A stretch of DNA of 34,956 bases from Folioceros fuciformis (Eukaryota), in NCBI GenBank assembly GCA_049999805.1, contig JBNGIO010003097.1:1-34956 (forward strand). The letters run 5' to 3'. Numbering within the stretch: position 1 is the first letter of the stretch; each line of letters starts with the position of its first letter. Below are positions 1-34,956 of the stretch, one piece after another. Below the pieces are notes generated by a model. That model did no database searches. It worked only from the letters and a program-made list of their open reading frames with translations, and was not told where the DNA came from. The position numbers and the translations under genes are program-made.

Positions 1-65
1 ACATAAAGCACATAGGAATTGTTCCTCTTAGGATGCCGAATGGTCAGTAGAAGAGTCTGCAAGAT

Positions 66-3000
66 GTGTTGCATGTTCCAACCATTACGAAGAACCTGTT
101 GTCTGTTGGACAGATGGCTGAACAAAATCTGCAGGTTCTATTCAATAAAGATGGATGCTTTATTGAAGAATATGACAGAGGCCGCAAACTGATTGCTAAA
201 GGTAGTAGGAATGGACGGATGTTCACTCTGGATGCATCCATTCCAGAGCTAAATGCAGCAATGTTTGCAAATGATGCAGGTGCCATACGTGATGTTGAAA
301 TATGGCATAAGAGGATTGGGCATGGGAACATAGAGAAGCTGAAATCTATGCAACAGAAAAGTGTGGTGGAAGGATTGCCCAAGTTCAAGTATGCTGATCT
401 TGGTCATGTGTGTTCTGCATGTTAATTTGGAAAACAGTCAAGGTTTCTATTTGTGCGATACGTGCAGAACAGCTCGAGACCTTTGCAATTGATACACTCT
501 GATGTATGGGGTCCTTCACAGAATGCATTGTTTGGAGGAGCCCACTACTATGTCTCCTTCATTGATGATTTCAGCAGGTACACATGGCTGTACATACTGA
601 AGCATAAGGATGAAGTGTTCGAGTCTTTCAAGGACTTCAAAAAGCATGCTGAAAATGAATTCAGCTGCTCCATCTCTTGTCTAAGATCAGATGGAGGGGG
701 AGAATATGTCTCAAATGAGTTTGACAGGTATCTTGCAAATCATGGTATACGAAGACAGCTGACTTGCAAATACACACCACAGCAGAATGGTGTTGCAGAG
801 AGGAAGAACAGGGTAGTCATGGAAACAGCAAGGGCAATGCTGAATGAGAAGTGCTTACCTAATGATTATTGGGCAGAAGCAGTGATGACAACAGTGTATG
901 TACTGAATCGAACTCCTACGGCAGGAATTCATGATGCTACACCAATTGAGAGACTATATGGCTATAAGCCGAATATTAGGCACCTGAAAGTGTTTGGGTG
1001 CATTGCATATGTGCATGTGATGAGAAGCGTAGGAAGCTGGATCCTAAAGCAGTGAAGAGTGTTTTTCTGGGGTATGCACGAAATAGGAAGGCATATAAGT
1101 GTTTTGTGCCATCCACACATGAGATCCTGATAAGCAGGGATGTGGTATTTGATGAGTTAGCCTCCCGGTATAGCAACTCAGTTGCACTACCCTATGACAA
1201 ACCCACAGGGGAGAGTACAGTTAAGAGTACTCCAGCAAAGAGTGAGGATGTGACTAATGGTGGATCACCAACGGTGAATCCATGGTATGGAAGACTACGG
1301 AATTGTTTAAATCGAAGACCACTGACCCGGATATGTCAGTGAGGGGGAGAGTAGAAAGCAGCAAAACTGGAAATGATAGATATGAATCCTCAAGTAGTGA
1401 GAGCATTGACAATGAGTTTGGCATTCCATCTGTGGAAACGCCAGGTGCTAAGGAGCAACAATATGCAAGGCAGGTTCAAAATGAACCAAGACCAAGGAGA
1501 TCTGAGAGGGTTAGGAAACCCATTGACAAGTACACCTATACAAGCTACAATGCGCAACATTATGCGTATATGACAAGGGTCACAGCTTGTAAGGAGCCAA
1601 CCAAGTTTGCTGAGGCAGTGACAGATGATAAGTGGTGGCAAGCCATGGATGAAGAATACTCAGCATTAGTTGAGAACGAAACATGGGATTTGGTTCAAGT
1701 GCCTGATGGCAAGGTTCCTATTGGTTCTAAGTGGGTGTACAAGCTGAAGTTAAAGTTTGATGGAACGCTGGAGCGTTACAAGGCCAGGTTGGTTGCAAAG
1801 GGATATGCACAACAGTATGGTCTTGATTATGAGGAAACCTTTAGTCCAGTAGCCAAGATGACAACTGTAAGGACAGTCATAGCATTAGCAGCAGCTAAAG
1901 GATGGAAGTTATGGCAAATGGATGTCAAGAATGCCTTCTTGAATGGTGAGTTGCAGGAGGAAGTGTACGTGGAACAGCCTGAAGGCTATGTTCATCCTAA
2001 GTTTCCAACATACGCCTGCAAACGGAAGAAGGCATTGTATGGACTCAAACAGGCACTTAGAGCATGGAATGCTCGTATCACAAGCTATTTGAAGGAGCGA
2101 GGGTTTGTCATTGGAGACGCAGATCACGGTCTGTTTGTAAAACATACTAAGGTAGGACAAGTGTGTCTTGTCATTTATGTTGACGACCTGATCATAACAG
2201 GAGATGATGCAGATGGTATTGCAGATGTCAAGGCGAATTTGCAAAAAGAGTTCAAGGTGAAGGATCTTGGTGAACTCAGATACTTCTTAGGAATTGAGGT
2301 TGTGTCTACACCTCAAGGAATCTGGCTATTCCAAAAACAATATGCTAAGGATATGTTGCAAAAGTATGGCATGGCAGATTGCAAAGCGATGGATACACCA
2401 TTGGAGCAGAACGTCAAGTTGCAAATGGATGTAGGAGCTGAGCTGGAAAATGTGACTATGTATCGACAGATGGTCGGAAGTTTGATCTACTTGACTATCA
2501 CACGTCCTGATTTAAGTTTTGCAGTGGGACTAATTACTCAATTCATGCAGAACCCAAGGAAACCGCACTTGGATGCAGTTAGAAGAATCATGAGATATGT
2601 GAAAGGAACAACTGAGTTTGGATTACTCTATGAGCATAGGAAGCATCTTGAACTGACAGGATATACAGATGCTGATTGGGCTGGTTGTGCGTATGACAGA
2701 AGATCAACTAGTGGATATGCATTCAGTCTGGGAATTAGTATGATCAGCTGGCAAAGCAAGAAACAACCGACAGTTGATTTGTTAAGCACAGAAGCGGAGT
2801 ATCGAGGAGCTGCAATGGCAGCCTGTGAAACAGCTTGGTTGCAGAAGTTGCTACATGATCTTGGAAATATAGTGAACAGCAAGGTTACAACCTATTGTGA
2901 CAACATGAGTAGCATGAGGTTGGCTATTAATCCTGTGTTTCATGCTCGTTCGAAGCACATAGAAGTACATTATCATTTCATCAGGGAAGCTGTATTATCT

Positions 3001-3123
3001 GAGAAGATAGATCTTCGGCACGTGAAGACCGAAGACCAGGTAGCAGATATCTTTACTAAGTCACTAGGTAGAGATAAGTTCTTACACTTTCGTGAACTAC
3101 TTGGAGTGTTACAAATAGTCTGA
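66..3123 (+). pseudogene. Copia pol polyprotein (integrase-RT-RNase H), disrupted
   Basis: Split across ORFs 66-425, 453-1055, 998-1342 and 1282-3123. In-frame TAA at 423-425 inside the conserved C-x2-C-x-FGK motif; frame changes near 450, 1017 and 1300. Confidence 0.92.
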
Positions 3124-3127
3124 GCTT

Positions 3128-3136
3128 GAGGGGGAG
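3128..3136 (+). promoter_or_regulatory. Polypurine tract of copia element 1
   Basis: GAGGGGGAG just after the pol stop and directly before the LTR-start TGTT. Confidence 0.9.
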
Positions 3137-3397
3137 TGTTAGAAATCAAGCTCTAACTGAATTGTTACTAAGAGCATACAACACTTAGGATAGTGTAGAT
3201 TATCCCATGTTGAACTCGTAGTTATCTATCACCTAAGTGTTATCAGGATATATCAGGATATACTAGGATATTGCACCCTCGAGACTAAGGCTTACCTTAT
3301 CGAGGGTTGCCCCGCCTGAAGGCTATATATGTAGCATCCTGTGCACCATAAGTAAGGAACTGTGGAGTCCTTCTAGGCCTGTGGTGCTATTTCAACA
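3137..3397 (+). repeat. 3' LTR of copia element 1 (261 bp)
   Basis: Starts TGTT after the PPT and ends AACA (terminal inverted repeat); TATA-like CTATATAT near 3323. The 3' end is supported by the partial copy at 4158-4297, which stops at the same point. Confidence 0.85.
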
Positions 3398-3868
3398 GCA
3401 GTCCTGTAAGCCCACGGCCTAGATCGCAAGGAGCCAGCTCACCAACCGACCCATCACACGTGTTGCCTACGAGTCTTTGCTGGGCAGCGGTATCGCACTG
3501 CTCGGATCTGGCACTTGTCCCCACCCAATGATCGTGCTCAGCATCGGCTCTAGACCTCGAGGGAACTTCCACTTGCCCTTGCTAATCCACTTTCGTGAGG
3601 ACCCACGGCCCGCTTGGGCTGATCCAGGCTTTCTGTGCCTGTGCATGTCTTCGGCGATGCTGAGGGGATGCTCTTGAGCAATCCTATAAGCCCGCGGCCT
3701 GGATCACAAGGAGCCAGCTCACCTACCGCCCCATCACTCGTGTTATCTGCAGGTCTCTGTTGATCAGCTGCGTCACACTACCCCGATCTTGCCCCTGTCA
3801 CCAACCAGTGGTCTTGAGTAGTATCGGCTCTTAACTTCGAGGGAGCTTCTGCCTGCTCTTGTAACTCC
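3398..3868. repeat. Diverged direct repeat, period 280 bp
   Basis: 3398 GCAGTCCTGTAAGCCCACGGCCTAGATCGCAAGGAGCCAGCTCACC aligns with 3678 GCAATCCTATAAGCCCGCGGCCTGGATCACAAGGAGCCAGCTCACC; similarity continues for about 190 bp. Confidence 0.85.
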
Positions 3869-4157
3869 AAGCTTTCTTTTGGACCCGAGACCCTCTTGGA
3901 CTCGCCGAACACCTTGAGCTACACAACTATGGAGACCACATGGTAGATAGGCCTCTTAGAAAATGGGTGATATTTGTTTTTTTGGAGTTTTGATAGAATT
4001 CCTTGAGGACATAATTAGGAAACTATGTTAGATAGGGCTAGATTAGATATGATGATCAGGGGATAGTGGTGGTGCAGTTTAGAAAGGCAAGAATTGTCTA
4101 GCTGACTCGCGGTGCAAAGTAGGGGATGCTTGTGGAGAAGGGTGCCGGCGTGTGCGA

Positions 4158-4297
4158 ATATACTAGGATATTGCACCCTCGAGACTTAGGCTTACCTTAT
4201 CGAGGGTTGCCCCGCTTGAAGGCTATATATGTAGCATCCTGTGCACCATAAGTAAGGAATTGTGGAGTCCTTCTATGCCTGTGGTGCTATTTCAATA
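4158..4297 (+). repeat. 5'-truncated second copy of the element-1 LTR
   Basis: Near-identical to 3258-3397 at an offset of exactly 900 bp; ends TTCAATA versus TTCAACA. Confidence 0.92.
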
Positions 4298-5656
4298 GCG
4301 TAGGCATACCCTTTGGTGTCTAGTACCGAAGAGGTACAACTCTTCAGACACAGGCTATGAAAGCCCACCTCTTGTAATCAATTTTATCAATTAGTAAAGC
4401 ACTATCTTTGATCAAACGCTTCTACAAAGCACTACTAACTAAGCATATAAATATTGGAAAGTAGCTTTGCTTTCTCGACAACACTGCTTTAACATTTTAT
4501 GTGTTTATCTTTTACTAGACTCTAGCAATTCGTGATTCAAAGCCATTGCTGTAGCAACTACGAATGGAAGATGAACAAATCTCAAGGGCATACAACGCAC
4601 CCAAAGCTAATAAAATCTTCTCTCGATGGCCATCATATAGCATTGTCGGTTCTATGCCCTCATGGCTATCCACAGCCTCCTTTGCATGAATTTAGGAAGC
4701 TATCTCACTCTCCTCCCCTTCCATGCCATGTAGGACCCTTCTCAACTATTGTGGCCTCGTAAGAAAATAGTCTATTAGATAATAATTGTGTGTGTACATA
4801 GGCTTCCTATTGAGCAACAAGCTTATCAAGCACCATTATGGGATTATAACAAATTTACTTTGAGGGATACTATAAACATAAGATGTAAACACTTCATCAT
4901 AAACCGTGATGCCAAGACTGTGATGTTTGAAAAAGGAGTTCGGTCAAGAGTACTACTAAATGTCTGTTAAATCCTAGTCATCACCTCAAAGTTATATCTA
5001 GCTACTAGCTCGTGGTAAGTGCTTCATGGCACTGTCGTGATCAATACTTCATGGCATTGATAGATTTGTCATACTGTAAACCGGGCCTAAGCCATTCGTT
5101 TGGTCTAGCCTAATCCGATTCACTGAGGACAACGTAAGCGACTCATCCTGTCCGGATTAGGGCTGTCCATTTGGTCTAGCCTAATGGCAGCATATCAAGC
5201 TTGGTCTCGGCCCCGCAAGTGTAAAACCAATTTTGGGACAAGATCTTAATGAAAAGCCCGATCCCGAGCTTCGGTTCCCATTTCTTTTTTTGGAGGTGGC
5301 CAGTTCCAGAAAAGCCCCAGTCCTCCTTAAATAAAATAAAATGATATAGTTAAAGCTGGGGAGAGTAGCCTCCTTGTGGAATACCGATAGTGACATACAG
5401 TCCTCCATTAGGTTTTTTTTGTTTTAACCATATGTTTTACGTGAATGTTCTAAAGCATCTTCCATGTACATACGGATTTTAGGGCTCCACGTCACATTAC
5501 GAGCTACCATACACTACAATTTTTCTTTTTTTTTCTGTCATTGTCACTTCGATGGATTGATAAGAACCTTGAAGAATCTTCTTTGGAGGAAATCGTGGAA
5601 GCGGGATGAGCACCAAACCCAGCCTCTGTTAGTGGCGCAAGCAAGCCTATGTACAC

Positions 5657-5869
5657 TGTTGATTATTTAATTAATACTTATAGAGCATTGTATATACGTA
5701 GGGCATCGTTCATAACCCTAGATGAATGTTAGTTGGTAGTTGTAACCGTTTTAATGTAGCCAGGACATATTGCTTGTTTCCCTCAACCTTTTTGACAAAT
5801 CTATATATACACATCTTTGCCCTCGGTGTCATGGGTTGCTCAATCTGCCATGAACCTATAAACGGAACA
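5657..5869 (+). repeat. 5' LTR of copia element 2
   Basis: TGTTGATT...GGAACA, 213 bp, matches 12073-12285. Confidence 0.97.
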
Positions 5870-5882
5870 TGGTATCAGAGCC
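5870..5882 (+). promoter_or_regulatory. Primer binding site (tRNA-iMet)
   Basis: TGGTATCAGAGCC directly after the 5' LTR; the canonical plant initiator-Met PBS. Confidence 0.95.
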
Positions 5883-5997
5883 CTGTGGCCTGATCGCCTG
5901 GTTCTGCTATGCATAGGCAGTTTGCTTCTTTGGTGTGTTTGTAAATTGCTTGTTTTTCTGATGGCAATTTGTCTCAAACCCTAGCACACAAGGCAAG

Positions 5998-6471
5998 ATG
6001 CTTCGCAGGCAAATCTGCGAGCATTCTTGGCCAGATCTTGATAAGGGAAAAGGAAGACGCTATTCTGAGCCTGACTTTGAGAAGCTATATTATAAGAAGG
6101 CAACATCTGCTGCCGAAATCGAAGATAGAGCCCAGTTTCTTGGCGCATTTCTTGACTCACAAACATCTGCAGCAAACAGCCGTGCATCAGCATCTGATCC
6201 TGGACAACTATTCAACGTTCAACCAAACTCTCAACGTCAGCAGAAATCCAGAACACGTCCAGAAGTTTTTACAGAACATCAGGCTATTCTTAACTCAATC
6301 CTGAATATCAAGACAACTGTTCTGGAATACACATCTCGAATAGATATTGTTCTAATTAGGCAGGAGCAACTTGAAAGGCTGAGAATTTCAGACCTCATGA
6401 CGATGGCAAAGCAAGAGAGCGACATTAGCAGTCTCAGGGAGTAAATTGCTCGCCTGTCTGCACCAAACTAA
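5998..6471 (+). CDS. Extra ORF upstream of gag (ORF0), unknown function, C-terminal coiled-coil-like segment
   Basis: 148-codon ORF 5998-6444 in the leader, same frame as gag; extends to the TAA at 6469-6471 if the TAA at 6442-6444 is a mutation. Heptad-like C-terminus (...RQEQLERLRISDLMTMAKQESDISSLRE). Confidence 0.55.
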
Positions 6472-6495
6472 TTTGTTCTCGGCTCTGCAGGCATC

Positions 6496-9400
6496 ATGTC
6501 AGGATCAACTAATCTTGACTCAAGATCAGACCGGTTGCAAGATAAGGACCGGCTGACTCCGAGTAATTTCGATGCCTGGAGCTTTAGGGTGCGCTGCATC
6601 CTTGAGGAGAAATTGCTGATGGAAGTGGTTGATGGCAATGTTCCCAAAAAGGTGACTGGTCAGCCATCTAGAACCATGACACCGAACGGGGTAAATCAAG
6701 TACCCTGGACAAGAAAAGATGAGCTTGAGTGGACATACAAAGACAAGAAGGCACGTACCATTCTGGTGGCCTCTGTCTCGCAGGAAATGATTCCTCATAT
6801 AAAGTTGACGCAGTCTTCAAATGAAGTCTGGTCACTGTTATCAGAAACCTATGAGTCGAAGGATATGATAAACTGAAACTGAAGGTTTCAGTTTCAGCCT
6901 TGAGGTAGCTGCAACCCTGCAATTTCAGACACTTCGTATGAGAGAAACTGATTCTGTTGAGAGTCATGTTCCTAAGTTTAGGGCTGCTAGAGCCAAACTA
7001 GCTTCTTGCGGAGTGATCACAGCTGAGTCAAGAGCAGCAGTACAATTATTGCTCTCTCTCCCACCAAGCTTTGAACAGTTCAGTGCTAGCATCCAAACAT
7101 CAGCAGTTGTCACCCTTGCTACAGCAACCACTCCTTCCTCATCTAATCTTACTGTTCAGAAGGTCGTAGCAGCCCTTTTACAGTTTGAAGCAAACAAAAA
7201 GCATATGAAAGGAGGTAGTTCTTCTGCGTCACATAGACAGAGTGACTCTGCCCTCTTCTCTGGGAGGGGTAGAGGACATGGCAGGGGGAGAGGTAGAGGC
7301 AGAGGGGGCTTTGGGAGAGGTAGAGGTCAGTTTCAGCCTTCTACCCCAGCTAGTTCACATCCCAATTCCAATTCCTCGTCTACCACCAAATCAGGAAATT
7401 GTAACTACTGCGGCAAACCTGGTCACTGGATAAAAGATTGTCATAAAAGAATCAGAGATGAAGGCGCTAAAGGCAAACATCCTGCTGAGGCTCATACTGC
7501 TCGAGCCTCCACTCCAAGACTGCTAGTTGCGTGCCTTACCTCATCTAGAAAGGACTGTCAGAGATGGTATCTGGACAGTGGAGCTTCGAACCATATGTGT
7601 TCTAGGAGAAAGTCCTTCATTACGTATGAAGCTTTTCCGACATGTCACCAGACAGCTGTTGTGTTAGGTGACAACTCGACAATTCCAATAAAAGGAACAG
7701 GCACAATACAAGTTACCTTACAGGATGGTAGTTTTCTGCTTTTGGAGAATGCTTTACATGTTCCTGCCATTACCAAGAATCTTGTTAGTACAATGGCACT
7801 TGGGAAAACTAACAAGTATAGAATTACATTCGAAGGAGTGGAGTGTACCATTTATAGGCTGACAGCACCTTCAGTCATCATTGCTCGTGGGAAACCACAG
7901 TTCGATCTGTATCTGCTGGATTTTGTCTCAAACTTACCATCGAATGAGTTTTCTGCACCTGCCACCAGTACGAATGTTATTAAGCAACCTTCAAATGCCT
8001 TTAAGTGGCATTGTAGACTTGGACACCCGAATATCAAAGCTATGAGGCGACTGTTGAAGGAGAAAATGGTAACAGGTTTTGTTGAGGGTGAGTTACCTGA
8101 TCTTGACTTATGTGTTGCCTGTGTCCATGGCAAACAGTTTAAGTCACACTTTGGCAGCGGAAATCCTCGTAAAGCTACAGAATTGCTGGATCTGGTTCAT
8201 ACCGATATTTGTGGACCAATGTCAGTTACCTCATGGGGAGGAGCTCGGTATTTTGTTGTATTTGAAGATGACAGATCCCACTTCACTGTCACTGAGCTCC
8301 TTTGTCACAAGAGTGAGGTGTTCTCCAGCTTTAAGCGTTATCTGGCATATGCAGAACGACAAACAGGCTTTAAGCTTAAGTGTATTCGTTCGGACAATGG
8401 GAAGGAGTACCTTTCCAATGCTTTTCAAGAGTACTGTCAGGAGAAGGGGATTACCAGGCAGTTGACAATCCTGTATCATTCTGACATGAATGGGCGTGCT
8501 GAACGCCGCCACAGGACTATTCAAGATGCTGCAAGGTCACTTCTTTATCAAGGGAGGCTGCCAATACGCTTCTGGGCAGAAGCTGTCCAGGTAGCCACTT
8601 ACTTGCAGAATAGGTCAGCTGTTTCTTCCTTACAGGGTATCACACCTTTTGAAGCCTGGACAGGAAGCAAACCCGATTTGTCACATCTTAGAGTCTTTGG
8701 CAGCACTGCATATTCGCACATTCCTGATCAGCTACGTCATAAGTTTTCTTTTAAGTCTAAAAGACACATCTTCATAGGATACACTCCGGGTATTCATGGC
8801 TACAAATTGTTCGAACCTGTCACAAGGAAGGTGATCCATGCAAGGACTGTTGCGTTTGATGAACGTCTTGTACTGTCCGTTCCTTCCCACTCCTTTAGTG
8901 ACTTTCTCGACGAAGAAACTGTTGAACTTGAGCACTCTGTAGATGCAGGGGAGGAACCACAAGATATCATTAGTTTTCCCGACATAGACCCTTCTGATTT
9001 AGTACAAGATCTTGCACAACTGCCCTTACCGCCTGCTAATCCCAACCCTGGCCAATCCCCGCCAGCCCCTGATGAGAGGTCGTATGGAGATGATCAGCCT
9101 CCCTTGCTCCCACATGATCAGTCAGATGTTGTTGATGATCCTGTCCGCCCTGTCCCGTTACATGATGAGCTGTCTGAGGCCTGGTCTGTGGATGACCCCG
9201 TGGAGTATGTTATTCCTGTCCCTCAGCCAGAACCCCCTAGGCGCTCTACCCGAATTCGGAGACCACCAGAACAGTGGAGAGAGCTTCCTTACAGGAGTGA
9301 AGATTTCAAGAAAGTACCTCGTCCCCATGGTTCTGGCTCTGATGAGGTAGTTGTCGACATGGTGAATCTTTCTCTCAATCCAGGCTATGAGCCTTCTACT

Positions 9401-10993
9401 TATGTTGAGGCCATTAGCGGACAAGACGCTACACACTGGAAAGCGGCTATACAGTCGGAGTATGACTCCCTTATACAAAACAACACGTGGGAGCTCTGTC
9501 CTCCGCCTGTGGGGAGGAAGATAGTTACCTCAAAATGGGTGTTTAAACTCAAATACAAAGCTGATGGAAGCATAGCCAGGTACAAGGCTAGGTTAGTAGC
9601 CCGTGGTTTCTCACAAGTCCCTGGTTTAGACTATCATGACACCTTCTCCCCTGTTGTAAAGGCTCAGTCCCTGAGAGTTCTGTTTGCTATGTCTGCTTTC
9701 TTTTCCCTGCACATCCAGCAAATGGATGTTAAAACGGCATTCCTACATGGGAAATTAGAGGAAGAGATCTTCATGCAGCAGCCTGAGGGATATGAGCTTA
9801 CCGGATGTGAGGATTGGGTGTGTAAGCTCTTGAAGACCTTATATGGTCTCAAACAGAGTACTCGTGCGTGGTACGAGTGCATAGATGAATTTTTGATAGG
9901 TCTAGGCTTCCTTAAAAGCGTTGCTGACACAAACGTGTATCTTCTGCAAGAGAAAGGTGGTTTTGTTATTTTGGCACTCTATGTAGATGATTGTATTTTG
10001 CTGGGAACACACATGGAAGGGATTACCCGTGTTAAAGGTCTGCTGTCGGGTCGTTTCGACATGGTGGATGTTGGAGAGCTTTCCTGCTGCCTTGGAACTC
10101 AGCTTCAGAGAGACACTGTCAGCGGAACATTGTCAGTTCATCAAGAAAAGTACATTTATGATATGTTGTTCAAGTATAAACTTACTGAAGCCAAGACAGC
10201 TCCCAATCCTCTTGAAGCTGGTTGCAAGTTGTCTGTTCAACAGTCTCCACAGACTGCCCAAGAGAAGCATGAGATGGAGGCTGTGCCATACGCACAAGCA
10301 GTGGGGTCACTCATATTTTGCTCAAATCACACTCGACCAGATGTTGCTCTGCCAGTTAGTTTGGTGTCCCAATACCTGAAGGAGCCAGGCAGAGCCCATT
10401 GGTCAGCAACCAAGAGAATTCTGAGGTATCTCAAAGGGACTAGTGGCCATGGAATTCACTACACAAGACGAAGCGATGGAGAGGAAGACCTTACCCTCAT
10501 AGGATACTGTGATGCTGACTGGGCAGCGGACCAAGACACGAGAAGGTCAGTTTCCGCCTATGCCTTCTTGCTTGCAGGTGGAGCAGTTACATGGTCGTCG
10601 AAGAAACAAACAACTGTTTCCTTATCTTCCACCGAAGCAGAATATTCTGCTCTGACTCAAGCTGCGAAGGAAGCAATCTGGCTGCGACGACTCCTAGCGG
10701 ATTTGGGTCAGGAGCAGCAGAGTCCCACAATTATGTATTGTGACAACTAGTCTGCCCTTGCTCTAGCTCGGAATCCAGTTCACCATGCCCGGACTAAGCA
10801 CATAGAAGTGCATCACCACTTTGTGAGGCATGCAGTTGAGACCAAACAGGTGAGGTTAGAGTATATTCCAACTGAGCAGAATGCGGCAGATATACTTACC
10901 AAAGCATTACCTAGGTTGAAGCACCATCAATTCAAAGAGTCTTTAGGAGTCTTAAGTCCACTTCACGTCACAGACAAGTCCAGTCGTAAGTGA
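6496..10993 (+). pseudogene. Copia gag-pol polyprotein with two lesions
   Basis: Gag N-terminus (LTPSNFDAWSFRVRCILEEK), RG-rich tract, CCHC knuckle CNYCGKPGHWIKDC, protease WYLDSGASNHM, HHCC (WHCRLGH...CVAC), integrase (HTDICGP, RSDNGKEY, NGRAERR), RT YVDD, RNase H CDADWA. Disrupted by a frameshifting insert at ~6874-6901 and a TAG at 10748-10750 (YCDN*SAL); the frame continues to 10993. Confidence 0.95.
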
Positions 10994-11270
10994 GGAAACT
11001 ACTGTGAGGCTGATAAGTAGGTATCAAGGTCAGAAACTTATGCTACTTTCTAAGTCCTACCTACTAGTGCCAGCCTATGATGATCCCTTGTCTTCAGAAC
11101 TGGAAGGTGACAGGAATTTAGATCTGCCTCTCCTGTCTGCCTGTTGCAGGCCAACAAAATTGGGATCAAAGTCTGGCCCTTCGTCACTGGTCTCTTCGTC
11201 TGTTTCATCAGTCTAGTTGACACCAGCCTCCTCAGCCATCCTCTCCCTGGATACTGTTGCCATAATCGAA

Positions 11271-11828
11271 TCATTTGGTCAGAACTTTACTGCAGCAGGT
11301 CACACCATGACAATAGTGGGAGTAGCATAGACAAGCTGCGAATTTTGTCATACCGTAGAAGGAGATGAAGTTCCCGTCGTGGCCTCCCCATCTCCACCAA
11401 TTCTGCCGAAACATCATGATTTTAGTTGTTGGGCAGATGTACACCTCCGGCGTTCCAGGGTCGTCAACACCGTCACCGTCAGTGACTACTCTTCTTCCCT
11501 GGTACAGATGCCCTGTCGGAAGCTTGTACTCCCGAGCCTGGAAGTCCTCTGGCAGCACAATCTGGTCAAGACCTTCAGTTAGCTTCTCAGTTCTAGTTTT
11601 CCCATAGTTGAAGGAGCGAGGAGCAGAATTAGAGGTCGAAGCACCAGCTCTCCTTAGGTCAGAGACTTCCTTGGCCAGCTTCTCTTCCCTCGCCTTCGCT
11701 TCCCGTAGTAGTTTCTGCCAGTATTTGGCTCCACCTCTGTCAGCCACTCTCCAAGCAGGTTCCCCATCAGGATGGACCGGACACGGCGGCAGATCTGCAG
11801 CAGGACATGAGCAGATTTTGTGCCTCAT
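11271..11828 (-). CDS. Antisense ORF between pol and the 3' LTR, with a Cys/His motif and coiled coil
   Basis: 185 aa from ATG; the frame stays stop-free for 72 more codons upstream (to 12044). Contains CSC-x7-CPVH, KLLREAKAREEKLAKEVSDLRR and a Cys/His-rich C-terminus. Confidence 0.55.
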   Translation of the reverse strand: MRHKICSCPAADLPPCPVHPDGEPAWRVADRGGAKYWQKLLREAKAREEKLAKEVSDLRRAGASTSNSAPRSFNYGKTRTEKLTEGLDQIVLPEDFQAREYKLPTGHLYQGRRVVTDGDGVDDPGTPEVYICPTTKIMMFRQNWWRWGGHDGNFISFYGMTKFAACLCYSHYCHGVTCCSKVLTK

Positions 11829-12063
11829 GGCTCGAATCCCTAGTGTTTCTCTTGTTGCTGGGGCGGCTGCAGAGAGGCGCTGTGAAGGCAGTGGTCCGTT
11901 CTCAGAGGCGCACTGGAATCCGCCGAGGCTTGCATCGTCAGAAGCTGACAGGTCAATCGGAGCTGCGTGAGCTGGTGTATTCGACGCGAGAGAGAAGACT
12001 GTGCCTGGGCGTACATCTACCTTGTTGTACCCGGTGGTTAATTGTTATATCCGTATATCCAAT

Positions 12064-12072
12064 GAGAGGGGG
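12064..12072 (+). promoter_or_regulatory. Polypurine tract of copia element 2
   Basis: GAGAGGGGG abutting the TG of the 3' LTR. Confidence 0.93.
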
Positions 12073-12285
12073 TGTTGATTATTTAATTAATACCTATAGA
12101 GCATTGTATATACCTAGGGCACCGTTCATAATCCTAGATGAATGTTAGTTGGTAGTTGTAATCGTTTTAATGTAGCCAGGACATATTGCTTGTTTCCCTC
12201 AACCTTTTTGACATATCTATATATACACATCTTTGCCCTTGGTGTCATGGGTTGCTCAATCTGCCATGAACCTATGAACGGAACA
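12073..12285 (+). repeat. 3' LTR of copia element 2
   Basis: 213 bp, TGTTGATT...GGAACA, followed by TSD TACAC. Confidence 0.97.
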
Positions 12286-12408
12286 TACACATTCGTGGAA
12301 TGAGGCCCCAACTCTAATGTTGAAGGGAATTGCGAATCCTAAGCAAGCCTGTGTGGACATTCGTGAAATGAGGCCCCAACTCTGAGATTGAAGGGAATTG
12401 CAAATCCT
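12286..12408. repeat. 68-bp tandem repeat interrupted by copia element 2
   Basis: ATTCGTGGAATGAGGCCCCAACTCT...GAAGGGAATTGCGAATCCT recurs at 12291 and 12359. The start of the first unit (AAGCAAGCCTATGTACAC) lies left of the 5' LTR at 5639-5656. Confidence 0.88.
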
Positions 12409-13000
12409 TTCTACATATTACACACATGCCTTTCATGCTATAAAACTATAAAATCCTTAGACAAGGATGAGCAATTACAAAAAAGGTTGTAGACTAATAC
12501 CCGTTCGTCCGCTGCACTTTCTAAGGTAGGTACAAAGGGCGCACCCTACCCTAAACTATCATCCTCCTATATGGTGAGAGAAAAATAAGTCTTCTCTATC
12601 GGGTGATGGTTGGATCGGGACGCCCTCAAAGCTGCCCACTATATGAGATATATAGCCCACTATATGAGATCGTATAGTATATACGGTGGTATCCCAATGG
12701 GTATTCCAGATCTCCACAATAGAAACCGCTAGACATTAATATTTGTATCTTTCTATTAATATTTTAAATAAATTATATAATATTTACCGTGGATAACGAC
12801 CAAGAAAAGTCGCAGTCCCCCCATCCCCGTCCCCGTTCCCTGCTCGGTCCGGGACCGAGCCTAACAAGGCAAGGCGGTCCCCAGGACTGAAAAAGCACTC
12901 GGTCAAAATGACACCCTGGGACTCCGGACCCGGGGTGACTTGGATCTGCTTTACGAAGCTTGCTACGCACGCTACCATGGAATGGCACCCTCACACCTAA

Positions 13001-13774
13001 ATGAAGGGTTATCTGCGTACGAAAGCTGAAAGTGTGAGTGACCTTGCCACTGAGATGGAGTATAGGTTGGAGGTGGAAAACTACCTGTCTCAGATGGAGA
13101 AGTGGCCGATGTCCGGGCGCCACATCCTGGCACACTTCGACGATGACACGGTAGTAGTGTACCAGGCATACAAGCCGGAGATTGGGCGATTTGCCCTGAA
13201 TCACGGTTTCCTGGGAGGGGATCACTTCAGCCTGACGAGGATGTCATGGGTGAAGACCAACTTCATGTGGATGATGCACCGCAGCGGCTGGGGGAGCAAG
13301 CCCGGGCAGGAGATGGTGCTGGCCATTCGGCTGCGTCGCTCCGCCTTCGACTGCATTCTGGCGCAGGCGGTGCCCTCCATGTTCCACCCGGCCGCGGGTT
13401 TCCGGGACCGAGAGGACTGGCGGGCGGCCGCTTCCTCCTCCCAGGTGCTGCTGCAGTGGGATCCCGACCATGATCCCATGGGCGCCAAGCTTCCCCGCCG
13501 CGCAATCCAGCTCGGACTGCGCGGTCAGCTTCTCCGCAGCTTTGCGTCCTCATGGATCGTCCACATCCAAGATGTCTCTGCCCTAGCTCGAGAACAGGCA
13601 CCCTTGGCCGCGGTCAGGGAGATGTGGTCCTCGCTCGTCACGCCTCGGGAGCAGGTGTATCCATTGCCTGATGTAGCCGTCTCCCTCTCCCTCGGCATCG
13701 CATCAGAGCAGGAGACTTCACCTGATCTACTGGAATCGGTCAGATCTCACTCCCAATCCAGTTCTCCGTCTTGA
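13001..13774 (+). CDS. DUF4291-family protein, intronless (alternative start 13055)
   Basis: Motifs GRHILAHFDDDTVVVYQAY, FSLTRMSWVKTNFMWMMHRSGWGSKPGQE and LQWDPDHDP...RRAIQLGLRG are recognisable as DUF4291; single uninterrupted ORF. Confidence 0.88.
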   Translation: MKGYLRTKAESVSDLATEMEYRLEVENYLSQMEKWPMSGRHILAHFDDDTVVVYQAYKPEIGRFALNHGFLGGDHFSLTRMSWVKTNFMWMMHRSGWGSKPGQEMVLAIRLRRSAFDCILAQAVPSMFHPAAGFRDREDWRAAASSSQVLLQWDPDHDPMGAKLPRRAIQLGLRGQLLRSFASSWIVHIQDVSALAREQAPLAAVREMWSSLVTPREQVYPLPDVAVSLSLGIASEQETSPDLLESVRSHSQSSSPS

Positions 13775-14114
13775 ACATCAGAATTTGCGTGTCCAACGAG
13801 TGCGAATCCTTCGTGACGATCCCCTTCTCTGGACTTCAGTGTCGGACTCTTTTCCTCCACATCAACAGAGGAGATGCAGATAGCAGGCATGCCTGAAACA
13901 CAAAAGACACATGCTGCAGTCTATTCCGCAGTGCCAATGAGCTGGAGTGAAGGTGTAAACCCCGAACCCTGGACTTCAGTGCCAAGAACTCCAACAGAAC
14001 GGATGCAGCCCGCCGCCATGCTCTAAAGGACGAGGCTCGTGACATGATTATTGCACAGACTAGACGGAGGCACAATGACAAATCCGCATGTAAACGAAAG
14101 CTCAGTTACAGAAT

Positions 14115-14232
14115 CGCGCTGGCGAGGAGGAACGAGCCGTAGGAATCACTTTGGCACTTAAGAGTGGGTGCTCACGCGCCGGCGAGGAGCAACGGGCCGA
14201 CGGAATCACTTTGGCACTTAAGAGTGGGTGCT
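14115..14232. repeat. 60-bp tandem duplication upstream of FKBP20-2
   Basis: Two copies sharing GGAATCACTTTGGCACTTAAGAGTGGGTGCT, period 60. Confidence 0.92.
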
Positions 14233-14294
14233 GAGAGCTATTCATTTTATCTGGGATCACAGCAAAAGCTAGTCCGTTCATTTCGTTCGAGAGA

Positions 14295-15065
14295 ATGGGC
14301 GTTCCTGTGCTGCTGCAGCAGCAGCTGGTTCTGCTGCAACCAAGGAATGTGAGGAATGCAGTGCCAGGGCGGGCTGAATGGAAGCGACACGAGGAGAGGC
14401 TCGCAGAGGCGAGCCGGGGAGGGAGGAGGATGGCACTGCTGCGACTAGGGCTGGGGCTGGGACTAGGCTTTGGGACGGGGATGCGGATGGCAGAGGCTGC
14501 AGGAGCAGAGGAGGAGCAGCAGCGGCGTCGGCCGAGGCCGGTGAGCAGCCCGTTCGACGAGGATCGACTACTCGAGCAAAACAGGAGGATGCAGAGGCTG
14601 AACAATGCGCCGGAGGGGTTTCCGGGTTTCATAAGAGAAGGCTTCGAGGTGAAAGTTGTGGTCACCTCGGAGTACGTGAGCACAGAGTCGGGGCTAATCT
14701 ACCTGGACATCCGGCCGGGGCAGGGGGATCCGCCGCAGAAGGGCCAGCAGGTGCTCTTCCACTACATAGGCTACAACGAGTCCGGCCGCAAGGTGGATAG
14801 CAGCTATCAGCAAGGCACGCCTGCGCGCACTCGTCTTGGGACCAACGGGATGATTCCAGGATTCGAAGAAGGCATCAGCAGCATGCGTGCAGGAGGCAAG
14901 CGCAGAATAGTGGTACCCCCAGAGCTCGGCCCGCCAGTGGGGCCTTCCACCTTCTTCAGCGCCAAGCAGTTCGAGGTGTTCGATGTTGAGCTCCTCAGTG
15001 TGCAGGACTGCACGCGGAGAACGGTCCTTGGCTTCTACTCTGACGTCGTCTGCTCGGATAAATGA
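14295..15065 (+). CDS. FKBP20-2: Thylakoid-lumen FKBP-type peptidyl-prolyl isomerase FKBP20-2, intronless
   Basis: Transit peptide plus twin-arginine signal (GRRMALL...AEA), SPFDEDRLLEQNRRMQ, FHYIGYNESGRKVDSSY, GPPVGPSTFFSAKQFEVFDVEL, and the C-terminal Cys pair CTRRTVLGFYSDVVC typical of FKBP20-2. Confidence 0.93.
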   Translation: MGVPVLLQQQLVLLQPRNVRNAVPGRAEWKRHEERLAEASRGGRRMALLRLGLGLGLGFGTGMRMAEAAGAEEEQQRRRPRPVSSPFDEDRLLEQNRRMQRLNNAPEGFPGFIREGFEVKVVVTSEYVSTESGLIYLDIRPGQGDPPQKGQQVLFHYIGYNESGRKVDSSYQQGTPARTRLGTNGMIPGFEEGISSMRAGGKRRIVVPPELGPPVGPSTFFSAKQFEVFDVELLSVQDCTRRTVLGFYSDVVCSDK

Positions 15066-15119
15066 GTACTTCATCATTTGCCAAGTGATTCAGTGCGATC
15101 TACCGGGCTGCACCTCTGC

Positions 15120-18100
15120 TCATGACAAGAATTCACGGACATACATGGGCCGCTTGATGGCACTTGTGAAGCCCTGCCACATCATCACGACACGGATGGT
15201 TGACCCCTGGAACACACATGTTTCCTCTGTTTTGGTGAGCAATGCGGGCACAACCTTACCTCTTGGTACTTGAAAACTATAGGCCGCGAGTCTCTCTGAG
15301 CCGTAGAAAGTTTGACAACGTTGGTCTTAGTAGGATCCTTGGGCTGAATCCTCCACCTGCGAACATGCATTCTCGGATGAAGATTTCGCTTACTCGCTTC
15401 GTGCACAATCCCACCTAAAATGTCAGTGCAGCTCACCTGTCAAATACACTCGTAGCATCCTGTGCAGGTCTCTTCCTTCCGTTCGTCTGTGAGGCTGGAG
15501 GATTTTTCACCTCTTGTTTTTTGGCTTTCTCCCTTGCTGATGTAGTATCTTGAGCTACTGGAGTCCCAAAAGAAGAGGCTTCTGGCCCTTGCTTGAGTAT
15601 GTCTGGCCTCTCTTGTTCTTCTGATGAAGAAACTCCGGCTCGTTGTCGGATTCTTTCCATGTTGGCCTGCGGCATGCTTCCATTTTCAGGGACAGTACAC
15701 CTGGACTGTATGACCAATACAACGAGTCTGTAAATTCTCGATTTTTTCTTTGCCGCTTGTCTAAACAAGCGATCCTACCTCATGGCTCAGCATTTGCCGC
15801 AGGGAATCTGAGAGTGGGCAGTATTGTGGTAAGTAGCCCTGCCAAACAGACAATACCAGTCCTTACGCTTCTGTCGATGAAAACAAAGCTGCTTCCAAGC
15901 GAAAGCTTAAATTATGGTCCAACCTGGAACGTGATCAGGGAGTTGATCGGGGGATGCATGTGGAACGCCACCCTCTCTGATCCTTTCCCGGAATTTGATT
16001 GTTTGTAAGTGATGCCATATCTAAGCATGGACCCAACGAGCCCTTTCACCTCGTCCTTCTCATCTTTTGTGAACATATGGTAGGACACCTGAGAAACCAA
16101 CCATGGGCCACAGCAGGGTCAGCCACAACCAAAAGAATCTGGAGGAAAACTCACAGGCAGCATGTGACCGACAGCCGACGGCCACATATGAAGGTTCAGA
16201 ATATAACTGTCCGTAGCCTCCTTGGAGACAAAGCAGCAAGGAGTGGAGATATCAGATCTTCGGTGAGAGTTCGAATGCTGTAAGTACGTCTTGCTGCAAC
16301 AGACATGCACAGAAGCCAATCCTGAAGCATCTCCCTTTTCAAGCCGACGCCACGCTTGAAGCTACATTACATGCGGAGCAGTTAGACAAACGACCCAGTG
16401 CAATTATCTTCTGAACGTCTGAAAGACGAAAGTTAAGAAGAGGAGACTGCCGAAGACTTCTTACCTTTGATACAACTTAGGCCAGACTATATGAGGCATC
16501 TCTGGCTGAGCAATCAGTCTCCGGACGGCCAGAAAATTTGACGGTTGGTACGCTACAAGAAAACCGCCAGCACAAGATGCTGAAAATAAAAAAAAAACTA
16601 GTCTTCGTGCACTGCAGTTGACGGGGTGAAGCCGGAACTGTGTGATCTCACCATGAAGGAAGAAGTGTTGCCGAGAAACAGCCCTGTGTTCCACAACATC
16701 AGAAGTCCCGAGGATATTTAAGCACTCAACCTGTAACCACCGCAGTCACACCAACGTGAAGAACAGGACAACTTTATGATACTGGTCTGATGATCAGGTC
16801 ATACAAACGAGCGTTGCCACCCGTATCATACCAGCTTCCTCATCGAGGTGTCATGAGACCGCATCTGCAGTAAGTTCTCAAATACACCCTCGAACCCTAG
16901 ATCGAAGTCACCACTGCACAGGTGAAACCACATGGTTCATCAAATCAGCCAAGTCTCGAAGCCACTAAATTTCACGGAATGACCGAGCAAAACAGACGAC
17001 TTACTGATTAGAGAAAATGTCATAAAGGCGTTGGAACTCCACCTTCTCTGTTCCACCACCACTCTTAGTGTTTGATGGACCCCAACTCCCTGCCCGAGAT
17101 CGTTTGGTACCGCTTTGAAACACCTGCAACCGTTACGAACCACCTGTTAGATGAAGTATCAACAAGACCACTACGAAGGTAGCAGAATCCTGTCTCACCC
17201 TAAAACCTGAGTGGATGGCAGAAGCAGACCTCTCTCCACATTTTGAAAATGTTATGGGTCATGTTTTTCCTCCCTGTCAACTGCGACGCCACATCAACCT
17301 TTGGAACCAACACATGGACTAAGTCAGACATGTCATGGCTCTCTCGACGAGTTCAAAAGCATCAAGATACTATGCAGATTTCAGTACCATGTTTAAAGGT
17401 TGCCCTTTTTGATGTAAGAACTGAAGGGTGTGCAGACATGAGCGAATGTCACACTCTGTCTCACACAAGAGCTACATTGTTTCAGGATGAAGGGACCTGA
17501 CACCAACACCAAAACATAAAAACATGTACTTCACAATGCTGGATGAGCAATTTGCCTGTGTGTTCGGCCAGAAGAGTGAGAGCGCGAGGATTTGTAGCGT
17601 ATCCCTCCTCGCTGCAAATCTGTTTAAGTCTGTCGGAATGCAACTAACATCAATTATCACTTCACTCCTTTTAGTGGTTGAGACTTGTTGGCTTGGGAGG
17701 GTCGACAACGAGGCTTACCTTGTCACAACTCGAGAAAGACCGGGCTGAATAAATCTTTCGATCCTACAATTGCACACAATGCAGTTGTGGTTATGGATCA
17801 TCAGAATAAAAGACAGCTGCCAAAGGACTAGACAGATACCCAAATACTGTGTCCAGTCGTCACCTAGCAACTTGGCGAATGTTTCGTAAAGCAGGAGCGT
17901 AGAGGTCGTTACAAATACATATAACCTGAAGAGGATTGCAAAGCGAGCCACGGCAACTGTGAGAACGGAGCATGGACCATGATGTCATTCTGCTGTGCTG
18001 ACAACGACGAGCTTGTGGTGCATTTTTTGACCAAGATCATGAGCACATATGTTGTATCCAAGTCATAAGATGCCGAGCAAGCCACAAGCCTATCTGGCTT

Positions 18101-20379
18101 AGAAACGAAGGAACCCTGCACATGTCTTACAGGTCTAGACAGCTTCAGGGCTGGAGCACCCTTTTTCCTCTCCTTTGGCTTTGTGGAGGCGGGTTTACTT
18201 TCATCAGTTGCATCTTCCTGTGACTTTGATTCTGCAGCAATCTGCAAACGTCGGCTGTCAATGAGATGCAAATCACAAACATCCAATTCCGTAGATCAGC
18301 TTGCTTTCAGGTACCAATGACGGGATCAAGGCTATAACTTTACATACCAAACTCAAAACTGAGTCAATTGCTGATTTCCCTTCTCGTCCTCCAAGAGATC
18401 CATCTATCTCGTCAATTACCTGCCCATCAAAGTCTCAACCAGGGCATTGAGCATTCAACCAGGGGATAAGGTGTTTTCCGCACAAACTTGAGTCGTTGAT
18501 GGCATGATTACCAAACAATTCGGTCTGCCATCTCCCAAGACACTTCTCATCTGCAAAGCGTCAAAAATTTTGGATTGGAGTGTAGCTCCAGCACGATCAT
18601 CGCTTGCATTTATCTGCACAGGGAATTTGTAAGGATCCAGTTTGTGCTTGAAGGTGAGAAGGACCTCAGCAAGAGCTGCCTTTCAGCGGATATGTGCAAT
18701 TCACTTGCAGCGTAAAGCTCGGTGGGTCAAAGAAACATTTATTAGATGTCGGGACATGTACCTCTACAACGCGATAGCCACAATGCTTGGCTGCAACGTG
18801 TGCTAGAGTTGTCTTTCCCAGCCCAGGAGGACCGCTCAAGAGCAGAATCTGAAAAGGCAGCACCGCTGTTCAGACTTTGAGATGAAGTGTTCTGGATAAG
18901 AGAAATAGCGGAAGTGCAAAGGCAAGCTCTTGCCTTTTCAAAGGCACTACTTTGAGGTTTTTGGTGCAAAGACTCCTGTCCAGGCGTCTTCCTTTCTCCA
19001 TGGTATGCTGCCTTATCTGCTTTGCCAAACTGTTGAAAACTTGATGTTCTCTTTGACATTCCATGGCCTCCTGTTAGTCTCTCTGGCTTCCACCTCTCCT
19101 GCTCCAGGCCTGAATGTTGGACGGATGCAACAGACCGTGCTTTCTTTCCAAACACGCAAGTATCCCACTGCTTTAACCACTGTAGCACCTGTAAAAGAGC
19201 TTGCATAGAATCTGTTCATTCAGGCCTGAGCAAATGAGAATGCACAAGCACAAGCCACTTCAAGCTCTAAGATCCCATGTTTGAGCCCCTGTACCCCGAC
19301 CAACTCAAACATTACATCGCCGGCTGATGGCATTTCAACTTCGAAAAGGAAGACCCACCTCACGATTAATCTGTTCGTCACTAAGGAGATCAGTAAACAT
19401 CTTGGGTGCATACTTGTCCACCCAAAGTTGATCCAGCTCCTTGCTGAGGCCCGTGTCATCTCGGACAGAAATCTCGCTTGCTTCAGCAGCAGTGACCACC
19501 TGCAACAGTTGCATACAATACATGTCACAGCAGAAAAGCTCCTGCTTTCCTGCAAACCTCATCAACCCATCTGACTGCTGCAACCACACTGTTCTCACCT
19601 GTAGGCTGCTCTCCTCCTCCAATCGAGCCAACAAGGTATGAATTGAAACTGAAAGAAGACCTGGTGGGCGGCATAGTACCTTCAGCCACATGAGCACAAG
19701 AGACAAAATCCGAGCTTGAAGCCCTCTCACTGATTCAACTGAGAGCTCAAGAGTTCCTACCCAGAGAGCCCTTGTTGCCGAATGTTGTTAAATTTGTGTC
19801 TGTAAAATCATCTCTGGTAATCGCAGCATACACTCGCTTCCCACATGGCCCTGTCACAGGCAGGAAGCCCCCCGCAATATCGGCTGCCCTTCGGTAGAGC
19901 TGATTGGGTTCAGTACGGCGCTGGAATTCTCGTCCCGGCTCGACCCTGAATTCGTTGTCCCTTGGAGGCTCATGCCTTGATGCAGTACGGTGCTGGATTT
20001 CAGAGAAAGGAGGAGGAGGTGGTAGAACCCATGTGAAATCTTCCTCAGGCCGGAAGCCCCCCGAAAAATCAGCTGCCCTGCGGTACAGCTGATTGGCTTG
20101 AGCATTGTGCTGGTACTCTCTTGTAGGATCGATCCTGACTACGTTCTCCCTTGGAAATTCATGCCTTGATGCATTTTGGTGTTGCATTTCGAAGAAAGCA
20201 GCTAGGGGTGGAACCCAACTTGTATCATCCTCGGGCAAGGCAATCGAAGGGCCACCCGACGTGGACGCGGCAGGCTGCTGCACGTTCTCCATGAGCATAT
20301 CCTCATCGTCATTGCCCAGCAGCTCGTCGTCTTGTTGCATCGCCAGCCACTCCAACTCCGCGGCATCTGGTTCCTCCAT
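15120..20379 (-). CDS. CTF18: Chromosome transmission fidelity protein 18 (RFC-like clamp loader large subunit), multi-exon
   Basis: Exons encode [23 protein letters not shown], Walker [31 protein letters not shown] and [14 protein letters not shown]-terminal [22 protein letters not shown] (last exon 15173-15120); first exon 20379-19761. Not all internal exon edges were resolved. Confidence 0.93.
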
Positions 20380-20580
20380 CGCAACTGCTTGGTGTACACA
20401 CTCACTTCCCGCGCTTTGCCCACCCGGCCTTCAGCAGGCTGGTTTCTCAAACTTCCTGTCGCTCTTTTTCAGGCTAATAAAATCCGAATTCGGACATTGC
20501 TTTACTTTTGAGAGCCGGATTCTTTCCGACGAGGCCTGAGAGACAGTTGTGCCAAACGAACGGCAAGAAATGTTTTTCCA

Positions 20581-20623
20581 CAACACTCTGTGACGCATCC
20601 ACAACACTAGGTGACGCATCCAC
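20581..20623. repeat. 21-bp tandem repeat containing TGACG in the CTF18 upstream region
   Basis: CAACACTCTGTGACGCATCCA followed by CAACACTAGGTGACGCATCCA. Confidence 0.85.
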
Positions 20624-20845
20624 TAAGAGGCCAACGGAATTCATCTTCAACGTACGTGTTCGTAGTTTTGGACGAGGAATTCACACACCGCTTCGAGAGA
20701 AAGAGATTAGTCTTGAGTGTGCTAGGACCCTAGCATGTCAGCCGCCGAGCAAAATTGTTCTCATCGTGATCAAACAGGATACCTTGTACATAGCTCCTGA
20801 TCTAACACCCAGCTACCTGATCTACCGCACAGAGCTACCTGAGAT

Positions 20846-22248
20846 TCATTGCGAAACACCGAGCCACTTCCCGAAGTTCTCAAACTCTGTGTAATCACTA
20901 TCTGAGACCATGGTCTTGTACCAGGCTTCACCCGCCTTCTTCACGTCCTCTGGGGCAGCTCCCTCGACCTGCCAAACACAAACACAATCACACACAACAA
21001 AGCAGACATGGTCACGCACACAGACGAACACAATGGGAGTTGGTTAAGTAACACCGCTGGGTACGACAAGATGCGGTTGGTTAAGTAACACAGTTGGTTA
21101 AGACAAGATACAAGCAGAGGGGGGAGAAGAAAAGCTCTCACCTGGTTAGGCTGCTTCCTCTTGCTGTCCAGCTTCTGTGCCCTAGCCTTGGTCTGCTGGG
21201 CCTGGGCCAAAAGCTCCATCCTCCTAACAGTCTTGGCGTACGGGTTGAGCTTCAGGAGGGCTCCCAGATTCTTGAGCGGGTTCTTTTTCAGGGCTCTCGT
21301 CTTCACCTCCGTCTTCATGGGCCGGACCACGGACTGGATCTCATCAGAGTTGATGAGCCGAGCTAGGTCAGAGTTAGCCATGAGGGGGCGAGGTAGGGTG
21401 TAGTTCTTCTTCACAGCCGACTTCCTGTCTACCGTCCCAAAGATGGAGTCCAGCTTCTCGAAAGCAGACTTCGTCCAAACCACAAACCGGCCAAGATGGC
21501 CACCAGGAGCCAGCTGCAGCAGGTTGAGCCGGTCCACAGACACGATCTCCACACCAGGGATGTTCCTAAACGCCTTGACCAGCTTCGCGCCCTCGGTGCC
21601 GTACACGATCAGCGGGCCCCTGCGGGACACATATCTCCTGTTCCTCATCTTCCCCTTCCCAGCCCGGATGTTGCGGGTGGCCTTAACTTTTTCCACATCA
21701 TCGTACGCTCCCACCTTCTTCAGCAGATTCACAGCCGCCGAGGTCTTCTCGATGCCCTCCACGGCATCGCTGAGCACGAGCGGCACCTCCGGCACCTTCT
21801 CGATGCGATGGCCCCGAGCTAGCACTAATGCTGGAACTGCGGACGCAGCCAGGGCAGACACAACCGCGTACCTCTTTTGATTGATGTTCACCTTGCGGTG
21901 CCAGCGCCTCCAAACCTTGGTGGGAGCAAACATGTGCCCTCCTCGGCACATGTTGCCGAAGGCTCCCTGCCCGGCTCTGTGAGTTCCACCTCCCTGAACA
22001 CGAGGAATTCTGGACACAGCCCTGCCTGTCCCCCATGACTCCGCCGACGTCTGATGCCCCGCCTTGCTACTCACAGCGTAAGGCTGCCTCTTGTTCTTCG
22101 CCAAATTGGTGTGCACAAACTGCACGATGTCAGACCTGATCGGCGCCTTGAACACCTCCGGCAGCGGCGTCTGGTTGCCTCGCCCGTCTGCTGCGCCAAC
22201 ATCGGATTCCGCCAACTGGACTGTAACTAGCGGGCGGGCAGCCGCCAT
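20846..22248 (-). CDS. RPL4: 60S ribosomal protein L4 (uL4), copy A; exons 22248-21142 and 20968-20846, 409 aa
   Basis: [23 protein letters not shown] and [10 protein letters not shown] motifs; plant C-terminus [25 protein letters not shown]; 173-bp GT-AG intron 21141-20969. Confidence 0.97.
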
Positions 22249-23087
22249 GGTTTTCGCTGGCACACAGCACAACTCTTCCGGAGTTTAGTTTATGCCCACT
22301 GTTTATCTCTCCTTATGTAAAGATACCTCCGCTCCTGGAAGACCTACACTACGCAGCTAGAATTCCTTTCCAAACTTTTTAGCACTATTTTCATGTTTTC
22401 CAACACGGTAGCTGTTTCTGTTTTGTTTTAAGGCCTCATCGATTTACATCATCGATTGGGCTGGAATTCTTTCCTTTTCTGTTCCAATGCTTTGCTTTGC
22501 TTTTCAGTAAGCTTATCACAAAAACGACGTGACTGAAAATCCATCGACAATGGACAATTTGGGAGGACACACCATCAGACTGGAGAGCCATGTGGCCTGA
22601 CAACAGAGAGGGAAGTCCGTTTGGTAACAGAGGCCCCGATGTGCCGACGACAGGGATGCACATCTCTATATGATGTGGAGGGTGATTTGTTCTGATAGCA
22701 TGGAGACACAATCAGCCTGACAAGAGAGAGGAACAACTGGCTCACAACTGGAGGGCTTCGCTTGGCTCTTTGCATACAGTATCTATGTCGTCCAGGGCAT
22801 GCACCTGACGGAATGTTGTCGGAAGTCTGTCTTTATGGGAAGGATGAGCCAGCACCATGGGATTCCGGAGCTTCGGGTCAGGTTTCGTGCCAGTTCGTCG
22901 GGGAAGAGGAGTACACATGGCTGGCTGGCGGTGAGGAAGTACGTATGGCCTGGAAGGAGCCAGCATGAGCATGGAGTATGAGGCGTGACCTACTTACTGC
23001 TTGGTTCTCGTCCGGAGGTGGTGACGGGTTGCACGGCTGGATGATGAGGCTCTTGGTGCCGCTGATGCTTGGCGGCAGGGCGGACGT

Positions 23088-23720
23088 GTGTTGCCGATGG
23101 ATGATCTGCAGTGCCTGCTGCAGCGGTGCATGAAAGGTAGCTTGGAGTTGGAAGGAGGAGGGTGCATCCGTTGTTTGCTGAGAGGGGTCCGATTCCTAGG
23201 GTTGGTGGGGCAAGAAGCTGATTCGCCTGTTCGAGGTGTTTGGGACTTTGCAAGAAGAGAACGAGGCGTTTCGGAGAATTTTTGAGCCTGATTCGCATGC
23301 CTCGCAAGCTATTATTCTGTCAAATTGCAGACATAGGGCGGGGAAGGGAAGTAGATTATCACGTTGTTCCAGGAAATGCAGCTTTCTAGGGTTCAGGCGG
23401 ACAGCCCTGTGTATGTTGACGTGCTCAAAGGTCGTGCTAGCATCCGTTCCTTCGCAGATGGCAATCGGCGCCTTCTGGATTGCAGAAGCTGGTTTCGGGG
23501 ATCATATTCCGGTTGGAAATATTCTTGTGTGGACATGTATGTATGTCGAACGTGGTAGTGTGGAGGAAGCCCACAGATTCTTCGATGAATTCCCCGAGAG
23601 ACGTGGTGTCCTGGAGCGCGGTGCGGGAAGGAATGGCTAGCCGTGGGCGAGGGGTGGAAGCTCTTTCGTTTTTCCTGGAGGATGAAACTGGATTTGCTGG
23701 GGCAGGATTTGTGAAGTGCC
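23088..23720 (+). pseudogene. PLS-class pentatricopeptide repeat gene remnant
   Basis: Fragments in shifting frames: FQEMQLSRVQADSPVYVDVLKG (P/L-like), VGNILV..MYVERGSVEEAHRFFDEFPER (S-like), DVVSWSAV..GMASRGRGVEALSFF (P-like). No continuous ORF. Confidence 0.75.
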
Positions 23721-23847
23721 CTCACTCAGAGATATTACTATCGCGAATCGGGAACCCGTTGTGTATACAACACACATACACATCATGGTACAGCATGTTG
23801 GCTTTCCCATGAGACACTGGTGTACAGGAGAAAGAAATCGCGGGTTT

Positions 23848-26800
23848 TCACATACAGCAGGTCTTCTCTGCGCAACAAGGTCTGCGCTGCGATGACAAGT
23901 GCACCAACCGAGCATCGACCCAATGCTTTTCAGGATGCTGTGTCTGCCGGGAGCAGCTCCAGGCATCGAACAGGGTTTCGACCTGCGTCGGAGACATTCC
24001 ATCCGTGGTCAGTTCCAGCATCTGCAGGACTCGGGCTTCCTTGATTGCGTTCACTATTTCGTTGTCGGAAAGTTTGTTTTTCGGCTGCTCCGACGTTCTC
24101 GGGCGCCGCCTCCTGCTCTGAGATGCAAGGAAAGGTGTCAACGCCTCCGGCTCACCGTCATCTTCGCTGTCAGCGATGTCAACCGTTTTGGGCAACATCT
24201 CCTCCCTAACCACCTCCTGGCTGTCCGATACAGACTTGAAAACTTGGTCCTTTAGTTCTCCCGACTTCTTGCTCACTTGCTTGAACGAAATTTCATTATC
24301 GGCGAAGTGCAACTCCAAAAGTGTCGAGCTGTCTGCTCACAATGATCCGAGTAAGTAAAAGATGCTTAGAGGACGGGTTCAGAACGCAAGATGTGGGTAC
24401 GTAATATTGTGACCCAACCTTTCAAGGACTGCAGGAGCCGAAGACCTCCCTCAAAAATGATACCGCAACCTCCTAGATGCAGCACCCTCAGACGGCATCC
24501 TGATCTTTTCAGTCCCTCTGCTATTTTATCTGCGGCCTGTGCATCGAGCAGTGAACTGCCTAATTAGCTGAACTGGAGCTCAAAAAATATCGACCACGAT
24601 CGAACTAAATTGAACCCACATTGACAAATTCTTGTAGCAGTGAAGAACAGACCTCAACGTCAAGGAGATTCCCACTAAGATCAAGGAATGAAAGACCCTG
24701 GATGTGCATGACCTGCTTGCACAGTGTTACTGCACTTGTACCAAAGAATCCACAAGAGGACAGGTTGAGCTTCACAAGCCTGCATGGGTATTCCTGCAAG
24801 AAGTCGCTGAACACATCCGCACCACCCTGCAAAAACATGACAGTCAACTCTGAGGCTCGAGTCTCTCTGAAAAATCATTTCCTTACAGTTCAGGCCTTCA
24901 ATAATGATGGTAATGCGCAGGTGAGGATGGTACATTTCGAATATCGGTTTTCGCAAGCGTTAAGGACGAGATACTCTTAGAATTACTCAGAAACGTTGTC
25001 AGGCTCTTCACTCCTGTTTCGTCCAGCGGAACTTCCCTCAGATCCAGCTCGGCAAAACTGGAAGAAGTGTCAGCAGTTAACCTCAAGATGCACGGTCAAC
25101 CAAGCACCAAAGCTGATCGCAAACTGCACCTACCTTTTCAAAGCCGCAAGTTTGTTGAGGAGATAGGCAATGGCCAAGCCGGAAATTGGATTTCTTCCTT
25201 TAAGTTCATTGAAGTGTGAGTTAAGCACAAGCTGTCAGAGAATATCTGACTGCATGAAGTTAGCCAACCTTCGAACAAAATGCAGTGACCATACCAATAG
25301 CGAGCTTTGCAAGTCGGCTTTCAGTTGGCAAAGCTGACGTGATCCGGTCCACGGTTATAGTGTCTATGCCGCATCCCTGTAACTCAAGTGATGCCAGAGC
25401 TGCCATGTGAAGAGGCTGTTAAGGTTCGTGCATGATCAAAAGAAATGGTGCACAAGAACTTGGACAAACACGGCTAAGTGCGGCAGTACCTGGGCACTTT
25501 TCAAGAAGTTTAGCCAGACTCCTACCCACATGCTTTGTTAGTTTGTTCCCAGAGAGATTAAGCACCTCCAATCGTGAAACAGTAATAGGGCAATCGCAAA
25601 TCTGCAAAAGTCGCAAAAGTTTGAAAACTTCCTGCAAATCGGAAGAGGGCAAAGCGAAGGACGGTCCATGTGATCACCTTCGTGAGGCATGCTGCTCCAA
25701 GGAGATTGTTGTGCAAATCAATGGTGAGGCCAAGATCCTTATGGCCAGTCTGTGAGATTAGCATTTGAATATTTTTCATCGTCTCATTTCCTGACACATG
25801 CACATTGTCTCCTTATGCCTCAATACAAACTCAAGCTAGAAGCAGAAATGCGAACAAGCAAAGAATATCGAATTAAAAAGACTAACCTAGTTTGTTATGA
25901 GACATATCCAGAACAGACACAGGTGCTCGTGTTTCCAATGCTGCAAGTAGTGGTTGTGCCGATGCATCATCCATGTTACAACCAGACACAACGAGCTCAC
26001 CTTCAGATTCCTGCAAGACCTGAAAGTTAGCGTACTGACGAAAAACCAGTGATTGCAGAGATCTCATGCAACAGTACAACTGAAATGGTGGCGATGCTCA
26101 CCACGAGCTTGCTTAGTCTTTCCATGACTCCTTCATTGGGCGGACAATTTAGTCTGTGACACTGCTCAATGTATTGATCAGAGAGAGACAATTTGGTTGA
26201 ACCTGTAATAATGAACAATGTTAGTGAAAATAAAATTCCGTAACCATGCAGTGCAGTGCAATTAGGATGATGTCGATGTGAACTTACCACTGTCTACAGC
26301 TTGGATTCTGTCTCCTTTCTGCAAAAGCACGAATACGCGTTCGAGAAATTGAACTTGCTCAGCAACAGAAATATTGCACAGCAACGCAGCCTTGTTTCCT
26401 GTAAAAAGATGTCTATAGGTTATGCTCTAGCTTGTGAGCCGTGCAAACGTCAAAGGCGATATAAGCTGCAGGAACAAGCACATGCCTACCGGATGGAATG
26501 CTACAATGACATGAAACCCGTTGGATCTCTTGCTCCAACCAGCGTAGAGTCTTCGGCCATACGCTGTCCTGCTCGGCAACTCGCTTCATAACCACATTGA
26601 TGTCATCGCCAATGATTCCAACTTGGAGGGTGGCCGACCCCTTGATATGGATACAGAAAAGTCACCCTTTCAGACTGTGTCCACTTGAGTTCAGCAAAGG
26701 GTGCCAGCATAGGCACGCTTCAAGCAGACAATTGAAGGCAACAAAAATACCTCGACGTGCTCTGTTGCATTTGGATGATGGCTGGGAGTCACCTCTGTGC

Positions 26801-29800
26801 TTGCCTTGTGATGAAAGGGATGCAAACCCTCCACCACTGCTGGCGTGGATTTATGCACCGGAGATGCATATGGCTGGTCTTTGTGTGCACTACCAACTGC
26901 AGGAAGCTCTCGACACATACCAAAGACCTCCGAGCAAGCTGCATCAGAGTGAAGATTTTTGTCCAGTGCTGAAGTGGGTGATGGAGGAGGTGCTAACACA
27001 TCGCTCATATTCTGCATGCGCTCAAGTTCAGCATCAAGGCATTTGCTGACAGCATCAATTGGTAGGGAGACCGGCCGAATAGTACAAGGAGCTCCATGTT
27101 CAAACAGCTCTCCATCTGGCATGGTTGTTGGGGTCAGGCCAGGATCTCCAGCTATCAAGTCTGCAGGGGACGTCAGTGTCACAGTAGTATAACCCCTGAC
27201 CATTCTGTTGCTGGGACTATTCTCAGAGACCTCTGGAAGTTCATCATGAACAGCCTGGTCCCTCACTATGCTCGCAAATTTGCAAATCCTTCTAAGCTTG
27301 GGTCTGGCTTGGACCTGGTTTTCTGACCTGATCCTCTTGGAAGAAATTGTTCGGGGGGGATCCTGTACAGCTTGATCATCTTCGCTGTCAGAGACATGCA
27401 TCAGTTCCCTACTTGTATTGTCTGATACTGATGCAAGTGCTTTCGTAGAGAGCAATCTTCTCGGTTGTCTTCTCGTTTTTCCGTTCATTGACACCTGATA
27501 AACCTGAGCTGGAGTTTGTCCTCCAGACTTATCGCAGCAATCATCATCACTCAGATCCTTCAAGAGTTGTGCTCTACATCTGGATGGTCTTCTTTCCACC
27601 GGAGGCGATTCTGCAGGATCTTCAGGAAGAGCTGGACTAGCTGGTGGGGTTTCACGGGCCTGAGAGCGCGAGGGAGAATCCTCCTCACAGTCTGTTTCAG
27701 GACATTCTTCTGAGTCTTTGAGTAGAGAAGAGCCTCTGAGTGACTGCTTCAGCTGCTGCAAGGTGGAAGCCACTCTCCTGCGCGTACGAAGGGCCAGGGA
27801 AATTCAATTAGGCGTTTTATGCTGATCAACCAGACAAGCGACACAAATCAGCGAAGTCATCCCATTTGCAAGGTAAGACAGGCAACAAGAACCTGGCGTC
27901 TTCGAATCGTTCTAGGCGCAGAAGATAAGATGAGTGCATGTTCTCTAGAGCCTGAACTTGTAACTTCTTGTACTTCGACTCTCCCTGTGACCTTGCCTTC
28001 CTGCACAGCCCAACATGCTAGTTGAAATACCTGAAGACGATAGCACGACCCACCCACTCTGAAGACCAACCGCTTACTCATAGGCTGCTACATATTGTTG
28101 AAGTGCCGGCTCCCATTCTCCACAGTTATCCAGAGCATTTCCATAGTTCAGAAGGGCCACTGATTGCCCCTGTCAGTGTCAAGATGCACGCGTGATGCTG
28201 CATGTAGATGCGAAGACACCACAGCATCCGAAGCAAACCTTTGGCATTGTTGAACATCATAGAAACGACGCAGGGGGGCCAAGGTTTGACAGACAAGCAG
28301 TATTCTCAACACCGACCTCTATGTGACCAAGCCGTTTGCAGATCTCCAGACTTTTCAACTGCCATTTCTTAGCTTTATCAAACTGACGCAGATTTTGGTA
28401 AGATTCGCCCATTGTCGCCATTGCATCACCAACCTTCTCGGTGTCTCCCAAGCCCTCACAGACCTTCTTTAACCTCTTGGCTAGAAGCAGGTGCTGCACA
28501 GAGCTCACCAAGCCCACCATACAGTTAGGCTACCAGCTCAGAAGGAAAAAGTAGATTGCTGACTAAAATCATGACAATGGCAAACCATCGCTCAGAGTAT
28601 ACTTTATCCCAGGCTTGAAGTATGCTGCCTCCAGATAGTTCAATAAGCTCTTGTAGGACTGCATGCTCCTGATTCAAGTACTTTCGCATTTCAGGGTTGC
28701 CTTCGGCTTCACGAGCCATACGATGCAGCTGTTTCTGCTTCTGCATTTTACTGTCAAAACCCGCGAGTTCTTTCTGCTTTCTTTTCACTATCGAGATGTT
28801 GCTCTTGATCTGTTTCTTCAGATCACCTTCATCTTCCAGCTTCATCGCAATCCTCAGGGCATTCTTGTAGCACTGCAGAGCTCCTTCGAAGTCGAGCTTC
28901 TTATTATAAATCTCGCCCAGATTGATATAACCCTTGGCTGCCCCCTGCTTATGCTCAATATTCCCACAGATCTCAACATCCTTCTGCGTATGCGACAAGG
29001 CTCGCTTCCAGTCCCTGTACACGATGTATATCCGGCCAAGGTTGTGATGGACCCTGGAAAGCGCAGGTTCTTTTTCCGACACCTCCTCATCCTGACATAT
29101 CTTCAAGGCTTGTTCGAACAGCAGCAAAGCACCGTTAGTGTCATCTTGCTCCTCCTTCCACAGACCCAAATTGTTGTACGCGTCAACCAGCTCCACAACA
29201 AAAGATCGAGTATCGCCCTGAGGCGGGTTGGTCCTCAAACGCTGGGCAATACTCAGAGCAGCCTCCAGGTGCTTCTTAGTCTCCTCATACAAAAAGATGT
29301 CATCCAGCTCAGGAGGCTTCGTTTCCATGGAAAACAGTTCCATGTACAACCTTCCAAGCTGGGTGGAAGCCCGTTGCTGCTCGACCAAATCCGAGTCTTT
29401 GGTGGCAACTTCAAGGTGCTTTCTCTAAAACCAAAAGCAGCCAACCACAGGCAACTCAGTGAAATCTACTGGAATTCACGACCCAGCAACCAGACGGCAC
29501 TAAATTGCACCAAACTGCAGGTATACCATGAATTTCAGCGCCTCTTCATGCTGGCCCAGCAGGAGAAAAATCTCTCCAAGCATCTGGCAGGTGGTCATGA
29601 GACTGCGTCGTGACGCCAAATCCTGCGCCAGACGCTTAGAGATATCATAGTCTTTCCGAAACCACTGCAGCGCTTCCACATAGTCTCCACGCTCCTTGAG
29701 AAAATGGCCAATTTGATTAGCCCAGCGCGCTTGCTCCAGCACGTCTCCCGTGGCCTCAGCTTCTCGAAATGACTTCCTCAGAATCTCCAGCGACCTGGCC

Positions 29801-29802
29801 AT
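23848..29802 (-). CDS. TSK: TONSOKU/BRUSHY1/MGOUN3 (N-terminal TPR, C-terminal LRR), multi-exon
   Basis: N-terminus EQARWANQIGHFLKERGDYVEALQWFRKDYDIS, LVEQQRASTQLGR, VDAYNNLG, SRVHHNLG, ALENMH; long linker exon 27779-~26700; LRR exons (LDMSHNKLG, LNLSGNKLT, LDLSGNLL); C-terminal CC-x4-CC. Exon 1 is 29802-29527; exon 2 starts at 29424. Confidence 0.93.
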
Positions 29803-29941
29803 GGCGCACTCTGTTCCGTCGCGCCCCTGCCAGTGGAATGTAGGACCACTCCCGCACCTGGAGACGATCCGACCTTGAATCCACTGACCTCAAGCCCTGC
29901 TTGCTCTTCTCAGTCGAATTCCACGCGGGGTTCATTCAAAC

Positions 29942-29949
29942 ATTCCCGC
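29942..29949. promoter_or_regulatory. Candidate E2F site upstream of TONSOKU
   Basis: ATTCCCGC matches the plant E2F consensus WTTSSCSS, about 140 bp upstream of the TSK ATG. Confidence 0.45.
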
Positions 29950-30533
29950 CTTTTTTTTTTGAGGGACAGAATTATGTACACCTCACATAAACTACATATG
30001 TATGTACTCCTCCTTTGTATGCATACAGCGAAAAATTCAGGCGACGATCACTCAGTGTCCTGTAAAGCGATTCGCGAGCCATATTCCGGTCACTCGGGTC
30101 TACAGAAGAGGAATGCCGTCTTCATGCTTGAAGACGACGTGAATAACATGATTCCCGGCGCTGCAGAAACAGTCTATACTCCTCAGCTACTGCGACAAGG
30201 ATGGCCTGTATGGGAAAGGGCCGCAAGGTGAGCTCCCGTTTCCACGGCAAAAGTTAGACACAAATCTCAAAGGTCTACTTGTCGTGTCCAGTCTACAAAG
30301 GTGCGTATCTGAGGTCCTCAACAACAGTAGACCAGAAGTTCCAAAGTCGGAGCATGCCACTGGTAGATTCGTGACCGCTGTCCTAGAGCACTAGATGATG
30401 AGGCAATAGCTCCTTAGAAGTGACTCAACTCGCTGTAAGATAACAGCTTTCCTCGAAGAAAAAATGTGGAAACGTGACGCAACGTTGAGCACGTTGCGAG
30501 TCAGAGAATGGGTGACAGTGGTTTACGTAGCTT

Positions 30534-31362
30534 CTATACAAGTTTTGCATCGGATAGGGATCCTAGATCCTTGAGAATGTGCTTCCGTGCACTGGCGAAA
30601 GGAGTGGAGAGCACAAAGCTATTCTTGAGCTCTGCCTCAAGCTCCGACAGCAGTCTGTGTCCAATCTGGTTGCACTTCTCTGCTTGTTCCACCTTCAAAC
30701 AAGCATGCACCAGGTGATTAACTGATGGAAACTCGTTGCTTGCTGTCAAAAAGATGTCCTGAAATGCAAATAGAGGCCAACCTGTGTCACTAACTTCTGA
30801 TAAATCTCCGGCACGATATCCACGGCATTCACGGAAGTGTCGGGAGACTTGGCTGCCACCCGCGGCGGCAATGCAATTTCAAAGCTCTCGTTTATAAAGG
30901 TGTCCCACTGCTGGAGTTCAGAAATGAGCCTGCGCTGCCGATCTGACCAGATGATGGTACAGGAGAGGGCGAAGCAGAATGTCCTCGAAGCATTCACCAC
31001 TTGAACGAAAAACATTGCCATCAACGAACATTACTGAGGTGCAATGCTAACCTTGCCTTCTTGGCCAGAAGCATTTTGTTCTTCCTCAGCTGCGCCGATT
31101 CCGAGGCCACATTCAGCATGTCGGGAGTGATGATACTCTCCTCCCTTTGCCAGCCAGATCCAGAGGCGTCTGCTGCGATGCTACTCTTTTGTCGCCTGTA
31201 GATGAAGCCATCGTCGTTCACAACTTCCCAGTCTGGAAAACCCGATGTTAGCGTCACAACGCTTCTTTCAGAAGCAGGGCAAGAGGAGAGGAGGGATCCA
31301 GCCGTAAGCTGCCCACACGGAAGCGGCTGCCAAGCCATACCTTCTGGGACGAAGGACGCCAT
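30534..31362 (-). CDS. Three-exon conserved plant protein, probable DSN1-like kinetochore (MIS12 complex) subunit
   Basis: WEVVNDDGFIYRRQK motif, then LLAKK.RLISELQQW across intron 1 and a helical C-terminal exon (30692-30534); canonical splice sites. The gene structure is fairly clear; the DSN1 identity is from remembered motifs only. Confidence 0.6.
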
Positions 31363-31512
31363 CCTCGAAATGAGCAGGAGTTAGACCTAACCAGGGGTCG
31401 ACGGAAAGTAAAGCGTGCCCTAACCATACCCTAACCCGGTCGTCCCTCCTTTTTTTTCAGTCCCCCCAGCATTCAGTCCCTCTTTCCGCAGGGTCTCCCT
31501 TCATCTCAGCGG

Positions 31513-31520
31513 AAACCCTA
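31513..31520 (+). promoter_or_regulatory. Telo-box upstream of RPL4 copy B
   Basis: AAACCCTA 3 nt before the ATG; further CCCTAA motifs at 31418-31437. Typical of plant ribosomal-protein genes. Confidence 0.75.
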
Positions 31521-31523
31521 GCG

Positions 31524-32861
31524 ATGGCGGCACGTCCTCTGGTCACGGTGCAGGTGTTGGAAGGCGATGGCGCTGCAGGAGATGGTGGCGTGGTGCAGGC
31601 TCCGTTGCCCGAGGTATTCAAGGCGCCAATCCGGTCCGATATTGTACAGTTTGTGCACACCAATCTGGCGAAGAACAAGAGACAGCCCTACGCTGTGAGC
31701 AGCAAGGCTGGGCACCAGACGTCCGCGGAGTCATGGGGTACTGGCAGAGCTGTGTCCAGGATTCCTCGTGTTCCTGGTGGCGGGACTCACCGAGCTGGGC
31801 AGGGAGCTTTCGGCAACATGTGTCGTGGGGGTCGCATGTTTGCTCCCACTAAGATCTGGAGGCGCTGGCACCGCAAGGTGAACACCAACCAGAAGAGGTA
31901 TGCTATTGTGTCGGCTCTCGCGGCTTCCGCGGTGCCCGCTCTGGTGCTGGCTCGGGGCCACCGCATCGAGAAGGTGCCGGAGGTGCCGCTGGTGTTAAGC
32001 GATTCTGTTGAGGGCATCGAGAAGACCTCGGCCGCCGTGAAGTTGCTGAAGAGGATCGGCGCGTACGAGGATGTGGAGAAGGTGAAGGCCAGTCACAACA
32101 TTCGGGCAGGGAAGGGAAAGATGAGGAACCGAAGGTACGTGTCTCGCAGGGGCCCTCTGATTGTTTACGGCACTGAAGGCGCCAAGTTGGCAAAAGCCTT
32201 CAGGAACATCCCCGGTGTGGAAATTTCTTCGGTGGATCGCCTCAACCTGCTGCAGCTGGCACCTGGTGGCCACCTCGGGCGGTTCGTGGTGTGGACTAAG
32301 TCCGCTTTCGAGAAGTTGGACCACATTTTTGGAACAGTGGACAAGAAGTCGGAGGTGAAGAAGAACTACACTCTCCCTCGCTCCATCATGGCCAACCCTG
32401 ACCTGGCTCGTCTCATCAACTCCGACGAGATTCAGTCCGTGGTCCGGCCCATCAAAACGGAGGTCAAGAGGAGAGCCCTGAAGAAGAACCCGCTGAAGAA
32501 TCTGGGTGCCCTCCTGAAGCTCAACCCGTTCGCCAAGACTGCCAGGAGAATGGAGTTGCTGGCCCAGTCCCAGAGGGTCAAGGCTAGGGCAGAGAAGCTG
32601 AGCAGCAAGAGGAAGCAGCCCAACCAGGTGAAATCATTGTTTCCTCTTCCCTCCACTCGCCCCAATCAGCTCCGTTCCTTCAATGCTATTGTCGGTTGTC
32701 CCCTGCATGACACCCAATCGTTGTGCCCCCTGTATCAGGCCGAGGGAGCTACTCCAGAGAAGGTGAAGCAGGCCGGTGAGGCCTGGTACAAGACCATGAT
32801 TTCTGATAGTGATTACACAGAATTTGAGAACTTCGGCAAGTGGCTCGGTGTCTCACAATGA
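31524..32861 (+). CDS. RPL4: 60S ribosomal protein L4 (uL4), copy B; exons 31524-32627 and 32739-32861, 408 aa
   Basis: Same motifs as copy A; 111-bp GT-AG intron 32628-32738 at the same position (KQPNQ|). Confidence 0.97.
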
Positions 32862-33075
32862 GCTGCTGCTGTTGTGTCTGGCTACTTAGTAGAACAACGG
32901 TTTTCAAAATTTTAGTCTTATTGCCTCAAAAGAATGAGAAGAGAATTTTCGGTGGCGGCTCACAACATATTTGTGTGGTGTGTCAAGGGTTTTCCTCTGC
33001 CACCTTCTCTCCCATGATTATGGCTTATATGCAAATACCCAATTGGAGGCGGCACTCGGAAGGTGTGATAGGCTT

Positions 33076-33551
33076 GGTGCAAATATTTTTCGAATTGGAT
33101 TGCTTGCAATTGTTCCCTCGGGTAGGCATGCGGATTGCTTACTGGTAGGGGCAATGGTTCCCTCGAACAGGATTGCTTACTGCTTGGGTGCAAGTGTTGC
33201 CTCGAATAGGATTGCTCACTTTTTGGGTGCAATTGTTCCCTCGAATAGGATTGTTTACTGCAGGGGTGCAATTGTTCCTTCGAATTGTACTGCTTACTGC
33301 TAGGGTGCAGTTGTTCACTCGAATAGGATTGCTTTCTGGTAGGGTGCAATTGTTCGTCGAACATGAATGCGTTTAGCCAGCGGGTATTCGATCCTCGAAT
33401 AGGAGTGCTTGCATTCAAGGTGTAATTATTTGTCGTGTAGGAGTGCTTGCAGGCAAGGCGTAATTGTTCGTCGTGTAGGAGTGCTTGCATGCAAGGTGCA
33501 ACTGTTCGTCTCGTAGGAATGCTTGCAGGCAAAGTGAAATTGTTCCTCGAA
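33076..33551. repeat. Minisatellite with 39-bp and 38-bp subtypes
   Basis: Units of GCAATTGTTCCCTCGAATAGGATTGCTTACTGCTTGGGT type start at 33151, 33190, 33229, 33268, 33307 and 33346. Related 38-bp units (GTAATTGTTCGTCGTGTAGGAGTGCTTGCAGGCAAGG) follow from ~33422. Confidence 0.92.
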
Positions 33552-33784
33552 AAAGATCTGCAATCTACAATTGCACCATGAATTGGGATGCAATTGCTTC
33601 CTATTGACATAAATTCCGTTTCCCTTGCTGCAAGGACATTGCTCACATCTCCCTCGGTTGTCAGAGACGTGATTTGCATGCAAGGCGCAGGCTACCTATT
33701 CGCTGTAAGTGAATGAAGCAAAACGAATGAAGAATGATGCAAGCAAGATTAGCTGAAGAGAAAAGGACAAAGAGGTCAGTTTCT

Positions 33785-34956
33785 TCAACGTTCCAGGACG
33801 GCGGTTTCCTGCCGTTGTTGCTGATGTTGAAAGAGAAGCCGGCTGCTTACTCCCGCTCGGTAAACATGCAGAAAGGAGTCGGAAGTCGCAGAGAGCTCTA
33901 GGCTCTGATGTGCGGGCACGAAGAAGGCCGCGCCGGGCGCGAGCTGGGCTGAGCTTGGGCGGGCGACTCCTCTCCCTTGTTGCACCAGCAAGACGCAGGG
34001 GCCCGGGATCGGGCGCAGCAGCAGGGACTGGGCAAACGGGAGCGCGATGTGGTCCACCTCGAACTCGTCGAAGGCCGGTGCGTAGCGGGTGGTGAAGTCT
34101 CCGGCGGGCTCGCCAGGGAGCAGCTCGGGCGCCGCGCGGCGGTACCGCAGCATAGCGCAGAGAGTGCGGGTGTCCCGGAACTTGGGCGTCAGGCCGGCGC
34201 GCACCACGTTGTCGGAGGTGGCCATGCACTCGACGCAGTCCCCGCTGAGGTAGGCGTGAGGTTCACCTGCCTCCAGGGCCATGGCCTCACCAGGTGCAAG
34301 CTTCACATGGTTCAGCAGCAGCGAAGCCAGCACACCCACGTCTCCCGGGTACTGCTTATCCAGCCGCACCGCCAGCTCCTCCCGCGGACTCCATCGTCCA
34401 CCTTGCGCCCTCTCCTGCTGCAGCCTCTTCATCAGCTTCTCCACCAGGATTTGCACCTCCACCGGGTTCCTCGACATCAGCTCTCGGAACCCGTCTTCCA
34501 ATGCCTTCCTGGTACTCTCTTCCTCCCCTTCTCCTCCTCCTTCCTCCTCCTCCTCATCATGTGCTTTGCCGTTGCTGCCATGGCCGTTGCTGCTATTTCC
34601 GTTGCTGCTATTTCCGTTGCCGCCGTATCCGTTGCTCTCTTGTCGCCTTGCCTTCACCTTTTCCGTTTTCGCGTCATTTTCTTCCTTTGCAGCCTTCGTG
34701 GGCAGGTCGGCGCTCTGCTTCAGGAGAATAGCGGCGGCGGATTCTCCCATGCCGGCGCGGAGCTCCGGCACCGAGCGAAGGGCAGCGGCCATCTCTCCAG
34801 GGGGGAGAAAGCCACAGAGGGCCTGGAACTCGGTGAGGGCGATGGCCATCTCCGGCTTGTGGTTGGGGTCTTTGTAGAGGTCAGGGTGGAGGCGGTGGAG
34901 GCGGGCGGCCAGGGCCTTGTCCGGGTGGGCCTGGATGGACAGCGCCTTGCCTACGG
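33785..34956 (-). CDS. PMI: Mannose-6-phosphate isomerase (type I PMI), 5' end outside window, no introns in the visible part
   Basis: KALSIQAHPDK, YKDPNHKPEMAIALTEFQALCGF, YPGDVG, EPHAYLSGDCVECMATSDNVVRAGLTPKFRD in one continuous frame to the stop at 33785. Confidence 0.96.
   Translation of the reverse strand, partial: VGKALSIQAHPDKALAARLHRLHPDLYKDPNHKPEMAIALTEFQALCGFLPPGEMAAALRSVPELRAGMGESAAAILLKQSADLPTKAAKEENDAKTEKVKARRQESNGYGGNGNSSNGNSSNGHGSNGKAHDEEEEEGGGEGEEESTRKALEDGFRELMSRNPVEVQILVEKLMKRLQQERAQGGRWSPREELAVRLDKQYPGDVGVLASLLLNHVKLAPGEAMALEAGEPHAYLSGDCVECMATSDNVVRAGLTPKFRDTRTLCAMLRYRRAAPELLPGEPAGDFTTRYAPAFDEFEVDHIALPFAQSLLLRPIPGPCVLLVQQGRGVARPSSAQLAPGAAFFVPAHQSLELSATSDSFLHVYRAGVSSRLLFQHQQQRQETAVLER

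Follow-up and report, generated by a model that had tools for sequence, protein, structure and literature searches.

The stretch between positions 5657 and 12285 of a Folioceros fuciformis contig (JBNGIO010003097.1, analysed over its 34,956 nucleotides, which we call the window) raises the question of whether a Ty1/copia retrotransposon can carry two genes besides gag-pol, one ahead of gag and one in antisense orientation behind pol. To our knowledge, the accessory genes of plant LTR retrotransposons are found almost only in Ty3/gypsy lineages and in SIRE, and none of them has a settled function. The reading that we prefer, to which we give a chance just under even, is that of a disabled copia insertion with two orphan frames that most likely coded for proteins when the element was mobile.

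An aged and disabled Ty1/copia insertion

We read the stretch as a single old insertion of a Ty1/copia LTR retrotransposon in a land-plant genome, disabled by mutation. It is bounded by direct repeats, 5657-5870 and 12073-12286, with 96% similarity. Aligned at 213 bp (5657-5869 and 12073-12285, both on the forward strand), the two LTRs differ at 8 positions (6 transitions and 2 transversions; K2P 0.039), and each starts with TG and ends with CA. The same five bases, TACAC, stand at both ends of the element (5652-5656 and 12286-12290) as a 5-bp target-site duplication. The flanks consist of tandem repeat units of about 68 nt, and the borders could be fixed independently because the next uninterrupted unit is colinear across the insertion point. 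A 12-mer starting with TGG directly after the 5' LTR (5870-5881, forward strand) is the putative primer binding site, which we take to match the 3' end of the initiator tRNA-Met; no tRNA gene was found within the 35-kb window. At the other end, a polypurine tract (12064-12072, forward strand) abuts the 3' LTR. Direct LTRs, TG..CA ends and a 5-bp duplication are features expected of Ty1/copia elements (Pseudoviridae), and the 213-bp LTRs and intact ends given in the preliminary description were confirmed.

The domain order is gag-PR-INT-RT-RH, with the integrase ahead of the RT as in Ty1/copia. Pfam searches identified a weak DUF4219 match (residues 20-45) and Retrotran_gag_2, followed by a zinc knuckle (154-170), Pol_BBD (210-290), gag_pre-integrs (324-400), rve (419-514), SH3_retrovirus (575-643) and RVT_2 (848-1093). 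The N-terminal part of gag with Retrotran_gag_2 (6496-6876, forward strand) ends at a premature stop (6874-6876), and tblastn with the relatives P0015 and P0017 placed a frame change between 6858 and 6881. Near-identical contigs of another individual or haplotype, which tile the element, and some more diverged pieces served for comparison; in those of run X1, this part of gag is not of the same length as in the window. The remaining gag-pol (6881-10993, forward strand), with zinc knuckle, protease barrel, integrase, RT and RNase H, is interrupted in the RNase H by an in-frame TAG at 10748-10750. The uninterrupted gag-pol of an autonomous copy is thus not present, and the description of the element as intact-ended holds for its ends but not for its polyprotein. 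The RT is 50.4% identical to its best relative among the 120 homologues listed, none of which is close; the highest-ranking ones are all unnamed contig proteins. No large family of the element is visible.

Two open frames outside the polyprotein

The 626-nt leader (5870-6495, forward strand) contains ORF0 (5998-6444, forward strand), which spans 148 aa from its ATG and 160 codons from stop to stop (5962-6444). When the leader was shuffled with its dinucleotides preserved, 9 of 2000 sequences had an open frame as long, as did 2 of 3000 shuffles of the 483 nt of ORF0 itself. The proposed frame has no stop over the region, whereas the five remaining frames have 5, 14, 8, 6 and 10, and its score for copia-trained codon usage is +0.20, the others scoring -0.18 or lower. 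Behind pol, the spacer from 10994 to 12063, which is not similar to any other part of the window, holds an open frame on the reverse strand (11271-12044). It is 257 codons long from stop to stop, with a first ATG at 11828 that would give a protein of 185 aa. Neither 2000 dinucleotide shuffles nor 3000 shuffles in a second test produced a frame of this length, and its lack of stops compares with 10, 6, 7, 11 and 16 in the other five frames; over 11274-12044 the sense frames hold 10, 6 and 7. The codon score is -0.008, against -0.10 or lower in the other frames. The preliminary description had reported about 0.5 kb of extra coding capacity before gag and about 0.8 kb of open antisense frame after pol; both sizes are correct, and both frames are longer than chance predicts.

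The composition of the two frames is coding-like. Both have the codon-position make-up of pol, with a first position rich in G and poor in T. The antisense protein consists of 23% D+E+K+R and 24% L+S+F+P, like the real proteins of the window, whereas the overlapping sense frame, with 14% and 39%, has the make-up of a shadow frame.

The leader is depleted in ATGs. It has 5 where 11.9 are expected (as few in 4 of 1000 shuffles), namely those of two short uORFs at 5909 and 5961, that of ORF0 at 5998, and two at 6397 and 6403 in frame within ORF0. Only these last two, both in frame, fall within the 495 nt that follow the ORF0 start, where 8.1 are expected (as few in 5 of 1000 shuffles), and only 0.8% of 1380 equal-sized segments across the whole 35 kb have two or fewer. 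A long non-coding leader that is scanned by ribosomes is equally expected to be poor in ATGs.

Searches for relatives of the two frames were negative. At E 0.1 or better, Pfam gave no match for either, bar one noise hit. A word-indexed search of 5.8 billion proteins yielded no homologue among 1536 candidates for the antisense frame and none among 9 for ORF0, and two metagenome scans gave nothing for either ORF. The best ESM Atlas scores of the two ORFs, 0.75 and 0.81, are within the range of shuffled proteins. A full HMMER search of 1.84 billion representatives with the antisense frame gave no credible homologue and only two hits. Both are tandem-repeat proteins matched in seven weak stretches, and we read them as spurious. 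AlphaFold, run on single sequences, gave a poor model for the antisense protein (mean pLDDT 36.9) and only a long helix for ORF0 (pLDDT 63.7), the C-terminal helix being predicted at residues 89-147.

These negative results bear on the possibility that both frames are non-functional, that is, relics or chance ORFs in a long leader and a long spacer between pol and the LTR. The leader would then be a scanned non-coding 5' UTR, which explains the ATG depletion, and the spacer may act as RNA or DNA (an antisense transcript or regulatory sequence) and code for no protein. We consider this rather unlikely. Neither ORF has a homologue, a domain or a confident fold, and upstream ATGs precede both: the two uORFs in the leader and, if an antisense transcript began in the LTR, nine ATGs ahead of the one at 11828, among them those of two ORFs (58 and 31 codons) in another frame. 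Odds of roughly 1 in 1000 also impress less once it is considered that the frames were picked by a reader who was looking for long ORFs, and passages of the survey by Neumann et al. (PMC6317226) call extra-ORF proteins highly heterogeneous and doubt their function. Against this reading, two independent frames of one element have no stops where the other frames have 5-16, only 0-9 of 2000-3000 shuffles are as long, and the coding-like codon-position and amino-acid make-up is found in exactly these frames. A role as structured RNA is unsupported, as neither region folds better than its shuffles (z of -1.41 and +0.20) or has an Rfam match.

Coding-like composition together with the absence of any retroelement domain would also fit captured fragments. 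One or both ORFs would then derive from host genes or other mobile elements, taken up by transduction or template switching and carried as passive cargo, coding in origin with no role in the life cycle. Gene capture by LTR retrotransposons is documented (PMC7264820). Moreover, exact look-up of the single-exon DUF4291 protein encoded beside the element found none in the protein collection; the host proteome is therefore apparently missing from it, and a lineage-restricted host parent gene would go unseen. We nevertheless judge capture quite unlikely. Nothing similar lies elsewhere in the 35-kb window, and no organism of the library has a homologue, though conserved host genes usually have relatives. 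Captured genes are usually in sense orientation (PMC7264820), whereas the larger ORF here is antisense. Finally, the GC3 values of ORF0 and the antisense frame (0.37 and 0.52) differ from the 0.58-0.73 of the window's host genes, and that of ORF0 resembles pol (0.41).

Possible expression of the two frames

If the frames were coding, as we prefer to read them, ORF0 (helical and coiled-coil-like) would be the first cistron of a bicistronic genomic RNA. Its ATG has a moderate context, with A at -3 and C at +4. Because of this context, and because no out-of-frame ATG occurs in the following 495 nt, part of the scanning ribosomes could reach the gag ATG. The ATG-depleted leader fits such a badnavirus-like scheme, in which ORF0 is translated first and gag is reached by leaky scanning. 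Alternatively, ribosomes may reinitiate at gag once they have translated the short in-frame ORF from 6403, an ATG of strong context. ORF0 would then be an accessory protein and also a throttle on the translation of gag-pol.

The contigs used for comparison bear on the end of ORF0. Its stop reads as a sense codon in two contigs each of runs X1 and X2, which makes the frame 9 codons longer, so the end of ORF0 is not fixed. No length change within ORF0 is among the differences listed; its substitutions between window and contigs are few and, in our own reading, more often protein-changing than silent. For the antisense frame, the only length change among those listed is a +1/-1 pair 3 nt apart.

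Another model denies ORF0 the status of a separate gene. It would have been an in-frame N-terminal extension of Gag in the functional progenitor, with a long isoform from 5998 and a short one from 6496, comparable to the N-terminally extended glyco-Gag of murine leukaemia virus, and would here be cut off by stops. ORF0 does lie in the frame of gag, and just two stops (at 6442 and 6469) separate them, the first of which is the one replaced in those contigs. The predicted polyproteins of the relatives P0010 and P0015 also start about 50-60 residues further upstream than this gag, as calculated from tblastn coordinates, although these starts may be artefacts of gene prediction. We find a Gag extension very unlikely. 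The stop at 6469 is not among the contig differences listed, a shared frame has a chance of one in three, and the usual N-terminal gag domains (the weak DUF4219 match and Retrotran_gag_2) begin right after 6496. In addition, the stretch by which P0010 is longer at its N terminus is not similar to ORF0.

Returning to the reading as a separate accessory gene, the antisense frame would be expressed from a transcript of its own that begins within the 3' LTR or close to it, as in the antisense genes of gypsy elements of the Grande, RIRE2 and Retand type. Its 185-aa product would have a helix in the middle and ends rich in Cys and His. What the sequence shows is the anatomy of the element, two frames that are open beyond chance, their coding-like make-up and the scarcity of ATGs; translation, leaky scanning, the antisense transcript and any function are inferred. 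A role in silencing suppression or in targeting, which had been suggested for the extra ORFs, is pure conjecture. In a bolder version, which we hold to be unlikely, the element would stand for a deep-branching plant Ty1/copia lineage with an ambisense genome of three genes: a small coiled-coil ORF0 read from the genomic RNA through a badnavirus-like leaky-scanning leader, the polyprotein, and behind pol an antisense gene with its own transcript. Regulated transposition would require both accessory proteins, each of them either of de novo origin or too diverged to be recognised.

Comparison with known systems

The picture of accessory genes would, if this reading is true, be widened by a copia family that has both a cistron ahead of gag and an antisense gene, and an upstream cistron bypassed as in pararetroviruses would make the translation mechanism directly testable. 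The case rests on one damaged copy, and what it offers is a lead towards a family that deserves to be collected in the genomes of the host and of related species.

The preliminary description had placed sense 3' ORFs in Sireviruses, antisense ORFs mostly in Tat-type Ty3 elements and extra 5' ORFs mainly in Ty3 Ogre elements, in agreement with PMC7264820, PMC4093653 and PMC6317226. Neumann et al. (2019) counted extra ORFs of at least 250 codons in 582 Ty1/copia elements, in 45 similarity groups, and defined four classes by position and orientation (PMC6317226). Extra ORFs in copia are thus of a known kind, and the element is a possible variant among plant copia elements already recorded in surveys. 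It shares with the REXdb copia elements that have extra ORFs the copia domain order, the 5-bp duplication, a putative primer binding site of the type that starts directly after the LTR and the position of the ORFs outside the polyprotein. The survey classes eORF-5'F and eORF-3'R correspond to the two positions seen here, although ORF0, with 160 codons, is below the 250-codon cut-off (passages of PMC6317226). As the survey has it in the part concerned, only the sense 3' ORF of SIRE marks a copia group, copia elements being otherwise alike in structure (PMC6317226). The sense env-like ORF that SIRE (Sirevirus) has between pol and the 3' LTR is absent here, where the sense frames hold 6-10 stops.

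An antisense ORF that lies, as here, behind pol and ahead of the 3' LTR is described for Ty3/gypsy families, namely Grande, RIRE2, Retand and 15 families of bean, pvRetro13 among them (PMC7264820, PMC4093653, PMC6317226). Position and orientation are the same in Grande gene23 (maize), RIRE2 (rice), Retand ORF4 (Silene), pvRetro13 ORF2 (bean) and the fungal Boty, which likewise lack similarity to known proteins. The backbone of the present element is not the Ty3/gypsy (Tat/Retand) one. Those gypsy elements have long internal regions and ORFs conserved across copies and species, some with Transposase_28 or SMC-like domains, whereas our element is a copia known from one damaged copy and its antisense ORF has no domain. 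Expression from an own promoter was demonstrated for Grande (PMC7264820) and would be assumed by analogy here.

On the 5' side, rice Retrosat2 is reported to have an ORF0 (PMC4093653). The arrangement seen here, a sense frame that follows the 5' LTR and precedes gag, is shared by Ogre ORF1 and the ORF0 of Retrosat2/FRetro3, which belong to the other superfamily. The extra ORFs of Ogre have a plant mobile domain (passages of PMC6317226), which is absent here, and ORF0 is much shorter. For the leader, the nearest model is that of the pararetroviruses, rice tungro bacilliform virus and the badnaviruses, in which some of the scanning ribosomes leak past long ORFs free of AUGs and so reach the polyprotein ORF behind them (passages of PMC5902531). 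There the mechanism is experimentally proven, whereas the present case is known from sequence and has two short uORFs and two in-frame ATGs near the end of ORF0, one of them strong. What the element would have in common with these viruses is an accessory ORF ahead of the polyprotein on one RNA, with a sub-optimal start and no internal out-of-frame AUGs.

Borders and state of the element

The element at 5657-12285 is bounded by direct repeats of 213 bp each, the 5' LTR (5657-5869) and the 3' LTR (12073-12285), which are 96% alike and both start with TG and end with CA. Aligned to each other, they differ at 8 sites, by 6 transitions and 2 transversions (K2P 0.039). As read from the sequence, the pentamer TACAC is present at both element ends as a target duplication, and a primer binding site begins with TGG at 5870; a purine run (12064-12072) adjoins the 3' LTR. 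The insertion site is a short tandem array with a unit of about 68 nt (5588-5656 and 12289-12424), the right side holding two units with 90% likeness over 52 nt, the left side one more diverged unit. The next unit, uninterrupted across the insertion point, serves within the window as an empty-site control for both the borders and the target duplication. The Pfam domains (Retrotran_gag_2, zinc knuckle, Pol beta-barrel, gag_pre-integrase, integrase core, SH3-like, RVT_2) stand in Ty1/copia order. Searching with the polyprotein retrieved 3071 proteins at E <= 1e-20 among 7999 scored candidates. Judged by sequence identity, it appears isolated among the 120 matches listed of these 3071, where the best full-length identity was 38%, the best RT identity 50.4% and the top matches were all unnamed contig proteins.

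The copy is not intact. Homology of gag to its relatives runs in one frame until 6858 and in another from 6881, with a stop at 6874-6876, and the RNase H reading frame is interrupted by a TAG at 10748-10750. Contigs of X1 and X2, two DNA sequencing runs from one sample, tile the element, and their length departs from the window precisely at the gag break. The X1 contigs differ from the window at 51 places over about 6.3 kb (summed over five pieces). As this divergence of about 0.8% is well under the 3.8% between the LTRs, the X1 and X2 contigs are taken to represent this insertion in a second individual or haplotype rather than an independent sibling. At 5698, 5706 and 5798, three of the eight sites where the LTRs differ, they carry the 3'-LTR letter; the LTRs of that individual may be more alike, or the two may have been collapsed in the contigs. 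The 259 X1 pieces on the element comprised 10 that were at least 99% alike, 12 at 95-99%, 26 at 90-95% and 211 below 90%, the last concentrated on integrase and RT. They give no sign of a large family, though contig depth is not equivalent to copy number. The contigs of run X3 differed from the window by C>T at 512 places and by G>A at 561 over 5400-12072, against 5-34 for the other types of change; this looks like a bisulfite-type library, unusable for substitution analysis. Run X4, guessed to be RNA, gave only 4 pieces, all below 90% alike and on conserved pol or gag.

Further features were noted elsewhere in the window. A second, unrelated Ty1/copia fragment at 51-3123 (forward strand; integrase, RT and RNase H) is truncated by the window start, has several frame changes and is without a large ORF after pol. 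It showed no similarity to the extra regions of the studied element and shares with it only a 65-nt RNase H stretch at 71% identity. Between the two copia elements lie two pairs of direct repeats, 3258-3399 and 4158-4299 (142 nt, 96%, 900 nt apart) and 3397-3589 and 3677-3869 (193 nt, 76%, 280 nt apart). Two paralogous uL4 (RPL4) genes are inverted, at 20941-22248 (reverse strand) and 31524-32861 (forward strand), with arms of 1118 nt that are 83% complementary and 9.3 kb apart. One open frame covers almost all of each; in the second, the C-terminal part apparently resumes after an unrelated stretch that stays in frame and may be an intron. The host is a green plant and probably a land plant; in the PDB, the uL4 of the window matched four uL4 chains, which we take to be from plant ribosomes, at about 600 bits and the animal chains at about 495. 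A tandem repeat of a 39-nt unit at 33148-33355 (four overlapping 91-nt copies, 81-82% alike) sits within an open frame of 242 aa that has no Pfam match. Within the studied element, a nested insertion in the spacer after pol was considered and rejected, the inverted and direct repeats there being short and at chance level.

Two additional open frames

ORF0 (5998-6444, forward strand) encodes 148 aa, or 160 codons from stop to stop, in the leader ahead of gag; the antisense frame (11271-12044, reverse strand) has 257 codons, with 185 aa from its first ATG at 11828, and lies between pol and the purine tract. Neither frame contains a stop, against 5, 14, 8, 6 and 10 in the five other frames of the ORF0 stretch and 10, 6, 7, 11 and 16 in those of the antisense stretch. 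Dinucleotide-preserving shuffles matched the length of ORF0 in 9 of 2000 cases (leader) and that of the antisense frame in none of 2000 (spacer); when only the bases of each ORF were shuffled, the counts were 2 and 0 of 3000. Both are close to pol in codon-position composition. With a codon score trained on the window's copia genes, ORF0 scored +0.20 in the proposed frame versus -0.18 or lower in the others, and the antisense frame -0.008 versus -0.10 or lower. Opposite the latter, the sense strand is open for 203 codons with one stop, and its translation is 39% L+S+F+P with 14% charged residues. In the antisense protein these shares are 24% and 23%, as in the real proteins of the window; given this difference in make-up, we regard the antisense frame as primary and the opposite one as a shadow of it. 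Chance is very unlikely for both frames, which look coding. The two frames put forward in the preliminary description stand, but the element that carries them is damaged, at the gag break and at the RNase H TAG.

Apart from one noise match, no Pfam family was found for either frame. A word-indexed search of 5.8 billion proteins yielded no homologue of the antisense frame (1536 candidates) or of ORF0 (9 candidates), and two metagenome scans gave no match to either. The best ESM Atlas scores, 0.75 and 0.81, fell among those obtained with shuffled sequences. Run in full over 1.84 billion representatives, HMMER matched the antisense frame to two proteins, P0001 and P0002; both are tandem-repeat proteins matched in seven weak stretches, and we rejected them as spurious. 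Single-sequence AlphaFold models (antisense protein, pLDDT 36.9, one helix at residues 96-135; ORF0, pLDDT 63.7, a confident helix at 89-147) were too poor for fold comparison. By exact look-up, none of three valid query proteins was present in the protein collection. The host proteome seems to be missing from it, since the single-exon DUF4291 protein adjoining the element was absent. Internal ORFs of repeats are rarely annotated, and for both reasons the blanks are weaker than they appear. The frames could instead be captured fragments, carried passively, a reading we consider improbable; the extra regions have no similarity elsewhere within the 35-kb window.

The leader and a proposed route to gag

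The 626-nt leader contains 5 ATGs where 11.9 are expected (as few in 4 of 1000 shuffles), and the 495 nt downstream of the ORF0 start contain 2 instead of 8.1 (5 of 1000 shuffles), both in frame and near the end of ORF0. Only 0.8% of 1380 equal-sized windows across the 35 kb have two ATGs or fewer; gag-pol, by contrast, has 20 per kb. This pattern of ATGs means that ribosomes would scan the leader on their way to gag. Around the ORF0 ATG, position -3 is A and position +4 is C. We give about even odds to a reading with two orphan accessory genes, in which ORF0 is the first cistron, translated ahead of gag, with gag reached by leaky scanning, and the antisense gene is expressed from a separate transcript.

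ATG depletion alone does not distinguish between a leader that encodes ORF0 and one that is non-coding. Both frames could be non-functional relics, one lying in a leader that is scanned and the other in a long spacer, and the function of extra ORFs has been doubted in general (Neumann et al. 2019, PMC6317226, accessible portion). We hold this to be a serious though rather unlikely explanation beside the shuffling and codon results. That ORF0 is an in-frame upstream extension of Gag is the least probable account. The two do share a frame, with stops at 6442 and 6469 between them; in the contigs the first of these is a sense codon, so ORF0 would be 9 codons longer there. P0010, a longer relative, has no ORF0-like part.

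A leader repeat (5941-6000 and 6441-6498, each ending at an ATG) was considered as a duplication of the start region or as a pair of splice sites and rejected, its local alignment containing only an exact 10-mer and being equalled in score by 232 of 1000 shuffles. With the repeat at chance level, a leader intron with ORF0 inside was also dropped. For structured RNA, there was no Rfam match in the two extra regions, whose folding z-scores were -1.41 and +0.20.

Comparison with described elements

Extra ORFs of at least 250 codons were reported in 582 Ty1/copia elements, in 45 similarity groups and classed as 5' or 3' and forward or reverse; in the accessible portion of that paper, only the sense 3' ORF of SIRE is named as typical for a copia group (Neumann et al. 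2019, PMC6317226). Antisense 3' ORFs are known from Grande, RIRE2, Retand, pvRetro13 and the fungal Boty (Vicient and Casacuberta 2020, PMC7264820). The accessible portion of Gao et al. 2014 (PMC4093653) assigns pvRetro13 and 14 further antisense-ORF families to Ty3/gypsy and mentions an ORF0 in rice Retrosat2. In the literature searched, taken in part and outside the per-group supplementary ORF lists of PMC6317226, no description turned up of a copia element that combines a 5' ORF in sense with a 3' ORF in antisense orientation. The ATG-cleared leader with ORF0 resembles the upstream ORFs, likewise cleared, in rice tungro bacilliform virus and badnaviruses, for which leaky scanning through these ORFs has been demonstrated (PMC5902531).

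Follow-up and report, generated by a model that had tools for sequence, protein, structure and literature searches.

A predicted two-exon antisense accessory gene in a clade of Ty1/copia retrotransposons of Folioceros fuciformis

Here we report an antisense gene carried by Ty1/copia retrotransposons of Folioceros fuciformis. Based on sequence conservation, we predict that it is a real accessory gene, present family-wide in one copia clade, composed of two exons and encoding a new protein family. It was identified in a window of 34,956 nucleotides (the whole stretch of DNA analyzed), for which a preliminary description had proposed an element-encoded antisense accessory gene between pol and the polypurine tract (PPT). 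Its constant position behind pol and the purifying selection acting on it bear out this proposal. The frame almost certainly codes for a protein and has been inherited together with pol.

The antisense gene family and its host element

A search of the host genome assembly (87 Mb) yielded 74 candidates and 73 matches, which do not equal copy numbers: the window copy, two near-identical copies, and the rest, 25-63% identical. The region is thus not a host fragment present in one copy only, one of the outcomes that the preliminary description had named as fatal to its proposal. All 40 loci that include the end of pol carry the frame in antisense orientation directly behind it, between pol and the 3' LTR, which is the position of the aORF-3R genes of gypsy elements; the other 10 of the 50 loci have no pol in view. 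Among the 30 closest RNase H loci, 23 retain either exon 1 (17 loci) or exon 2 alone (6 loci), and the remaining seven comprise three at a contig edge, three cut within RNase H and one that is unexplained. By this count and by the pN/pS values given below, the gene is present in most family copies and conserved as a protein, as is asked of an aORF-3R gene.

Identity by codon position in the antisense core was 0.70/0.78/0.41 among 17 subfamily representatives. The antisense frame contained 4 stops in 748 codons, compared with 15-59 stops in the other five frames; the mirrored sense frame had 33 stops in 731 codons. For the last 44 core codons of the 17 representatives, pS was 0.79 and pN 0.26 (pN/pS 0.32). 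Divided by divergence class, pN/pS was 0.35, 0.20 and 0.30 between subfamilies, as against 0.73 (0.35-1.70) among copies more than 92% identical. Selection therefore acts during the mobile phase of the lineages, and decay follows insertion.

The antisense gene marks one RNase H clade. A single branch (support 95/95) of the 49-row RNase H tree unites 27 carriers with one element that has kept a remnant of exon 2; outside it fall 19 more distant elements, none of them with a profile match, and the other copia element of the window. One carrier, the long-branched L036, lies outside the carrier clade. In a Mantel test, core distances were correlated with those of RNase H (r 0.29, 93/5000, 24 rows), and more strongly with three long-branch rows removed (r 0.44, 0/5000). 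Core divergence exceeds RNase H divergence (0.41 vs 0.26).

The window element extends from 5657 to 12285 with the target-site duplication (TSD) TACAC. It has TG..CA LTRs, a 5-bp TSD, a primer-binding site (PBS) as well as a PPT, as expected of an LTR element, and its Gag-protease-integrase-RT-RNase H order with RVT_2 identifies it as Ty1/copia (Table 1). Its nearest RT-RNase H relative in the databases is 52% identical. The reading frame of its gag-pol is disrupted twice, by a change of frame near 6873 and by a stop codon at 10748-10750.

The antisense frame of the window comprises 257 open codons, from 12044 to the stop at 11273-11271; when 10991-12070 was shuffled 2000 times, a frame of at least 230 codons appeared twice. 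It contains, as first described, a CxC-x7-CxxH motif (CSCP...CPVH, codons 78-91), a heptad run (codons 107-132) and a WWRWGG segment (codons 216-221). The absence of a transmembrane helix was likewise confirmed, the top 19-residue hydropathy mean being 0.31 in the window frame and no higher than 1.38 for the 13 members of the alignment that exceed 100 aa. The frame does not start just inside the PPT, as had been stated, but 17 bases short of this purine tract, which ends at 12072. A point absent from the preliminary description is that, within its family, the window copy is a defective one. It lacks the family's start ATG, its first in-frame ATG occurs only at codon 73 (11828), and exon 2 has a premature stop at 11215-11213 that is unique to this copy, both close sister copies being open there. 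The window copy could yield just a short product from Met73. The ATG-less 5' end is common to the window copy and its two close sisters, one of which is also frame-changed there. This common end implies that their ancestor either transposed lacking the N-terminal motif or relied on a different start.

Table 1. Positions of features in the window and of antisense ORFs at more distant copia loci
Feature	Position	Strand	Remarks
5' LTR	5657..5869	+	213 bp, TG...CA; preceded by target-site duplication TACAC; 8 differences from 3' LTR
Primer-binding site	5870..5881	+	TGGTATCAGAGC; presumably Met-tRNA type
Second extra ORF	6001..6444	+	Between PBS and gag; 147 aa in window copy, C-terminal heptads
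Acceptor-like YAG	6478..6501	+	Directly 5' of GCAYMATG and gag ATG (6499)
gag-pol	6499..10993	+	Gag, Zn knuckle, protease, integrase, RT, RNase H
Exon 2 of antisense gene (predicted)	11075..11253	-	Phase 1; xSRERMAEEAGV..., acidic, Ser-rich, FDPNF motif
Predicted GT-AG intron	11254..11353	-	100 nt; contains the "Cys/His tail" of the preliminary description and the ORF stop
Nucleotide island in intron	11305..11320	.	CCAC-N7-GTGG-like (4-bp hairpin or dyad); strand unassigned
Exon 1, conserved core	11354..11570	-	LPxG..K..RLxxDGxGxxDPxTPxxYxC..T.I.M.R..WxRWGG..GNFISFY
Exon 1, long helix	11640..11735	-	Heptad pattern (predicted coiled coil)
Exon 1, CxC-x7-CxxH motif	11772..11828	-	Includes first in-frame ATG of window copy (11828)
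N-terminal PIDLSxSDD motif	11934..11960	-	Relatives have an ATG 3-8 codons ahead; window copy has none
Polypurine tract	12061..12072	+	
3' LTR	12073..12285	+	Followed by TACAC; contains self-complementary TATATATA run; candidate antisense promoter
Antisense M-x-T-R-[SR]-G ORFs	L139:1152-1496; L140:1169-1558; L144:1429-1794; L145:1345-1698; L147:1475-1819		

Other sequences were noted in and around the window. A second, older copia element (44-3300 and 4158-4299) has its PPT immediately after pol, with no extra 3' gene; another LTR-like copy lies 900 bases on, with a 193-nt repeat pair between. Two 52-nt direct repeats spaced 68 bases apart (12289-12408) follow immediately 3' of the 3' LTR. Elsewhere in the assembly, tandem elements were seen at G000:C6308 (L087, L104), L028 and L134, where the 5' ORF or gag of the next element begins directly after the 3' end.

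Among host genes, the window contains a DUF4291 gene on the plus strand (13001-13774, E 6.5e-61), covered by contigs of a single RNA run with a GT-AG joint near 13738-13838. The DUF4291 family is mostly bacterial, and this may possibly be a transferred gene. An FKBP20-2 gene (14203-15359, plus strand) seems intronless, and one RNA-run contig spans it without gaps. Its best named relatives are found in liverworts (65-76% identity), with ferns, mosses and seed plants close. Two paralogues in inverted orientation, 83% alike (20846-22284 and 31374-32861), are presumably ribosomal protein L4-like. Two further host genes were found via PF08265, a single-exon Ies6-like gene (L077:1153-1653) and a YL1/Vps72-like gene (L078).

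Predicted exon-intron structure

Protein conservation stops sharply at GNFISFY, and one base on there is a GT in 43 of 45 loci, mostly as GTAAG. The segment that follows is 79-110 nt long and not a multiple of 3 in 39 of 43 loci; it ends in AG in 30 of 43 loci and lacks AG in 13, of which 10 have CAA. Base counts in 22 representatives were G21 T22 A19 A20 G20 T12 at the donor and C/T 20, A 21 and G 17 at the acceptor, with T or C at position -5 in 16. A YTRAY occurs within the last 50 intron bases in 18 of the 22, a figure that stands without a computed background. A GTRAGT donor, a YAG acceptor, a length independent of frame and exons in one phase are what a GT-AG intron would have. Copies mutate as if CG- and CHG-methylated, and between close copies the mismatch from CAG to CAA is 16%, compared with 6% at CHH sites. 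These values fit the view that CHG decay would explain much of the loss of the acceptor AG, a loss that is still somewhat high.

Beyond the predicted acceptor, exon 2 is conserved in one phase, with S-x-x-R-M-x-E-E-x-G, an acidic run, FD[PS]N[FY] and a Ser/Asp end. Across 18 representatives (of the 22, the 4 that have indels next to the acceptor were omitted), its frame contains 8 stops in 720 codons, compared with 31 and 89 for the other frames; codon-position identity is 0.58/0.57/0.38. The gene very probably consists of two exons, with a predicted antisense transcript from the 3' end of the element that would be spliced at a phase-1 intron. In the single RNA run, contigs lay over host genes beside the element, with one GT-AG joint, and none lay over the element.

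Because conservation ends at the GT donor and the acidic exon 2 follows the intron, the Cys/His-rich tail that the preliminary description had assigned to the protein is, on the predicted model, intron read-through. The acidic tract, which it had suggested to be a frameshifted C terminus, does appear to be part of the gene; no frameshift is involved, since the tract would be joined as exon 2 via the conserved acceptor. Since it does not read as an intron on the strand of the genomic RNA, an intron in the antisense gene can persist through reverse transcription, as follows from the copia life cycle. That the gene has one also speaks against its origin as a captured processed mRNA.

The best conserved segment of the intron is the CCAC-N7-GTGG island, which lies behind pol on the genomic RNA. 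The strict pattern is present in 27 of 43 loci and falls in all three frames across copies. It could form a stem of 4 pairs, and both sides of one pair are changed in 3 of 21 sequences. A pattern search found no significant second site of this type within the window, and Rfam gave no match for the island.

Other extra genes of copia elements

The 5' extra ORF of the element has 54 matches in the genome, with an identity by codon position of 0.70/0.77/0.46 (11 representatives), a pattern that points to selection on a coding frame, and no Pfam family above the cut-off. Both extra genes are present on 12 contigs, about 5 kb apart and in opposite orientation. In 18 of the 19 loci that reach the site, a YAG stands before GCAYMATG and the gag ATG. 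This suggests that a spliced RNA may serve for the translation of gag-pol; common descent by itself could also account for the conserved YAG. No splice donor matching this acceptor-like site was located in our search, and a candidate immediately 5' of the ATG of the 5' ORF was dropped, its context not being GT.

Among 20 more distant copia loci, five have antisense ORFs of 115-130 aa that start with M-x-T-R-[SR]-G. One family of these ORFs has 30 matches, runs opposite to RNase H at 10 of 12 loci (L149-L160), shows codon-position identity of 0.61/0.72/0.41 (6 representatives) and is unrelated to the two-exon antisense gene. The M-x-x-R spacing of these sister-family ORFs is the one seen in two anchors to the nucleosome acidic patch, those of LANA (M6, R9) and IE1 (M483, R486), as given in the accessible part of PMC9040877. 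Other types of antisense ORF were seen behind pol at L133, L137, L141, L143 and L146, some with a hydrophobic N terminus followed by a basic run and some with heptads.

The predicted protein and its possible role

Splicing of the antisense transcript would yield a protein of about 260-320 aa in copies that retain the start ATG. From the N terminus, its parts follow in the order of a SIM-like motif, a variable linker, CxC..CxxH, the heptad helix, the core and the acidic tail; the product would thus combine a predicted C3H zinc knuckle and coiled coil with a novel core domain. The N-terminal motif (P-I-x-L-S-acidic) resembles what we take to be a SUMO-interacting motif (SIM). It is found in 17 of 38 loci, compared with 12% in shuffles, and 3-8 codons ahead of it 12 of 17 loci have ATG and 4 have ATA or ACG. 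The arrangement CxC-x(3-9)-CxxH, which in our judgment resembles a zinc knuckle (C3H), is intact in 20 of 38 loci as against 0.3% in shuffles; its ligands are thus conserved among copies, the check that had been proposed for the motif. Invariant residues of the core are P, T, W, GG, NF, S and Y, including W..WGG, and Asp and Glu make up 22-33% of exon 2 (12 open exons). Two AlphaFold2 models had a pLDDT of 53, the heptad helix being the sole confident part; these were made from exon 1 alone, and their core may lack its last helix.

No match was obtained in a fold comparison of the two models. No homologue was found in a word search of 5.8 billion proteins, in a profile search of 1.84 billion representatives (where one 1049-aa protein was matched by nine short stretches), or in Pfam, PHROGs, and metagenome and viral contigs; the ESM Atlas, searched twice, gave nothing at 0.9. 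PF04195, PF10536 and DUF3716 were absent among the Pfam matches (18 members at E<=10; 24 members at E<=1). These blanks are weak evidence of absence, since the collections searched hold few spliced plant transposon genes. The gene would represent a new protein family, absent from the databases searched.

Descriptions of antisense ORFs in this position come mostly from gypsy lineages (PMC7264820, PMC11963269). Those of plant Ty3/gypsy elements (aORF-3R or eORF-3'R) include gene23 of maize Grande and those of rice RIRE2, Retand and Ogre; an antisense transcript of its own was shown for gene23, and the Grande antisense protein is nuclear (PMC7264820). The Retand ORF is TRP28 (PF04195), and that of Ogre is a plant mobile domain (PMD, PF10536). 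Like aORF-3R genes, as described in PMC7264820 and in the accessible part of PMC11963269, the gene studied here is antisense between pol and the 3' LTR, family-wide and without a membrane helix, and a coiled coil is frequent among them. By contrast, its host element is Ty1/copia, it matches neither TRP28 nor PMD, and, compared with the gypsy set, it has a conserved intron within a pol-LTR region of only about 1.1 kb. It resembles the gypsy aORF-3R genes in position and probably in kind, outside their protein families.

In the accessible portion of the REXdb survey, which used a threshold of 250 open codons, eORF-3'R was recorded in 86% of Retand, 60% of Ogre and 1% of SIRE, and in none of Bryco, Lyco, Gymco, Ale, Ivana and Tork; Bianca and Ikeros were left out, and single copia cases are possible (PMC6317226). 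SIRE offers a parallel in that its env-like eORF-3'F is likewise an extra gene between pol and the PPT of a copia element, but the SIRE gene is in sense orientation (PMC6317226, accessible portion), whereas ours is antisense. Env-like ORFs often have membrane helices (PMC7264820), and the gene studied here has neither these nor the sense orientation. No account of a plant copia element with a spliced antisense gene turned up in the literature searched, a coverage that left most subscription papers outside.

As a whole, our best reading is that the frame forms the first exon of an accessory gene with two exons, arranged tail-to-tail with pol, whose product acts on chromatin in the nucleus; we put this forward tentatively, at slightly less than an even chance. 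Given the gene model, itself very probable, we favor, at somewhat less than an even chance, the view that the protein is nuclear, dimerizes through its coiled coil and acts on chromatin at its own copies to raise or protect transcription, as a transactivator or anti-silencing factor. This view draws on indirect grounds, namely the modules of the protein, the signs of CG and CHG methylation, the nuclear Grande protein, the predicted VANC21 dimer and the M-x-T-R-S-G start of the sister families. VANC proteins of VANDAL/MuDR are likewise lineage-specific accessory proteins of plant transposons, and VANC21 is a predicted coiled-coil dimer (PMC13547354, accessible part). Unlike our gene, they belong to a DNA transposon and are MAIN/PMD-related; the present gene has no PMD match, and an anti-silencing role for it is hypothetical.

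The same spliced gene could instead act as a brake, in that its protein or the antisense RNA dampens sense transcription or assembly, which we consider unlikely. HBZ of HTLV-1 and APH-2 of HTLV-2 are spliced coiled-coil proteins, and HBZ, expressed from the 3' LTR, inhibits Tax. The topology of our gene, its coiled coil and its acidic region would suit such a role, and the clade is diverse with few copies per subfamily in this assembly, which the fragmentation of the assembly may also explain. In the accessible part of PMC11963269, HBZ and APH-2 are antisense 3'-end genes for nuclear regulators, and antisense RNA may form dsRNA (PMC7264820). The retroviral proteins are bZIP, however, and the present protein has no bZIP or other match in Pfam and no sequence match to them, so that the likeness is one of analogy alone.

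A function at the RNA level is also rather improbable in our view. The protein would either bind the CCAC-N7-GTGG hairpin in genomic RNA, affecting export, packaging or splicing choice, or suppress silencing through its WG, since WG/GW hooks bind Argonaute. The conservation of the island and the changes on both sides of one pair speak for such binding, the conserved acceptor ahead of gag suggests regulated splicing, and W..WGG is invariant. The stem of just 4 pairs, however, has almost no covariation term, Rfam is silent on it, and a lone WG, placed within a conserved domain, more likely has a structural part to play.

Still another proposal, which we regard as quite improbable, casts the protein as a tether that would direct integration or bring the pre-integration complex to chromatin, perhaps through mimicry of Ies6, a subunit of INO80. 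The sole PDB sequence matches of the core profile were to yeast Ies6 (E ~0.009), across 41 ungapped columns at residues 37-77, and the M-x-x-R spacing described above recalls acidic-patch anchors. Against this, the host's own Ies6 scores nothing against the profile (hhalign probability 0.4%), PF08265 (YL1_C) does not match, a larger profile misses Ies6, and M-x-T-R-S-G occurs in the sister families but not in this one. We have rejected the Ies6 likeness and treat it as chance.

The unspliced model of the preliminary description, with a Cys/His tail and a frameshifted acidic C terminus, is very improbable: the window copy and its two close sisters do read 27 codons past the donor, but across 44 loci with a stop this read-through varies from 4 to 76 codons, the residues "HYCCG" derive from a nucleotide motif present in all three frames, and the length of the spacer is independent of frame. 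That the region is not a gene at all, but non-coding DNA under conservation or a by-product of some feature on the sense strand, finds some favor in the lack of database homologues and of RNA over the element and is next to impossible unless the alignment is wrong, because the codon-position pattern and the avoidance of stops are unique to the antisense frame.

To our knowledge, copia elements other than SIRE have been treated as consisting of gag-pol only. The two-exon accessory gene predicted here provides a copia clade with a family-wide antisense gene, an exact and testable exon model and a second extra ORF. The threshold of 250 codons, as stated in the accessible portion of the REXdb report, would overlook most such genes that are spliced or short (PMC6317226). 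A review of 2020 described the function of the antisense ORFs of plant LTR elements as unknown and called for a search for antisense and spliced transcripts (PMC7264820). Comparable antisense genes may be common in seed-free plants, and their small modular proteins, with predicted zinc-binding, coiled-coil and acidic parts, are directly assayable. A wider possibility, which for now we consider doubtful, is that the copia elements of this seed-free plant are "complex" retroelements that express up to three genes through splicing and two-way transcription, namely the 5' ORF, gag-pol behind its acceptor and the spliced antisense gene. In neighboring clades, small chromatin proteins of unrelated families would then occupy the antisense position, some of them anchored to the acidic patch, and the gene studied here would encode the first trans-acting anti-silencing or transactivating copia protein, with a new domain that perhaps reads CCAC-N7-GTGG.
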